NCBI GenBank assembly: GCA_041687695.1
Contig: JAWLBL010000008.1
Coordinates: 160,001-224,000 of the forward strand
Length of the DNA: 64,000 bases
Source of the DNA: Myxococcota bacterium
GTDB lineage: Bacteria > Myxococcota_A > UBA9042 > PHBI01 > JAWLBL01
Reading direction: 5' to 3'
Shown: in pieces, positions 1 through 64,000 of the stretch
Layout of the letters: each line of letters opens with the position of its first letter
How positions within the stretch are numbered: position 1 is the first letter of the stretch
The notes under the pieces: model-generated
Seen by the model: only the letters and a program-made list of their open reading frames with translations
What the model was told of the DNA's origin: nothing
Database searches by the model: none
Translations under genes and position numbers: made by a program

Positions 1-128
1 CGGTGTGCGCCGGCAACAAGGCGACCAACGCGCCGCTGCCCGGGGCGGGCGGGACCAGCTTCGGCAACTCGGGCAAGAAGGGGCTCGGGGCCTTGGTGGG
101 CCCCACGGCCACCGGCAGCTGCAAGTAG
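1..128 (+). CDS. 3' end of an upstream gene (Gly-rich tail), partial
   Basis: Frame from nt 3 reads [29 protein letters not shown]...SCK-TAG with GC-rich third positions; runs off the window edge. Confidence 0.5.
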
Positions 129-223
129 GCGCGTCGCGCCCGCTGTGCTATGACGCCGCCGACCCCGGACCCCCGGGTTGGCGGACAGCGGACACGCGCC
201 CGAGCAGGGCGGCAGGAGGCCCC

Positions 224-868
224 GTGAAGTTCTTCATCGACAGCGCGGACATCGGCGAGATCAAGGCCGCCCAGGCCATGGGCATGTGCGACGGCGTGAC
301 CACCAACCCGTCCCTGGTCGCCAAGACCGGCAAGCGCTTCCAGGACGTCATCGACGCCATCGTCCACACGGTCGACGGCCCGGTCAGCCTCGAGGTGACC
401 ACCGTCAGCTACGACGAGATGATGGCCCAGGCCCGCGAGTTCGCCGGCTTCGGCGACAACGTCGTCGTCAAGCTGCCGCTGACCAAGGACGGCCTGCGCG
501 CCTGCCGCACCTGCTACGACGAGGGCATCGCCACCAACGTCACCCTCTGCTTCAGCCCCAACCAGGCCCTGCTGGCGGCCAAGGCCGGCGCGACCTACAT
601 CAGCCCCTTCGTCGGGCGCCTGGACGACATCTCGTCGGACGGCATGAAGCTCATCGACGACATCTGCACCATCTACCGCAACTACGAGTTCGAGACGCAG
701 GTGCTCGTCGCCTCGGTCCGCCACCCGCAGCACGTCGTCGAGTCGGCGCTGATGGGCGCCCACGTGGCGACCATGCCCCTGTCGGTGCTCGACCAGATGT
801 TCAACCACCCGCTGACCACCAGCGGCCTGGACAAGTTCATGGCCGACTGGGCCAAGGTCCCGAGCTGA
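224..868 (+). CDS. tal: Transaldolase / fructose-6-phosphate aldolase family
   Basis: GTG start after AGGAGG; motifs [39 protein letters not shown]. Confidence 0.93.
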
Positions 869-910
869 GCCGACCGGCGATCTGACCGCGGCGCTGGCCA
901 CGGCATCGGC

Positions 911-981
911 GTGGCCGTAGCCGGTGGCCGTAGCCGGTGGCCGTAGCCGGTGGCCGTAGTCGGTGGCCGTGGCCGTAGCCG
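911..981. repeat. 13-bp tandem repeat GTGGCCGTAGCCG (about 5 copies, degenerating)
   Basis: Copies at 911, 924, 937, 950 plus a degenerate fifth. Confidence 0.9.
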
Positions 982-1086
982 GTCACCGTGGCCGGTGGCA
1001 GTGGCCGAGTCGAGGCGCCGACGGAGTGCGCGAGCTTGCTCGCGCCCCGACGCAGCGCAGCTCGCTGCGCGTGGAACCTGCGACGA

Positions 1087-1508
1087 GCGCAGAGACCGCC
1101 TGCACAAGGTGCAGACCTTCTGCAGGGCGCAGGGGCCGCCTGCATCAAGCTGCAGGCCTCGCTGCAGGGCGCAGAGAGCGCCAGCATCGAGGTGCAGACC
1201 TTCCCTGCAGGGCGCAGAGAGCGCCAGCATCGAGGTGCAGACCTTCCCTGCAAGGCGCAGAGACCGCCTGCACCGAGGTGCAGACCTTCCTGCAGGGCGC
1301 AGAGAGCGCCAGCACCGAGGTGCAGACCTTCCTGCAGGGCGCAGAGAGCGCCTGCATCGAGGTGCAGACCTTCTGCAGGGCTCAGAGAGCGCCTGCATCG
1401 AGGTGCAGACCTTCTGCAGGGCGCAGAGAGCGCCTGCATCGAGGTGCAGACCTTCTGCAGGGCGCAGAGAGCGCCAGCACCAAGGTGCTGACCTTCTGCA
1501 GGGCGCAG
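1087..1508. repeat. Tandem array of 10 copies of a 40-43 bp unit, no spacers
   Basis: Consensus GCGCAGAGAGCGCC(T/A)GCA(T/C)CGAGGTGCAGACCTT(C)nTGCAGG; unit lengths 40,42,43,43,42,42,41,41,41,41. Confidence 0.95.
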
Positions 1509-1547
1509 TCGGTCCCGATCTGGGAGTGTCGCGACCGCCGGGCTTCG

Positions 1548-1599
1548 AAACGAAAACGGCGATCGCAGCGTCCCGGGGGGGATGGGAGCTGCGATCGCC
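1548..1599 (-). terminator. Rho-independent terminator for degP
   Basis: GGCGATCGCAGC-TCCC / GGGAGCTGCGATCGCC stem followed on the minus strand by GTTTTCGTTT. Confidence 0.75.
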
Positions 1600-1686
1600 C
1601 GAGAGAGTCACCTGAGGAGGAACGGTGACACCTGAGGCGCCGGGCGAAACCGTGGGGGGACCGGCCCGGACACCTCAGTCTGGGTG

Positions 1687-3150
1687 TCAACGCGCGAGCG
1701 GGATGAAAATCTTCCGGCCCTCGCGGAGGACGAGCAGGGAGAGCATGTCACCCTTGGAAGCCTGGCCCAGGGCCTTGTCCAGGGCTTGCGCGTTGCCGAT
1801 GTCCTTGTAGTTGAGCTGCAGGACCACGTCGCCGGCCTCGAGGCCGCTGCGCTCGGCGCGGCTGCCCGGCTCGACCTCGAGGACGAGCACGCCCGTGGCG
1901 TCGTCGGACAGGCGCAGCTCGCGCTTCATCGCGGCCGGCACGTCCGACAGGCGGGCGCCGAGGACCTTCGAGGTGAGGCCCTTGGGCGTCGGCGCCTTGG
2001 CCGGGGCGGCGGCCTCGCGGACCTGCTCTTCGGGGAACTCCGCGAGCTGGACGGCCAGCTGCATCCGGCGCTCCTGGCGCACCACGTCGACGCTGACCGG
2101 CTCACCCAGGTTCGAGGTCGAGGCGAACCAGGACAGGTCCTCCCAGTGCGCGACCTCCTTGCCGTTCCACGACAGGATGACGTCGCCCGGCTGCACGCCC
2201 GCCTTGGCCGCCGGCGTGCCGCTGACGACCTCGTGGACCAGGGCGCCGGTCGACTTGCGGAAGCCCAGCTTGCGCGCCAGCTCGACCGGCACCTCGCCGA
2301 TCTTCACGCCCAGGTAGGACCGCTGCACCTTGCCCTGCGCCAGCTGGGGCATGATCTTCTTGATCATGTTGACCGGCACGGCGAAGCCGATGCCCTGCCC
2401 GGCGGCGTTGATGGCCGTGTTGATGCCGATGACCTCGCCGCGGATGTTGATGAGCGGCCCACCCGAGTTGCCCGGGTTGATGCTGGCGTCGGTCTGGATG
2501 AAGTTGGCGTACATCGGCTGGCGGCCGGGCTGCACGTCGCGGCGCCCCTTGGCGCTGACGATGCCCGCGGTCACCGTGTGGTTGAGGCCGAAGGGGTTGC
2601 CGATGGCGACGACCCACTCGCCGATCTCGAGCTGGTCCGAGTTGCCCAGGGCCGCGGCGGTCAGGGGCTCGCTCGCCTCGAACTTCAGCAGGGCCACGTC
2701 GAGCTGCGGGTAGGTGCCGACGACCTTGGCGTCATAGACGTTGTCGTTGGCGAGGCGCACCTGGATCTTGTCGGCGCCGTCGATGACGTGGTTGTTCGTC
2801 AGGGCGTAGCCGTCGGCGTGGATGATGAAGCCGGAGCCCAGGCTCTTGCCCTGCTCGCCGCCACGGAAGCCGAAGAAGGGCGCGAAGGGGTGGTCCTTGC
2901 GCGAGGCCTGCGGCTTGCGGTTGACGGAGATGCTGACGACGGCGGGGGACAGGTCGCGGGCCAGGGTGGAGAACGCCCGCATGCTGACGGGGGCGTCCGG
3001 GTCGAGGGGCTCGACGTGCGAGCGCTCGGTCCAGAGCTTGGGGGGCGGTTCGGCGAAGGCGCCGGGTACGAGGCTGAGGATCGAGGCGGCGACGAGGGCG
3101 CCGGTGACGCGCCGTCGGGTCATCAGGCGCGGGAACCTGGAAAGGGTCAT
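1687..3150 (-). CDS. degP: HtrA/DegP (Do) family serine protease with two PDZ domains
   Basis: Signal peptide; GSGFII, TNNHV, DVAL, IQTDASINPGNSGGPL; two PDZ-like C-terminal domains. Confidence 0.92.
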   Translation of the reverse strand: MTLSRFPRLMTRRRVTGALVAASILSLVPGAFAEPPPKLWTERSHVEPLDPDAPVSMRAFSTLARDLSPAVVSISVNRKPQASRKDHPFAPFFGFRGGEQGKSLGSGFIIHADGYALTNNHVIDGADKIQVRLANDNVYDAKVVGTYPQLDVALLKFEASEPLTAAALGNSDQLEIGEWVVAIGNPFGLNHTVTAGIVSAKGRRDVQPGRQPMYANFIQTDASINPGNSGGPLINIRGEVIGINTAINAAGQGIGFAVPVNMIKKIMPQLAQGKVQRSYLGVKIGEVPVELARKLGFRKSTGALVHEVVSGTPAAKAGVQPGDVILSWNGKEVAHWEDLSWFASTSNLGEPVSVDVVRQERRMQLAVQLAEFPEEQVREAAAPAKAPTPKGLTSKVLGARLSDVPAAMKRELRLSDDATGVLVLEVEPGSRAERSGLEAGDVVLQLNYKDIGNAQALDKALGQASKGDMLSLLVLREGRKIFIPLAR

Positions 3151-3322
3151 GGGAGCTGGGTCCTCCTAGCAAGGCGGCGAGGCCGATCCACCGCGCCGGC
3201 GTGGGGCTACGCCGCGGCGAGACGACTGGACGAGGAGAGCACCCGGGGCTCTCCTGCGCGTGAGGTAACCAGCGGGCCGAGCGCCGCATTCCTGAGCAGA
3301 ACCGCGGCCCTGAGCGGCGGGC

Positions 3323-5422
3323 TCAGGTCGAGGTCGTGGTGCGCGACGAGGTCTCCTGCACGGGCAGGTAGATGCTGAAGGTGGTGCCGTCGCCGACCCG
3401 CGACGAGACCTCGATGGTGCCGCCCAGGCTGCGGACGATGCGCTGGCAGATGGCGAGGCCCAGGCCCGTCCCGTTGGGTTTGGTCGTGTAGAACGGGATG
3501 AACAGGCGCTGCAGCACCTCGGTCGGCATGCCGGGGCCCTCGTCCTGAAAGCGCAGGCGGATGTAGGCGACCCGGTCCTGGCCGGGCGCGCGGGTCGCCG
3601 CCGGGGCGGGGCGCCGCCAGGTGAGCGCCGACGTGATGGTCAGGTTGCCGCCGGTGTCGCCCATCGCCTCGACCGCGTTGCGCGCCAGGTTCAGCACCAC
3701 CTGGCGTAGCAGCTCCGGGTCCGAGCGGATGCTGGGCAGGTTGGGGGCCGAGATGTACTCGATGGTGCTGTTCGAGTCCTGGGCCTTGAGCAGGGTCAGC
3801 GTCCGCTCGAGCACCTGGTTGACGTCGACCGGGTCCAGGTTGCCCTTGAGCGGCCGGGCGTAGCTGAGGAACTGGCTGACGACGCTGTTCAGGCGGTCGA
3901 CCTCCTCCTCGATGATGCCCAGGTAGACGGTGCCCTGCTCGGGGTCCTCCTTGAGCAGCGTCGTCGCGCCGCGGATGGCCCCCAGGGGGTTGCGGATCTC
4001 GTGCGCCAGGCCCGCGGCCATCTCGCCCAGGGCGGCCAGGCGGTCGCGCTCGCGGATGCGGTCGAACAGGCGCGAGTTCTCGATGGTGATGGTCGCCTGC
4101 GCGCCCAGCGCCACCAGGGCCTTGATCTCCTCGGTGCTGTAGGCGCCGCGCAGCCGCTCGTCCTTGACGTTCAGAAACCCCAGCAGCTGCTCGCCGCTGA
4201 CGAAGGCGATGGTCAGCGCCGACTGCAGCTCCTCCATGGTCTGGATCATCGCGTCGAGCACCTCGACCTGCGCCTGGTCCTGCGCGGTGCCGCTCTTGTT
4301 CAGCTCGTCGCGCTCGCTCTCGAGGTTCTCGATGGTGACCAGCTTGTCCTCGGTGAGCCGCGTCAGGAACGGCCGCGCCGAGATGGCGTCGAGGCGCGCC
4401 GGCGGCTCGGTGCCGACGAAGCCCAGGTTCGCGTAGGCCAGGCCGTCCTCGTCCAGCAGGTACACGCCCGCGTGGGTCACGCGCCGCGACGCCTCGAGCC
4501 GCCGCAGCACGACGTCCGACAGCGCGCGCACGTCGATGACGCTGGCCAACCCCGCCCGCAGCGACTCGGCCTGCTTGGTGAACTCGAACTTCTCGCGGAA
4601 GACCAGCTCGTTGAGCTTGTCCTCGACGAAGTTGCGCAGCGGGTCGAACAGGATGAGCACGACGATGGTGGCGATGGTCGTGTTGAACAGGAACAGGCCG
4701 AGATCGTGGCGCCACCAGCCGACCAGCAGCGCGTAGATGAGGCTGATGACGATGGCGAAGCCGGCCAGAACGACGAAGCGGCCCAGGAACTCGAACAGAT
4801 CCAGGACGCGGCGCAGCGTGATGACCTGGAAGATGAAGTACATGTAGACGGCGACCAGGATGTTGCCGACCGACGAGGTCCCCAGGCCCGGCAGGTACTC
4901 GGCCAGCGCCAGCGAGAAGACCAGCCCGCCCGCCGCCAGCAGCACCTTCAGGCGCGTGCGGTCCACGCGCGAGGCGACCTGCCCCAGCCGCCGCACCATC
5001 ACCAGGATGGACATCAGCAGCGCCAGCACCACACCGCCCGCCAGCAGCGCCAGGCGCATCTCGAGCTGCGGCGGCCACGCCAGGACGGCGAAGGCGACCA
5101 GCGCCGTCGACAGCGCCAGCAGAAGGCGCCGCGACACGCGCGCGAACCGGCTCTGGTCGTCGGCGAACTCGGCGAAGAAGCCGAAGCACGTGTAGGGGAG
5201 CATCCCCCCGACCAGCCCCTGCGCGCCCGCCGCCAGCCGCGGCCCCAGCGCCTCGGACACGGTCAGCGCCTCGACCAGGAACCACGTCACCAGGTTCAGG
5301 TTGAACCACGCGAAGCGGCTGAACAGGGGCAGCCGCTGGCCCCGCAACAGGACATGGATGGCCAGCGCGGCGCAGATGATCGCCGCCAGCAGGGCCGATT
5401 GGATGCGGTACCAGTTTTCCAT
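3323..5422 (-). CDS. Membrane sensor histidine kinase (multi-TM, GAF, HisKA, HATPase)
   Basis: Hydrophobic N-terminus; AHEIRNPL H-box, NLARNAVEA N-box, DEGPG, GTGLGL. Confidence 0.9.
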   Translation of the reverse strand: MENWYRIQSALLAAIICAALAIHVLLRGQRLPLFSRFAWFNLNLVTWFLVEALTVSEALGPRLAAGAQGLVGGMLPYTCFGFFAEFADDQSRFARVSRRLLLALSTALVAFAVLAWPPQLEMRLALLAGGVVLALLMSILVMVRRLGQVASRVDRTRLKVLLAAGGLVFSLALAEYLPGLGTSSVGNILVAVYMYFIFQVITLRRVLDLFEFLGRFVVLAGFAIVISLIYALLVGWWRHDLGLFLFNTTIATIVVLILFDPLRNFVEDKLNELVFREKFEFTKQAESLRAGLASVIDVRALSDVVLRRLEASRRVTHAGVYLLDEDGLAYANLGFVGTEPPARLDAISARPFLTRLTEDKLVTIENLESERDELNKSGTAQDQAQVEVLDAMIQTMEELQSALTIAFVSGEQLLGFLNVKDERLRGAYSTEEIKALVALGAQATITIENSRLFDRIRERDRLAALGEMAAGLAHEIRNPLGAIRGATTLLKEDPEQGTVYLGIIEEEVDRLNSVVSQFLSYARPLKGNLDPVDVNQVLERTLTLLKAQDSNSTIEYISAPNLPSIRSDPELLRQVVLNLARNAVEAMGDTGGNLTITSALTWRRPAPAATRAPGQDRVAYIRLRFQDEGPGMPTEVLQRLFIPFYTTKPNGTGLGLAICQRIVRSLGGTIEVSSRVGDGTTFSIYLPVQETSSRTTTST

Positions 5423-5502
5423 GTCTTCGAAACGCGCGAACGCGGCAGGCCCCGCGCCGCGCGTCAGGGAGCCCCCGCGTTCACCCGCCGACTACCCGAG
5501 CG

Positions 5503-6465
5503 CTACTCGCTCTCGGCCTCGGCCTCGCCCTTGCTGTTCAGCTCGGTCTGCAGCGCCGTCCGCATCGCCCGCGCGGTCTGGACCGTCTCCTTCCAGTTGG
5601 GCGCGCTCGGGTCGGCGTTCTTCTCGTAGCTCTCGAGGGCCCCGATGGCCTTCGACAGCTGCCCCGCCTGGGTGTAGGCGTAGGCGACGTTGAACAGGGC
5701 GTCCGTGCGCGTCGCGTCGCGCATCATCGCCTCTCGGAACAGATCGATGGCCCCCGGCGCGTCGCCGCCCTGCAGCTTCAGCACGCCCAGGTTGTTCAGC
5801 ACGTCCGGCGACCGCTCGGCGTGGCGCAGCGCCTCCTCGTACACGGCCCGCGCCTCGCTCTCGTGCTCGAACTCCTCGTACATCTGGGCCAGCGCCTCGT
5901 AGCTGCGCCCGTACTTGGGGTCGCAGGCGATGGCCTCGCGGAAGGCGCCGTCGGCCCCGTCGAAGTCGCCGTGCTTCTTGAGCACCGTGCCCCGGACGTG
6001 GTGCGCCGGCGCGTAGTTCGGGTCGACCTTCAGCACGGCCTCGACCGCCTCGAGGGCCTCCTTGACGTTGCCCTTGTCCTCGTGCAGCCGCGCCAGCTGG
6101 AACAGCACGTCGCGGTCACCCGGCGCCAGCTCGCGCGCCTTGGTGAAGTTCGCGAGGGCGGCGTCCAGATCCTGCCGCTCGTGTAGATCGATGAGGCCCA
6201 TGTGGTAGTAGGCCTCGACCGCCTCGGGCCAGATCTCGGTGGCCCGCTGGAAGTGGACGTAGGCCGTCTTGAAGTCGTTGCCGTCGTAGGACCGGACGCC
6301 CTGGTTGGTCAGGGCGATGGCGTCCTTCTTGGCCTTGCTGCAAGCGGGCGCGCCGGCCGCCACGAGGGCCACCAAGGCGATGGTGACCACCGTGGCGCCG
6401 GCGCGTTGGAGTCGTGCGATGACGTTCGTCATGGGGACCGTGCTCCGCGACCCAGCGTCGGTCAC
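5503..6465 (-). CDS. TPR repeat (lipo)protein
   Basis: Hydrophobic leader ending APAC; many TPR-like repeats (AYYHMG, VLNNLG, ALFNVA); 4-bp overlap with gltG. Confidence 0.8.
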   Translation of the reverse strand: MTDAGSRSTVPMTNVIARLQRAGATVVTIALVALVAAGAPACSKAKKDAIALTNQGVRSYDGNDFKTAYVHFQRATEIWPEAVEAYYHMGLIDLHERQDLDAALANFTKARELAPGDRDVLFQLARLHEDKGNVKEALEAVEAVLKVDPNYAPAHHVRGTVLKKHGDFDGADGAFREAIACDPKYGRSYEALAQMYEEFEHESEARAVYEEALRHAERSPDVLNNLGVLKLQGGDAPGAIDLFREAMMRDATRTDALFNVAYAYTQAGQLSKAIGALESYEKNADPSAPNWKETVQTARAMRTALQTELNSKGEAEAESE

Positions 6466-8345
6466 TGGGTCTTGAGGATGAGCGGATAGGAGACCTGCAC
6501 CACGCCGCCGTCCTTGGGCGACGGGAACTTCCAGCGGTTCATCTTGCCGGTGATGCAGCTGATGAGCTCGCCGTCGGTGATGGTCGGGTTCTTGGCGCTG
6601 GTGTTGGACACCTTGCCGTTGGGCAGGATGGTGAAGGACAGGGTCAGCTTGCCGCGCAGCTTGGAGTTACGCTGCAGCGCGTCCTGGTAGCACCACCGGA
6701 TGCCGGACAGGTTGCGGCGGATGATCGACTGGACCGTGTTCTTGTCGAGCTTGCCGCTGACGTTGGCGTTGGTGGCGATGGCGACCGGCTTGACGTCGCG
6801 GTCGGCCAGCGAGATGTCACGCTGGGAGGCCTCGCGGATGCCCTGGATCGCCGGCCCGCCGGGGCCGCCCGGCCCACCGGGGCCGCCCGGGCCGCCCACC
6901 GAGTCGGCCGACGCGAAGCCGCCGCCGTCGAAGGTCCCGCCGCCGAAGGGGTCCACCGTGCCGCCGAAGGACGGCGCGTTCGGGTCCATCGAGCCCAGGG
7001 TCTTGATGCCCATGTTGGGCGTGTCCTGGAGCAGCGTGTTCATCAGGTTGCTCTCGCTCAGCACCTTGGCGGCGCCGGCGGTCATCGCGATCTCGCGCGC
7101 CTTGTCCTTGCGCTGGTCCTCGGGCATCGCGTCGAGCTGCTTCTGGATGTCGTCGTTGCGCTTTTTGTGCAGCTTGCTCAGCAGATCCGGCTCGCGCGGC
7201 TTCTCCTTGGGCTGCTCGACGACCTCCTCGACGACCTTGATCTCCTCGACGATGTCGTCGCTGACCTTCTTCTTCTTGTCCTTGTCCTCCTCCTCGGGCT
7301 TTTGCTCCTCCTCGAGCTTCTTCTCTTCCTCCTGCGCCACCTTGAGCATCTCGATCATCTTGGCGCGCTTGGCCGCCGGGTCCTTGCGCTTGCGCAGGGA
7401 CTCCTCGGGCATGAGGCTGAGGATGGTCAGGAACGTGATGTGCACGATCGCCGACAGGGCGATGTAGATGTAGGGGTTGAAGTCGACGGCCCACGGCGCC
7501 GCCTTGTCGCGCTTGGGCACCGGGCCCCAGCTGACCAGCAGCGTGAACTCGCCGAAGCGGACGCGCGCGCGGGTGTTGCGTCCGATGACGAACTGCCCGC
7601 CCGGCGCCTCCTTGCGCGCCTCGGCGATGGTCTTGACCTGCCCGTCGACGAGCAGATCGCCCTCCATCGCGTCGTTCTTCAGGTTCAGCGCGAAGGCGTC
7701 GCCCTTGGGGACGATGAGCGGGTAGGACGCGACCCCCAGCGCCTCGGACGGCAGGGTGAAGCGGCAGCCGGGCTTTTCGCCGACGACCACCTCGGTCGGC
7801 GTCTTGAAGTGGTCGATGCTGAGGACGGTCTCGCCCCACAGCAGCGCTACCTCGAAGACCATGTCGCCGTCACCGGCGCCGCCGGACGCCTTGCCGGCGC
7901 CCGCGCCCTGCTTCTGATAGAAGGACTGCTGCCCGAGGCCGGCCAGCTCCTTGGGCGCCTCGGGCGCGGTCGGCGGCGGCTCGGGGCGGACCGGCACCGG
8001 CGGCGCGTCCGTCATGCGCGGCACCATCGCGGTGCGCAGCGACGGGTCCTCGGTGATCTTGACGACGATCTCGGTCTCGCCGCAGACGATGCGGTCACCG
8101 TCCTTGAGCGTCGCCTGGACGACCTTCTCGCCGTTGACCTTGGTCCCGTTGGTCGAGCCCAGGTCGGTCACCCGCCAGTCGCCGTTCTCGCGCAGCTCGA
8201 TGAGCGCGTGCTTGCGAGAGACGTTGACGTCGTCGAGGCGCAGGTTCGACGTCGACAGCTTGCCCACGTTGATGATGGGCCGGTCGAACGTCTGCTCGCC
8301 GACGCGCGCGCCGTTCCTGAAAATGGTGAACGAGATCTCCGCCAT
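6462..8345 (-). CDS. gltG: Gliding motility protein GltG-like (FHA, TM, charged linker, TonB/AgmX-PglI C-terminal domain)
   Basis: FHA (VGK...VSRKHA...DLGSTNGT), one TM, GGP repeats, C-terminal IRWCYQDAL...WKFPSPKDGGVVQVSYP. Confidence 0.8.
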   Translation of the reverse strand: MAEISFTIFRNGARVGEQTFDRPIINVGKLSTSNLRLDDVNVSRKHALIELRENGDWRVTDLGSTNGTKVNGEKVVQATLKDGDRIVCGETEIVVKITEDPSLRTAMVPRMTDAPPVPVRPEPPPTAPEAPKELAGLGQQSFYQKQGAGAGKASGGAGDGDMVFEVALLWGETVLSIDHFKTPTEVVVGEKPGCRFTLPSEALGVASYPLIVPKGDAFALNLKNDAMEGDLLVDGQVKTIAEARKEAPGGQFVIGRNTRARVRFGEFTLLVSWGPVPKRDKAAPWAVDFNPYIYIALSAIVHITFLTILSLMPEESLRKRKDPAAKRAKMIEMLKVAQEEEKKLEEEQKPEEEDKDKKKKVSDDIVEEIKVVEEVVEQPKEKPREPDLLSKLHKKRNDDIQKQLDAMPEDQRKDKAREIAMTAGAAKVLSESNLMNTLLQDTPNMGIKTLGSMDPNAPSFGGTVDPFGGGTFDGGGFASADSVGGPGGPGGPGGPGGPAIQGIREASQRDISLADRDVKPVAIATNANVSGKLDKNTVQSIIRRNLSGIRWCYQDALQRNSKLRGKLTLSFTILPNGKVSNTSAKNPTITDGELISCITGKMNRWKFPSPKDGGVVQVSYPLILKTQ

Positions 8346-8691
8346 GGCTTCGTCCTCACACGACGCGACGTGGTTACGTCGTCAGGTGCCCCTGGGCGCC
8401 GCGCCGAGCCGCGGCTCCCACTCCCACTGGTCTGCTTGTCAGCGCGTCCGGCGGGCGTCACGGACCATCCTGTCCATGACGCGGCCCGGTGTCTACGTCA
8501 CGCCCTAACGGCGCGAAATGCTTCGTCGTCCGTCACGCCCAGGCGGCGCGTGACCCGCCCGACGGCGAGCGGCGAATGGGCGCGGCGGCCCCGTGTCCGG
8601 GTGGGGGCCCAGGTGAGGGCCGGCCGCGTCGTTGGTACGATGGGGTCCAGTTGGTCCTCGAGGCGAGTCACCAGCCGCTTGCGTGGCCGAC

Positions 8692-8940
8692 TCAGATGTC
8701 CTCGGCGGACTTGACGATCTCGGCCACGAAGTCGAGCCGCACCTTGATGAGGCTGGACTGGCGGCCACCGCCGAGGCCGTCGATCAGGAAGGTGTTCGGC
8801 TTGAGGTAGTCGGTCGTCAGGGTGTCTTCCTCGAAGTCGAAGACCTCGACGTCGTCCTCACCCTTGTCTTGCGCCGACACGGTCACGGGCAGGGCCAGCC
8901 CCAACCCCAGGAAGGCGGTCACCACAACGAAGCGCTTCAT
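8692..8940 (-). CDS. gltF: Gliding motility protein GltF/CglF-like
   Basis: Small secreted protein with FDFEEDT...KP...SLIKVRLDFVAEIVKS pattern; lies between gltE and gltG. Confidence 0.78.
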   Translation of the reverse strand: MKRFVVVTAFLGLGLALPVTVSAQDKGEDDVEVFDFEEDTLTTDYLKPNTFLIDGLGGGRQSSLIKVRLDFVAEIVKSAEDI

Positions 8941-9117
8941 GGGTCACTCCTCTCGCCCCACGACAGGCAGGGGCTGGTGCGAATCATAACGGGGTACGGG
9001 GGCCATTGGCTAGTCGTCATGGGGTTTTCGGCCGATCCTGGCCTCGCCCGGGCGGCCGGTCCGCATCAGGCTCGACACCCCTCGGGTCGGGTTGTTCCCG
9101 GCTCCACCCATAAATTC

Positions 9118-9162
9118 AAAAAAAACGCAAAGGCCCTGCGCGCAGGCTGCGGGCAGGGCCTT
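9118..9162 (-). terminator. Rho-independent terminator after gltE
   Basis: AAGGCCCTGC / GCAGGGCCTT stem followed by a T-run on the minus strand. Confidence 0.75.
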
Positions 9163-9187
9163 CATCGTAGCGGTCCAGGGCCGGCTC

Positions 9188-10348
9188 CTACTTGCCGGTC
9201 GGGGGCTTGGCGCCACCCTGCGCCCCGTCCTGGCCCCCCGGGGGCGCCGCGGGCTTGTCGAGGTCGAGCGCCTTGATGGTCGACTCGATGCTCTTCACGC
9301 GCCGGGTCAGCTCCTTGTACTTGGCGTCCTTCTTGGTGAGCCGGCCGGCGTAGCCCTGGCAGTACTTGCGGGCCTCGAGCCACTTGTTCGAGTACTGCGC
9401 GTGCAGCACGCACAGGTTGTACTCGGCCTCGGTCATGCTCGGGTCCAGCTTCAGGACCTGCAGGTAGCCCAGCTCGGCTTCGTCGAACTTCTTGAGGCCG
9501 CGCAGCGCCACCGCGCGCGTCATCACCAGCTTCGGATCGTTCGGCCGCAGCTTCAGCACCTCGTCCAGGCGCTTGAGCGCCGACTCGAAGTCGCCGTAGG
9601 CCAGCTCGAGGGTCGCCAGGTTGATGCGGGCGTCCAGGTTGTCCGGGTCCACCTCGAGCGCCGTCTGGAACGACTTGGTCGCATTCCTCGAGTCGTCCTT
9701 CTTGAGGTAGATGAGGCCGAACATGTTGTGCAGCGCGGCGGCCTTGGGGTTGCGCTCGAGCGCGTTGGTGACGATGAGGCCGGCCTGGTCGACCAGGTTC
9801 TGACGGTAGTAGGCGATCGCCAGGTTCAGGTAGGCGTTGACGTTGTCCGGGTTGCCCAGCAGGACGTTGCGCGCGTGGCGGATGGCGCCCGGCCAGTCCT
9901 TCTTCTCGATGGCCAGCTCGGCCAGGATGTTGCGCGCCTCGGCTTGGAAGCGGTCCTCCTCGACGAGCTTCTCGAGCGCCGCGACGGCCGCCGCCGTCTT
10001 GCCGGCGCGCAGGTCCCGCTCGGCCAGGCGCGCCCGCGCCGCCAGGTACTTCGGGTCGGCCGCCAGGGCGCTCTCGAAGGCCTTGCCGGCCGCCGCCCAG
10101 TCGCCGCGACGCCGCGCGAGCAGGCCCAGGTTGTACCAGGCGTGCGCGTTCTTGGGGTTGGCCTTGGCCGCCTCCTGGAACTTCTTCTCGGCGGCCGCGG
10201 CGTCCTTCGCGAGGCGCGCCGGGTCCTCGACGATGTTCATGGCGTCCTCGAAGGGGGACGCGGCCTGCGCCGGCGCGGCGAAGGAGACGGCGAGGAGGAG
10301 TGCGGCGGCGCGGGCCCCGCGGGGCCACGTCATACGGAAGGCACGCAT
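9188..10348 (-). CDS. gltE: TPR protein GltE (AglT)-like
   Basis: ATG overlaps the upstream stop (TGATG); signal peptide and TPR repeats; synteny. Confidence 0.72.
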   Translation of the reverse strand: MRAFRMTWPRGARAAALLLAVSFAAPAQAASPFEDAMNIVEDPARLAKDAAAAEKKFQEAAKANPKNAHAWYNLGLLARRRGDWAAAGKAFESALAADPKYLAARARLAERDLRAGKTAAAVAALEKLVEEDRFQAEARNILAELAIEKKDWPGAIRHARNVLLGNPDNVNAYLNLAIAYYRQNLVDQAGLIVTNALERNPKAAALHNMFGLIYLKKDDSRNATKSFQTALEVDPDNLDARINLATLELAYGDFESALKRLDEVLKLRPNDPKLVMTRAVALRGLKKFDEAELGYLQVLKLDPSMTEAEYNLCVLHAQYSNKWLEARKYCQGYAGRLTKKDAKYKELTRRVKSIESTIKALDLDKPAAPPGGQDGAQGGAKPPTGK

Positions 10349-13300
10349 CACTGGAGCTCCTGCTTGAAGTTGGGCAGGCCGCTGTTGGGCGCCGTGTGGT
10401 CGGGACGGAGACGGAACTCCTTGATGGAGGCGTCCGTCAGGTCGAGCTGGGCGATGGCCTGCTCGGCGCGCTCGGAGTACTCGTTGAACCAGTGGTGCTC
10501 GCGGGCCACCGCCAGCGCCTGCTTGTAGTTCTCGATGGCCTTGGCGCGGATCTGCTCGGCCTGCTCGGCCATGTAGGTCAGGTACTGCTCCTTGACCTCT
10601 TCGTTGTACATGATGGACCGCGGCACCGGCGTGTTCTCGACGTTGTCGGCCAGATCGCGGAAGGCGAGGCCCAGCTGCGTGTAGGCCGCGATGGTCCAGC
10701 CCGGGTGCCCGTAGCTGATGACCTCGTTGTAGATCTCGCGGCACTCGTTCATCAGCTCGAGCTTCTTCTTCAGGTTGTTCTGGACGTCCTTTTCCTTCTT
10801 GCCCTCGAGCTTGATGAAGCGCGCGCGCCGCAGCACGCCCTCGCCCATCTGGAAGCGGGCCTCGGCCACGGCCGAGACCGCCGGGAGCGTGAGATCCTTG
10901 AGGTCGTCTTCCTTGAGGGTCTTGAAGGTGGCCAGCACCTCGTCGAAGGCCTTGGCGGCGTCCTTGTCCTTGTCGAGCTTGCGGTAGGCCTTGGCGCGCG
11001 CGTTGAGCACCTGCAGCCGCACCGACGCGGGCTCCTTCTTGAAGCGCTTGAGGTGCTCGGCGACGGCCTTGATGACCCAGGTGGGGCGGTCCTGGGTCTG
11101 GCGGATGAGCACGATGTCGAGGTGAACCATCGGCGCGTTCTCGTTGTTCTTGAAGCGGCTCAGGTACAGCTCGAGGTTCTCGACCGCCTTGTCGTACTCA
11201 CCCAGCGTCTTGCGGAAGATCGACGCGAAGCGCAGGGCCTTTTCGGCCTGCGGGTGATCCGCGTGGTTGGCCACGAAGATCTCGTACATGCGCGCGGCCT
11301 CGTCGTAGACGGTGGTCTCGCGGTAGATGTCGCCGATGGCGTACAGCGCCATCGGGGCCAGCTCGTCGCTGCGGTACTCCTCGTACAGCCGCGCCTGGAC
11401 CTGGATGGACTCCTCGACGCGCTTGGCCTTGAAGTAGTTGAGGGCCGCGTTGTACAGCGCCGACGGGGCCTTGGGGGCCTTGGGGTCGTTCTTCTGGTAG
11501 TCCGAGAAGCACTTGGCGGCCGTCAGGTACTTCTCGTCCTTCTCGGGCTTGAAGCAGCTCAGGAAGTTGAACTCGCGCTTGATGCGCTGCGTGTCCTCCT
11601 TGAGCGAGGTCGCCATCAGGGTCGGGTTCTTCTCGAACTCGACCGCCCACTTCTGCAGGTTCTCGACGTCGCGGGCGTGGTTGTACGCGCTGAGCACGTA
11701 GCGGGCGGCGTCCTCGATGAACTCGTGGTCGGGGTGCTTGGCCACGAAGTCGGCGAAGCGCTTGGCGGCCTCGTCGAAGTGGTTGTGGTCGTAGTAGACC
11801 TTGGCGGCCAGATACCGCGCCGGCGGCACGTTGTCGGCGTTCTCGGGGTTCAAGCCCTTGCGCGCGATGACCTCCATCCAGCGGTCGACCGCGTTGGCGA
11901 AGCGCATCGCCGCGGCGTCTATCTCGACCGGCTTGAGGTCGCCCTCGGACTCGCTCTTGAGGTTCTGCTTGACCTTCTTGCCGCCCTGGGCCTTCACCGC
12001 CGACAGCACCGCGAACTCGGCGGCCTGGTCGGTGTACTCGCCGTCGGGCTTCATCTCGATGACCTTCTCGAACTCGCCGGCCGCCTGCTCGAACTTGCCG
12101 GTCAGGTACATCAAGGTCGCGTTGTTCCAGGTGATGATGTAGGCGTTGTCGGCGTCCTTGAAGAGCCGCAGGTACTCGTCGTAGAGCATCTGCGTGGCCT
12201 CGAGGGTCAGCTGCGCCTTCGTGTGCTTGTACTCGTTGTGGTACCCGGTCGCGATCTCGAGGATCATCGCCGCGACGTCCTTTTCCTCCTTGGCGATGAA
12301 GTCCGGCGGCGCCGCGCCGCGGATCTCCTCGAACAGGCGGATGAGCTCGCGGATCTCCTCGACCGTGGCGATCTTGTCGGCCTTGCGGTGGGCGTTGTCG
12401 ACGACCTGCCGCTGGAAGCGGACCACCATGTACTTGACGTCCTTGCCGTCGATGGTGGCCGTCATCGCCTCCTTGATGAGGCTGCGCAGCAGGCGGTTGG
12501 ACTTGTCGTACTCGGTCTCCTCCGTGTAGATGGCGGCGAGCCGGCTCGACATGTCGAGGTACTTGTCGGGCGAGTACTTCTTGAAGAAGGCGATGGCCGC
12601 CGTGGGCTTGCCCACCTTGGCGAAGGGCAGCACGAGATCGTTGAGCGCCTCGGCCCGCAGCTCGATGCCGCTCTTCATGCCCGCGGCCTGCTGCTGCTCG
12701 GCGATCTTGAGGACCTGCAAAAAGCGGTCGAGCGACAGGTCATAGGCGCGCAGGTTGTAGTGGCACCACGCCTGCTTGAAGACCGCGTAGCCGTAGATCG
12801 GCACGTTCGGGTACTGGTTGACGTGCTCGTACAGCGCCAGCGCGTTCGAGAAGTCGTTGAGGTTGAAGTAGTGCTCGCCGACGTTGACCAGCGCGTCGGG
12901 GATGTACTTCGAGGTCGGGTGCTCGCGGATGAGGTCGCTGTAGGCGGCGACGGCCTCTTCGGCCTTGCCCATCTGGTTCAAGTTGTAGCCGAGGTAGTAG
13001 CGCACCTCGTCCAGATCCCTGGACTTGGGGAAGCGCTGGATGACCTCGCGGTACTTCTCGACCGTCAGCTCCTGGTTCTTGGCCTGCTCGTTCAGGTAGC
13101 CCTGCTGCTCGGCCTTGAGCTTGGCCAGCTTCGCGGTCTCGCCCTTGTCCTCGGCGTCGTAGATGGCCTGCTCGAGCTCGTCGGTCTGCGACTTGCGCCC
13201 GAAGATGTCCGACAGGTCCCAGTAGAAGTCGGCCAGGGCCAACAGCTGCTTGGGGTACTCGGGATCATCGACCGGGGTCAGGTTGATGATCATCTTCTGG

Positions 13301-13497
13301 TTGTCGATGTTCGCGAGGATGCCGGCCTCGGTCTGCTCGGCCTTCTCCTTCGACGTCTTGTCGCGCGACTTCGTCTGGATGGTGAACTTCGGCTTGAACA
13401 GCTCGGCCTTGTCGCCGGCCTTGGGCTGCTGCGCCAACGCGGCGGGCGACGCGCCCACGACGATGGCGAGCAGGAGCGTGCAGAGACGTCGGGTCAT
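10348..13497 (-). CDS. gltD: Large TPR protein GltD (AgmU)-like
   Basis: About 1050 aa secreted TPR protein ending WTIAAYTQLG...WFNEYSERA; synteny. Confidence 0.75.
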   Translation of the reverse strand: MTRRLCTLLLAIVVGASPAALAQQPKAGDKAELFKPKFTIQTKSRDKTSKEKAEQTEAGILANIDNQKMIINLTPVDDPEYPKQLLALADFYWDLSDIFGRKSQTDELEQAIYDAEDKGETAKLAKLKAEQQGYLNEQAKNQELTVEKYREVIQRFPKSRDLDEVRYYLGYNLNQMGKAEEAVAAYSDLIREHPTSKYIPDALVNVGEHYFNLNDFSNALALYEHVNQYPNVPIYGYAVFKQAWCHYNLRAYDLSLDRFLQVLKIAEQQQAAGMKSGIELRAEALNDLVLPFAKVGKPTAAIAFFKKYSPDKYLDMSSRLAAIYTEETEYDKSNRLLRSLIKEAMTATIDGKDVKYMVVRFQRQVVDNAHRKADKIATVEEIRELIRLFEEIRGAAPPDFIAKEEKDVAAMILEIATGYHNEYKHTKAQLTLEATQMLYDEYLRLFKDADNAYIITWNNATLMYLTGKFEQAAGEFEKVIEMKPDGEYTDQAAEFAVLSAVKAQGGKKVKQNLKSESEGDLKPVEIDAAAMRFANAVDRWMEVIARKGLNPENADNVPPARYLAAKVYYDHNHFDEAAKRFADFVAKHPDHEFIEDAARYVLSAYNHARDVENLQKWAVEFEKNPTLMATSLKEDTQRIKREFNFLSCFKPEKDEKYLTAAKCFSDYQKNDPKAPKAPSALYNAALNYFKAKRVEESIQVQARLYEEYRSDELAPMALYAIGDIYRETTVYDEAARMYEIFVANHADHPQAEKALRFASIFRKTLGEYDKAVENLELYLSRFKNNENAPMVHLDIVLIRQTQDRPTWVIKAVAEHLKRFKKEPASVRLQVLNARAKAYRKLDKDKDAAKAFDEVLATFKTLKEDDLKDLTLPAVSAVAEARFQMGEGVLRRARFIKLEGKKEKDVQNNLKKKLELMNECREIYNEVISYGHPGWTIAAYTQLGLAFRDLADNVENTPVPRSIMYNEEVKEQYLTYMAEQAEQIRAKAIENYKQALAVAREHHWFNEYSERAEQAIAQLDLTDASIKEFRLRPDHTAPNSGLPNFKQELQ

Positions 13498-13567
13498 TAC
13501 CGGGCTCCTTGCCAGGCAGGAGGGTCGAACGGTGTAACGGGCGCGCATCGGTCCGGTAACACCCGGC

Positions 13568-15229
13568 TCAGTTGCCGGCGGCCGCGGCGGGGGCGCCGGA
13601 CACCGGGCACTGCGACGAGATGTCGTAGATGTAGGCGCCGAGCTCGTCCTTCCAGTACTCGCCCGTGAACGGCCACTCGAAGTGCTCGTCGTCGACCACG
13701 ATGGGGTGCTTGACCTTGGCGGCGGCCTGCTGCTCGAGCTTGACGCTGTTGGCGAGGGCCCCGCGCTGCGCCTTGATCGTCTCCTGGGTGATCTTCAGCG
13801 CGCCGGCGAGGTGCCCCTTGAGGTCCTTGAGCACGCGCTCGAGGCGGGCCTGGGCGAGGCTGCCGGCCTCGCCGACCACGAGGCTGCGGTAGGCGGTCAG
13901 CTCGCCGGTCAGCTCGTCGAGGATGGCCTTGGCCTTGGGGTTGCGCGCCTGCAGCTGCTCGATGCGCTTGAGCTCGCCGTTGATGACGGTGACGAACTGG
14001 AACTTGCGGCGCAGCTTCCGGTCGGCCAGGGCCGCGTTGAAGATGCGCTTGAAGCGGGTCGAGAACTCGGTGTTCTCGGTCTTCGACAGGCGGGCGAGCC
14101 AGTAATAGAAGGCGTTGGGGTCGGCGAACTGGTTGATCTCGCTCGAGAGCTCGTTCATCAGCGGGTAGTAGTCCGCGATGAACTCCTTCACGACCGCCTG
14201 CGCCTCGTCGTACTTGCAGTTGTAGAAGAGGATGAGCGCCTGCAGCACGCGCGACTCGGGGAAGTACTGGTCGGCGAAGTAGGGGCTGTTGAGCGTGTGC
14301 AGGTTGCCCAGGGCGCGCGGGTAGTTCTGCAGCTGGTAGTAGGCCCAGCTGACCTCGAAGATCGACGGCAGCCACTGGTCGGAGCCGCTGGCGATCTGGT
14401 CGTAGTACTTCACGGCCTGGTCGTACTGACGGGTCGAGAAGAACAGGCGGCCGAGCGCGACGTGCGACATCGTCACGATCTTGCGGACGGCGGCGTTGCC
14501 CCCGTTGTCGCGGTCGTAGCGCAGGACCTCCTTGAAGGCCTCGGCGCCCGCCTTGAGGCGCTCGATGTCGGGCTCGACGTCGCCGTTGCTGGTCGCGGCG
14601 GTGTCCAGGCGCGACTGCATGACGTTGATGACGCCCTCGAAGTACTTGGCGCGGACGAACAGCTCGCCGTGCAGCTCGCCGACCTTCTGGAAGCGGGCGA
14701 GCGCGTCCTCGAGCAGCGACTGGTTGAAGTGGTACTGGCCGACGAGGAAGTTCAGCTCGTCCGCGAAGTCGGGCGGGTACAGCGCCGCGTCGTACTCGGC
14801 GATGAGGTACAGGACCGAGTCCTCGGGGCCGATCTGCCGGCTGATGAACAGCAGGTAGGGCAGGGACTTCTGGAACTTGGTGTGGGTGTCCTTGGCGTCG
14901 ACGATCGGCTCGAAGCGCTTGAGCGCCGACTGGTACAGGCCGGACTCGTACAGCGCGACGGCGAGGCCGAACTGGGCCTCCTGGACCACCGGCGCCGAGG
15001 GATCGCCGTTGGCGACGACGTCGCTGAACCTTAGCGCCGCCTCGAGGTGGTTGCCCTGGCCGGCGAGGGTCGTGCCCTCGGTGACCAGCTTCTGCAGGAC
15101 TTCGGGGCTGACGACGAGATCGGCCTCGAACTCGAGCGGCTCCTCGGCGAAGGCCGGCGTCGCCATCGGGGCGGGCGCCAGCAGCGCGAGCGTCAGGAGG
15201 AGGGCGGGGCGGCGGAACTGCAGCATCAT
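13568..15229 (-). CDS. gltC: TPR protein GltC-like
   Basis: Signal peptide, TPRs, ALGNLHTLNSPYF and C-terminal WPFTGEYWKDELG...C motif typical of GltC. Confidence 0.78.
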   Translation of the reverse strand: MMLQFRRPALLLTLALLAPAPMATPAFAEEPLEFEADLVVSPEVLQKLVTEGTTLAGQGNHLEAALRFSDVVANGDPSAPVVQEAQFGLAVALYESGLYQSALKRFEPIVDAKDTHTKFQKSLPYLLFISRQIGPEDSVLYLIAEYDAALYPPDFADELNFLVGQYHFNQSLLEDALARFQKVGELHGELFVRAKYFEGVINVMQSRLDTAATSNGDVEPDIERLKAGAEAFKEVLRYDRDNGGNAAVRKIVTMSHVALGRLFFSTRQYDQAVKYYDQIASGSDQWLPSIFEVSWAYYQLQNYPRALGNLHTLNSPYFADQYFPESRVLQALILFYNCKYDEAQAVVKEFIADYYPLMNELSSEINQFADPNAFYYWLARLSKTENTEFSTRFKRIFNAALADRKLRRKFQFVTVINGELKRIEQLQARNPKAKAILDELTGELTAYRSLVVGEAGSLAQARLERVLKDLKGHLAGALKITQETIKAQRGALANSVKLEQQAAAKVKHPIVVDDEHFEWPFTGEYWKDELGAYIYDISSQCPVSGAPAAAAGN

Positions 15230-15280
15230 CGGGCTCCAAGCGTCGATCCACGGGCACCAAAACCAGTGGAACGTCAGTGG

Positions 15281-15310
15281 GTTATAGCTGTCGCCCGGTG
15301 GGGGGGTCAA
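15281..15310 (-). promoter_or_regulatory. sigma70-type promoter for the gltCDE operon
   Basis: TTGACC-N18-TATAAC on the minus strand, about 50 nt upstream of the ATG. Confidence 0.6.
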
Positions 15311-15592
15311 GGCGACCCCGAGCGCCTCGGCGGGCCCGTCCGCCGCCGCCGCGCTCACCGCGCAGGCGCGCCCCGCGAGCCCTCCCCCGAGGGCGTCCGA
15401 GAGCGCACGTCGTCGACGCCGGATGATGCACCAAGGCAAGCGCGGAACCAAGCTTGGCTGCGCATCGCGGCGCCGATCGGGGGACATCCCGCGGTGCACG
15501 CGAGGACGCGTCGCGGCGCGTGACCCGGGGGCGCCGTTCCGCTATCGTCCCGAGCCTCGGATGAGGGCGCTGCCAGGGCGTTGGAGGGGCGG

Positions 15593-16456
15593 ATGCGTAA
15601 GTGGTTGTTAGCGGTCGTCATCATGGGCCTGCCGGCCTGCGACGACGGCGGGGCGGGGGCCGAGACCCCGCGGCACGACGACGCCTCCACCCACGCCGAC
15701 GCGCAGCCCGACGCCGACCCGGACGGCGCCACGGGCCCCGACACGGCCGCTCCGACCGCCTCGGCCGCGGGGACGATCGTCGACGTCGACGGGCAGCCGC
15801 TGCCCGGCGCCAAGGTGCTGGCCTGCACGCCGCTGACCTGCTTCACGACCGAGGCCGGGCAGGACGGCACCTTCGTCGCCGAGGGCCTGCCGGTCATGGC
15901 CCACAAGATGCAAGTGGTCGGCGAGTCGCTGGGCCTCGCGACGGCGCTGTACTACCAGGAGGTCGTAGCCGGTCAGGTCGTGACGGCCCCGCGGCCGATC
16001 GTGCTGTCGCCGCTCGACGCCGACGCGCAGCCGTGGACCACGGCCGACGGCGGCACGGTGACCCTGGCCGGCGGTCGCCTCCGCCTCGGCGCCGCGGCGG
16101 GCGTCGTCAAGTACCCGCTCGGCCACTTCGACCAGCAGGTCCGCGGGGCCCAGGTCGCGGCCGAGGATCTGCCCCCGCTGGACGTCGAGCCCTGGATCGG
16201 CAAGGAGGCCGGCACGCTGGCCTTCACGGTCAGCCCCGAGCCGGTCGTCGCGAAGGCCGGAGCCTTCGAGGTTCAGGTCTTGGACGTGTCTGCGACCGAG
16301 GTCGGCGCCACCTACCGGGTCTATGGCGTCGCGTCGGAGACGGCCGAGCTGGAGGAGCTGGGACGGGCCGAGGTCGGCGCCGACGGCACCCTGTCGCTGA
16401 CCCAGGGCGAGATCACCTGGCTGACCACCCTCATCTTCGTGCCCGACGCCCCGTGA
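15593..16456 (+). CDS. Lipoprotein with carboxypeptidase-regulatory-like domain
   Basis: GGAGGG RBS; lipobox LPAC; GTIVDVDGQPLPGAKV motif. Confidence 0.7.
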   Translation: MRKWLLAVVIMGLPACDDGGAGAETPRHDDASTHADAQPDADPDGATGPDTAAPTASAAGTIVDVDGQPLPGAKVLACTPLTCFTTEAGQDGTFVAEGLPVMAHKMQVVGESLGLATALYYQEVVAGQVVTAPRPIVLSPLDADAQPWTTADGGTVTLAGGRLRLGAAAGVVKYPLGHFDQQVRGAQVAAEDLPPLDVEPWIGKEAGTLAFTVSPEPVVAKAGAFEVQVLDVSATEVGATYRVYGVASETAELEELGRAEVGADGTLSLTQGEITWLTTLIFVPDAP

Positions 16457-16503
16457 AGGACGTCAACCCTGCCCAACCCTGCGAAATCGCGCCGAGGGCC
16501 TGG

Positions 16504-16532
16504 TTGACACCGCCCCGGCGGCCCCACACAAT
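16504..16532 (+). promoter_or_regulatory. sigma70-type promoter for the gltK-like gene
   Basis: TTGACA-N17-CACAAT. Confidence 0.65.
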
Positions 16533-16590
16533 CCGTCGTCGACAGCTCGCAACCCGGCCCGTCGACGGCCCGAAGGAAGGACCCTCGTTC

Positions 16591-16959
16591 ATGCAAACGC
16601 GCTGCAGCACTCTCGTGGTCGCTTCGACGCTGCTCGTGATGGCGCTCGCCTTCGGCGCCTGTGACGAGGACCCGGACTTCATGCACTGCCCGCTGTCCAA
16701 CTCCATCATCGAGGTGTGCGAGCAGCAGGCGGGCGGCGCGGCCGTCTTCACCTGCGTCGTCGAGCAGCACCCGTTCTGCGTCGACGCCATCTGCGCCAGC
16801 TGGGAGGGCAGCGACCCGTTCTGCACGCGCGCCTGCGCCACGGACACGGACTGCCCCAGCGCGTCGACCTGCCGCGAGTACCTCGAGCTGCGCTTCTGCG
16901 TGCCGAGCTCGGCCCTGCCGGTCGAGCCGGCGGAAGAGGAGCCGCCCGTCGGGTCGTGA
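16591..16959 (+). CDS. Cys-rich lipoprotein, GltK/CglC-like
   Basis: Lipobox FGAC; Cys pattern CVDAIC...FCTRAC...C...TCR...RFC recalls CglC/GltK; next to the glt cluster. Confidence 0.6.
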   Translation: MQTRCSTLVVASTLLVMALAFGACDEDPDFMHCPLSNSIIEVCEQQAGGAAVFTCVVEQHPFCVDAICASWEGSDPFCTRACATDTDCPSASTCREYLELRFCVPSSALPVEPAEEEPPVGS

Positions 16960-17143
16960 CGCGGGTCGGGCCGCGGCCTCGCCTCACGTGACTCAGGCTG
17001 CGCCTTCGCCTCGCGCGGGTCGGGCCGCGGCCTCGCCTCACGTGACTCAGGCTGCGCCTTCGCCTCACGCGACTCAGGCTGCGCCTTCGCCTCACGCGAC
17101 TCAGGCTGCGGCCTCGCCTCCCGGGGCTCAGGCCGCGGTTTCG
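16959..17143. repeat. 27-bp tandem repeat, 6 copies plus a partial one (A-B-A-B-B-B)
   Basis: Units ACGCGGGTCGGGCCGCGGCCTCGCCTC and ACG(T/C)GACTCAGGCTGCGCCTTCGCCTC between convergent genes. Confidence 0.9.
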
Positions 17144-17505
17144 AACGCGTTGCGGTACCAGCGCACGTCCCAGCGGAACCAGCCGAGCCGCGTGACGCCC
17201 ACCACGTCGAAGCGGACGGCCGCGGGCTTCCAGCGGCTCTGGGCGAGCCAGCGCTGGGCGAGGCGCGCCAGGCGTCGCTGCTTGTCGGGGCCGACCGTCT
17301 GCTCAGGCCCGCCCGCGAAGGGGCGCGCGCCCGCGGTGCGGACCTCGACCACGACCAGCACGTCGCCGTCGCGGGCCAGCAGATCCAGCTCGCCGGCCGC
17401 GCAGGTCCAGTTGCGCGCGATGATGCGCAGGCCCTGACGCCTGAGGAAGCGGGCGGCGCGGGCCTCGCCGCGGCGGCCCAGGGCGCGGCGGCGGTCGGCG
17501 CTCAC
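17128..17505 (-). CDS. yraN: YraN family protein (UPF0102)
   Basis: GRRGEARAA...IIARNW...GELDL...VEVRT...RFDVV; GTG overlaps the rnhB stop. Confidence 0.88.
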   Translation of the reverse strand: MSADRRRALGRRGEARAARFLRRQGLRIIARNWTCAAGELDLLARDGDVLVVVEVRTAGARPFAGGPEQTVGPDKQRRLARLAQRWLAQSRWKPAAVRFDVVGVTRLGWFRWDVRWYRNAFETAA

Positions 17506-18188
17506 GTCGGGGCGGGCTCGGGCCGGGCGGCGGGCGTCGGCCACTTGAACGAGCGCCGGTGGATGGGGCAGGGCCCCAGCCGCGCCAGCGCCTCGATGTG
17601 CTGCGGCGTCGGATAGCCCTTGTGGCTGTCGAAGCCGTAGCCCGGCCAGCGCCGGTGATAACCCAGCATCAGGCGATCGCGGGTGACCTTGGCCAGGATG
17701 GACGCCGCCGCGATGTTCATCGACCGCGCGTCGCCCTGCACCAGGGGGCGCTGCTCGACCCGAGAGGGGAGCGGCGCGCGCTGGTTGCCGTCGACGAGGA
17801 CCAGGGCGTCCTTCAGCTCGGGCCGGCCTCGGGTGGCCTTGCGCCAGGCGTTGGCCATGGCGCTCAGGGAGGCTTGGAGGATGTTGATCCGGTCGATCTC
17901 CTCGGCCGGCTCGTCGGCGATGCCGTAGGCCAGGGCGTGTCGCTGGATCTCAGCGAACAGCGCCTCGCGCACCTCGGCCTTGAGGCGCTTGGAGTCGTCC
18001 AGGCCCTCGATCGGGCAGGGCCAGGGCAGGGCGACGGCGGCGGCTACGACGGGGCCGGCCAGCGGACCGCGGCCAGCCTCGTCGAGGCCTACGAGGGCAC
18101 CATACCCGGCGTCGAGCGCCCAGCGTTCGACCTCTCCGCACCGGGGCCCGTGATCGAGCCCGAGATCGGAGAGGAGATCGCCGGCCAC
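17502..18188 (-). CDS. rnhB: Ribonuclease HII
   Basis: GLDEAGRGPLAGPVVAAA, DSKRL, IAAASILAKVTRD, HKGYPT, IHRRSF. Confidence 0.95.
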   Translation of the reverse strand: MAGDLLSDLGLDHGPRCGEVERWALDAGYGALVGLDEAGRGPLAGPVVAAAVALPWPCPIEGLDDSKRLKAEVREALFAEIQRHALAYGIADEPAEEIDRINILQASLSAMANAWRKATRGRPELKDALVLVDGNQRAPLPSRVEQRPLVQGDARSMNIAAASILAKVTRDRLMLGYHRRWPGYGFDSHKGYPTPQHIEALARLGPCPIHRRSFKWPTPAARPEPAPT

Positions 18189-18192
18189 GGCG

Positions 18193-18573
18193 CTACGAGG
18201 CGGAGACCGCGGCGCCGCGCACGTCGCGCAGGGCCTTGATGCGGGCGGCCTTGCCGCGGCGCGTGCGCAGGTAGAAGAGCTTGCCACGGCGGACGCGGCC
18301 GCGCTCCTTGACCTCGATCTGCTCGAGGCGGGGGCTGTGGAGCGGGAAGACGCGCTCGACGCCGACGTTGTACGAGACCTTGCGGACCGTGAACGAGGAG
18401 CGCAGGCCGTCGTTGTGGCGGGCGATGCAGACGCCCTCGTAGACCTGAACGCGCTCCTTCTCGCCCTCGCGGATGCGGACGTGCACGCGCAGGGTGTCGC
18501 CCGGGCGGAAGTCCGGGAGATCCTGGCGCATGTTGAGCTGGTCGAGCTGGGCGATGATGTTGGGGCCGCTCAT
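18193..18573 (-). CDS. rplS: 50S ribosomal protein L19
   Basis: PDFRPGDT...[12 protein letters not shown]...[10 protein letters not shown]. Confidence 0.97.
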
Positions 18574-18592
18574 GGGAACCTCGAACCTCGTG

Positions 18593-19159
18593 TCACCGGT
18601 CGCCCAGCAGCCGATCGAGGACGATCGAGACCGCGGAGCGCACCGACAGGTGATTGTAGCTGTCTCTCCCGGGCACCGCGCGCAGGCCGGGGAGGCGGAG
18701 GTCGCAGCGTGCGACCAGGGAGTCTGTGATGCCCCATCCCGTCCCGAACAGGATGAGGGCGGCGCCGTCTTCGTCGATGAGCCGCGCCCGGAGCGCGTCG
18801 TAGCTGATGGTGTCGTCCTTGAACGCGGCGCCGGTCACCACCGTCAGCGGCCGGTGGCCGGTCTGGGCGGAGATGGCCTCGAGGGCGTGGTCGACGTCGG
18901 GGGCGACGCGGACGCGCTCGAAGGCGCGCGCTCGGACGGGGTTGAAGGCCTTGCCTTCGCCCTCTTGCCAGTGGGACACGATGCGCTCGACGAGCGAGCG
19001 TTGCTGCGCGATCGGCGTCACCACGAAGTAGCCCCGGACGTCGTAGGTCCGGGCGGTCCGGGCGAGATCATGGATGTCAAGGTTGGTGACCGCGGTGGCC
19101 ACCGTCTCACCCGCCCGGTTACGGACCGGGTGATGAATGAGGGCGATATAGATATCCAT
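18593..19159 (-). CDS. SPOUT-family RNA methyltransferase (DUF2168-like)
   Basis: YIALIHHPV...[13 protein letters not shown]...FGTGWG...YNHLSVRSA...LDRLLG; follows trmD. Confidence 0.85.
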
Positions 19160-19172
19160 TCGCGCCCCGGGA

Positions 19173-19922
19173 TCAAGCTCTTTGTGGGTTGCGGTCGTCC
19201 GCGTCCGGTGGATCCGACGCCGGATCGGGCCCGAGCAGGTCCGGGCGGCGGGCGCGGGTGCGGACGAGGCGCTGGTCGCGGCGCCAGCGTTCGATGGCTG
19301 CGTGGTGGCCGCTGAGGAGGATCTCGGGGACCGGGTGACCGCGCCAGATCCGCGGTCGCGTGTACTGGGGGTGCTCGAGCAGGGCCTCGCCGGTGAAGCT
19401 CTCCTCGCCGGGGCCGGCCTCGTTGCCGAGCACGCCCGGGATGAGGCGGCTCACCGCGTCGATGACGATCATCGCGGCCAGCTCGCCGCCGGTGAGGACG
19501 AAGTCTCCGATGGACAGCTCCTCGTCGACGACGTGCTCGGCGACGCGCTCGTCGACGCCCTCGTAGCGGCCACAGACCAGGGCCAGGCTGCCCAGGGCCG
19601 CGTACTCGGCCGCGACGCGCTGGTCGAAGCGCCGCCCGGCGGGCGACAGCAGGACCACCCGGGCGGGCGCGCGCGCGGCGCGGACGTGCTCGACGGCCCG
19701 GGCGAGGGGCTCGGGCTTCATCACCATGCCCGCGCCGCCGCCGAAGGGCGTGTCGTCGACCGTCTTGTGGCGGTCCTCGGAGAAGTCGCGCGGGTTGGTG
19801 TAGGCCACGTCGACCAGGCCCGCCTCGGCCGCGCGGCCCAGGATACTGCCGCCCAGGTAGGGGGCGACCAGCTCGGGGAACAGCGTCACGACGTCGAAGC
19901 GGAACGGGGAGGGCGCGGTCAC
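19173..19922 (-). CDS. trmD: tRNA (guanine37-N1)-methyltransferase
   Basis: [49 protein letters not shown]. Confidence 0.96.
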
Positions 19923-20512
19923 GGCAGCAGGCCCTCGAGCGGATCGATGACGATGCGCCGGCCCGGCCGATCGATGCGCTTGACCACGTCGGCGACGAGC
20001 GGGAGGTAGAAGGTCTCTCCGCCGCCCTCGGGCCGCACCTCGAGGAGGTCCTGGGTCACCTGGATGACGGCGACGACAGAGCCGACGCGGTCGCCCGCCT
20101 CGGTCTCGACGGCCCAGCCGGGGACCTCGTGGAAGTAGATCTCGTCGTCCTCGGGCGGGGCGAGCGCCTCGACCGGGACCGCGACGTGCAGCCCGCAGAG
20201 CGCCTCGGCGGCCTCGCGCGAGTCGACGCCGCGCAGGACCACCAGCGTCCGGCCCTTGGGCGCGGGGCGCAGGCGGTCGATGATGACGTGGCGGCTCGGA
20301 TCGCCGTCCACGACGTCTCCCTGCGCCGACGCGGCGTCCGGCTCGGCCGCAAAGACGGCGAGCTCGCTGCCGCGGCGCCACACGGGCGACGCCTCGTTGT
20401 AGCGATGCAGCAGCAGCTCGCCGCGCAGGCCGTGGGGCCGGATGAGCTTACCGAGGACGATGAAAGGCATGGCGAGGCCGTGCGGGCGCGGGACGAACGT
20501 GAGATCGGCCAC
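19919..20512 (-). CDS. rimM: Ribosome maturation factor RimM
   Basis: [21 protein letters not shown]; position in the operon. Confidence 0.88.
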
Positions 20513-20538
20513 GCCCGCCAGGGCGGCGGGCTGCGGGC

Positions 20539-20769
20539 CTACTCGAGGATCTCGAGCTGGGCGCGGCGACCGGTCTTCGAGGCCGCCGCGCGGACGACGG
20601 CCCGGAGGGCGCGGGCCGTGCGGCCCTGACGCCCGATGACCTTGCCGAGATCGTCTTGCGCGACGCTGAGCTCGTAGACGTCCGCATCGTCACCCGCGTT
20701 GCGGTTGACCTGGACGTCGTCGGGGCTGTCGACGAGCGCGCGAGCGAGATAGCTGATGAGCTCTTCCAT
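20539..20769 (-). CDS. khpA: KH-domain RNA-binding protein
   Basis: DLGKVIGRQGRTARALR; between rpsP and rimM. Confidence 0.92.
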   Translation of the reverse strand: MEELISYLARALVDSPDDVQVNRNAGDDADVYELSVAQDDLGKVIGRQGRTARALRAVVRAAASKTGRRAQLEILE

Positions 20770-20787
20770 GGGGGTCCCCCCGAAGGA

Positions 20788-21129
20788 CTACTCGGCGGCG
20801 GGCGGCGCCGCCGGCGTGGCCGGAGCGGCCGCAGCGGCGGGAGCCACCGCGGGAGCGCGGCGCTGGGTGGTCGCAGGCGCGGTGTCCTCGCCAGCCATGT
20901 ACTTGGTGAGCAGGTTGGCGACCGTCACGGTCGGGTTCGCCCCCTGATCGAGCCAGTGCTGGATGCGGTCGCGCTTGAGGCGGACGGCGGGCGGGTTGGC
21001 GTTCGGATCATAGGTGCCGACCAGCTCGAGGAAGCGCCCGTCGCGCCGCGCGGCGTCGTTGGCGGCCACGATGCGGTAATAGGGGCGCTTCTTCGCGCCA
21101 TGGCGGGCGAGGCGCAGCTTGACTGCCAT
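20788..21129 (-). CDS. rpsP: 30S ribosomal protein S16
   Basis: [21 protein letters not shown]...RDGRFLE; Ala/Pro-rich tail. Confidence 0.97.
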
Positions 21130-21201
21130 GAGCTTCTCCTAGGGCGCGCGGGGGTGGGCCATCGCGTCGGCCGGAACGGTCGTCCCCGCGTAGGGGCGAG
21201 G

Positions 21202-21230
21202 AAGCTAGACGCGTGCCCCCGGCCTGTCAA
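21202..21230 (-). promoter_or_regulatory. sigma70-type promoter of the rpsP operon
   Basis: TTGACA-N17-TAGCTT. Confidence 0.65.
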
Positions 21231-22618
21231 GCGTCCATCGCTTCGTCGGGCGCGTCGGGCCCCGCGGCGGCGGTCGCGCGGACCGCCTGCTCGACGAGGA
21301 GCTCGTCGCCGGGCAGGAGCGTGCGGACGTGGAGCCAGACGGCGTCGTCGCGGACGACGGCCACGACGGGCACCTGCGCCGCGCGGAGGCGATCGGCGAA
21401 GGCGCCGGGGGAGGGGACCTGCAGGGCGACGGCGGCGCCAGGGAGCGTCGTCTCGGGGAGGCTGCCGCCGCCGATGGGGTCGTCGGAGGGGGCGACGCGG
21501 GTGGACACGCCGGCCGCGGCGAGGCGCGCGGCGAGGGCTTCGGCGCGGGCGGTGAGGGCGTCGGCGGTGGCGTTGAGCATCGCCGAGACGGGGACGTCGT
21601 CGGGGCGGCCGGCGCGGTAGGCGAGCAGGACGTGCTCGAGGGCGGCGAGGGTGAGCTTGTCGGCGCGGAAGGCGCGGGCGAGCGGGTGGCGGGCGAGGCG
21701 ATCGACCAGGTCGCGGCGGCCGAGGACGACGCCGGCCTGGGGCCCGCCGAGCAGCTTGTCGCCGCTGAAGCAGACGAGATCGGCGCCGGCGGACAGGGCG
21801 CGACGCGGGTCGGCGTCGGCGAGGAGGTCGGGGCCGAGGGCGGCGGGGAGGGGGCCGAGGGCGGCGCTGCCGAGGTCGTGCAGGAGCGGCAGGCCGCGAT
21901 CGTGGGCGAGGGCGGCCAGATCGGCGTCGCTCGGCCGGGCGACGAAGCCGACGACGCGGAAGTTGCTGGGGTGGACGCGCAGGACGGCCGCGGTGTCGGG
22001 GCCGATGGCGCGGGCGTAGTCGTGCAGGTGCGTCTTGTTGGTGGTGCCGACCTCGCGCAGGCGCGCGCCGGAGGCCTCCATGATGTCGGGGACGCGGAAG
22101 CTGCCGCCGATCTCGACCAGCTCGCCGCGGCTGATGACGACCTCGCGGCCGGCCGCGAGCGCGGTGAGCATCAGGACGACCGCGGCGGCGTTGTTGTTGA
22201 CGACCAGGGCGGCCTCGGCGCCGGTCATGGCCTCGAGCAGCGGGCCGGCGAGGGCGCGGCGGGAGCCCCGGCGGCCGGTGGCCAGGTCGAGCTCGAGGTT
22301 GCAGTAGCCGAGGGCCTCGTCGAGGGCGCCGGGCGGCAGGGGGGCGCGGCCGAGGTTGGTGTGGATGACGACGCCGGTCGCGTTGACGGCGCGGCGCAGG
22401 CGGGGGGAGAGCCACTCGCGCAGGCGTCGGGCTGCGAGGGCGGCGAGGGCGTCGTGAGGGGGGGCAGCGGCTCCGTCGGCGATGGCGGCGCGGGCTTCGG
22501 CGAGGACCGCGCGGGCGGCGTCGACGCGTAGCGCGTGGGGCGCGCCGGTGGCGACGAGCGCCGGGGCGTCGGTGAGCGCATGGGCGGGTGGCAGGGATCG
22601 GAAGGCGGAGGTGCTCAC
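21227..22618 (-). CDS. selA: L-seryl-tRNA(Sec) selenium transferase
   Basis: NATGVVIHTNLGRAPL, VNNNAAAV, SRGELVEIGGSFRVPDIM, EVGTTNKT, FSGDKLLGGPQAG. Confidence 0.95.
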   Translation of the reverse strand: MSTSAFRSLPPAHALTDAPALVATGAPHALRVDAARAVLAEARAAIADGAAAPPHDALAALAARRLREWLSPRLRRAVNATGVVIHTNLGRAPLPPGALDEALGYCNLELDLATGRRGSRRALAGPLLEAMTGAEAALVVNNNAAAVVLMLTALAAGREVVISRGELVEIGGSFRVPDIMEASGARLREVGTTNKTHLHDYARAIGPDTAAVLRVHPSNFRVVGFVARPSDADLAALAHDRGLPLLHDLGSAALGPLPAALGPDLLADADPRRALSAGADLVCFSGDKLLGGPQAGVVLGRRDLVDRLARHPLARAFRADKLTLAALEHVLLAYRAGRPDDVPVSAMLNATADALTARAEALAARLAAAGVSTRVAPSDDPIGGGSLPETTLPGAAVALQVPSPGAFADRLRAAQVPVVAVVRDDAVWLHVRTLLPGDELLVEQAVRATAAAGPDAPDEAMDA

Positions 22619-22908
22619 GGGCGGGCACCATAGCAGCGGTCGCGGGGGCGCGCGACTACGACCGGTGGGGGCGGGCGGCCGTCTCCCCGGCGACGCGGGG
22701 GAGCGTGCGGGGGTGGCGGGCGGAATATCCGGACGGGCGACAGGCTTTGGTTGCGAAATCCAAACGGGGCGGGGTAAAAGCGCGGCCTTCGGGCCTCAAC
22801 ACCTGTCCCTCCTGAGGACGGATCGCAGCACGGGCGGCGGGGACGCGCCGTGCCTCCGACCACCGGGCGGCGGGCTCGCTTCGCCGCGGCCAGAGGAAGT
22901 GACCTTCG

Positions 22909-24519
22909 ATGAAGAAGACCACGCGTTTCAAGCAGATGCTCCAGAGCAAGGACCTCGAGTTCATTTGCGAGGCCCACAACGGGCTGTCCGCAAAGATCGT
23001 CGAGGAGGCCGGATTCAAGGGCATCTGGGGCAGCGGCCTGTCCATCTCGGCCGCCATGGGCGTCCGCGACAACAACGAGGCCTCGTGGACCCAGGTCCTC
23101 GAGGTGCTCGAGTTCATGGCCGACAACACCAGCGTGCCCATTCTGCTCGACGGTGACACCGGCTACGGCAACTTCAACAACATGCGCCGGCTCGTGCAGA
23201 AGCTCGAGCAGCGCAACGTCGCCGCCGTCTGCATCGAGGACAAGGTCTTCCCGAAGACCAACTCGTTCATCAAGGGCGAGGCGCAGCCGCTGGCCGACGT
23301 CGACGAGTTCTGCGGCAAGATCAAGGCCGGCAAGGACGCGCAGTCGGACGACGACTTCTGCATCGTGGCCCGCGTCGAGGCGCTCATCGCCGGCTGGGGC
23401 ATGGACGAGGCGCTCAAGCGCGCCGAGGCCTACCGCCAGGCGGGCGCCGACGCCATCCTGATGCACTCGAAGATCGCCTCGCCCAAGGAGATCTTCGCGT
23501 TCATGAAGGAGTGGGGCGACCGGCACCCCATCGTCATCGTGCCGACGATGTACTACGCGACGCCGACCGACGACTTCCGCGCGCACGGCGTCAGCATGGT
23601 CATCTGGGCCAACCAGATCCTGCGCACCGCCATCAAGGCGATGCAGGGCATGGCGACCTACCTCGTCGAGCACCAGACCCTGGCGCACGTCGAGGAGGAT
23701 CTGCCGACGGTCGCCGAGATCTTCCGCCTGCAGGGCATGGAAGAGTACTCGAAGTGGGAGAAGGCCTACCTGCCCAAGAGCACCCGGTCGGCGCGCGGCA
23801 TCCTGCTCGCGGCGTCGAAGGGGACCAACTTCGGCCGCCTGACCGAAGAGACGCCCAAGGCGATGCTCGAGGTCGAGGGCAAGCCGGTCCTGGCGTGGGC
23901 GACCAAGGCGATCAAGGAGTCGGGCGTGCGCGACCTCGCGGTCGTCACCGGCTACAAGCCCGAGGCCTTCACCATCCCGAACGTGAAGTACTTCAACAAC
24001 CCCGAGTGGGAGACGACCGGCGAGGTCGGCTCGCTGCTCGCGGCGAAGGCGCACCTGGTCGGGCCGGTCCTGGTCGGCTACGGCGACGTGGTCAGCCGCA
24101 AGTACGTCATCGAGAACCTGGTCCGGTCGACGGCCGACCTGACGGTCGTGGTCGACTACGCCGAGCGCAAGGGCCGCAGCCGCAAGTCGGTCGACTACGC
24201 GGTGGTCACGCCCGACCGCGTCGAGGGCATCAAGGAGGTCGACTACCAGCTGCAGCGCATCGACTCGGCCCTCGAGGCCTCGAGCGCTTCGGGTGAGTGG
24301 ACCGGCCTGCTGTGGGCCAGCGAGGACGGCGCCAAGGTGCTGGTCAAGGCGCTGGACGACCTGGTCGCGAGCGGCGTCGAGGTCGCCAAGTGGAGCCTGC
24401 CGCAGCTCATCAACCACGTCGTCGAGACGGGGGCGGCGAGCGTCGCGGTCCAGTACATCCACGACAACTGGCTGGACATCGACGACATCAAGGACCTGTC
24501 GGACCTCTACAAGTTTTAG
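22909..24519 (+). CDS. pepM: Phosphoenolpyruvate mutase fused to a C-terminal nucleotidyl(cytidylyl)transferase
   Basis: [19 protein letters not shown] and PepM signature [10 protein letters not shown] (EDKx5NS); C-terminal LLAASKG...[13 protein letters not shown]. Confidence 0.93.
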
Positions 24520-24525
24520 TGGTCC

Positions 24526-25515
24526 ATGGTCTCGAGTGAGCGCTGGACGGTGGCCGCCCACGAGGCGGGCCACCGTCTGGACACCTGGGTCAGCGAGCGC
24601 CTGCCCGGCACCAGCCGCAGCCAGGTCTCGCGCGCGCTGACCGAGGGGCGGCTCACGGTCAACGAGGTGGCCGGCCTGAAGGCGGGTCACCGGCTGAAGG
24701 CGGGGGACGTCGTCGCGTGGGCGGCGGCCGAGCCCGCCGAGCGCCACCTGACCGCGCAGGACATCCCCCTTCCGGTCGTCTACGAGGACGCCTGGGTGGC
24801 GGTGGTCGACAAGCCCGCCGGCCTGGTCGTCCATCCCGGCGCGGGGCACGCGGACGGCACCCTGGTCCACGCGCTGCTGCACCACCTGGACGAGCTGAGC
24901 GAGGTGGGCGGCGCCGAGCGGCCCGGCCTGGTCCACCGCATCGACCGCGACACGTCGGGGCTGCTGGTCGTCGCCAAGGACGACGCCACGCACCGGGCGC
25001 TGCAGACGCAGTTCGCGGCGCACGACGTGCACCGGCGCTATCTGGCGGTGGTCGTCGGGCCGCGGCTGGCTGACGAGGGCACCATCGAGACGTCCTTCGG
25101 GCGGAACCCGCGCGACCGAAAGAAGATGACCGGGCGGGTCGACGAGGGGCGGAGGGCCTGTACGCACTGGCGGGTCGTCGCGCGGGGCGAGGCGCTGGCG
25201 CTGTTGGTCCTACGCCTGGAGACGGGGCGGACCCATCAGATCCGGGTGCACCTGAGCGAGGCAGGGCACCCCATCGTGGGCGACACGCTGTATGGACGTC
25301 CGGTGCCCAGAGGTGGCGGTGGACGCGCCGCCGTCGAGCTGGCCGCCGCGCGGCGCATGCCGAGGCAGGCGCTGCACGCGGCGGCGCTGGGCTTCACGCA
25401 TCCGGGCACGAACCAGCAGATGCGCTGGACCGCGCCGCCGCCGCCCGACTTCACTCAGCTGGTCGAGGCCGCGTTCGGGGCCGAGGTCCTGGCGGACGCC
25501 CTGCGAACCCTGTGA
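24526..25515 (+). CDS. rluD: RluD-like pseudouridine synthase (S4 + RluA family)
   Basis: KPAGLVVHPG, VHRIDRDTSG, LETGRTHQIRVH, RQALHA. Confidence 0.9.
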   Translation: MVSSERWTVAAHEAGHRLDTWVSERLPGTSRSQVSRALTEGRLTVNEVAGLKAGHRLKAGDVVAWAAAEPAERHLTAQDIPLPVVYEDAWVAVVDKPAGLVVHPGAGHADGTLVHALLHHLDELSEVGGAERPGLVHRIDRDTSGLLVVAKDDATHRALQTQFAAHDVHRRYLAVVVGPRLADEGTIETSFGRNPRDRKKMTGRVDEGRRACTHWRVVARGEALALLVLRLETGRTHQIRVHLSEAGHPIVGDTLYGRPVPRGGGGRAAVELAAARRMPRQALHAAALGFTHPGTNQQMRWTAPPPPDFTQLVEAAFGAEVLADALRTL

Positions 25516-25557
25516 GCCGCGGAGGCCCGCTCGGGGCCCCCGCGCGGTCGTAGAGGC

Positions 25558-28809
<3,252 letters not shown>

Positions 28810-29043
28810 GGTGTCCTCTTGGCGTCGGCGTTGGGCTGCCTGGCGCGGGTCCCCCCTCGCGCGCGGCGGCGTCTCACCGAGTGAGCAACGATCGTACCAT
28901 GCGGCGCCACTCGGGTGGAATGACCGCCGATGATTGGCGCCCCGCGGCGCCGCGTCCAGATCGGTGCGCAAGACTTGCGCAGTCGATCGTCACGGGGTGC
29001 GCAGGGGCCGCTGTGACCAGCTCGGCCGAGGAGCGACGCCCGA

Positions 29044-29913
29044 TCAGCCGGGCGTCAGCTCGCGGTTGTCGATGAGGCGCACCGAGCCGAAGTGGGCGGC
29101 CACGGCCAGCACCGCCGGCACGTCCACGACGGTCAGCGGCGTCAGGCGCGCCGAGTCGACCAGCTCGACGTAGTCGACGCGGCCTCCCGCGGCCTCGACG
29201 CGTTCGCGTATGCCCTGGCGGAGGGCTTCGGCGTCGCGCTCGCCCTCCGCCAGCCGGCGCTGGGCCTCCTCGAGCGCGCGCGGGATGGCGACGGCGCGCT
29301 GGCGCTCGTCGGGGCTCAGCCGGACGTTGCGCGAGCTCATCGCCAGCCCGTCCGCCTCGCGCACGATCGGCATCGGGACGATCTCGACCGGGACGTCGAG
29401 GTCCCGCACCATGCGCTCGATGACCCGCAGCTGCTGGAAGTCCTTGCGGCCGAAGACCGCGACGTCCGGCTCGACGATGTTGAAGAGCTTGGCCACCACG
29501 GTCGCGACGCCGCGGAAGAAGATGGGCCGGCTCTGGCCGCACAGCGGCAGCGACAGGTGCTCGACGGTGATCCACGTCTCGTGGGGCGGCGCCCCGTCCC
29601 GCCCGCGCTCGTACAGGTCGTCCGGCGCGAAGACGACCGCGCAGCCGCGGGCGCGCAGCTTGGCGAGATCGCCCGCCTCGTCGCGGGGGTAGACGCCGAA
29701 GTCCTCGTGGGGCGCGAACTGCGTGGGGTTGACGTAGATCGACGCGACCACGACATCACAGCGCTCGCGGGCCGCGTCGACCAGCGACAGGTGCCCGTCG
29801 TGCAGGTAGCCCATCGTCGGCACGAAGCCGACGCGGCGCCCGGCGGCGCGTTGAGCGCGCGACCAGGCGCGCATCGCGTGGCGGTCGCGGAGGACCTGCA
29901 GGCCGTCGTGCAT
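29044..29913 (-). CDS. panC: Pantoate-beta-alanine ligase
   Basis: FVPTMGYLHDGH, YVNPTQF, FGRKDFQQ, DGLAMSSRN, RLIDN. Confidence 0.96.
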   Translation of the reverse strand: MHDGLQVLRDRHAMRAWSRAQRAAGRRVGFVPTMGYLHDGHLSLVDAARERCDVVVASIYVNPTQFAPHEDFGVYPRDEAGDLAKLRARGCAVVFAPDDLYERGRDGAPPHETWITVEHLSLPLCGQSRPIFFRGVATVVAKLFNIVEPDVAVFGRKDFQQLRVIERMVRDLDVPVEIVPMPIVREADGLAMSSRNVRLSPDERQRAVAIPRALEEAQRRLAEGERDAEALRQGIRERVEAAGGRVDYVELVDSARLTPLTVVDVPAVLAVAAHFGSVRLIDNRELTPG

Positions 29914-29931
29914 CGGGGGATCCCTATCCGA

Positions 29932-30732
29932 TCAGGAGAAGCTGTGCTCGGGGCCGGGGTACTCGCCGGCCTTGACCTCGGCCACGTAGCGGCGGGTGGC
30001 CTCGCGCACGTCCTGGGCCTGCGTGGCGTAGCGCTTGAGGAACTTGGGCGAGAACTGGTCGGTCAGGCCGAGCAGATCGTAGCAGACCAGGACCTGGCCG
30101 GCGCAGTGGACCCCGGCGCCGATGCCGATGGTGGGGATGCGCAGCGTCTCGGTGACGCGCCGCGACAGCTCGGCCGGCGTCAGCTCGAGCACGAGGGCGA
30201 AGCAGCCGGCGTCCTGCAGCAGCTGCGCGTCCGCGACGAGCTGGTCGGCGGCCTGGGCCTCGCGCCCCTGGACCTTGAAGCCGCCGAAGACGTTGACCGA
30301 CTGCGGGGTCAGCCCCAGGTGGCCCACGACCGGGATGCCGGCGTCGACCATCGCGCGCGCGGCCTCGGCGGAGCGGGCGCCCCCTTCGAGCTTGACCGCC
30401 TGGCAGCCGCCCTCGGCCATCAGGCGCCCGGCGTTGCGCACGGCCTCGGAGACCGAGACCTGGTACGACATGAAGGGCAGGTCGCCCACGACCATCGCCC
30501 GCTGGCTGCCGCGGACGACGGCCTGCACGTGGTAGACCATCTGATCCATGGTGACCGGCAGGGTCGAGTCGTGGCCCTGCACGACCATGCCCAGCGAGTC
30601 GCCGACCAGCAGCATGTCGGCGCCGGCCTCGTCGATGAGGCGCGCGAAGGTGGCGTCGTAGGCCGTGACCATGGCGATGCGCTCGCCCGCGGCCGCCAGC
30701 TTCAGGATGTCGAGGGTCGTCCGTCGCTTCAT
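29932..30732 (-). CDS. panB: 3-methyl-2-oxobutanoate hydroxymethyltransferase
   Basis: [42 protein letters not shown]. Confidence 0.96.
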
Positions 30733-30863
30733 GCCGGTGGCGCTTACCAGCATCGCGCCCGCGATGGCAACAACCGGTTGGGCCGGGGGGCGCGGGGCGT
30801 CGGGCCGGCCGCCGCGGGAATCGGCCCTTCCCGCGCGGGTTGGGCTGGGCTATGAACCCGGCC

Positions 30864-32099
30864 ATGCCAAGCTCCAGCCCCCACCGGGACGGCGACCGCG
30901 ACGCGGTCCTCGTCAGCCCCCTGCGCACCCCCATCGGCCGCTTCGGCGGCGCCCTGGCCGCGGTGCGCCCCGACGATCTGCTGGCCCACGTGTTCCAGGC
31001 CGTCGTGGCGCGCAGCGGCGTCGACCCGGCGGCCATCGACGACGTCCTCGCCGGCTGCGCCAACCAGGCGGGCGAGGACAACCGCAACGTCGCGCGCATG
31101 GCCGCCCTGCTGGCCGGCCTGCCGCAGTCGGTGCCCGGGGTGACGGTCAACCGGCTGTGCGCGTCGAGCCTCGAGGCCGTCAACATGGCCGCGCGGGCGG
31201 TCTGGGCGGGCGACGCCGACGTCCTGCTCGTGGGCGGCGTCGAGTCCATGTCGCGCGCGCCCTACAGCGTGCCGCGCAACGCCACCGGCGCGCCCTCGTT
31301 CGGCAACCTGGTCGCCTACGACACGGCGCTGGGCTGGCGCTACCCGAACCCGCGCATGGAGGCCCGGTTCCCGCTCGAGGCGATGGGCTGCACGGCCGAG
31401 AACCTGGCCGAGCAGCGCGAGATCGCCCGCGCCGATCAGGACGCCTTCGCCCTGGCCAGCCACCGCAAGGCCATCGAGGCCCAGCGGACCGGCGCCTTCG
31501 ACGCCGAGCTCGTCCCTGTGGTCATCCCACAGCGCAAGGGCGATCCCATCGTCGTCGCGGCCGACGAGCAGCCCCGCCCGGACACCAGCCTGGACAAGCT
31601 CGCGCGCCTGGGCGCCGCCTTCCGCAAGGGCGGCTCGGTCACGGCCGGCAACAGCTCGACCCTGAACGACGGGGCCGCCGCGATGCTCGTCTGCTCGGCG
31701 CGCGCCGCCCGCGAGCGCGGCCTGACGCCGCTCGCCCGGATCGTCGCCACCGGCACCGCCGGCGTGGACCCGACGATCATGGGCATCGGGCCGGTCCCCG
31801 CCGCGCGCAAGGCGCTGGCCAAGGCCGGCTGGGCCGTCGGCGACCTCGATCTGGTCGAGCTCAACGAGGCCTTCGCCGCGCAGTCGCTGGCCGTCATCCG
31901 CGAGCTGGGCCTGGACGAGGCCCGGGTCAACGTCAACGGCGGCGCGATCGCGTTGGGGCACCCGCTGGGCATGTCCGGCGCCCGCGTCCTGGTCACCCTG
32001 ACTCACGCCCTGCGCGCGCGCGGCGCCCGAAGGGGCCTCGCGACCTTGTGCGTCGGCGTCGGCCAGGGCGTCGCGACCCTCGTCGAGGCGCTCGACTGA
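30864..32099 (+). CDS. Thiolase (acetyl-CoA C-acyltransferase, PcaF-like)
   Basis: [42 protein letters not shown]. Confidence 0.93.
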
Positions 32100-32141
32100 A
32101 GCCACCCGTCCGCCGGGGCCGACGTCGCGGGCGCTTGACCG

Positions 32142-32170
32142 TTGACGCCGGACCGGGCGGCTGTTACAAG
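32142..32170 (+). promoter_or_regulatory. Promoter of rpsT
   Basis: TTGACG-N17-TACAAG with an extended TG. Confidence 0.5.
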
Positions 32171-32280
32171 CTGCGCCCTTCCGCTCGCCGTCTCTGACCG
32201 AGACGGGGCGCGGGGACCGCGACGAGGGATTCGCAGGACCTCGCGACGCGCGGAACGCAGGACACGAAAAGGAGCCCGAC

Positions 32281-32541
32281 GTGGCCAACCACAAGCAGGC
32301 GATCAAGCGCCACCGCCAGAGCCTCAAGCGCAACGCGCGCAACAACTTCTTCAAGGCGACCGCGCGCACGTACCTCAAGCGCGCCCGCACCGCCCTCGAG
32401 GGGGGCGACAAGGGCGCCGCCGCCGAGGCCGTCCGGCTCGCTGCCTCGTACCTCGATCACGTCGCCTCCAAGGGGATCATCCCCAAGGAGCGCGCGAGCC
32501 GGCTCAAGAGCCGCCTCGACACGCAGCTCTCGTCGCTCTGA
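32281..32541 (+). CDS. rpsT: 30S ribosomal protein S20
   Basis: MANHKQAIKRHRQS...KGIIPKERASRLKSRL. Confidence 0.95.
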   Translation: MANHKQAIKRHRQSLKRNARNNFFKATARTYLKRARTALEGGDKGAAAEAVRLAASYLDHVASKGIIPKERASRLKSRLDTQLSSL

Positions 32542-32742
32542 GCCGCCGCGGCCGCCCGGCCGCGCGCTCGGTCCAGACTGCCGGCCATCCCGCGGACGCT
32601 CGCGCCCCGACGGATGACGCCGGCAGTCGGCGTTTCGAACGCGCCGTTCCGGCGCCGCGCGCGGGCCGGAATGGCTCGTGATCTCAGGTGGTTGCCTGTC
32701 CGACGTGACCTGCGGTGACCAGGGGCTCCACGGGGCCTCGAC

Positions 32743-35142
32743 ATGGTCTCGAGCCCGCGGGCCGACATAGGATGCGACCGCGTGAGACGTCTCTTCGCCA
32801 GCCTGCTGCCGACCCGCACCGCCCGCATTTCCGCGGGCGTGCTGGCGGCCATGTCCGTCGCGCTCTGCTTCGTGCCGGGCTTCGGGTCCCTCGGCTATTA
32901 CTCGAGCCTGGCGCTCGCGCTGGTCGGCGGCGTCCTGACGGGCCTGGTGGGCGCCAGCGTCGCGCGTCGGACGGCCGAGTCCCAGACCGGCACGCCTGGC
33001 GGCCCGCGTGTCTCGACGGCGTTCTGGGCCGCGGCCCGCACGACGCTGGCCCTGTTGGCCGTTCCGCCGCTGGTGCTGCTGTTCAACAGCCTGTGGGTCA
33101 AGAACTGCGACCCCATCGGCAGCGTCGGCTTCTATGTCGCCGGCGCGGGGCTGTCGATGCTGTTCGCCTCGCAGGTGGGCGCCTTCGCGGGCCTGTGGCG
33201 CCGCCGGACGGGGCAGGGGCTCTTGCTCTTCGTCGCCTTCTGGTTGGCGTTCGTCCTGCGCGATCTGGCGCACCTGTACCTCGAGCCGCCGATCTTCGCC
33301 TACAACGCCTTCGCCGGCTTCTTCTCCGGGGCCGTCTACGACGACCTCATCGAGCTGGACGGGCGCCTGGCGGCCTTCCGGCTGAGCAACCTGGCCCAGC
33401 TGGCCGTGCTCTGGGGCGCGGCGGCCCTGCTGTGGGACCCGGCCGAGCGGCGCTTCCGGCTGGCCCGGCTGAGCGAGGGCCGCGTCCGCACCTGGGCGGC
33501 GCTGGTCGCGGCGGTCGTGGTCGCCGCGGGGCTACACGGGGCGCGCGGCCACCTCGGCTTCGAGATCGACCGCGCCCACATCGAGCGCGTCCTGGGGGGC
33601 CGCCTCGAGAACGACCGCATCGTCCTGGTCTACGACCGCGACGTCATCCCGCCCGACGAGGCGCGGCGCCTGCTCGAGGACCACACCTACCGCCTGGAGC
33701 AGCTCGACCTGGCCCTCGGCGAGCGCTTCCCCGAGCGCATCACCAGCTACGTCTACGGCTCGTCGCGCCAAAAGCGCCGCATGATGGGCGCCGACCGCGT
33801 CTACATCGCCAAGCCCTGGGTGCGCGAGATCCACATCAACCGCGTGCCCTACGGCGCGGCCGTCATCCACCACGAGCTGGCGCACGTCGTGCTGGGCGCG
33901 TGGGCGCCCGGGCCGCTGCACGTCCCGGCGCGGATGTGGCTGTTCCCGCACATGGCCATCGTCGAGGGGGCCGCCGAGGCGATGGAGTGGTACGGCGGAA
34001 GCATGACCCTTCACCAGTGGAGCGCCGCCATGCGCCGCGAGGGGCTGGCGCCCGATCTGGCGAGCATCATGGGCCCGGACGGGTTCTGGTCGCAGGCCGC
34101 CGGCAAGGCCTACACGCTCAGCGGCTCGTTCATCCGCTACCTGCTGGACACCCACGGCCCGGCGCCCTTCCGCGCGCTATACGGCGACGGCGACTTCGAG
34201 GCGGCCTACGGCCGTCCGCTGCCGGCGCTCATCGCCGAGTGGGAGGCCTTCATCGACGGCGTGCCGCTGCCGGACGACGCGCTGGCGCTGGCGCGCGAGC
34301 GCTTCGACGTCAAGGGCATCTTCCACCGCACCTGCCCGCTGGAGATCGCGCGCCTCGAGGCGCAGGCCTCGGCGCTGGCCGACGCCGGCGAGTACGACGG
34401 GGCCATCGCGCTGCACCGCCAGATCGTCCGCTTCGTCCCCAAGGACGCGCGAAAGCGCGTGCCCATCGTCGAGCTGCTGGCCCGCCGGGGCGACGCCGAC
34501 GGCACGCAGCGCGAGGTGGCCGAGCTGTTGGCCCTGGGCAACGTCGACCCCGTCACGCGGGCCTACGTCCGAGAGCTGTCCGGCGACGCGCTGTGGCGCG
34601 CGGGCAAGTACCTGGACGCGCTGAAGCTGTACCAGACCCTGGCCGCCGAGCCGCAGAGCGAGGACCGCCTGCGCAACGTGCTGGTCAAGGCGGCCGTCCT
34701 GGCGAGCGGCCAGCGCGAGCCCATCCTGGGGCCCTACCTGCTGGGGCGCGGCAGCCGGGACGCCGTCGAGTACCTGGTCGCGGCGGTGGCCGACCTGCCC
34801 GGCGACACGCTGGCGCTGTACCTGCTGGGCCGGCGCCTGTCGAGCGAGGACGTCCACGCCGAGGCCGTCCGCGTCCTGCGCGCCGTCATCGCCGCGCTCG
34901 ATGGCGCGGACGGCGGCCCCGACCGGGGACGTGACCCGCTCGACGACGCGCTGCGCCGCGAGTCGCTGCGGCTGATGGCCCGCAGCCTGTTCTACGTGGG
35001 CGAGCTGGAGGAGGCCGAGCGCGCCTTCCTGGAGGCGGCCCAGCTGTCGCCCAAGGACGGCCAGCGCCTGTGGTACCAGGACTGGGCCAGCCGCGCGCAG
35101 TGGCTGAAGAAGCGCCTGCGCACGGCGGGCAACTTCATGTGA
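32743..35142 (+). CDS. Multi-TM membrane protein with gluzincin-like peptidase motif and C-terminal TPR-like helices
   Basis: About 7 TM segments, HELAH followed by EGAAE, helical repeats; start uncertain. Confidence 0.7.
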   Translation: MVSSPRADIGCDRVRRLFASLLPTRTARISAGVLAAMSVALCFVPGFGSLGYYSSLALALVGGVLTGLVGASVARRTAESQTGTPGGPRVSTAFWAAARTTLALLAVPPLVLLFNSLWVKNCDPIGSVGFYVAGAGLSMLFASQVGAFAGLWRRRTGQGLLLFVAFWLAFVLRDLAHLYLEPPIFAYNAFAGFFSGAVYDDLIELDGRLAAFRLSNLAQLAVLWGAAALLWDPAERRFRLARLSEGRVRTWAALVAAVVVAAGLHGARGHLGFEIDRAHIERVLGGRLENDRIVLVYDRDVIPPDEARRLLEDHTYRLEQLDLALGERFPERITSYVYGSSRQKRRMMGADRVYIAKPWVREIHINRVPYGAAVIHHELAHVVLGAWAPGPLHVPARMWLFPHMAIVEGAAEAMEWYGGSMTLHQWSAAMRREGLAPDLASIMGPDGFWSQAAGKAYTLSGSFIRYLLDTHGPAPFRALYGDGDFEAAYGRPLPALIAEWEAFIDGVPLPDDALALARERFDVKGIFHRTCPLEIARLEAQASALADAGEYDGAIALHRQIVRFVPKDARKRVPIVELLARRGDADGTQREVAELLALGNVDPVTRAYVRELSGDALWRAGKYLDALKLYQTLAAEPQSEDRLRNVLVKAAVLASGQREPILGPYLLGRGSRDAVEYLVAAVADLPGDTLALYLLGRRLSSEDVHAEAVRVLRAVIAALDGADGGPDRGRDPLDDALRRESLRLMARSLFYVGELEEAERAFLEAAQLSPKDGQRLWYQDWASRAQWLKKRLRTAGNFM

Positions 35143-35203
35143 CGCGGCTTTTTTTGACGGCCGGCGCGCCCCCCGCGACAGTGCGTCGCGGAGGGATACG
35201 ACC

Positions 35204-35413
35204 ATGGACGTCAATCCGGAGATCGCGCGTCACCTCGACCGGGCGCTCGCGGAGGCGGGGCTGCCGGGCCTGTCGCTGCGGCAGGTCGGGGACGTGTTCA
35301 CCCTGAGCGCCGGGCTGCCGATGACCCCCGAGACGCTGCGCGCCTTGATGCGGGCCTGGGAGGCCTTCGAGGAGGCCGGCCTGCCACGCGAGACGCAGGG
35401 ACAGGCCGGCTGA
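35204..35413 (+). CDS. Small hypothetical protein (69 aa)
   Basis: GGAGGG RBS and upstream TTGACG-N17-GACAGT; fills the intergenic gap. Confidence 0.55.
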   Translation: MDVNPEIARHLDRALAEAGLPGLSLRQVGDVFTLSAGLPMTPETLRALMRAWEAFEEAGLPRETQGQAG

Positions 35414-35419
35414 GGCTCG

Positions 35420-35752
35420 TCAGGCCGGCTCTTCGCTGAGGAGCTCGCGCTTGCGCTCGACGTCCTTGAACTCGTCGGCCGTGTCGAGGGGCTCCTTCTG
35501 CTCGGTGATGTTGGGCCAGGAGCCCGCGAGCCGCTCGTTGAGCTCGACGTACTCCTTCCACTTGTCGGGGAGGTCGTCCTCTTCGAAGATGGCGTTGACC
35601 GGGCACTCGGGTTCACAGGCCCCGCAGTCGATGCACTCGTCGGGGTTGATGACGAGCATGTTCTCGCCTTCGTAGAAGCAGTCGACCGGGCAGACGGTCA
35701 CGCAGTCGGTGTACTTGCACTTGATGCAAGGCTCCGCAACGATGTAGGCCAT
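35420..35752 (-). CDS. fdxA: 7Fe ferredoxin (FdxA type)
   Basis: [29 protein letters not shown]...[17 protein letters not shown]. Confidence 0.95.
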
Positions 35753-35884
35753 TGAGTTCTCCGTAGTCGGCCATGGGTCGGGCGCGATGACGCGCGGTGG
35801 AGTCGAAGGCGCCGGCGACAATGCCACTTGCGGCCGGCGTGGGCAACAGCGGACATGGCCCGCGCGGGGCCCGGTCCGAGCGGG

Positions 35885-36385
35885 TCAGGGCTGCGAGTCC
35901 CTGAGCTCGGGCTCGACGAGCTGCAGGGCGGGGCCGAGGTGGCGGCGCAGGCGCGTGAAGTCGCGCTCGCCGAACAGGCGTGACAGCGGGCCGATGCGGC
36001 CGCGGCTGACGAAGACGCGGTCGGCGCCGAGGTCGGTCGCGAGGCGCAGGATGCTGTCGGCGAAGCGGCCCGAGGCCATGCGCGTGACGCACGGCACCCC
36101 CGCTTCCTGGGCGGCGGCGCTGACCTCGGCCAGGCGCTCGGCGCCCGCGCTCTGGGCGCACGCGTGGGCGAGGTCGCCGATGGCGCGCGTCTGGCCGGCG
36201 CCGACGAAGCCGCGTGTGGTCAGGCACTCTCGCAGGTGTTCCTGGCGGTCCTGGTCCTCGAGGTAGACCACGGTCAGGCGGGCCCCGGTGGCGCGGGCTT
36301 CGGCGAGGGCGGCGTGGAGGAGCGTGTCGCCGATGCGCGCGGGCGTGAGGATGGCGAGGATGTGACGGTCGGACCGAGCGGTCAT
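35885..36385 (-). CDS. Universal stress protein family
   Basis: HILAIL...RLTVVYLE...GRFADSILRLA...ADRVFV; downstream of a DASS transporter. Confidence 0.65.
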   Translation of the reverse strand: MTARSDRHILAILTPARIGDTLLHAALAEARATGARLTVVYLEDQDRQEHLRECLTTRGFVGAGQTRAIGDLAHACAQSAGAERLAEVSAAAQEAGVPCVTRMASGRFADSILRLATDLGADRVFVSRGRIGPLSRLFGERDFTRLRRHLGPALQLVEPELRDSQP

Positions 36386-36404
36386 GGCGAGACCCTCCGA
36401 GCCT

Positions 36405-37901
36405 TCACGGCGCCCACAGGACGCCGAGCAGGGGCCACCAGAACTTCATGAGCAGAAAGACGCAGCCGAAGCCGATGAGGTTGAGCCACAGGCCGCTCTG
36501 CGCGACCTGGCGCGGGGTGTAGTAGCCGGCCGACCAGGCGATGGCGGTCACCGGGGTCGAGATGGGGAACATGAACGCGAAGCCGGACGGTAGCACGATG
36601 CACATCGTCATGGCGCGCGGGTCGAGGCCGTAGTGCTCGGCGAGGGTGAGCGCGGGCGGCATGAGCATGGCGACGACGGCCGAGTTGCTCATCAGCTCGG
36701 TGAGGGTGCCGCTGAGCAAGGCGATGACCATCATCAGGACGAGGGGGGACAGCTCGCGGCCGCCGAGGACGGCCTCGGTCAGCCACAGGGCGGCGCCCGA
36801 GCGGTCCATCGCGCTGCCCAGGGCGATGGCGCCGCCGTACATGACGATGACCCCCCAGTTCACGTTCTCCTCGACCTCGGGCCAGGTGACGGCGCCGAGG
36901 GCGAAGAGGGCGGCCATGGCCAGGATGGCGATGTTGGCGATGCCCAGGGTGTCGCCGAGCGCGGCCCAGGCGGCGATGGTGACGACCAGGACCAGGGCGA
37001 CGGCGCGCTCGCGGCCGCTCATCTTGCCCATGTCGCGCAGGCGCCCCTCGAGGACGGCGATGGCGTCGGCCGTCGAGGCGACCTCGGGCGGGAAGCGCCA
37101 GGCGAGCATGACGGCGCCGACGGCCAGCATCAGCACGACCAGCGGCGCGCCGAAGGCGATGAACTCCATGAAGGTGATGGTCCAGGCGTGGCCGGTCGCC
37201 TCCTCGAGCAGGCCGATGGCGAGCGGGCCGCGGCCGCCGCCCAGGACGGTCAGGCTCGAGCCGATGATGCAGCCCCAGGCGAGCGCGAAGAACAGCGCCG
37301 CGCCCATGCGGCTGCGCAGCGCCTTGAGCTTCATGGCGCGCGCGATGTCGAGGACGATGGGGAAGACCATCGCGGCGACGGCGTGGCCGCTCATCACGGT
37401 CGAGGCGACGGCGCACAGGCCGAAGACGGCCAGGACCAGGCGGCGCGGCGTCCCGCCGAAGGCGCGCACGGTCAGGGTGGCCAGGCGCTTGGACAGCCCC
37501 GATCCGATGAGGGCCGCCGAGAGCATGAAGGCGCCGAGGACGAAGAAGACGACCTTGGAGCCGAAGAACTGGTAGGCCTCCTCGGCGCGCATGACGCCGA
37601 AGAGCGGCAGCGAGGCGATGGCGACCAGGCTGGTGATGGCCAGCGGCAGGAGCGAGGTCACCCACAGCGTGCCGCAGAGCGCGAAGATGCAGAGCGTGTT
37701 CCAGCCGGCCTGGGCGAGGCCGTCGGGGGGCGGGACGCGCAGGAGCAGGGCGAAGCAGGTGACGACGAAGGCCAGCCAGAGCTGGCGCTTCAAGCGGCTG
37801 AGCAGGACGATCGCGATGGGGCGGCGATCGATCTCGAACTGGCGGGCCGCCGGCGGCGCTGGGGGTGAAACGGAGGGCGGGCTGGGCTGCGGCTGGGCCA
37901 A
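36405..37901 (-). CDS. DASS/SLC13 divalent anion:Na+ symporter
   Basis: LPLAITSL, GLSKRLA, VNWGVIVMYGG, TELMSNSA, FAFMFPISTP; many TM helices; TTG start inferred. Confidence 0.88.
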   Translation of the reverse strand: MAQPQPSPPSVSPPAPPAARQFEIDRRPIAIVLLSRLKRQLWLAFVVTCFALLLRVPPPDGLAQAGWNTLCIFALCGTLWVTSLLPLAITSLVAIASLPLFGVMRAEEAYQFFGSKVVFFVLGAFMLSAALIGSGLSKRLATLTVRAFGGTPRRLVLAVFGLCAVASTVMSGHAVAAMVFPIVLDIARAMKLKALRSRMGAALFFALAWGCIIGSSLTVLGGGRGPLAIGLLEEATGHAWTITFMEFIAFGAPLVVLMLAVGAVMLAWRFPPEVASTADAIAVLEGRLRDMGKMSGRERAVALVLVVTIAAWAALGDTLGIANIAILAMAALFALGAVTWPEVEENVNWGVIVMYGGAIALGSAMDRSGAALWLTEAVLGGRELSPLVLMMVIALLSGTLTELMSNSAVVAMLMPPALTLAEHYGLDPRAMTMCIVLPSGFAFMFPISTPVTAIAWSAGYYTPRQVAQSGLWLNLIGFGCVFLLMKFWWPLLGVLWAP

Positions 37902-37906
37902 GCGGG

Positions 37907-39169
37907 CTAACCGTTGTCGACGACGCCGACCTCCCGCACGCGCAGGGCGCGGCGGAGATCGCTGAGGCGCGCGGAGGTGCGGCGGGCGAGGCGCGTGCCC
38001 ATGACGCGGTGGCGCAGCGACGACCAGAAGCCGTTGTCCTCGCTGAAAAAGCGCGCGTCGAGGGGCGTGGTGACGATGGCGATGTCGCGGACGAGGTTGC
38101 AGCTCAGGCGGCGCCTGCGGACGGCCTGGTAGAGGTGGCCGTACAGGCCGGCGAGCTCCTCGAGGGAGGGCTGGAAGCGCTCGATGTCGCTGTCCTTGCG
38201 CATGTCGCGGCCCTTGAAGGGGCGGTAGATGGGCAGGACGGGCAGGACGCCCAGGGAGGTCAGGGTCTCGATGCCCTCGTGGGTCGAGGCGAGGGGCTCC
38301 AAGCCGACGATGAGGTGGCAGGCGACGCCGCCGGCCGGGAAGACGGTGGTGGCGTAGGCGAGGGCGTCGAGGAAGCGCTGGCGGCCGATGGCGCGGGCGG
38401 GGCCGGGGCAGATGCGGTCGAAGCGCTCGGGGTCGAAGATCTCGAGGTTGTAGCTGACCGCGTCGACGCCCATCGCGTAGGTGCGGTCGATCCAGTCGTC
38501 GGTCTCGGGCGGCAGGGCGTCGACGGCGACCAGGACGTCGAAGTGCTTCTTGATGGCGGCGACGTAAGGCTCGAGGAAGGCGACGCCGCCGTCGCGGGTG
38601 CCGAGGTGGCCTACCGACAGGTAGACCATGTCGATGGGGTTGCCGTCGCGGGCGACGCGGATGGCCTCGAGGACGTCGTCGACCGGCAGGCCGCCGTGGG
38701 TCGGGGCGTCCTGGCCGACGCTGCAGAAGCGGCAGCGGTCGGCGTCGGTCAGGAAGGCGCAGCGGTTGGTGGGCGACAGGGCCAGGTAGGGGCCGTGGAC
38801 GGTGCCGACGCGGCCGAAGGGCAGGCCGGTCGAGGTCCGGTGGCCGTAGAAGTGGGGGTGGTGCGAGACGCGGACGGGCGTCCGGGGCGCGGTGGGGCCG
38901 GCGACGGTCAGGGCGTACCCGTCGCCGTGGCGCACCAGCTCGTAAGGAGAAGCGTGGGTGACGTCGCGCTGGATGGGGGCGGAGACCCACGTCTCCTGCG
39001 GCAGCACGAGGTCGAGGTCCTCGGCGCTGCCGAACAGGGCGTGGCCGGTCGCGCCGAAGCCGTCCTGCTCGAGGGCGGCGCGCACGTCGGGTGGCAGCCG
39101 CAGGCCGCGCATCATCAGCTCGAGCTTGAGCAGGCCCGGGTTGGAGAGGATCTGGGCGGGCGTGTTCAT
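37907..39169 (-). CDS. Radical SAM protein with CX8CX2C motif (MSMEG_0568-like clade)
   Basis: NRCAFLTDADRCRFCSVG, VSYNLEIFD, HLIVGLEP, YRPFKG. Confidence 0.8.
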   Translation of the reverse strand: MNTPAQILSNPGLLKLELMMRGLRLPPDVRAALEQDGFGATGHALFGSAEDLDLVLPQETWVSAPIQRDVTHASPYELVRHGDGYALTVAGPTAPRTPVRVSHHPHFYGHRTSTGLPFGRVGTVHGPYLALSPTNRCAFLTDADRCRFCSVGQDAPTHGGLPVDDVLEAIRVARDGNPIDMVYLSVGHLGTRDGGVAFLEPYVAAIKKHFDVLVAVDALPPETDDWIDRTYAMGVDAVSYNLEIFDPERFDRICPGPARAIGRQRFLDALAYATTVFPAGGVACHLIVGLEPLASTHEGIETLTSLGVLPVLPIYRPFKGRDMRKDSDIERFQPSLEELAGLYGHLYQAVRRRRLSCNLVRDIAIVTTPLDARFFSEDNGFWSSLRHRVMGTRLARRTSARLSDLRRALRVREVGVVDNG

Positions 39170-39621
39170 GACGGCACGAACCCCCCGGCCTCGTCGCTCC
39201 AGGCGAAGGTCGCGAATCCGCGCACGCCGTCGTCCTGGGCGTCGAAGACCACGTGGGCGACGCCCGGGTAGAGCGGCCCGTCGCCGAAGGGTGACAGGGC
39301 CTGCTGGACGTCCTCTTCGGAGAAGTAGGCGCCCACCCGGACGTGGCTGTGGAAGATGGCGACGACGGTCTTGCCGTCGGCTTCGGCCCGCTCGATGAGC
39401 AGCGGGTTGAGCAGGTAGGCGCGCTCGGCCGTGCGCGGGTAGGTGTCGGGGTCGAGCGCGTGGTACTTGTCGGCGAGGTTGTCGGCCAGGACGAGCTCGG
39501 GGCCGTCGGGGCCGGCGAGGAGCAGGCCGCAGGCCTCGCGCGGGAACCAGGCCATGATGTGGCGGTCGATGGCGGCGCGGAGTTTGGGCTGCGCCAGGAT
39601 GGACTGTGGCGTCGGCGTCAT
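39166..39621 (-). CDS. JAB/MPN (M67, Mec-like) metalloprotease
   Basis: PREACGLL and JAMM motif FHSHVRVGAYFSEED. Confidence 0.9.
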   Translation of the reverse strand: MTPTPQSILAQPKLRAAIDRHIMAWFPREACGLLLAGPDGPELVLADNLADKYHALDPDTYPRTAERAYLLNPLLIERAEADGKTVVAIFHSHVRVGAYFSEEDVQQALSPFGDGPLYPGVAHVVFDAQDDGVRGFATFAWSDEAGGFVPS

Positions 39622-40007
39622 GGGCGGGCCTCGTCGGGCGCGGCCCAGGCGTGGCCGGGCGCGGCGCCCGAGAGGTGGGCCAGCGCGCTGAGGGCGGCCA
39701 TGGCGCCGGCGAGGCGATCGTCGGCCGGGGCCGGGGCGACGACGTGGGCGTCGGCGGCGGGCGGGGCCAGGGAGACGTCCGGGTTGAGGTCGGCCAGACG
39801 CGGGCCCAGGCGGTCGGCGAGGGCGGGGGACAGGGACAGGCGTCCGACGCCGGCGGCGGCCAGGTACAGCGCCGCCTCCTCGGCCGCGCGGCCGTCGCCC
39901 TGGACGTGGGCGGCCGCCGCGAGCAGGCGCGTCTGGCCGGCGCCGCCCACCTCGGCGAGCAGGACGTGGCGCGCGTAGCGCTGGATCTGGGTCTCGGTCA
40001 GGGACAT
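39618..40007 (-). CDS. Short degenerate ThiF/MoeB-like (E1) subunit
   Basis: QIQRYARHVLLAEVGGAGQTRL and LYLAAAGVGRL...LNPDV; lacks GxGxxG, the Zn cysteines and the catalytic Cys. Confidence 0.75.
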   Translation of the reverse strand: MSLTETQIQRYARHVLLAEVGGAGQTRLLAAAAHVQGDGRAAEEAALYLAAAGVGRLSLSPALADRLGPRLADLNPDVSLAPPAADAHVVAPAPADDRLAGAMAALSALAHLSGAAPGHAWAAPDEARP

Positions 40008-40011
40008 CGGT

Positions 40012-40290
40012 TCAGCGGCCGCCCGCGATGGCGGGGACGATCTGCAGCTCGGCGCCGTCGGCCAGGGGCGTGTCGAGGTTGTCGAGGAAGCGGATGTCTT
40101 CCTGGTTGGCGTAGATGTTGATGAAGCGGCGGACGTTGCCCTGCTCGTCGCACAGCTTGCTCTTGATGCCCGGGTGGGCGCCCTCGAGGTTGTCGAGGGC
40201 GGCGCGGACGCTGTCGCCGTCGACGCTGACGGCGTCCTGGCCGGCGGCGAACTTGCGGAGCGAGGCGGGGATCTTGATGGTCACGGGCAT
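40012..40290 (-). CDS. MoaD/ThiS/CysO family ubiquitin-like sulfur carrier
   Basis: IKIPASLRKF...RRFINIYANQEDIRFL...IVPAIAGG-R. Confidence 0.92.
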   Translation of the reverse strand: MPVTIKIPASLRKFAAGQDAVSVDGDSVRAALDNLEGAHPGIKSKLCDEQGNVRRFINIYANQEDIRFLDNLDTPLADGAELQIVPAIAGGR

Positions 40291-40301
40291 CGGCGGGTTC
40301 C

Positions 40302-41207
40302 TCAGAGCGCGGAAGGGGCGGGGGCGGGCGCGCGGCGGACCAGCACGCGGAAGCGGTCGCGGGCGATCTCGCCGGCGGCCAGGATCTGGTGGCCGTCCTC
40401 GCGCAGGCTGCGCGGGACGTTGCGGGCCGGCTCGCCGCGGCGCATGACGACCTCGACGAGGGCGCCGGGGGCGAGGGGCTCCAGGGCGAGCTTGGTGCGG
40501 ACGTAGGTCATGGGGCAGAGGTCGGCGGTCACGTCGACGCGGCGCGCGAGGCCGCCGCAGGTGGGGCAGTCGGCGCCTTCGGGGAGCGGGACGTGGCGCA
40601 CGCGGCCGCGCAGGCCGTCCACGGTGGTGACGAAGCCGGTGGCGGCCGCGACGTCGCCCGACAGGAGCGAGATCGCACGGAGGGCCTGCAGGTGGCCGAC
40701 CACGCCGGCCATGGCGCCGAGCACGCCCGAGCGGGCGCAGGTCAGGACCTCGTCGGGGGCGGGCGGCGTCTCGAACAGGCAGCGAAAGCACGGGCCGTGG
40801 CCGCCCGCGACCGCGACGACCAGCCCCTCGAAGCGGATGACGCCCGCGATGACCGCGGGCAGGCCGCGTGCGACGGCGAGGTCGTTGACTAGGAAGCGCG
40901 CCGCCGGGTCGTCGGTGCAGTCGAGGACCAGGTCGACCCCGTCCAGGAGCTCCGCGGCCGTGTCGTCGTCGAAGCGGCCGAACACGGGCTCGACCTGGAC
41001 GCCGGGGACCACCTGGGTCAGGCGCTCGGCCGCGCAGGCGACCTTGGGCCGGTCGAGGTCGGCCGTGCCGAACAGGACCTGGCGCTGCAGGTTCGACAGC
41101 TCGACCCGATCGGGGTCCACCAGACGCAGGGCGTGGCCTGCCTCTGCCAGACTGAGGGCGGCCGGCGCGCCGAGGCCGCCGACGCCGATGATCAGGACCG
41201 AACCCAT
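40302..41207 (-). CDS. ThiF/MoeB adenylyltransferase (E1) fused to a C-terminal TusA/SirA sulfurtransferase
   Basis: IGVGGLG, DPDRVELSNLQRQ, DCTDD, CFRC, TCARSGVLG, CPTC; then DLCPMTYVRTKLALE TusA domain. Confidence 0.9.
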   Translation of the reverse strand: MGSVLIIGVGGLGAPAALSLAEAGHALRLVDPDRVELSNLQRQVLFGTADLDRPKVACAAERLTQVVPGVQVEPVFGRFDDDTAAELLDGVDLVLDCTDDPAARFLVNDLAVARGLPAVIAGVIRFEGLVVAVAGGHGPCFRCLFETPPAPDEVLTCARSGVLGAMAGVVGHLQALRAISLLSGDVAAATGFVTTVDGLRGRVRHVPLPEGADCPTCGGLARRVDVTADLCPMTYVRTKLALEPLAPGALVEVVMRRGEPARNVPRSLREDGHQILAAGEIARDRFRVLVRRAPAPAPSAL

Positions 41208-41231
41208 CGCGGTGTCACCTCACCGGGCCAG

Positions 41232-41264
41232 TTTGTAATAATGGTGACCTACTAAGTCAACAAT
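41232..41264 (-). promoter_or_regulatory. Promoter (TTGACT-N17-TACAAA) overlapped by an Rrf2/IscR-like palindrome
   Basis: AT-rich island; ATTGTTGACT-TAGTA-GGTCACCATT on the minus strand. Confidence 0.55.
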
Positions 41265-41302
41265 AGCCCCGGGCCACGCTCCAAGCTGCTGGAACGGCGT
41301 CG

Positions 41303-41332
41303 AAAACGCAAACGGCGACCCGAGGGTCGCCG
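41303..41332 (-). terminator. Rho-independent terminator after ahcY
   Basis: CGGCGACC-loop-GGTCGCCG stem followed by TTTGCGTTTT. Confidence 0.75.
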
Positions 41333-41371
41333 CCTGGTGGCCGTCTTCGGGCCGGGGCCTGAGCCAGGCGC

Positions 41372-42631
41372 TCAGGTGCCCGCCGAGTAGTCCGTGGCGT
41401 ACGTGATCTGCTCCTCGGTCAGGGCGTCGATGGCGATGCCCTGGGTCTGCAGCTTGATGGTCGCGATTCGCTGGTCGTTCTCGGCCGGCAGCGTGTAGAC
41501 CTTGCGGCCTAGATCCTGGTGGGTCGAGGCGACCATGCACAGGGCCTGCGCCTGGTTGGCGAAGGACATGTCCATGACCTCGGAGGGGTGCCCCTCGGCC
41601 GCGGCCAGGTTCACCAGGCGCCCCTGGCCGATGACGTAGACGCGGCGGCCGTCCTCGAGGGTGTACTCCTCGTTGTTCGGGCGGACGGTGCGCTTGCGCG
41701 ACGCCAGCGTCTCGAGGTCGCCCAGGTTCAGCTCGCAGTCGTAGTGGCCGGTGTTGCAGACCACCGCGCCGTCCTTCATCGAGGCGAAGTGGCGCTTGAC
41801 GATGACGTCCTTCATGCCCGTCGCGGTGATGAAGATGTCGCCGATCTTGGCGGCCTCGTCCATCGGCATGACCCGGTAGCCCTCGAGCGTCGCCTTGAGG
41901 GCCGCGGTCGGCTTGATCTCGGTCACGACGACGTTGGCCCCCATGCCCTTGGCGCGCTGCGCGACGCCGCGGCCGCAGTGGCCGTAGCCGGCGACGACGA
42001 AGGTCTTGCCGGCCAGCAGGATGCTGGTCGCGCGCAGGATGCCGTCGAGGCTGGACTGGCCGGTGCCGTAGACGTTGTCGAAGTCCCACTTGGTCTCGGA
42101 GTCGTTGACCGCGATGACCGGGTACTTGAGCGCCCCGTCATCGGCCATCGCGCGCAGGCGGTGGACGCCGGTGGTCGTCTCCTCGGTGCCGCCCTTGATG
42201 CTCTCGCACAGCTCCGGGAACTTGGAGTGCACGCGGAAGATGAGGTCCGCGCCGTCGTCGAGCGTCAGGGTCGGCTTGAAGTCCAGGGTGCGGTCGATGC
42301 ACCAGTAGAACTCCTCGGTGTTCATGCCGTGCCAGGCGTAGATGCTGAACCCGTCGGCCGCCAGGGCCGCGGCGATGTCGTCCTGGGTCGACAGCGGGTT
42401 GCAGCCCGACCAGCTGATCTCGGCGCCCGCCGCGCGGAGCGTGCGGATGAGGACCGCCGTCTCCTTCGTGACGTGCAGGCAGCCGGCGATGCGCTCGCCG
42501 GCGAGCGGCTTGGTCCGCTCGAACTCCTCGCGCAGCGCCATCAGCACCGGCATGCGGCTCTCGGCCCACTCGATCTTCAGACGCCCGCGGTCCGCGAGGC
42601 CGATGTCCGCCACCTTGTAGTTCGTCGTCAT
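41372..42631 (-). CDS. ahcY: Adenosylhomocysteinase
   Basis: GCLHVTKET, CNPLSTQD, LDDGADL, EETTTGV, FDNVYGTGQS, GRLVNLAAAEGHPSEVMDMSFANQ. Confidence 0.96.
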   Translation of the reverse strand: MTTNYKVADIGLADRGRLKIEWAESRMPVLMALREEFERTKPLAGERIAGCLHVTKETAVLIRTLRAAGAEISWSGCNPLSTQDDIAAALAADGFSIYAWHGMNTEEFYWCIDRTLDFKPTLTLDDGADLIFRVHSKFPELCESIKGGTEETTTGVHRLRAMADDGALKYPVIAVNDSETKWDFDNVYGTGQSSLDGILRATSILLAGKTFVVAGYGHCGRGVAQRAKGMGANVVVTEIKPTAALKATLEGYRVMPMDEAAKIGDIFITATGMKDVIVKRHFASMKDGAVVCNTGHYDCELNLGDLETLASRKRTVRPNNEEYTLEDGRRVYVIGQGRLVNLAAAEGHPSEVMDMSFANQAQALCMVASTHQDLGRKVYTLPAENDQRIATIKLQTQGIAIDALTEEQITYATDYSAGT

Positions 42632-42659
42632 CGTCTTGGTCTCCAATGTTACCTGCCCG

Positions 42660-43607
42660 CTACTCGGCGAGCTTGTCCTCGAGCTCGGGCAGCTCGACCA
42701 TCGTGCCGTTCAGGAAGAAGGTCGGCGTCCCATCGACCTTGAATCGGTTGGCCTCGTCGAGGTCGCGCGCGAGGACCGCCACGAGCTGCGGGTCCTTCAT
42801 GTCGGCCTCGAAGCGCGCCATGTCGAGGCCCGCCTGCTGGGCGAGCTCTCGGATGACCTGGGAGGTCAGGCGCTTTTGGTTCTCGTACAGGAGATCGTTG
42901 AGCGCCCAGAACTTGTCCTGGCGCGCGGCGGCGAGCGAGGCGACGGCGGCCTCGCGGGCCATCGGGTGGATGTCGAGCGGCAGGTGCTTGACGTACAGCA
43001 CCGCGTCGCTACCCGCCACCAGCTCCTTGAGCGGCCCGGACGCCGCCCGGCAGTAGGGGCACTGGTAGTCGGTGAACTCGACGACGACGTGCTTGGCCTT
43101 GGGGTCGCCGAGGCGCGGTGAGCCCGTGAAGTCGAACTCGGCCTTGACCGCCGTGCGCTGCAGCTCCTTGAGCAGCTCGCGCACCACCTGCTTTTTGCTC
43201 AGGCCCTGACCGACCAGCGCGACCGTCTGGTTCGCCAGCGTCGTCGCCCGCTCGCAACGCTTGGGGTCGTGCAGGCTCTCGAGGAAGCTGCGAGGCGCGC
43301 CGCAGGGGTCGAACTGCTCGGAGAAGACCTGCAGCAGGATCTCCCGCTCGGCCGCGTCCAGGTCCTTGACGTCCAGCCAGGCCGGCAGGGCCGGACCGGT
43401 CGCCGGGCGGGCCGCCTGCGCGTCGGCGCCCGCGGTCGTCGGGCTGGTCGCCACGGGCCGCGACTCGCCGGCCGCGGCGGGCCGGTCCTCCCGGGTGTTT
43501 TGACAGACGCACTGCGTCAGCGTACAAAACGCCAGGATCACGAGCGAAATCGGGCGAGGCAGCGCGCCGCGCGTCCGGGCCCCCGCGATGGGTCTCGAGC
43601 TCGTCAT
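42660..43607 (-). CDS. DsbA-family thioredoxin-fold protein
   Basis: VEFTDYQCPYC, KHLPL, GTPTFFLNG. Confidence 0.87.
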   Translation of the reverse strand: MTSSRPIAGARTRGALPRPISLVILAFCTLTQCVCQNTREDRPAAAGESRPVATSPTTAGADAQAARPATGPALPAWLDVKDLDAAEREILLQVFSEQFDPCGAPRSFLESLHDPKRCERATTLANQTVALVGQGLSKKQVVRELLKELQRTAVKAEFDFTGSPRLGDPKAKHVVVEFTDYQCPYCRAASGPLKELVAGSDAVLYVKHLPLDIHPMAREAAVASLAAARQDKFWALNDLLYENQKRLTSQVIRELAQQAGLDMARFEADMKDPQLVAVLARDLDEANRFKVDGTPTFFLNGTMVELPELEDKLAE

Positions 43608-43677
43608 GTCGGGGTGGTCCTCTGGGTGCGGGTCTAGGGTCGGCCCCCCTAAGGGACGTGCCTCGTAGCACAGGACG

Positions 43678-44187
43678 ATGCCCAAAGCTACATCGAGACA
43701 TGGGCCGCGCCGCGCCTGGATCGGCCTGGGCGCCAACCTCGGCGACGCCCGCGCCGCCGTCGCCCGGGCGCTCCACTGGCTGGACGCCTGCCCGGACCTC
43801 CACCTCGAGGCCGCCTCGCGCCTGCACCGCACGGCGCCGATCGGCCCGCCCCAGCCGGACTACGTCAACGCCGTCGCGCGCGTCCGCACCACCCTCGCCC
43901 CCGAGGCCCTGCTGCTGTCCCTGCAATCCATGGAGCGCGCCGCCGCCCGCCGCCGCACGGTCCGCTGGGGCCCCCGCACCCTCGACCTCGACCTCCTCCT
44001 CTATGACGACGGCCACGGCCAGGTCCGCCTCGCCTCGCCCACCCTGACCCTGCCGCACCCGGAGCTCGCCCGCCGCCGCTTCGTCCTGGGCCCGCTGGCC
44101 GAGCTCGATCCCGATTTGCGGCATCCCGTCCTTGACCGCAGTGTTACCGACCTCCTAGAAACGCTCGCCTCCCTGGAGTCGGCCTGA
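43678..44187 (+). CDS. folK: 2-amino-4-hydroxy-6-hydroxymethyldihydropteridine diphosphokinase
   Basis: IGLGANLG, QPDYVNAV, WGPRTLDLDLL, LPHP...RRFVLGPLAEL. Confidence 0.95.
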   Translation: MPKATSRHGPRRAWIGLGANLGDARAAVARALHWLDACPDLHLEAASRLHRTAPIGPPQPDYVNAVARVRTTLAPEALLLSLQSMERAAARRRTVRWGPRTLDLDLLLYDDGHGQVRLASPTLTLPHPELARRRFVLGPLAELDPDLRHPVLDRSVTDLLETLASLESA

Positions 44188-44188
44188 C

Positions 44189-45196
44189 ATGCCCATTCGC
44201 AGCACAGCCATCGCCCTGGCCCTCGCGACCGCGCTCGCGGCCTGCGCCGACGGCCGGGCCGGTGACCCTCGGCTGACCCCCTCGGTCGAGCGCCGCCTCG
44301 ACCGGGCCCCCGACGCCCCGGCCCCGACCCTGCCGCTCGCGCCGGTCGCCCTCGCCACGCAGGCCGACTTCGACGCCTTCGAGCGCGACGCCCTGGCCCG
44401 CTCGACCCCGGAGACGGTCCTCGGCGTCTACGAGGCGCTCGCCGACGGCGCCCAACCGGGCGCCCGCGAGGCCGACGCCATCCTGCTGCAGCGACTCGCC
44501 CTGCTCAGCTTCTCGGCCAGCGCCGACCAGGCGCGCCTCGAGCGCACCTTCGCCCTGGCCGACCGCCTCCACCGCGAGGCGCCCGCCAGCCCGCACACCC
44601 TGTATCTGCTGGCCTACGTCAAGCGCCTGCTGCTGGTGTCGGCCCGCGCCGGCCGCGCCGGCGAGATCCCGGCCGAGCACCGCGACGTCGCCGACAAGCT
44701 CCGCGACGACTGGACCCGCCTGCTCGCCGCCGCGCCCGACTACGTCGGCCCCTACGAGCAGTCCGCCGCCGGCATCCGCCGCGATCTGGCCGAGCTGACC
44801 GCCGCGTTGGCCCGCCCGGCCGCCGATCCCGGCGCCACGCCGCCGCCCCCCTCGGTCGCGGGCGCCGACGCGACCGAGGCCCGCAGCACCCTGTGGCGCC
44901 ACGAGCACGCCAACCCCGGCGAGCGCAAGACCCTGTGCGAGACCTGGCTGGCCCGCGACGCCGACCTCACGCCCCGCGGTGAGCAGACCCGCTACGCGGA
45001 GCTCGTCTGCGCGGCCGAGGTCGGCGCCCCCGAGGCCGGCTACGCCGCCCTGACGGCGCTGGTCGGGACGCCGTCGCTGGCCGACCCGTGCGCCTGGGCC
45101 GCGCGCCTGGGCACGCCGCCCGCGGGCGCCGCCGACGCGCTGAGCGCCGCCCTGGCCCGCGCGGGGCTGCCCGCCTGCCCGGCGGCGGGGCCCTGA
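44189..45196 (+). CDS. Hypothetical lipoprotein
   Basis: Lipobox LAAC; 1-bp spacing to both neighbours. Confidence 0.65.
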   Translation: MPIRSTAIALALATALAACADGRAGDPRLTPSVERRLDRAPDAPAPTLPLAPVALATQADFDAFERDALARSTPETVLGVYEALADGAQPGAREADAILLQRLALLSFSASADQARLERTFALADRLHREAPASPHTLYLLAYVKRLLLVSARAGRAGEIPAEHRDVADKLRDDWTRLLAAAPDYVGPYEQSAAGIRRDLAELTAALARPAADPGATPPPPSVAGADATEARSTLWRHEHANPGERKTLCETWLARDADLTPRGEQTRYAELVCAAEVGAPEAGYAALTALVGTPSLADPCAWAARLGTPPAGAADALSAALARAGLPACPAAGP

Positions 45197-45197
45197 C

Positions 45198-46178
45198 ATG
45201 ACGGCGCTGGGCCGACGCGTCGGCGTCGGGGTCGTCTTCGGCGTGCTCGTGGGGGTCGGCCTCATGGTCTACTCCGACGCCTCGCAGCTCGCCCAGGGCA
45301 TCGCCTCGTTCGATCTGACGGCGCTCGGGCCGGTGCTGGCGCTGTCGCTGGTCGGCTACGCGCTGCGCGTCGCGAAGTGGGAGGTCTACCTGGCCGCCCT
45401 CGACGTGCGCCTGCCGCGCGTCGACAGCGCGCTGGCGTTCCTCGCCGGCATGGTCATGTCCATCACGCCGGGCAAGGTGGGCGAGGTCCTCAAGAGCTTC
45501 CTGGTCCGCCAGCGCTGGGGGACGCCCGTCGCCACGACCGCGCCCATCGTGGTGGCCGAGCGGCTGACCGACTTCCTCGCGCTGCTGGTGCTGGCCGCCC
45601 TCGGCGCCGCCTCGGCCAGCGGCTACGGCGTCGGCGTCCTGGCCCTCGCAGGTGGGCTGACCGCCGCCCTCCTCGCGGTCGTCGCCTGGCCCCCGGCCAG
45701 CCGCCTGGCCCTGGCCGTCCTCGGGCGCATGCCGGTGCTGAGCCGCGTCACGCCCAAGCTCGAGGAGGCCCACCAGGCGATGCTGCGGCTCATCGGCACG
45801 CGCACCCTCCTGTGGACCACGGCCTTGTCGGTCGTCGCCTGGGGCTGCGAGGCCGTCGGCACCTGGCTCATCCTCAACGCCTTCCCCGGCGTCGAGGCCA
45901 CGCTCGCCGAGGCCACCTTCGTCTACGCCTTCGCGACCATCGCCGGCGCGCTGTCGATGCTGCCCGGCGGCCTGCTCGCCACCGAGGGCTCCATGATCGC
46001 GCTGCTCACCAAGGCGCTGGCCCTCACCGACTCGCGCGCCGTCGCCACCGCCGCGACCCTGCTCGTCCGCTTCTGCACCCTGTGGTTCGGCGTCGCCCTG
46101 GGCCTGGTCGCCCTCGCCGCCTTCCGCCACCGCGCCGCGGCCCACCCGTCCGCGCCCGCCGAGAGCCTGCAGCCCTGA
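45198..46178 (+). CDS. Lysylphosphatidylglycerol-synthase-TM / flippase-like membrane protein
   Basis: ITPGKVGEVLKS, ERLTD, LPGGLLATEG, VRFCTLW. Confidence 0.85.
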   Translation: MTALGRRVGVGVVFGVLVGVGLMVYSDASQLAQGIASFDLTALGPVLALSLVGYALRVAKWEVYLAALDVRLPRVDSALAFLAGMVMSITPGKVGEVLKSFLVRQRWGTPVATTAPIVVAERLTDFLALLVLAALGAASASGYGVGVLALAGGLTAALLAVVAWPPASRLALAVLGRMPVLSRVTPKLEEAHQAMLRLIGTRTLLWTTALSVVAWGCEAVGTWLILNAFPGVEATLAEATFVYAFATIAGALSMLPGGLLATEGSMIALLTKALALTDSRAVATAATLLVRFCTLWFGVALGLVALAAFRHRAAAHPSAPAESLQP

Positions 46179-48235
46179 TGGTCGTCCGCCCGCCACCGGC
46201 CTCCGACAGCGCCTTCGACGTCCTGGCGCGCCTGGTCCGCCTGTCGACCGGCACGGGCGGCGCCTCGTCCGTCGTCAGCGCCGCCTTCGACGCCTGCGAG
46301 CAGCTCACCGGCGCCCAGGGCGTGATGCTGTTCTGCCCGGTGCCCGGCCGCGAGCGCATCGCCCTGGTCTCGCACCGGCACGTGCCCGACGAGGTCACCC
46401 AGCACATCCAGCGCCTCGACGCCGAGGTCGGCGCCGCGGGCCAGGCCGCGCGCGGCGCCCCGGTCGCCGTCATCTCGGTGGACGCCTACCCCGAAGGCCC
46501 CGCCCGCGAGGCCGCCATCCAACTAGGCTACCGCACCACCGTCGGCGTGCGCGTCCACGCCTCGGGGCAGATGACCGGGGTCCTCGGGCTGCTCTTCCGC
46601 GACGCCCAGCCCAAGCTCGACTTCGCCCTGCTCGAGACCCTGGGCGGCGTCATCGGCATGGCCATGGCGCGCGACGCCCTCGAGCGCTCGGCCCAGTTCA
46701 GCGAGCACCGCTACCGCACCCTGGTCGAGCACGTCCCGGTCGCCGTCACCGTCATCCGCAACGAGCGTTTCGAGTACGTCAACCCGGCCATGAGCCTGGT
46801 CCTGCGCCGCCCCGCCGAGGACTTCATCGGCCGCCCGCTGCTGGACCCGGCCGTCTTCCACCCCGACGACCACCCCATCGTCGCCGAGCGCTACGCCGCC
46901 AGCATGCGCGGCGAGGTCTCGCGAGACCTGTTCGACGTGCGCTGCGTCCGCGCCGACGGCGTCCTGCGCGAGGTCGCCTGCCACGGCGTCCGGGTCGACG
47001 ACGAGCGTGGCCCCGCCATGATCGCCATCGGGGTCGACCGCACCGAGCACAACCAGCTGCTCCGCAACGCCGCGCGCGCCCAGAAGCTGCACGCGCTCGG
47101 CACGCTCTCGGGCGGCATCGCCCACGACTTCAACAACCTCCTCGGCACCATCGAGGGCTACGCCTCGCTGCTGCTCGAGGAGGTCGATCTCGGGCCGCGC
47201 GCCAGCTCGCGGCTGTCGATGATCGCCGACTCGGCGCGCCGCGGCAGCCAGCTGACCGCGCGCCTGCTCAACTTCGCGCAGGCGCGTCACCCCGAGCGCG
47301 GGCCGCTGGCCATCGACGCCCTGCTCGCGACGGCGCTGGATCTCGCGCGCCCGCACTTCCACGGCGCCTTCCGCGTCGAGGTCGACCCGCCGCCCGGCGC
47401 CTGGGTCCTGGGCGACGAGTCGCAGCTGCAGCAGGTCCTGCTGAACCTGTTCATCAACGCCCGCGACGCCATGCCCGGCGGCGGGCTGCTACGCGTCGGG
47501 GCGCGCCCGGTCAAGGTCCGCGCCGCCGCCCCGCTCGAGGACCTCGCCCCCGGGCGCTACGTCGCCGTCGACGTGTCCGACACCGGCGGTGGCATTCCCC
47601 ACGAGCACCAACGCACCATCTTCGAGCCCTTCTGGACGACCAAGCCGATGGGCAACGGCACGGGCCTCGGCCTCGCGATGGCCCACGCCATCGTGACGGC
47701 GCACGGCGGCCACCTCGGCGTGCGCTCGCAGCCGGGGCGCGGCGCGACCTTCAGCGTCGTCCTGCCCGCCTGCGACCCGCCCGAGCGCGCCGAGGCGCCC
47801 CCGCCCGACGAGCCTCCACGCGTCGCTGCGCCCCGCGGCGACCGGGCGCGCCCGCGTGTGCTCGCCTTCGACGACGAGGCCGGCATCCGCGCCTTCCTGG
47901 GCGAGGCCCTGAGCGCCATCGGCTTCGACACGCGGCTGTTCGAGACCGGCCGCGCCGCCTTGGCGTTCCTGGACGGCGGGGCGGGCGAGGGCGAGGGCGC
48001 CGGCTGGCCGGACGTCGTGATGATGGACATCTCGATCCCGGGCGAGGACGCGGTGGCGACGCTGGCGGCGCTGCGTGAGCGGCTGCCCGACACGCCCATC
48101 CTCATCTCGTCGGGCTTCGCGCAGCCCCAGGTCGCCGAGCAGCTGACCGCCACGCGGGGCACGGCCTTTCTGCCCAAGCCGTACCGCATCGGGGCGCTGC
48201 GCAAGATGCTGCGCGATCTGCTCGGCGGCGCCTGA
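46178..48235 (+). CDS. Hybrid histidine kinase (GAF-PAS-HisKA-HATPase-REC)
   Basis: TGATG coupling; GGIAHDFNNLL, NLFINARDAM, DTGGG, GTGLGL, C-terminal REC (DDE, MD, LPKPY). Confidence 0.9.
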   Translation: MVVRPPPASDSAFDVLARLVRLSTGTGGASSVVSAAFDACEQLTGAQGVMLFCPVPGRERIALVSHRHVPDEVTQHIQRLDAEVGAAGQAARGAPVAVISVDAYPEGPAREAAIQLGYRTTVGVRVHASGQMTGVLGLLFRDAQPKLDFALLETLGGVIGMAMARDALERSAQFSEHRYRTLVEHVPVAVTVIRNERFEYVNPAMSLVLRRPAEDFIGRPLLDPAVFHPDDHPIVAERYAASMRGEVSRDLFDVRCVRADGVLREVACHGVRVDDERGPAMIAIGVDRTEHNQLLRNAARAQKLHALGTLSGGIAHDFNNLLGTIEGYASLLLEEVDLGPRASSRLSMIADSARRGSQLTARLLNFAQARHPERGPLAIDALLATALDLARPHFHGAFRVEVDPPPGAWVLGDESQLQQVLLNLFINARDAMPGGGLLRVGARPVKVRAAAPLEDLAPGRYVAVDVSDTGGGIPHEHQRTIFEPFWTTKPMGNGTGLGLAMAHAIVTAHGGHLGVRSQPGRGATFSVVLPACDPPERAEAPPPDEPPRVAAPRGDRARPRVLAFDDEAGIRAFLGEALSAIGFDTRLFETGRAALAFLDGGAGEGEGAGWPDVVMMDISIPGEDAVATLAALRERLPDTPILISSGFAQPQVAEQLTATRGTAFLPKPYRIGALRKMLRDLLGGA

Positions 48236-48242
48236 ACGGCGA

Positions 48243-48276
48243 CGGCCGGCGCCCCTCGCGAAGAGGAGGCCGGCCG
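48243..48276. terminator. Hairpin between convergent genes
   Basis: CGGCCGGC...GCCGGCCG stem with inner CCTC/GAGG; no U-tract. Confidence 0.4.
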
Positions 48277-48301
48277 GCGGGGAGGAGCGGGCCCGCGTCG
48301 C

Positions 48302-49000
48302 TCAGTAGGCGGCGCAGTAGCCCCAGGCGTCGCAGTAGCTGCCGACCGGGCAGTCCCAGTCGCTGTAGCAGGTCAGGACCTCGGCGCACATCCCGTCGAT
48401 GCACACGTCCGCGCCGCCGCAGTCCCAGTCGTCGTAGCACTCGGCGTCGGGGTAGCACATCCCGTCGGCCGCGCAGAAGGTGCCCCAGGGGCACTCGCTG
48501 TCCGACAGGCAGCCGGGGAAGGGCTCGCACAGGCCGACGTCCGAGCAGTAGTCGGTCGGCGCGCAGTCCTGATCCTCCCAGCACAGCTCGCCCACCCAGC
48601 ACTGGCCGTCGACCGCGCAGTAGGTCCCGGCGGGGCACTGGTCGTGGTCGACGCAGCCGGGCAGGGCGTAGCAGAAGCCGTCGGACTCGCAGTACTCGCC
48701 GGTGGGGCAGTGGTAGTCCGACGTGCACTCGACCTCCTGGTAGCACACGCCATCGGAGCCGCAGAAATAGCCCGGGGCGCAGTCGCTGTTGCGGTAGCAG
48801 CCCGACGCCGGGGGCGGCGGCGGCGCGGGCGTCGCGTCGTAGCAGACGCCGTCGGCCGCGCAGTAGAAGCCGGCTGGGCAATCCCAATCGTCGTAGCAGC
48901 CATGGGTGCCGCCTTCGATGTAGCATCCGGTGGCGGTCGCCGACAGAACCATGACCGACAGGGCGAGCAGCGGAGCGGAGGGGCGGAGGGTGCGGGACAT
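48302..49000 (-). CDS. Acidic Cys-rich repeat lipoprotein (8 x Cx5Cx5Cx4-5C)
   Basis: Lipobox ATGC; repeats such as CYDDWDCPAGFYCAADGVC. Confidence 0.8.
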   Translation of the reverse strand: MSRTLRPSAPLLALSVMVLSATATGCYIEGGTHGCYDDWDCPAGFYCAADGVCYDATPAPPPPPASGCYRNSDCAPGYFCGSDGVCYQEVECTSDYHCPTGEYCESDGFCYALPGCVDHDQCPAGTYCAVDGQCWVGELCWEDQDCAPTDYCSDVGLCEPFPGCLSDSECPWGTFCAADGMCYPDAECYDDWDCGGADVCIDGMCAEVLTCYSDWDCPVGSYCDAWGYCAAY

Positions 49001-49127
49001 GGCTGACTCCATCAGGTGCGGGCCGAACGGGGCGTCGTGGTCGGCGTCGTTGGCAGCGGCAGAGACGGGACGGGCGAGGGAATCTTCAAAGCTCGTTTCA
49101 CTTTGGCGGAATCGTCGCGCGCGTCGC

Positions 49128-49787
49128 GTGTTCGCGCCGCTCGCCGTGGCGCTGACGCTATCGCTCGGGGCCTGCCTCGAGGCCCCCCCCGCGTCGCCCG
49201 GCCCCGAGGCCACCGTCCAGGCCATCCACGCGGCCTGGGTGTCGGGCGACCTCGCGAGCATGCACCAGCACGTCGATTACCGACAGCGCCTGGCCGACGA
49301 GCTGGGGCCCATCTGGGACGAGGCGCCCGAGGCCGACCGCGCGGACGCCGTCGCGCGGATGCAGGCGCTGTTCGAGCTGTCGACCGAAAAGTACTGGAAC
49401 GATCGCGTCGCCGGCCGCGCGCAGAGGTTGACTGTACGGTACGAGGCGCCGGATATAGCCTGGGTCCGGGTCGAGGCGGTCCCCGTCGCAGGGGTGGCCG
49501 CGGCCGAGGACGCCGGGGCGCCACCGCGGTTCTCCTGGCAGTACCGCGTGCACGCTCGGGAGGGTCGATGGACGGTGACGCAACGGGAGCTCGCGCTCGG
49601 GTTCGCGCGAAGCGACACGAGCGACTTCTTCCGTCAGGTCGTCCGGAGGGTCGAGGCGGAGTTCGGCCGGCGCCCGACGCTGGCGGAGCTGAACGCGAAC
49701 TTGCCCTCGTGGGTGGGCCGGCTGAACCGGAAGGTCTACCGGGTGGAGGCGCTGCCCCCGGCGAAGCCGCGCCCTCGGTCACCCTAG
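49128..49787 (+). CDS. Lipoprotein, possibly distant MlaC/Ttg2D-like
   Basis: Lipobox LGAC; HVDY...LGPIWDEAPEADR...QYRVHAREGRWTV pattern; start inferred. Confidence 0.5.
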   Translation: MFAPLAVALTLSLGACLEAPPASPGPEATVQAIHAAWVSGDLASMHQHVDYRQRLADELGPIWDEAPEADRADAVARMQALFELSTEKYWNDRVAGRAQRLTVRYEAPDIAWVRVEAVPVAGVAAAEDAGAPPRFSWQYRVHAREGRWTVTQRELALGFARSDTSDFFRQVVRRVEAEFGRRPTLAELNANLPSWVGRLNRKVYRVEALPPAKPRPRSP

Positions 49788-49831
49788 CGGCGGCCGCGAG
49801 GTCGGGAGCCGTCCCCGACGCCTCCGCACCG

Positions 49832-51016
49832 GTGGCCGCTCCTGGCCGCGCTCCGCGGAGCGCGGGCAACGGCTGGTTCGGGCTACAGTCGCAGCTGCAG
49901 GTCGGCGTCCAGGACTCGCCCATCGCGCTCCTGGTGCGCAACGACCGCACCAACCGGCTGCTGGCCGGGCTGGCGCAGCAGCTGGACGCGCTGCAGCTGG
50001 CGTCGACCAAGGGCGACGAGCTGCCGGTCCTCGAGATGAGCGTGCGCGAGGTCGCCTACGCGCGCGCCCAGTGGCAGGCGGCCGTGCTCGCGGGTGAGCA
50101 CCGCCTGTACGACCTGGCGACGCTGCTGACCTGGAAGCTGGCGCGGACGCGGCGCATCCAGCTGGTCGCGCGCGTCCTCGTGGGCCCCAGCGAGGAGGCC
50201 GAGAAGGACGGCGCACGCATCGTCATCGAGGAGACCATCACCAGGCAGCGGCTCAAGCGGACCACCGACCACACGCTGGCCGCCCGCATCGCGCGCCGGT
50301 ACAAGTATCGGACCGCGGTCAACGAGCCGTTCGGCAAGCTCTACGCGCGCGCCAGCTACCTCGAGCTGCGTCCCCTCGAGACCAGCGAGGACATCGCGGC
50401 GACGCGTGTCCTGACGCGGGTCAAGGCCAACGATCAGATCTGGAACAAGGTCTGCGACGCGCTCTTCGACGTCGACGCCGTGGTGCAGCGCGACAAGATG
50501 CTCAACGCCGGCTCGAAGTACATCAAGGACGTCTTCGGCATCAAGATCCTGACGGCGCGGCGCGAGGACAGCTACCGGGTCGACGCGCTGATGAGCCAGA
50601 TGGCCTTCGAGCCCGAGCTGGTCGCCGAGCTGGCGCTGAGCGCGGGCGAGCGCATCGAGCATCTGCCGCCGCTCGAGCTGGTCGAGCGCAAGGACTACCT
50701 GTCGCTGCCGCCCGAGCAGAAAAAGCGCACGGGCTGGGAGGCCATCAAGAACGTCTACCGCTGGGGCGGGCAGCTGTTCGAGGTGCAGATCCAGACGGAG
50801 GCGAACTACTACGCCGAGGCGTGGGACCTGTCGAACACGTCGCACCGCACCTTCGAGATGCAGCGGCGCAACATGCGGCGGCAGCTCGAGGAGCGCGTGC
50901 CGCACTACCGCGAGTTCCGGCGCATCCTGAAGGCCATCTTCGGGCGCACCGCCAGCGGCAAGAGCGAGATCGCGACCGACTCGGGCCTGCCGAGCTGGCT
51001 GAAGCTGGTGCCGTGA
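49832..51016 (+). CDS. Divergent RelA/SpoT synthetase-domain protein
   Basis: RVKxxxQIxxK, KDVFGIKI, KDYL...GWEAIK, FEVQIQT, SH..F in canonical order; start uncertain. Confidence 0.68.
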   Translation: MAAPGRAPRSAGNGWFGLQSQLQVGVQDSPIALLVRNDRTNRLLAGLAQQLDALQLASTKGDELPVLEMSVREVAYARAQWQAAVLAGEHRLYDLATLLTWKLARTRRIQLVARVLVGPSEEAEKDGARIVIEETITRQRLKRTTDHTLAARIARRYKYRTAVNEPFGKLYARASYLELRPLETSEDIAATRVLTRVKANDQIWNKVCDALFDVDAVVQRDKMLNAGSKYIKDVFGIKILTARREDSYRVDALMSQMAFEPELVAELALSAGERIEHLPPLELVERKDYLSLPPEQKKRTGWEAIKNVYRWGGQLFEVQIQTEANYYAEAWDLSNTSHRTFEMQRRNMRRQLEERVPHYREFRRILKAIFGRTASGKSEIATDSGLPSWLKLVP

Positions 51017-51486
51017 ACGCGCGCTTCGTCGCGATCGCCGTCGTGGCCGTGGGGATGGCCGCATGGCTGGGCCTGCGGGGCTGCGAGAGCGAGGCCGAGG
51101 CGCGCGTCACGGCGACGCTCGAGGCGCTGGCGCTCGCGGCCGAGGCGGGTGACGGCGACGCCATCCACGACCACCTGGCGGCCGACTACCGGGACCGCCT
51201 GGGGCACGACGCCGAGGGGCTGACGCGGCGCATCCTGGCGGAGCGCGAGCTCTGGGACCGCTGGGACGTCCAGCTCGACGGCCTGCGCGTCGAGGTCGAC
51301 GAGGACGCCGGCTTCGCCAAGGCGAGCTTCCGGCCCGTCTTCGAGGGCGAGCCGGCCGAGGGCACGCGGCGCAAGCCCTACCGGTTCCGCGACGGGCAGC
51401 GCGTCACGGTCGAGCTGCGGCGGCACGGCGATCGGTGGCTGGTGCACCGCGCCGGCATGGGGCTGTCGCTGCGCGACGCGCTCTGA
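51013..51486 (+). CDS. Membrane-anchored hypothetical protein (NTF2-like fold possible)
   Basis: GTGA overlap with the upstream stop; N-terminal TM; HLAADYRD...LRRHGDRWLV. Confidence 0.6.
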   Translation: MNARFVAIAVVAVGMAAWLGLRGCESEAEARVTATLEALALAAEAGDGDAIHDHLAADYRDRLGHDAEGLTRRILAERELWDRWDVQLDGLRVEVDEDAGFAKASFRPVFEGEPAEGTRRKPYRFRDGQRVTVELRRHGDRWLVHRAGMGLSLRDAL

Positions 51487-51507
51487 GCCCGCTCAGGGGC
51501 GTGGCGA

Positions 51508-53223
51508 TCAGGGGACGAGCGCCTGCTGGATCTCGAAGGCGAGCCCGGTCGGCGTCGGGGCGCCCGACACGGTCAGCTCACCGTACTGCGAGGCCACGGC
51601 CTCTCCGAAGGCGCGCAGGGCGGCGATGAGCTCGGCCACGGCCGGGTCGTCGCCCTCGCCGGCCATGAGGGCGATGCCGGCGATGGTCTCCTCGGTGTCG
51701 AGGCGCTCGAAGGCGGCGCGGTCGAGGCGCGCGAAGATCATCGGGGCGGTGGGGGCCGGCGGCGCCGTCAGGACGCGCGTCAGCGACTCGGGCGTGGCGC
51801 CCCCGAAGGCGGCGCCCAGGGCGGACTGGGTCAGCGCGACCCACAGGTCGCCCAGGTCGGGGACGCCGAAGTCGGCGAGCGGCAGCCGCACCGGACGGGC
51901 GTCGGGGCGCAGGCCGAGCTCGGCGACCGCGGGCAGGAGCGTCGCGGCGATGTCGACGAGCTGGGCGGCCTGAGGGCTGGCGACGACGACGGTGCCCTGG
52001 ACGACCTGGGGGACGCCGTCGTCCATGCGCAGGGTCGAGATGGCGAGATCGAAGCCGTGCAGGGCGGGGTAGGCGGCCAGGGTCTCGCGGAAGGCGACGG
52101 CGTTTTCGGCCAGCGGGTTGAGGGCCTGCAGGGACTCGCAGGTGTAGGGCTGGGTGCGCAGCTCGCCGAGGCGCTCGAGCAGGTCGAAGGCGAGCTTCTG
52201 GAGATCGATGGCGACGCCGAAGGTGGCGAAGCTGCCGCGGTGGAGGTCCGCGCCGAGCCCGGGGACGGTGGCGCGCGCGTTCGCCAGCATGGCGGCGACG
52301 TCCGAGGCGAGCTCGAGCTGCGCCACCCAGTGGCTGCGGCGGGCGTCGACGGCGCGGGCGCCGAAGGCGAGGCGGGGCGCGGCCTCGACGAGGCGGCGCA
52401 CCTCGGGGAGGCAGCCGGGAGGCAGCTCGGGGGCGCCGAGGGCGGCCGCCACACGCCCGTTGAGGCCGGTGGCCGCGGGCGTGAGGGCCTCGAGCAGGCG
52501 CAGGTGATCGAGGTAACCCAGGCCCCAGGCGCGCACGTCGTAGGCGCGGGCGAGGCGCTCGAGGGCGCCGGTGGTCGCGAGGCTGGGGCCGCCCAGGCGG
52601 CCGAGCAGGACGGCGTCCAGGACCAGGTCACGCGTGCCGGGCGTGAAGAGGGCGGTCGCGAGCTCGTCGCCCTGGACGGCCACGACCAGCTGCAGCTCGC
52701 CGCCGAGGAGGTCGACGACCTGGGCGCGGACGCCGTGGTGGTCGAGCGTCTGCGGGGTCAGGCGCAGGTGGGCGAAGACCCGGTCGAGGGTCGCCCGGAA
52801 GCGCTCGCCGCTCGCGAGGCGGCCGCGGATGGCCGGCATCAGCCCGACCCCGTAGATCAGCATGGGCGCTTCGAGATCGATGCCGAGCTGCGTCAGGCCC
52901 TGCGGGCTCATGCGGCCGCGCAGCTCGCCCAGCAGCCCGAGCACGGCCTGGAGTTCGAACCCCAGCGCCTCGGGGCCGAGCTGGCCGGCCACGGCGTCGA
53001 CCGCGTTCAGCAGGCGCTCGGTCGCGGGGGCGATGCGCGTCAGCTCGCGCGACCAGGTGCCCTCGGGGGCGCGCTCGACGGCGCCGAAGACGTACGGCGA
53101 GTCGGCGGGGACCCACGCGGCCAGCGGATCGCCGGCGCGCGGCAGGTCGTCGGGGCGGGGCTTGGCGCCGCCGCAGCCGACCAGGAGGCTGACGAGCGCC
53201 ACAGCGCACAGCTTGGAGGACAT
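51508..53223 (-). CDS. Hypothetical lipoprotein
   Basis: Lipobox LVGC; 571-aa ORF with coding-like bias. Confidence 0.7.
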   Translation of the reverse strand: MSSKLCAVALVSLLVGCGGAKPRPDDLPRAGDPLAAWVPADSPYVFGAVERAPEGTWSRELTRIAPATERLLNAVDAVAGQLGPEALGFELQAVLGLLGELRGRMSPQGLTQLGIDLEAPMLIYGVGLMPAIRGRLASGERFRATLDRVFAHLRLTPQTLDHHGVRAQVVDLLGGELQLVVAVQGDELATALFTPGTRDLVLDAVLLGRLGGPSLATTGALERLARAYDVRAWGLGYLDHLRLLEALTPAATGLNGRVAAALGAPELPPGCLPEVRRLVEAAPRLAFGARAVDARRSHWVAQLELASDVAAMLANARATVPGLGADLHRGSFATFGVAIDLQKLAFDLLERLGELRTQPYTCESLQALNPLAENAVAFRETLAAYPALHGFDLAISTLRMDDGVPQVVQGTVVVASPQAAQLVDIAATLLPAVAELGLRPDARPVRLPLADFGVPDLGDLWVALTQSALGAAFGGATPESLTRVLTAPPAPTAPMIFARLDRAAFERLDTEETIAGIALMAGEGDDPAVAELIAALRAFGEAVASQYGELTVSGAPTPTGLAFEIQQALVP

Positions 53224-53298
53224 CGGCGCACCTCGAGCTTCTTTGGGTGAGGGTGGGAGCCCGCTGCATACCCGACCCGGCCGGCGAGGGCCAATGAT

Positions 53299-55185
53299 TC
53301 AGCCGGCGCGTTTCTTGAGATGGATGAGCAGCGCGCTGACGGCGGCCGGCGGCACGCCCATCATGCGGCTGACCTGGCCGATGTTGCGCGGGCGCGCGCG
53401 GAGCAGGCGCTCTTTGACCTCGGTGGTGATGCCCGCGACGGCCGCGTAGTCGAGGTCCCCCGGGAGGGCGACGTCCTCGAGCTTGCGGAAGCGCTCGACC
53501 TGCCTGTCCTGCCGCGCGATGTAGCCGGCGTACTTCACCCGGACCTCGATCTTCTCGGTCACCTCGGGCGGCAGCGCCGCGACCCACTCGGCGCCCAGGG
53601 CGGGCAGGTGCGCGGCCTCGACCTCGGGGCGGCGCAGCACCTCCTCAAGCGTGGCCGGCTTCACCAGCGGCGCCGACCCCAGCGCCGCCAGGCGATCGTT
53701 GGTCGCGTCGCAGGGGGTGATCTGGGTCGCCCGGAGCCGCTCGAGCCCGGCCTCGACCGTCGCTAGGCGCGCCTCGAAGGCCGCCCAGGTCGCGTCGTCG
53801 ACCAGCCCCAGCGCCCGCCCGCGCGGCATCAGCCGCTCGTCGGCGTTGTCCTCGCGCAACATCAGCCGGTACTCGGCCCGCGACGTGAACATCCGATACG
53901 GCTCGTCCACCCCGCGCGTCACCAGGTCGTCGACCAGCACGCCCGCGTACCCCTCGGCGCGGTCGACCACAAAGGGCGCCTCGCCGCGCACCCGCAGCGC
54001 GGCGTTGACCCCGGCGAGCAGCCCCTGGATGGCGGCCTCCTCGTAGCCGGTCGTGCCGTTGATCTGGCCGGCCAGATACAGGCCGTCGACCCGGCGCACG
54101 GCCAGCGCGTGGTCCAGCTCGGTCGGCGGCACGAAGTCGTACTCGACGGCGTAGCCGGGGCGGCTGATCTCGGCGCGCTCGAGCCCCGGGATGGACCGCA
54201 CCATCGCGATCTGAACGTCGATGGGAAGGCTGGTCGAGATGCCGTTGGGGTAGATCTCGCGCGTCGTGAGCCCCTCGGGCTCGAGGAAGATCTGGTGGCG
54301 CTCCTTGTCGGCGAAGCGGACGATCTTGTCCTCGATGGACGGGCAGTAGCGCGGCCCCGTGCCGACGATGTCGCCCGAGTACATCGGCGAGCGGTGCAGG
54401 CTCTGCCGGATGAGGTCGTGGGTGCGCGGCGTCGTCCAGGTGATGTGGCACGGGACCTGCGGCATCACCACGCGGCTGCCGTACATCGCGAAGGGGCGCG
54501 GCGGGTCGTCGCCCGGCTGCACCTCGAGCCCCTCCCAGTCGATGGTGCGCGCGTCCAGGCGCGGCACGGTGCCCGTCTTCAGCCGCCCGAGCGGCAGCCC
54601 CAGCCGCTCGAGCGTCGCGCTGAGCCCATAGGCGGCCCGGTCGCCGGCGCGCCCGGCCTTGACCTTGGTCTCGCCGTAGTGGCACAGGCCGCGCATGAAC
54701 GTCCCGCTGGTCACCACCACCGCGCCCGCCAGGTAGCGCACCCCCAGGTCGGTGTCGACCCCGCGCACGACCGGCCGGCCGTCGACCTCCTCCCAGGCCA
54801 GATCCAGCACGTCGGCCTGCTTGACCACCACCCCGGGCTGGCTCTCGACCACCAGCCGCATCTCGGCCGCGTACGCCACCTTGTCGGCCTGCGCCCGGCT
54901 GGCCCGCACGGCCGGCCCCTTGCTGGTGTTCAGCCGCCGGAACTGGATGCCCGTCCGGTCGGTCACCCGCGCCATGGCGCCGCCCAGGGCGTCCACCTCC
55001 TTGACCAGGTGCCCCTTGCCGAGCCCCCCGATGGCCGGGTTGCAGCTCATCCAGCCGACGCGGTCGATGTTCTGCGTCACCAGCAGCACCGACGCGCCCA
55101 TGCGCGCGGCCGCCAGCGCCGCCTCACACCCCGCGTGGCCCGCCCCGATGACGGCCACGTCGAACGCGCGGTCGTAGACCAGCAC
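53299..55185 (-). CDS. mnmG: tRNA uridine-5-carboxymethylaminomethyl(34) synthesis enzyme
   Basis: [58 protein letters not shown]. Confidence 0.97.
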
Positions 55186-55188
55186 GCG

Positions 55189-55980
55189 CTACCTCTCCTT
55201 GCAGTCTTTCCCGAGCGTCTCGAGGCGCTTGGCCGCCTGGGCCGCCTCGGGCGCGCTCTTGTACTGCTTGCGCAGGTAGTCGTAGATGTCCTTGGCCCGC
55301 TTGCACGCGCCCTGGACCGTCATCAGCTCGCCGATGCGCAGCACGGCCTTGGGCGCCTGATCCCCTTGCGGGTAGCGGCCCTCGACCGCCCCGTAGGTCT
55401 TGATGGCCGCCGTCAGATCGTTCTCCTGCTCCTGGACGCCGCCGATCGCCATCAGGGCGTCGTCGGCCCGCGGGTCGCTCGGGAAGCTGGCCTCGAAGGT
55501 CTGGTAGATGGCCTTGGCCTCGAGCAGTTGCCCGGCCTTGCGGCGGTCCTCGGCGGCCTTCCACATCCCGTCGGCGTCCTTGGGGAGATCCGCCGGCAGG
55601 AACAGCCGCGTCGAGCCGAGCTTGTCGGCCAGCTCGCGCTTGATGACCTCGACGTCGCGCAGCGCCCGCTCGAGCCGCACCTGCAGCGCCTCGAGGTCGC
55701 CCTTGAGCTTGGGCATGTCGGCCTCGAGCCGCTCGACCCGGATGCCCAGGTTCGCGCCCTGGTTCCGCAGCGTCTCCTCGGCCTGCGTCAGCAGCGCGTG
55801 GAGGTTCTCCATGCGCTTGACGTCCTGCTCCATGGTCGCCTTGACGCGCTCGCGCTCGAGCTCGAGCTCCTTGACGCGCGCCGTGAGCTTCTCGTGCTCG
55901 CCCAGCGTGGCGCACCCCGGCGTCGCCACGGCCAGCGCGGCGAGGACCAGACCAACGAAAACGCCCGAGCGGTTCGACAC
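55189..55980 (-). CDS. cpoB: CpoB/YbgF-like coiled-coil + TPR lipoprotein
   Basis: Lipobox, coiled coil, FPSDPRADDAL and YPQGDQAPKA TPRs; downstream of the pal-like gene. Confidence 0.75.
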   Translation of the reverse strand: MSNRSGVFVGLVLAALAVATPGCATLGEHEKLTARVKELELERERVKATMEQDVKRMENLHALLTQAEETLRNQGANLGIRVERLEADMPKLKGDLEALQVRLERALRDVEVIKRELADKLGSTRLFLPADLPKDADGMWKAAEDRRKAGQLLEAKAIYQTFEASFPSDPRADDALMAIGGVQEQENDLTAAIKTYGAVEGRYPQGDQAPKAVLRIGELMTVQGACKRAKDIYDYLRKQYKSAPEAAQAAKRLETLGKDCKER

Positions 55981-55987
55981 GCTCGGG

Positions 55988-56016
55988 CGTTTAGCTTGGC
56001 GGAGGGGGCCCGTCAA
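55988..56016 (-). promoter_or_regulatory. Putative promoter just upstream of the cpoB start
   Basis: TTGACG-N17-TAAACG ending 7 nt before the GTG. Confidence 0.4.
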
Positions 56017-56023
56017 GGGAGGG

Positions 56024-56797
56024 CTACCGGCGCTCGGTCTCGACGCGGCGGTTCTGCTGCCAGCACTCCTCGTTGCTCTGGTTGCAGACGGGCCGCTCCT
56101 CACCGTAGCTGATGGTGCTGATGAGGTCGTCCGTCACGCCGAGCTGGCGGTACTGGCGGGCGACGGCGTTGGCGCGGCGCTGGCCCAGGGCCAGGTTGTA
56201 CTCGTCCGAGCCGCGCTCGTCGGCGTGCCCCGACACCTGGTGCGCGGCGGCGCGCTCGCGGATGCAGGTCGCGTTGTCGCGCACCTTCTGCTCCTCGCTC
56301 AGGCGGATGGTGTACTCGTTGAAGTCGAAGTAGACCGCCTCGGTGTCGCAGGCCGCCACGCACTCGTTGTTCACGCAGCGCTGGCCCGCCGGGCACTGGG
56401 CGTCACCGGTGCAGGCCACGTCGGGCACGCACGAGCCGCCCGCGCAGCGCTGGCCGGCCGGGCAGTGCTCGTTGGTGCGGCACAGGCCGCCGCAGGTGCC
56501 GGTGACCGCGTCCGGGGTGTCCTTCCAGCAGCGGCCGCCGGGGCAGTCCAGGTCGCTCTTGCAGCAGCCGGCGCGGCGGACGCAGGCGTTGTTCGCGCCG
56601 CACTCCTGGCACGGGTCGATCTGCGCGCACTGCGCGTCGTCGCGGCACTGGCGGCAGAAGCCGTTGACGCAGACCTCGTTCTGCTTGGCGCAGTGCTTGT
56701 CGGCCTCGCACTTCGGGTACTCGGGGCCGCACGCGGTCATCAGCGCCAACAGGGCGGCGGCGAACAGGAACGGCACGAGGCGAATCGACCGGGTCAT
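56024..56797 (-). CDS. pal: Pal/OmpA-family peptidoglycan-binding lipoprotein with Cys-rich N-terminal repeats
   Basis: Lipobox MTAC; VYFDFN, GHADERGSDEYNLALGQRRA, ISYGEERP, QNRRVE. Confidence 0.85.
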   Translation of the reverse strand: MTRSIRLVPFLFAAALLALMTACGPEYPKCEADKHCAKQNEVCVNGFCRQCRDDAQCAQIDPCQECGANNACVRRAGCCKSDLDCPGGRCWKDTPDAVTGTCGGLCRTNEHCPAGQRCAGGSCVPDVACTGDAQCPAGQRCVNNECVAACDTEAVYFDFNEYTIRLSEEQKVRDNATCIRERAAAHQVSGHADERGSDEYNLALGQRRANAVARQYRQLGVTDDLISTISYGEERPVCNQSNEECWQQNRRVETERR

Positions 56798-56947
56798 GGC
56801 GGGGTCCTCTCCAAGGCGAAGCGAGGTCAAGGGCGCGTGCGGCGACGCCCGTCTGGGCGACAGCAGGATGCGATGGCAATGGAACGGGAAATGATGGTGT
56901 CGGGTCGACGTGGCCTGTCCCGCGCGTGCGGGGCCACGTCGAGCGCG

Positions 56948-56976
56948 AACATGGAGTCAAGCCCGTCGACTGTCAA
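56948..56976 (-). promoter_or_regulatory. Putative promoter for pal
   Basis: TTGACA-N17-CATGTT. Confidence 0.4.
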
Positions 56977-57220
56977 GACAAAGCAGTCCATGCGAAAGCG
57001 CCTGTCATGGCGCGCCGCAGGGGGCCCGCCGGTGTGCGCCTCCGACTTGGTCGACGCGGCGCCCACCCGGGCTCCGCCGACGGCCCGATGCGCGTCCCTC
57101 GCCCGGTCGCCGCGCCCGCTCCCGCCGCGGGTTCGGCTCGCGCGGCCCGCGTAACCCTTGCGCGGCTGGCCGGCGTCTGTTTCATTGTCGCGGCTTTCGC
57201 CCCCGCGGCGCGTGAGGAGC

Positions 57221-58777
57221 ATGAGCCTGGAGAGCCCCCCCTACGTCGAACCGGCGCCGACCGCGCCCCCGCCGAGCCCGCCGGGCGACCGCGCCTTCTG
57301 GCGCCTCGACCGGGAGCTGACGGGGCGGCTGCTCCGGCTCGCGTACCCGGTCGTGCTCGCGATGCTCACGCAGACGGCCATCAACCTGCTCGACACGATC
57401 ATGGTCGGGCGGCTGCCCAAGCAGTACAGCATCGCCGGGCAGTCGGCCATCGGCTACTCCCTCATCATGATGTGGGCGGTCGGCGGCTTCCTGTCCGCCA
57501 TGCAGGTCGGCACGCAGGCCATCGTCGCCCGCCGCTTCGGCGAGGCCTCCTGGCTCGGCTCGGGCCGCGCGCTCGCGAACTCGCTGGTGCTGACGGTGAC
57601 CAGCGGCCTCATCGCGGCCATCTGCGGCTACCTGTTCGTCGCCGACGTCTTCCCCTTCTTCAACTCGGACCCCGACGTCCTGCGGGTCGGCATCCCCTAC
57701 GCCGAGTGGCGCATGCTCGGCGTCTTCTCCATGGTCGCCACCGTCTCGTACAAGGCGTTCTTCGACGGCGTCGGCTTCACCAAGGCCCACATGATGGCCG
57801 CCATCGTGATGAACGTGGCGAACGTCATCCTCAACTACGTCCTCATCTTCGGCGCCGGCCCCATCGAGCCCATGTACGTCGAGGGCGCCGGCATCGCCTC
57901 GGCCATCGCCAGCATGCTCGGCTTCGTCGTCATGTTCGGCTTCTCCCTGTGGCCCAAGTTCATCAAGCGCTACCGCTACTACCGCCTGGGCAACGTCAGC
58001 CGCGAGCTCATCTGGGAGATCGTCCGCCTGTCCGTCCCGAGCGGCCTCGCGACCGTCTTCGTCATGAGCGGCTTCGGCCTGTTCCTCAAGATCGTCGGCA
58101 TGCTCGACCAGCAGGCCGTGGTCAAGAGCGTCGAAGCGGCCGGCTTCTGGGCGGCCGAGGCCGTCCCGTGGCTGACCGCCGCCGAGGGCGTCCCCGCCGT
58201 GGGCGATCTCGGCCTGCACGCCATCCAGGCGCGCCCTCCCATCTACGTCGCCGCGACCAAGGTCATCATCGACATCCTGTCCATCACCTTCATGACCTCC
58301 ATCGCCTTCGGCACCGCTACGGCCACGCTCGTCGGGCAATCCCTGGGCGCCGGCCGCCCCGACCTCGCCGAGCGCTACGGCTGGGAGTCGGTCCGCATCG
58401 GCGGCTACGTCATGGGCGTCGTCGGCCTGGCCGCCATCCTCTTCCCGGACGCGCTCTTCAGCCTCTTCTCGAAGGATCTCGAGGTCATCGAGGCCGGGCG
58501 CGGCGCCCTGCGGATGCTGGGAGGCTGCGAGGCCCTGCTGGCCATCGCGCTCATCCTGGCGCAGGCCCTGTACGGCGCGGGCAACACCAAGTACGTGATG
58601 AAGGTCGAGCTCGTCCTGCACATGACGTGCCTCGTCCCGCTCGCCTACCTGTTGGGCATCGTCTGGGACTTCGGCCTCATCGGGATCTGGCTGGCGGCCT
58701 TCATCTACGCCGTCCTGATGTGCTGGGCCATGGTCTGGAAGTTCAAGAGCGGCGACTGGAAGCACATCGAGCTCTGA
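57221..58777 (+). CDS. MATE family efflux transporter
   Basis: LRLAYPVV, DTIMVGRL, NVILNYVLIFG, TLVGQSLGAG; about 12 TM. Confidence 0.9.
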   Translation: MSLESPPYVEPAPTAPPPSPPGDRAFWRLDRELTGRLLRLAYPVVLAMLTQTAINLLDTIMVGRLPKQYSIAGQSAIGYSLIMMWAVGGFLSAMQVGTQAIVARRFGEASWLGSGRALANSLVLTVTSGLIAAICGYLFVADVFPFFNSDPDVLRVGIPYAEWRMLGVFSMVATVSYKAFFDGVGFTKAHMMAAIVMNVANVILNYVLIFGAGPIEPMYVEGAGIASAIASMLGFVVMFGFSLWPKFIKRYRYYRLGNVSRELIWEIVRLSVPSGLATVFVMSGFGLFLKIVGMLDQQAVVKSVEAAGFWAAEAVPWLTAAEGVPAVGDLGLHAIQARPPIYVAATKVIIDILSITFMTSIAFGTATATLVGQSLGAGRPDLAERYGWESVRIGGYVMGVVGLAAILFPDALFSLFSKDLEVIEAGRGALRMLGGCEALLAIALILAQALYGAGNTKYVMKVELVLHMTCLVPLAYLLGIVWDFGLIGIWLAAFIYAVLMCWAMVWKFKSGDWKHIEL

Positions 58778-58807
58778 GGCGTTCGGACGCCTGCCGGGGG
58801 GAGCGCC

Positions 58808-60163
<1,356 letters not shown>

Positions 60164-60179
60164 CGGCCAGGGGGACGGC

Positions 60180-60776
60180 ATGCGCAGGGCGACGGTGGTG
60201 GCGTGGGCGGCGGCGGCGCTGCTGGGGTGTGACGCGGGCGGCGGCGAGGCGACGCCCACGGCGCCGGACGCGAGCGGGTCGGCCAAGGGCTCGCCCGCGA
60301 CGGCCTGGCCGGTGACCGACGCTACGGTCAAGACGCCGGCCTACGGGGTCAGCTGCCGGCTGGCGGTCGACGACGTCGTGACGGTGGCGTCCAACGGCGC
60401 GGCCGACGACGCGCTGACGCTCTCGGCGCCGGCTTCGGGGCCGGCGACCCTGTCGCTGACGGTGACCGGCGCGGGCGGGACCTTCGAGGCGCAGGTGACG
60501 GCGGCGCGGGCGCTGCTCGGCAAGAGCTACCGCGAGGCGACCGGGACGGCGTCCCTGGGCGGACAGTCCTGGACCGTGGTCGACGGGACGCTCTGCTTCG
60601 CCGAGAAGCTGGCCACCGGGCAGGCCGTCGAGGGCGAGCTGTCGCTGATTCTGGCGCGGCCGGAGGGCGGGCACCAGTCGGTCGCCGGGACCTTCACCTT
60701 GCCGGGGGCGGCCGTCGACGCCGGCTCGGACCCGACGACGGTCGCGGCGACCGCGCTGGACGTCGATCTGCGCTGA
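60180..60776 (+). CDS. Hypothetical lipoprotein
   Basis: Lipobox LLGC; GGGGA RBS. Confidence 0.65.
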   Translation: MRRATVVAWAAAALLGCDAGGGEATPTAPDASGSAKGSPATAWPVTDATVKTPAYGVSCRLAVDDVVTVASNGAADDALTLSAPASGPATLSLTVTGAGGTFEAQVTAARALLGKSYREATGTASLGGQSWTVVDGTLCFAEKLATGQAVEGELSLILARPEGGHQSVAGTFTLPGAAVDAGSDPTTVAATALDVDLR

Positions 60777-60907
60777 CCGGGGCGCGGCTTTCGGCGGGCG
60801 GACGCGGGGAGCGCGCCGCCTTGACGTCGCGAAACCCCGCGTGATACCCGTGGAAACCTCGGCCGGCCGGGCCTGCCTGGCGTCCTCGACGAGCGGAGCG
60901 GAACGTC

Positions 60908-61930
60908 GTGATTGTCTGCCCATCCTGCGGGAAGGATAACGAAGACTTCTTCATGTTCTGCCTCGGGTGCGGGTCCGATCTGACGGCGGCGCAGGCGGCC
61001 TCCTCCGCGGCCGCACCCGACGATCCGGCCGAGCCGCCCGACGCCGCCGAACCCAAGCTGGCGCCACGCGCGCCGGCGGCGCCGCGCCTCGGGGGGACGG
61101 TGCCGTTCCAGCACAGCGCCGCGACGTCGACCACCGACTGGATCGACCAGTCGTCGCTCGGGCAGCCGGAGATCGTCCCGACGCTCGACTACGACCCCGA
61201 CGTGCGGACCGTGGTGCAAAAGCCCGCGCAGCTCGCCGTGGACGACGGGGCGGGCGTGGTCATCGAGACCGCCGACGAGGGCGTCGAGAGCCCGGCGCGC
61301 ATCGTCCTCATCAACGAGGACGGCTCCGACGGGGAGGGGTTCACCCTCACCCGCGCGACGACGGTCATCGGACGCGAGGGCGCCGACATCGACTTCGGCG
61401 ACGACGACTTCCTGGCCGGCCGCCACGCGGTGCTGTTCTACGAGAGCGGACGGCTGTTCGTACAGCCGCTGGCGACGACCAACGGCGTCTACAAGCGCAT
61501 CCTGGACCAGTCCGAGCTCGAGTCGGGCGACGCCTTCCGCATCGGCCAGGAGCTGCTTCGCTTCGAACTGGTGCGCGACATGGTGGGCCCGGTCGAGCGG
61601 GACGCCGACGGGACCATCGGCCTGGCGAGCCCCCTGCCGCCGGACACCTGGGGGCGCCTCGCGCAGCTGGTGTCGCTCGAGGACGTCGGCAGCGCCTTCT
61701 TGCTCAGCGGCGACGAGATCTTCCTCGGACGCGAGCGCGGCGACATCACCTTCCCCGAGGACGGCTACGTCTCGGGCAGCCACGCGGTCATCGTGCGCCG
61801 GGGCGGGCGGTTCTTCCTCAAGGACCTGGGCTCGTCCAACGGCACCTACGTCCGGCTCAAGGCCAAGGCCGGGCTCGACGACGGCGACCTCATCCTGGCC
61901 GGGCAGCAGCTCTTCCGCATCGAAGCCTGA
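60908..61930 (+). CDS. Zinc-ribbon plus tandem FHA domain protein
   Basis: CPSCG...CLGCG; two FHA domains (GR..RH..NG; GR..SGSH..SSNGT). Confidence 0.85.
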   Translation: MIVCPSCGKDNEDFFMFCLGCGSDLTAAQAASSAAAPDDPAEPPDAAEPKLAPRAPAAPRLGGTVPFQHSAATSTTDWIDQSSLGQPEIVPTLDYDPDVRTVVQKPAQLAVDDGAGVVIETADEGVESPARIVLINEDGSDGEGFTLTRATTVIGREGADIDFGDDDFLAGRHAVLFYESGRLFVQPLATTNGVYKRILDQSELESGDAFRIGQELLRFELVRDMVGPVERDADGTIGLASPLPPDTWGRLAQLVSLEDVGSAFLLSGDEIFLGRERGDITFPEDGYVSGSHAVIVRRGGRFFLKDLGSSNGTYVRLKAKAGLDDGDLILAGQQLFRIEA

Positions 61931-61963
61931 CCGCGTCGGCCGGCGTCGGCCGCTCGGAAGGCG

Positions 61964-62947
61964 TCAGCCGGCGGCTGCAGAGGCGCGGGGCTCGGCGGGT
62001 AGCTCGGGAGCGGGCGCCGTCACCAGGGCGCGCCGCACACGCCAGCGGGCCGCGAGGGTGTCGGGACGCGGCGTCGCGGCCGCGGGGCGCGCCAGGCCGT
62101 GCTCGTCCACGAAGCGGCGGATGCGGGTCTCGAGCACGTCGGGCAGCTCGATGGGAGCCGTGTGGCTGCCGCCGGGCAGGACCTCGAGCTCGCCGTGGGG
62201 CAGGGTCGAGGCCAGGAACTGGCTGGTGTGGGCGGGCGTGAAGCCGTCGCGCTCGCCGGCCAGCACCAGGAAGGGCTGCGACAGCCGATGCAGGAAGGCC
62301 ACGCTGGTGCGCTCGGCCGCGTCCTCGAGCATCGTCACGAACAGATCGAGCGGCATGCGCGAGAAGTGGTCGAGGTACGGCATGAAGTCCTCGCGCCGCA
62401 CCAGGGTCCGATTGATCTCGCCGAGCTTGGCCAGCTCGAAGCTGAAGCGGGTCGGCATGAAGGCCTGGACGACGCGCTGGGCGATGGGCCGATAGCGGGT
62501 CATCAGCTCCTTGATGCGCGGCAGCACGCGGGCGCCGACGTCCGTGTTCTTGAAGGTGTCGAGCGCCCGGCCGTACGAGCCGCAGACCAGCACGCCAGCG
62601 CGCACGCGCTCGGGGTGCCGCCAGGCCATCTCGAGCACCACCTGCACGCCCATCGAGTGGCCGAAGAACACGGCCGGGCCCAGCTCGTGACGCTGCATCA
62701 GCTCGGCCAGGTCGCCGGCGAGGTGGGGCAGGGTGACCGCCTCGGCGTCGCGGGGCAGCCCGGAGCGGCCGTGGCCCCGGTAGTGCATGTGCAGCACCTG
62801 GAAGCGCTCGAGCAGCACCGGGCGCAGGTAGCGCCAGACGTAGCCGTCGCACGAGATGCCGTCGCACAGGACGGCCACCGGCGCATCGGGCGGGCCCTCG
62901 AGCGTGTAGGCGATGCGGGTTCCGTCGGCGACTCGGCAGTGCTTCAC
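61964..62947 (-). CDS. Alpha/beta hydrolase
   Basis: YRGHGRS, GHSMG, GERDGFTP, GSHTAPIE. Confidence 0.9.
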   Translation of the reverse strand: MKHCRVADGTRIAYTLEGPPDAPVAVLCDGISCDGYVWRYLRPVLLERFQVLHMHYRGHGRSGLPRDAEAVTLPHLAGDLAELMQRHELGPAVFFGHSMGVQVVLEMAWRHPERVRAGVLVCGSYGRALDTFKNTDVGARVLPRIKELMTRYRPIAQRVVQAFMPTRFSFELAKLGEINRTLVRREDFMPYLDHFSRMPLDLFVTMLEDAAERTSVAFLHRLSQPFLVLAGERDGFTPAHTSQFLASTLPHGELEVLPGGSHTAPIELPDVLETRIRRFVDEHGLARPAAATPRPDTLAARWRVRRALVTAPAPELPAEPRASAAAG

Positions 62948-63582
62948 GGCAGCTTCCAGGACATCTTCACCTGCGCGGGTGCGCCCGCGACGATCAGGTG
63001 GACCGCCTGCCCGCTCGCGGCGAGGGGCTCGCCGGTCGGCAGGACCCGCGGGAAGCGCACTTCCCACAGAGTGTATTGATCCCCCATGTACGGGTACAGC
63101 TGTCGCCACGTCGGGTTGCTGCTGCGCTTGCGGTCGACCAGCGTCGGCCGGACGAACCGGCCGGCGTCGTCCTCGAGGCGCAGATCCCAGATGCCGTCGC
63201 GCGGGTCGAGCCGGTTCCAGCTGGGCTCGTGGGTGGCCGTGGCGATCATGACCACCCAGGCCTCCTCCAGCTCGGCCAGCTCCGTCGCGAGCAGCTGCTC
63301 GCGCTGCGAGTCGGGCAGCGCGAAGATGCGGGCGTACTCCAGCACCCAGGCGCGGCGGAACGGCTCGGTCTTGAGCGTCGCGTACACGAAGAGGCGGCTC
63401 TCCATGTCCTCGTACGTCTCGACGTGGCGCGTCCAGACCTTGCGCGTCTCGGTGTAGGACTCCACCGGGCCGTCGATCGACTGCAGGGCCACGCCACAGC
63501 CGGCAAGCAGCGCCGCCACGAGCGCCAGCGCCACGCCCACGCCAAAGCGTGGCCGCGCTAGGCCGATCCGCGGCCTCGTCAC
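62944..63582 (-). CDS. Hypothetical lipoprotein
   Basis: Lipobox LAGC; 4-bp overlaps with both neighbours. Confidence 0.65.
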   Translation of the reverse strand: MTRPRIGLARPRFGVGVALALVAALLAGCGVALQSIDGPVESYTETRKVWTRHVETYEDMESRLFVYATLKTEPFRRAWVLEYARIFALPDSQREQLLATELAELEEAWVVMIATATHEPSWNRLDPRDGIWDLRLEDDAGRFVRPTLVDRKRSSNPTWRQLYPYMGDQYTLWEVRFPRVLPTGEPLAASGQAVHLIVAGAPAQVKMSWKLP

Positions 63583-64000
63583 TCGCCGTCCGTCGCGCCC
63601 GGCCCCATGCCGGGGAAGTCGGCGCGCGTGTACAGGGCGGTCACCGCGACGCCCTCGGCCTCGATGGCCTCGCGGCCGCCCTCGAGGCGGTCGACCAGGC
63701 AGAACAGGCCCTGCACCTGCATGCCGGCCTCGCGCAGGCGGGCGATGGAGCGGATCGACGAGGCGCCCGTGGTGATGACGTCCTCGAGGACCAGCACGCG
63801 GCTGCCGGGGCCGAGCGAGCGGATGCCCTCGATCCACGACATGGTGCCGTGGCCCTTGGGCTCTTTTCGGATGAAGAAGCCAGGGATGGGCTGGCCGCGC
63901 CGCCGCGCCTGCAGCACGAACGCGCAAGTCATCGGGTCCGCGCCCAGCGTGGGGCCGCCGACCGCGTCGATCGGAAAGCCCTGCTGTTGCCACGTGTCGA
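63579..64000 (-). CDS. pyrE: Orotate phosphoribosyltransferase (5' partial)
   Basis: VGGPTLGADP, IRKEPKGHG, VLEDVITTGAS, LVDRLEGG. Confidence 0.92.
   Translation of the reverse strand, partial: DTWQQQGFPIDAVGGPTLGADPMTCAFVLQARRRGQPIPGFFIRKEPKGHGTMSWIEGIRSLGPGSRVLVLEDVITTGASSIRSIARLREAGMQVQGLFCLVDRLEGGREAIEAEGVAVTALYTRADFPGMGPGATDGE

Follow-up and report, generated by a model that had tools for sequence, protein, structure and literature searches.

The locus described here raises the question of what a ubiquitin-like sulfur-carrier operon is doing with a radical SAM enzyme and a membrane transporter among its genes. It lies in a 64,000-nucleotide stretch of DNA from a Myxococcota bacterium, hereafter the window. 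Seven minus-strand genes follow one another in the order E1-TusA, ubiquitin-like carrier (Ubl), short E1-like protein (pseudo-E1), JAB metalloprotease, radical SAM protein, DASS transporter and universal stress protein (USP), with intergenic gaps of 11, 4, -4, -4, 5 and 19 bp (Table 1). Both the order and the spacing given in the original prediction agree with the coordinates, as does the 7Fe ferredoxin that it placed downstream on the same strand. The DASS gene has a TTG start, and its start position is uncertain. Taken together, these genes appear to form the part of sulfate assimilation that handles uptake and the carrier, in a myxobacteria-like group without cultured members.

Table 1. Features of the operon and its borders (positions in the window)
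Feature	Position	Strand	Evidence
E1-TusA	40302..41207	-	family matches ThiF and TusA
Ubl carrier, CysO-like, C-terminal GG-R	40012..40290	-	family match ThiS
Short E1-like protein (pseudo-E1)	39618..40007	-	weak ThiF family match
JAB metalloprotease	39166..39621	-	Prok-JAB family match
Radical SAM protein, variant	37907..39169	-	Radical_SAM family match
DASS/SLC13 transporter	36405..37901	-	Na_sulph_symp match
Universal stress protein (USP)	35885..36385	-	Usp family match
FdxA-type 7Fe ferredoxin	35420..35752	-	above family cut-off
GC-rich hairpin with U-rich tail, after ahcY (probable terminator)	41303..41334	-	folding z -3.6
Operator-like inverted repeat TTGTTGAC-N7-GTCWMCWTT	41240..41264	-	conserved in relatives

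An independent promoter and a terminator towards ahcY had also been predicted. The hairpin with its U-rich tail upholds the second part, since none of 200 shuffled sequences folded equally well, and it is probably the terminator of ahcY. For the first part, the promoter scan upstream of the operon found no sigma-70 consensus, and the operator-like repeat stands there instead. The ahcY gene adjoins the operon in only one other locus examined and was discarded as a member of the system. A search of positions 35000-43000 against Rfam returned nothing at gathering score.

Among solved structures the Ubl is best matched by chain C of 3dwg (CysO; E 2.7e-20). The catalytic E1 (ThiF/MoeB) is missing the N-terminal arginine-finger segment, its alignment to ThiF beginning at ThiF residue 30, and its C-terminal fusion partner TusA carries the CP motif. 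The pseudo-E1 of 129 aa keeps the RxxR arginine-finger segment at its N-terminus and is missing GxGGxG and SNLQRQ. Judged by these motifs, the two E1-like genes probably encode complementary halves of a heterodimer. An arginine-finger-only partner is encoded in each of the 31 loci whose catalytic E1 is headless; three of them have the partner fused to JAB and were read separately. The SUMO and NEDD8 E1s (SAE1-UBA2 and NAE1-UBA3) show the same arrangement of an active and an inactive subunit. Eukaryotic heterodimeric E1s and yeast Tcd1-Tcd2 share with the predicted pair the catalytic motifs in one subunit and the arginine finger only in the other, as described for Tcd1-Tcd2 (PMC13139853). In contrast to the eukaryotic pairs, the E1 of the operon is bacterial, its minimal partner has 129 aa, its predicted substrate is a sulfur carrier and no E2 is encoded in the operon. 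In MoeB and ThiF the arginine finger is dispensable (PMC13139853). The HxH-x7-S-x2-D motif of the JAB protein is intact, and JAB is retained where the Ubl ends in GG from the outset, which fits a role in product release. The genome also encodes a separate MoeZ-like protein, on another contig.

Sulfur-metabolism operons composed of ThiS/MoaD, JAB, E1 and SirA genes have been described before (Iyer, Burroughs and Aravind 2006; PMC1779556, Table 1, row 4e), and by its encoded domains the present operon is a trimmed form of this known Ubl/E1/JAB/TusA sulfur-assimilation class. Shared with row 4e are the Ubl, the JAB, an E1 without rhodanese and SirA/TusA. The row-4e operons are linked to sulfite reductase, PAPS reductase, ATP sulfurylase and APS kinase; here such partners are absent from the operon and found elsewhere in the genome or regulon, whereas in distant homologues they lie inside the operon. 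Further differences are the replacement of the ABC sulfate importer by radical SAM, DASS and USP, the splitting of the E1 over two genes and the lack of a sulfhydrylase in the operon. The term 'Radical SAM' occurs 0 times in the main text of PMC1779556, and 'radical' 0 times in its three supplements. Among distant-homologue loci, which are partly redundant, those with at least 4.5 kb upstream (n=31) contain Ubl in 25, a CysM-like gene in 24, a ThrC-like gene in 19 and an AsrC-like reductase in 12; those with at least 5 kb downstream (n=30) contain DASS in 29, sat in 21, cysH in 19, cysC in 12 and sbp/cysT in none, cysC, cysH and sat being placed directly behind DASS-USP. With the CysO-CysM-Mec+ system of Mycobacterium tuberculosis, served by MoeZ, the operon shares a carrier closest to CysO and the intact JAB motif, but there is no adjacent CysM and the E1 is fused to TusA, not to a rhodanese. 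The Wolinella HcyS thiocarboxylate pathway reportedly counts among the row-4e-type systems.

Which protein accepts the sulfur? None of cysM, metY, thiG or moaE is present within the operon, as originally stated, nor is TtuA. The conclusion drawn at the time, that the radical SAM protein is the sole candidate acceptor, is not supported, given the CysM-like genes of the distant loci and the carrier modules that persist without a radical SAM orthologue in 25 of 41 genomes with a Ubl, one of them a single-contig genome from the same order. ThiG and MoaE are encoded in the genome, each adjoining its own carrier, and service of the Ubl to either was ruled out on that ground. CysK and CysM are encoded elsewhere in the genome; this CysM belongs to the enterobacterial type (327 bits against enterobacterial CysM, 196 against that of M. 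tuberculosis) and falls outside the clade of operon-linked CysMs. An operon-type CysM was not found in this 99% complete genome, and its three MetY-like candidates all score below the MetY cut-off. Free sulfide can serve a CysK/CysE pair, which would make a carrier redundant for cysteine. Import of a sulfite precursor for want of sulfate activation was rejected, as cysDN, cysC and cysH are present here and a CysD-like gene occurs in 15 of the 19 genomes with the radical SAM orthologue.

The 25-bp operator-like repeat also precedes the sulfite reductase gene of the same genome. A matrix trained on relatives only and run over the 8 Mb genome scored 43.2 at the operon and 35.6 ahead of the sulfite reductase gene, and the best of the other distinct sites reached 20.0; these two are the only strong sites. 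In this genome sulfite reductase is co-regulated with the operon, cysDN and cysH are not, and in the same genome-wide scan cysK-cysE has no strong site. Of 32 operator sites fetched from relatives, 22 lie before sulfur genes (11 before sulfite reductase, 5 before the Ubl operon, 3 before cysK-cysE, 2 before sbp and 1 before a YeeE-like pair), and the other 10 have no recognisable sulfur gene behind them. The operator presumably resembles IscR-type sites; the genome holds four Rrf2 regulator genes, and among 80 metagenome loci one is headed by an Rrf2 gene. The originally proposed theme of sulfur uptake and relay is supported.

The radical SAM protein scores 35.3 bits against PF04055 (cut-off 29.5). 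Its triad, CX8CX2C at C137/C146/C149, is invariant in 61/61 aligned sequences, which have outside it one invariant Cys (C254) and one Cys/Ser site. The predicted model (pLDDT 88) matches radical SAM structures and suggests a LipA-like barrel. Among solved folds, lipoyl synthases come first (Z 17.8 and 17.7, with rmsd 3.1-3.5 across 241-253 residues), followed by HydG (Z 16.6); HydG, ThiH, PylB and BioB all score within roughly 2.5 units of LipA, and fold likeness alone shows no function. Sequences of solved structures gave a single weak match, ThiH, and the ESM Atlas gave unnamed radical SAM clusters only. Besides the barrel there is a weak LipS2 profile match (21.7 versus 270 bits). However, the protein has CX8CX2C in place of the CX3CX2C of the lipoyl synthases, and the CX4CX5C and RSSY auxiliary-cluster ligands are missing, as are the CX3CX2C and three auxiliary Cys that characterize LipS1/LipS2 (PMC9585515). 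No lipoyl-domain context was seen around the gene, and lipoate synthesis was ruled out on these motifs. The protein scores above the cut-off of NCBIfam NF045502 (variant_rSAM), the same wider family, and below that of TIGR04043 (MSMEG_0568 family; 103.5 versus 303.7 bits), but forms a separate clade, marked by a C-terminal extension of its own and by its linkage to the transporter; sister clades, 25-34% identical to it, have unrelated gene contexts. Literature searches gave no described function, in agreement with the original prediction, and no paper pairing a radical SAM protein with a DASS transporter, most subscription papers being outside their coverage.

The transporter matches PF00939 (191.6 bits) and VcINDY (E 1e-35), and its orthologue exceeds the TIGR00785 cut-off. 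From its gene context it is a probable sulfate importer. USP stands behind DASS in many distant loci and has been lost in most close relatives, and the FdxA ferredoxin stays beside the Ubl operon in four relatives in which the radical SAM gene is absent or has moved. Radical SAM, DASS, Sbp (the ABC sulfate importer) and Ubl were profiled across 101 genomes, which are related to each other. A radical SAM orthologue occurs in 19 of them and a DASS orthologue in 20; all 19 radical SAM genomes have DASS, even where the two are unlinked. Sbp is likewise found in 19 genomes, none of which holds either orthologue, and a search for it in the present genome found none. Within the order, 13 of 18 genomes have the radical SAM-DASS pair, three have Sbp instead and two have neither; one genus contains both states. 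The pair stands where relatives have the ABC sulfate importer, although the exclusion may reflect few events, since the genomes are kin. Five SulP-family genes of this genome are possible further sulfate importers. Natural radical SAM-DASS fusions exist. Complex prediction of one DASS chain (46-row alignment) with the radical SAM protein (61-row alignment) gave 0.29 and 0.24 against a mark of 0.32 and carries no weight in the argument. The radical SAM protein strictly co-occurs with the transporter, not with the carrier.

The reading that we favour, with a little more confidence than an even chance would give, is sulfate entry through a radical-SAM-partnered DASS together with a CysO/HcyS-type carrier that supplies a cysteine synthase encoded in trans. 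A single promoter and a single sulfur-responsive operator would serve two separable modules of sulfate assimilation. In the entry module DASS would import sulfate, and the radical-SAM-fold protein, to judge by strict co-inheritance and fusion, would be its obligate cytoplasmic partner; our first guess is a [4Fe-4S]- and SAM-binding protein that activates or matures DASS according to sulfur status. CysDN, CysC and CysH, encoded elsewhere, would yield sulfite; sulfide would come from the co-regulated sulfite reductase, which FdxA probably feeds. In the carrier module JAB would trim the terminal Arg off Ubl-GG-R, the heterodimeric E1, with its catalytic and arginine-finger halves, would adenylate the Ubl, and TusA or sulfide would turn it into the thiocarboxylate. 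Cysteine would then be built on the carrier by a PLP sulfhydrylase whose gene lies elsewhere (here CysK or CysM; in distant relatives the CysM inside the operon), and JAB would release it. All chemistry of this scheme is modelled on the CysO-CysM-Mec and HcyS precedents and set upon the observed gene content, linkage, distributions, operator sites and motif complementarity. Weighing against this reading are the type and clade of this genome's CysM, its MetY-like candidates below the cut-off, the cysK-cysE genes without a strong operator site, the redundancy of a carrier for cysteine, the SulP-family genes, the ten operator sites with no sulfur gene behind them, four genomes (G019, G027, G038 and G046) that keep the radical SAM gene behind JAB although DASS has moved away, and a single JAB-radical SAM fusion.

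Alternatively, DASS might import a sulfur anion other than sulfate (sulfonate, thiosulfate or organosulfur), which the radical SAM protein would cleave to sulfite or sulfide, supplying the co-regulated reductase and the carrier. Strict co-inheritance and fusion suit such an import-then-convert pair, the first substrate motif of DASS is altered relative to VcINDY and has an invariant His and Arg, and in this genome co-regulation extends to sulfite reductase and not to cysDN or cysH. We nevertheless regard this as unlikely, given the cysC, cysH and sat genes behind DASS-USP and the missing sbp/cysT importer in distant operons, the mutual exclusion with the sulfate ABC importer and the frequency of CysD-like genes.

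Unlikely too is a radical SAM protein acting as a sulfur insertase without a sacrificial cluster, fed by Ubl-thiocarboxylate or TusA persulfide and passing sulfur to the transporter, to a protein partner or to a small molecule; this is the originally proposed reading, DASS being the likely target or conduit. The lipoyl synthase folds combined with a single invariant Cys outside the triad speak for it, as does the lack of an operon-type CysM. Linkage points the same way: JAB lies directly upstream of the radical SAM gene in 17 of 19 genomes, which answers the earlier call for a linkage check; JAB is present in 18/19 and Ubl in 16/19 of them, the misses being fragmented assemblies; and one JAB-radical SAM fusion, a single sequence, is on record. 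Against this stand the carrier modules without radical SAM, the relocation of the radical SAM-DASS pair away from the carrier genes and under its own operator in G017, and the closeness of the other fold scores to LipA. Moreover, the sulfur insertases in PMC9585515 all have an auxiliary cluster, and in the chuangxinmycin cluster the radical SAM protein beside carrier and JAB is a proposed methyltransferase (PMC5925218). It is an improbable further step that the sulfate importer depends on a radical SAM enzyme of its own, and that this enzyme draws on Ubl-thiocarboxylate sulfur, not on a sacrificial cluster, to modify or gate the transporter. Protein conjugation of the SAMP/TtuB kind with JAB as deconjugase, also raised originally, is very improbable: the Ubl scores barely above the SAMP1 cut-off (61.6 bits versus 60) and JAB is retained where Ubl maturation is unneeded, but CysO is much closer, E1 and JAB fall far below the UbaA (172 versus 450) and desampylase (22.6 versus 130) cut-offs, and both the operator and the gene context point to assimilation.

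The carrier arm broadens a pathway class that is already known, and the split E1 offers a simple bacterial model for the pairing of active and inactive E1 subunits. Unexpected is a radical SAM protein inherited, moved and fused with DASS, the pair taking the place of the ABC sulfate importer in several uncultured lineages. If its role holds, this would be a new function for radical SAM proteins, either in the control of transport or in carrier-fed sulfur insertion. Were the importer indeed modified by carrier-derived sulfur, sulfur flux would control its own entry via radical chemistry, by a carrier-fed sulfur insertase of a kind unseen in our literature searches. The favoured reading, if true, would fill a gap in sulfur uptake in many metagenome-assembled genomes.

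The seven minus-strand genes, coding for an E1-TusA protein, a ubiquitin-like sulfur carrier (Ubl), a short E1-like protein, a JAB protein, a radical SAM enzyme (rSAM), a DASS transporter and a USP, follow each other with gaps of 11, 4, -4, -4, 5 and 19 bp, as originally described. Their profile matches are ThiF plus TusA, ThiS, a weak ThiF fragment, Prok-JAB, Radical_SAM, Usp and the sodium:sulfate symporter. The terminator-like hairpin after ahcY is strong and the downstream ferredoxin is FdxA-type by profile search. Regarding the promoter assigned to the operon, the promoter scan revealed no sigma-70 consensus; what was found upstream is an operator-like inverted repeat. The expected conservation of the rSAM linkage was borne out. 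An rSAM orthologue (at least 45% identity) is present in 19 of 101 related genomes, with only distant family members in six more, and JAB lies directly upstream of it in 17 of the 19, the remaining two loci being split or ended by a contig edge. Among the best 80 of 261 metagenome relatives, which are partly redundant, 67 loci extend far enough to judge, and DASS follows rSAM in 58 of them.

Features located in this analysis (G000, source genome; C, its contigs; L, fetched loci of relatives or homologues)
Location	Strand	Feature
Window 41240-41264		Operator-like inverted repeat upstream of the operon
Window 32743-35142	+	Membrane protein of 799 aa containing TPR repeats; in several relatives it lies convergent to the ferredoxin
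G000:C11:29087-31267 (L173, L174)	-	Sulfite-reductase-like gene and small partner gene; only other strong operator copy in the genome
G000:C18:75663-76856	-	Separate MoeZ-like E1 with N-terminal rhodanese-like part
G000:C22:17413-18958	-	Fourth Ubl-like gene, with a GG end and no hit to the ThiS profile; then a 395-aa probable beta-propeller protein
L052:7820-8102 (G002)		Frameshift breaking the Ubl gene in the assembly
L222:3071-4017 (G017)		Operator ahead of two small YeeE/YedE-like membrane genes
L156:7262-12775		Sister radical SAM (32-34% identity) upstream of a molybdopterin-oxidoreductase-like gene and Fe-S subunit
L157:7469-9839; L158:6158-8226		Sister radical SAM clade (27-29% identity) adjoining nucleotidyltransferase-like and CDP-alcohol phosphatidyltransferase-like genes, named from reading only

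At 40-45% identity, the distant loci form complete assimilation operons with genes for ThrC-like, AsrC-like reductase, TusA, Ubl, CysM-like, JAB, E1, radical SAM, DASS and USP proteins, cysC, cysH and sat. Within the same best 80 of 261, 31 loci with at least 4.5 kb upstream contain Ubl (25), CysM-like (24), ThrC-like (19) and AsrC-like (12) genes, and 30 loci with at least 5 kb downstream contain sat (21), cysH (19) and cysC (12); sbp or cysT was found in none of these 30. This gene content is the operon class of Table 1 row 4e in PMC1779556, from which the present loci differ in that radical SAM, DASS and USP are swapped in for the ABC importer. The operon is real and conserved, and it is a new variant within a known sulfur-assimilation class. 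The neighbours of the L157/L158 sister clade hint at lipid chemistry.

The coupling of carrier and rSAM, also predicted, could hold in one direction only. Ubl is found in 16 and JAB in 18 of the 19 rSAM genomes, the missing cases being fragmented assemblies, whereas 25 of the 41 genomes with Ubl are without rSAM (JAB occurs in 53). The DASS orthologue (at least 41% identity) is present in 20 genomes, namely all 19 with rSAM and one 62% complete assembly, and this co-occurrence holds where the genes are unlinked (G019, G027, G038, G046). Also recorded are natural rSAM-DASS fusions 881 aa long (five sequences in two clusters) and a single JAB-rSAM fusion sequence. Sbp, the marker of the ABC sulfate importer, occurs in 19 genomes, none with an rSAM or DASS orthologue (Fisher p 0.02, overstated since related genomes are not independent); it was not found in the source genome, which has five SulP-family genes. 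Among the 18 genomes of the order, 13 have rSAM-DASS, three Sbp instead and two neither. In each of the three genomes with Sbp, of which one is a single contig, the corresponding locus still carries E1, Ubl, short E1, JAB and ferredoxin; in G017, of the genus common to two of them, rSAM-DASS lies distant from the carrier genes with its own operator. The occurrence of Ubl without rSAM, the co-inheritance of rSAM and DASS and their fusions therefore indicate that the carrier is independent of rSAM and that rSAM belongs with the transporter.

Concerning the rSAM protein, it has a CX8CX2C motif, passes NF045502 variant_rSAM (175.9 against 125 bits) and falls below the cut-offs of TIGR04043 and LipS2. 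Its structure model is confident (pLDDT 88.4) and is nearest to lipoyl synthases (Z 17.8, rmsd 3.1, 241 residues), followed by HydG, ThiH, PylB, NosL, HydE and BioB (Z 15.4-16.6). Across 61 sequences, only the triad and C254 are invariant cysteines; at position 284, 33 have Cys and 28 have Ser. The protein lacks the auxiliary-cluster ligands that PMC9585515 describes for LipA and LipS1/S2, so that rSAM is either no sulfur insertase or is supplied with sulfur from outside. In the chuangxinmycin cluster a carrier, JAB and radical SAM also stand together, and PMC5925218 proposes that the radical SAM methylates. In DASS the first substrate motif of VcINDY is altered; His152 and Arg203, which all 46 aligned sequences share, would suit an oxyanion substrate.

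The Ubl is nearest to CysO and ends GG-R; in relatives the C-terminus is GG or GG plus few residues, with JAB kept either way. The E1 is divided: in the long protein the alignment to ThiF begins only at residue 30 and the RxxR segment is missing, and the short one matches ThiF residues 3-60, retains RxxR and is missing GxGGxG and SNLQRQ. The headless catalytic E1 has an arginine-finger partner in 31 of 31 loci (JAB-fused in three), and the E1 of distant loci is full-length with both feature sets. The simplest reading is that the halves would form a heterodimer like Tcd1-Tcd2; according to PMC13139853, the arginine is non-essential in MoeB and ThiF. In a neighbouring family (L245-L248, L250, L252), a single protein of about 350 aa combines the pseudo-E1 with JAB. 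Some relatives have a fused TusA, distant ones have it as a separate gene, and in several close relatives it was not found. In four relatives the ferredoxin has remained with the Ubl operon; in three others it is found close to the relocated DASS, on the opposite strand.

The inverted repeat is present upstream of 15 of 20 related loci, close by in two and absent in three, and its pattern occurs in 16 of the order's 18 genomes. A matrix built from 14 loci selected because they contain the site (12 different sequences, without the window's copy) scored, across the 8-Mb genome, 43.2 at the Ubl operon, 35.6 before sulfite reductase and 20.0 at the next distinct site; eight column-shuffled matrices gave 0 or 1 matches of at least 20. 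Behind 32 fetched sites in relatives, those of nine more distant genomes left out, stand sulfite reductase (11), the Ubl operon (5), cysK-cysE (3), the sbp ABC operon (2) and a YeeE-like pair (1, named from reading, no profile), with ten sites lacking an assignable gene. From this distribution the operon belongs to a small assimilation regulon; our guess for the regulator is an Rrf2 protein. The pair at L222 is possibly a thiosulfate importer.

The genome is 99% complete. Its ThiS adjoins ThiG and its MoaD adjoins MoaE, making the operon Ubl a third carrier; the MoeZ-like E1 probably serves MoaD and ThiS. Also encoded are cysDN, cysC, cysH and one sulfite-reductase-like gene. Behind the latter lies a small conserved gene, which we take to be DUF934 and which passed no NCBIfam equivalog cut-off.

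Known thiocarboxylate routes include CysO-CysM and a Wolinella pathway. The genome has cysK with a cysE-like neighbour, cysM, cystathionine beta-synthase and thrC; no MetY candidate exceeds the MetY cut-off. CysK is the best candidate for the carrier-sulfur acceptor, by the regulon and its place beside carrier genes in G029 and two metagenome loci; the matrix scan gave no strong site at the source genome's own cysK. In a tree of 55 rows from one search, operon-linked CysMs form one clade (99/95) with a stand-alone, long-branch orthologue of nine relatives (L282-L284, L286, L287, L289, L290, L292, L293), a candidate carrier-dependent synthase. This orthologue was not found in the source genome, whose CysM falls outside the clade and is most similar to enterobacterial CysM. 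Because of this acceptor gap, delivery of carrier sulfur to rSAM, the original prediction, is kept alive, and we consider it unlikely.

The literature searched yielded no paper that treats this radical SAM clade or pairs it with DASS. Our preferred reading is that rSAM partners a probable sulfate transporter which takes the place of the ABC importer; rSAM may still depend on the carrier, and its reaction is directly testable.
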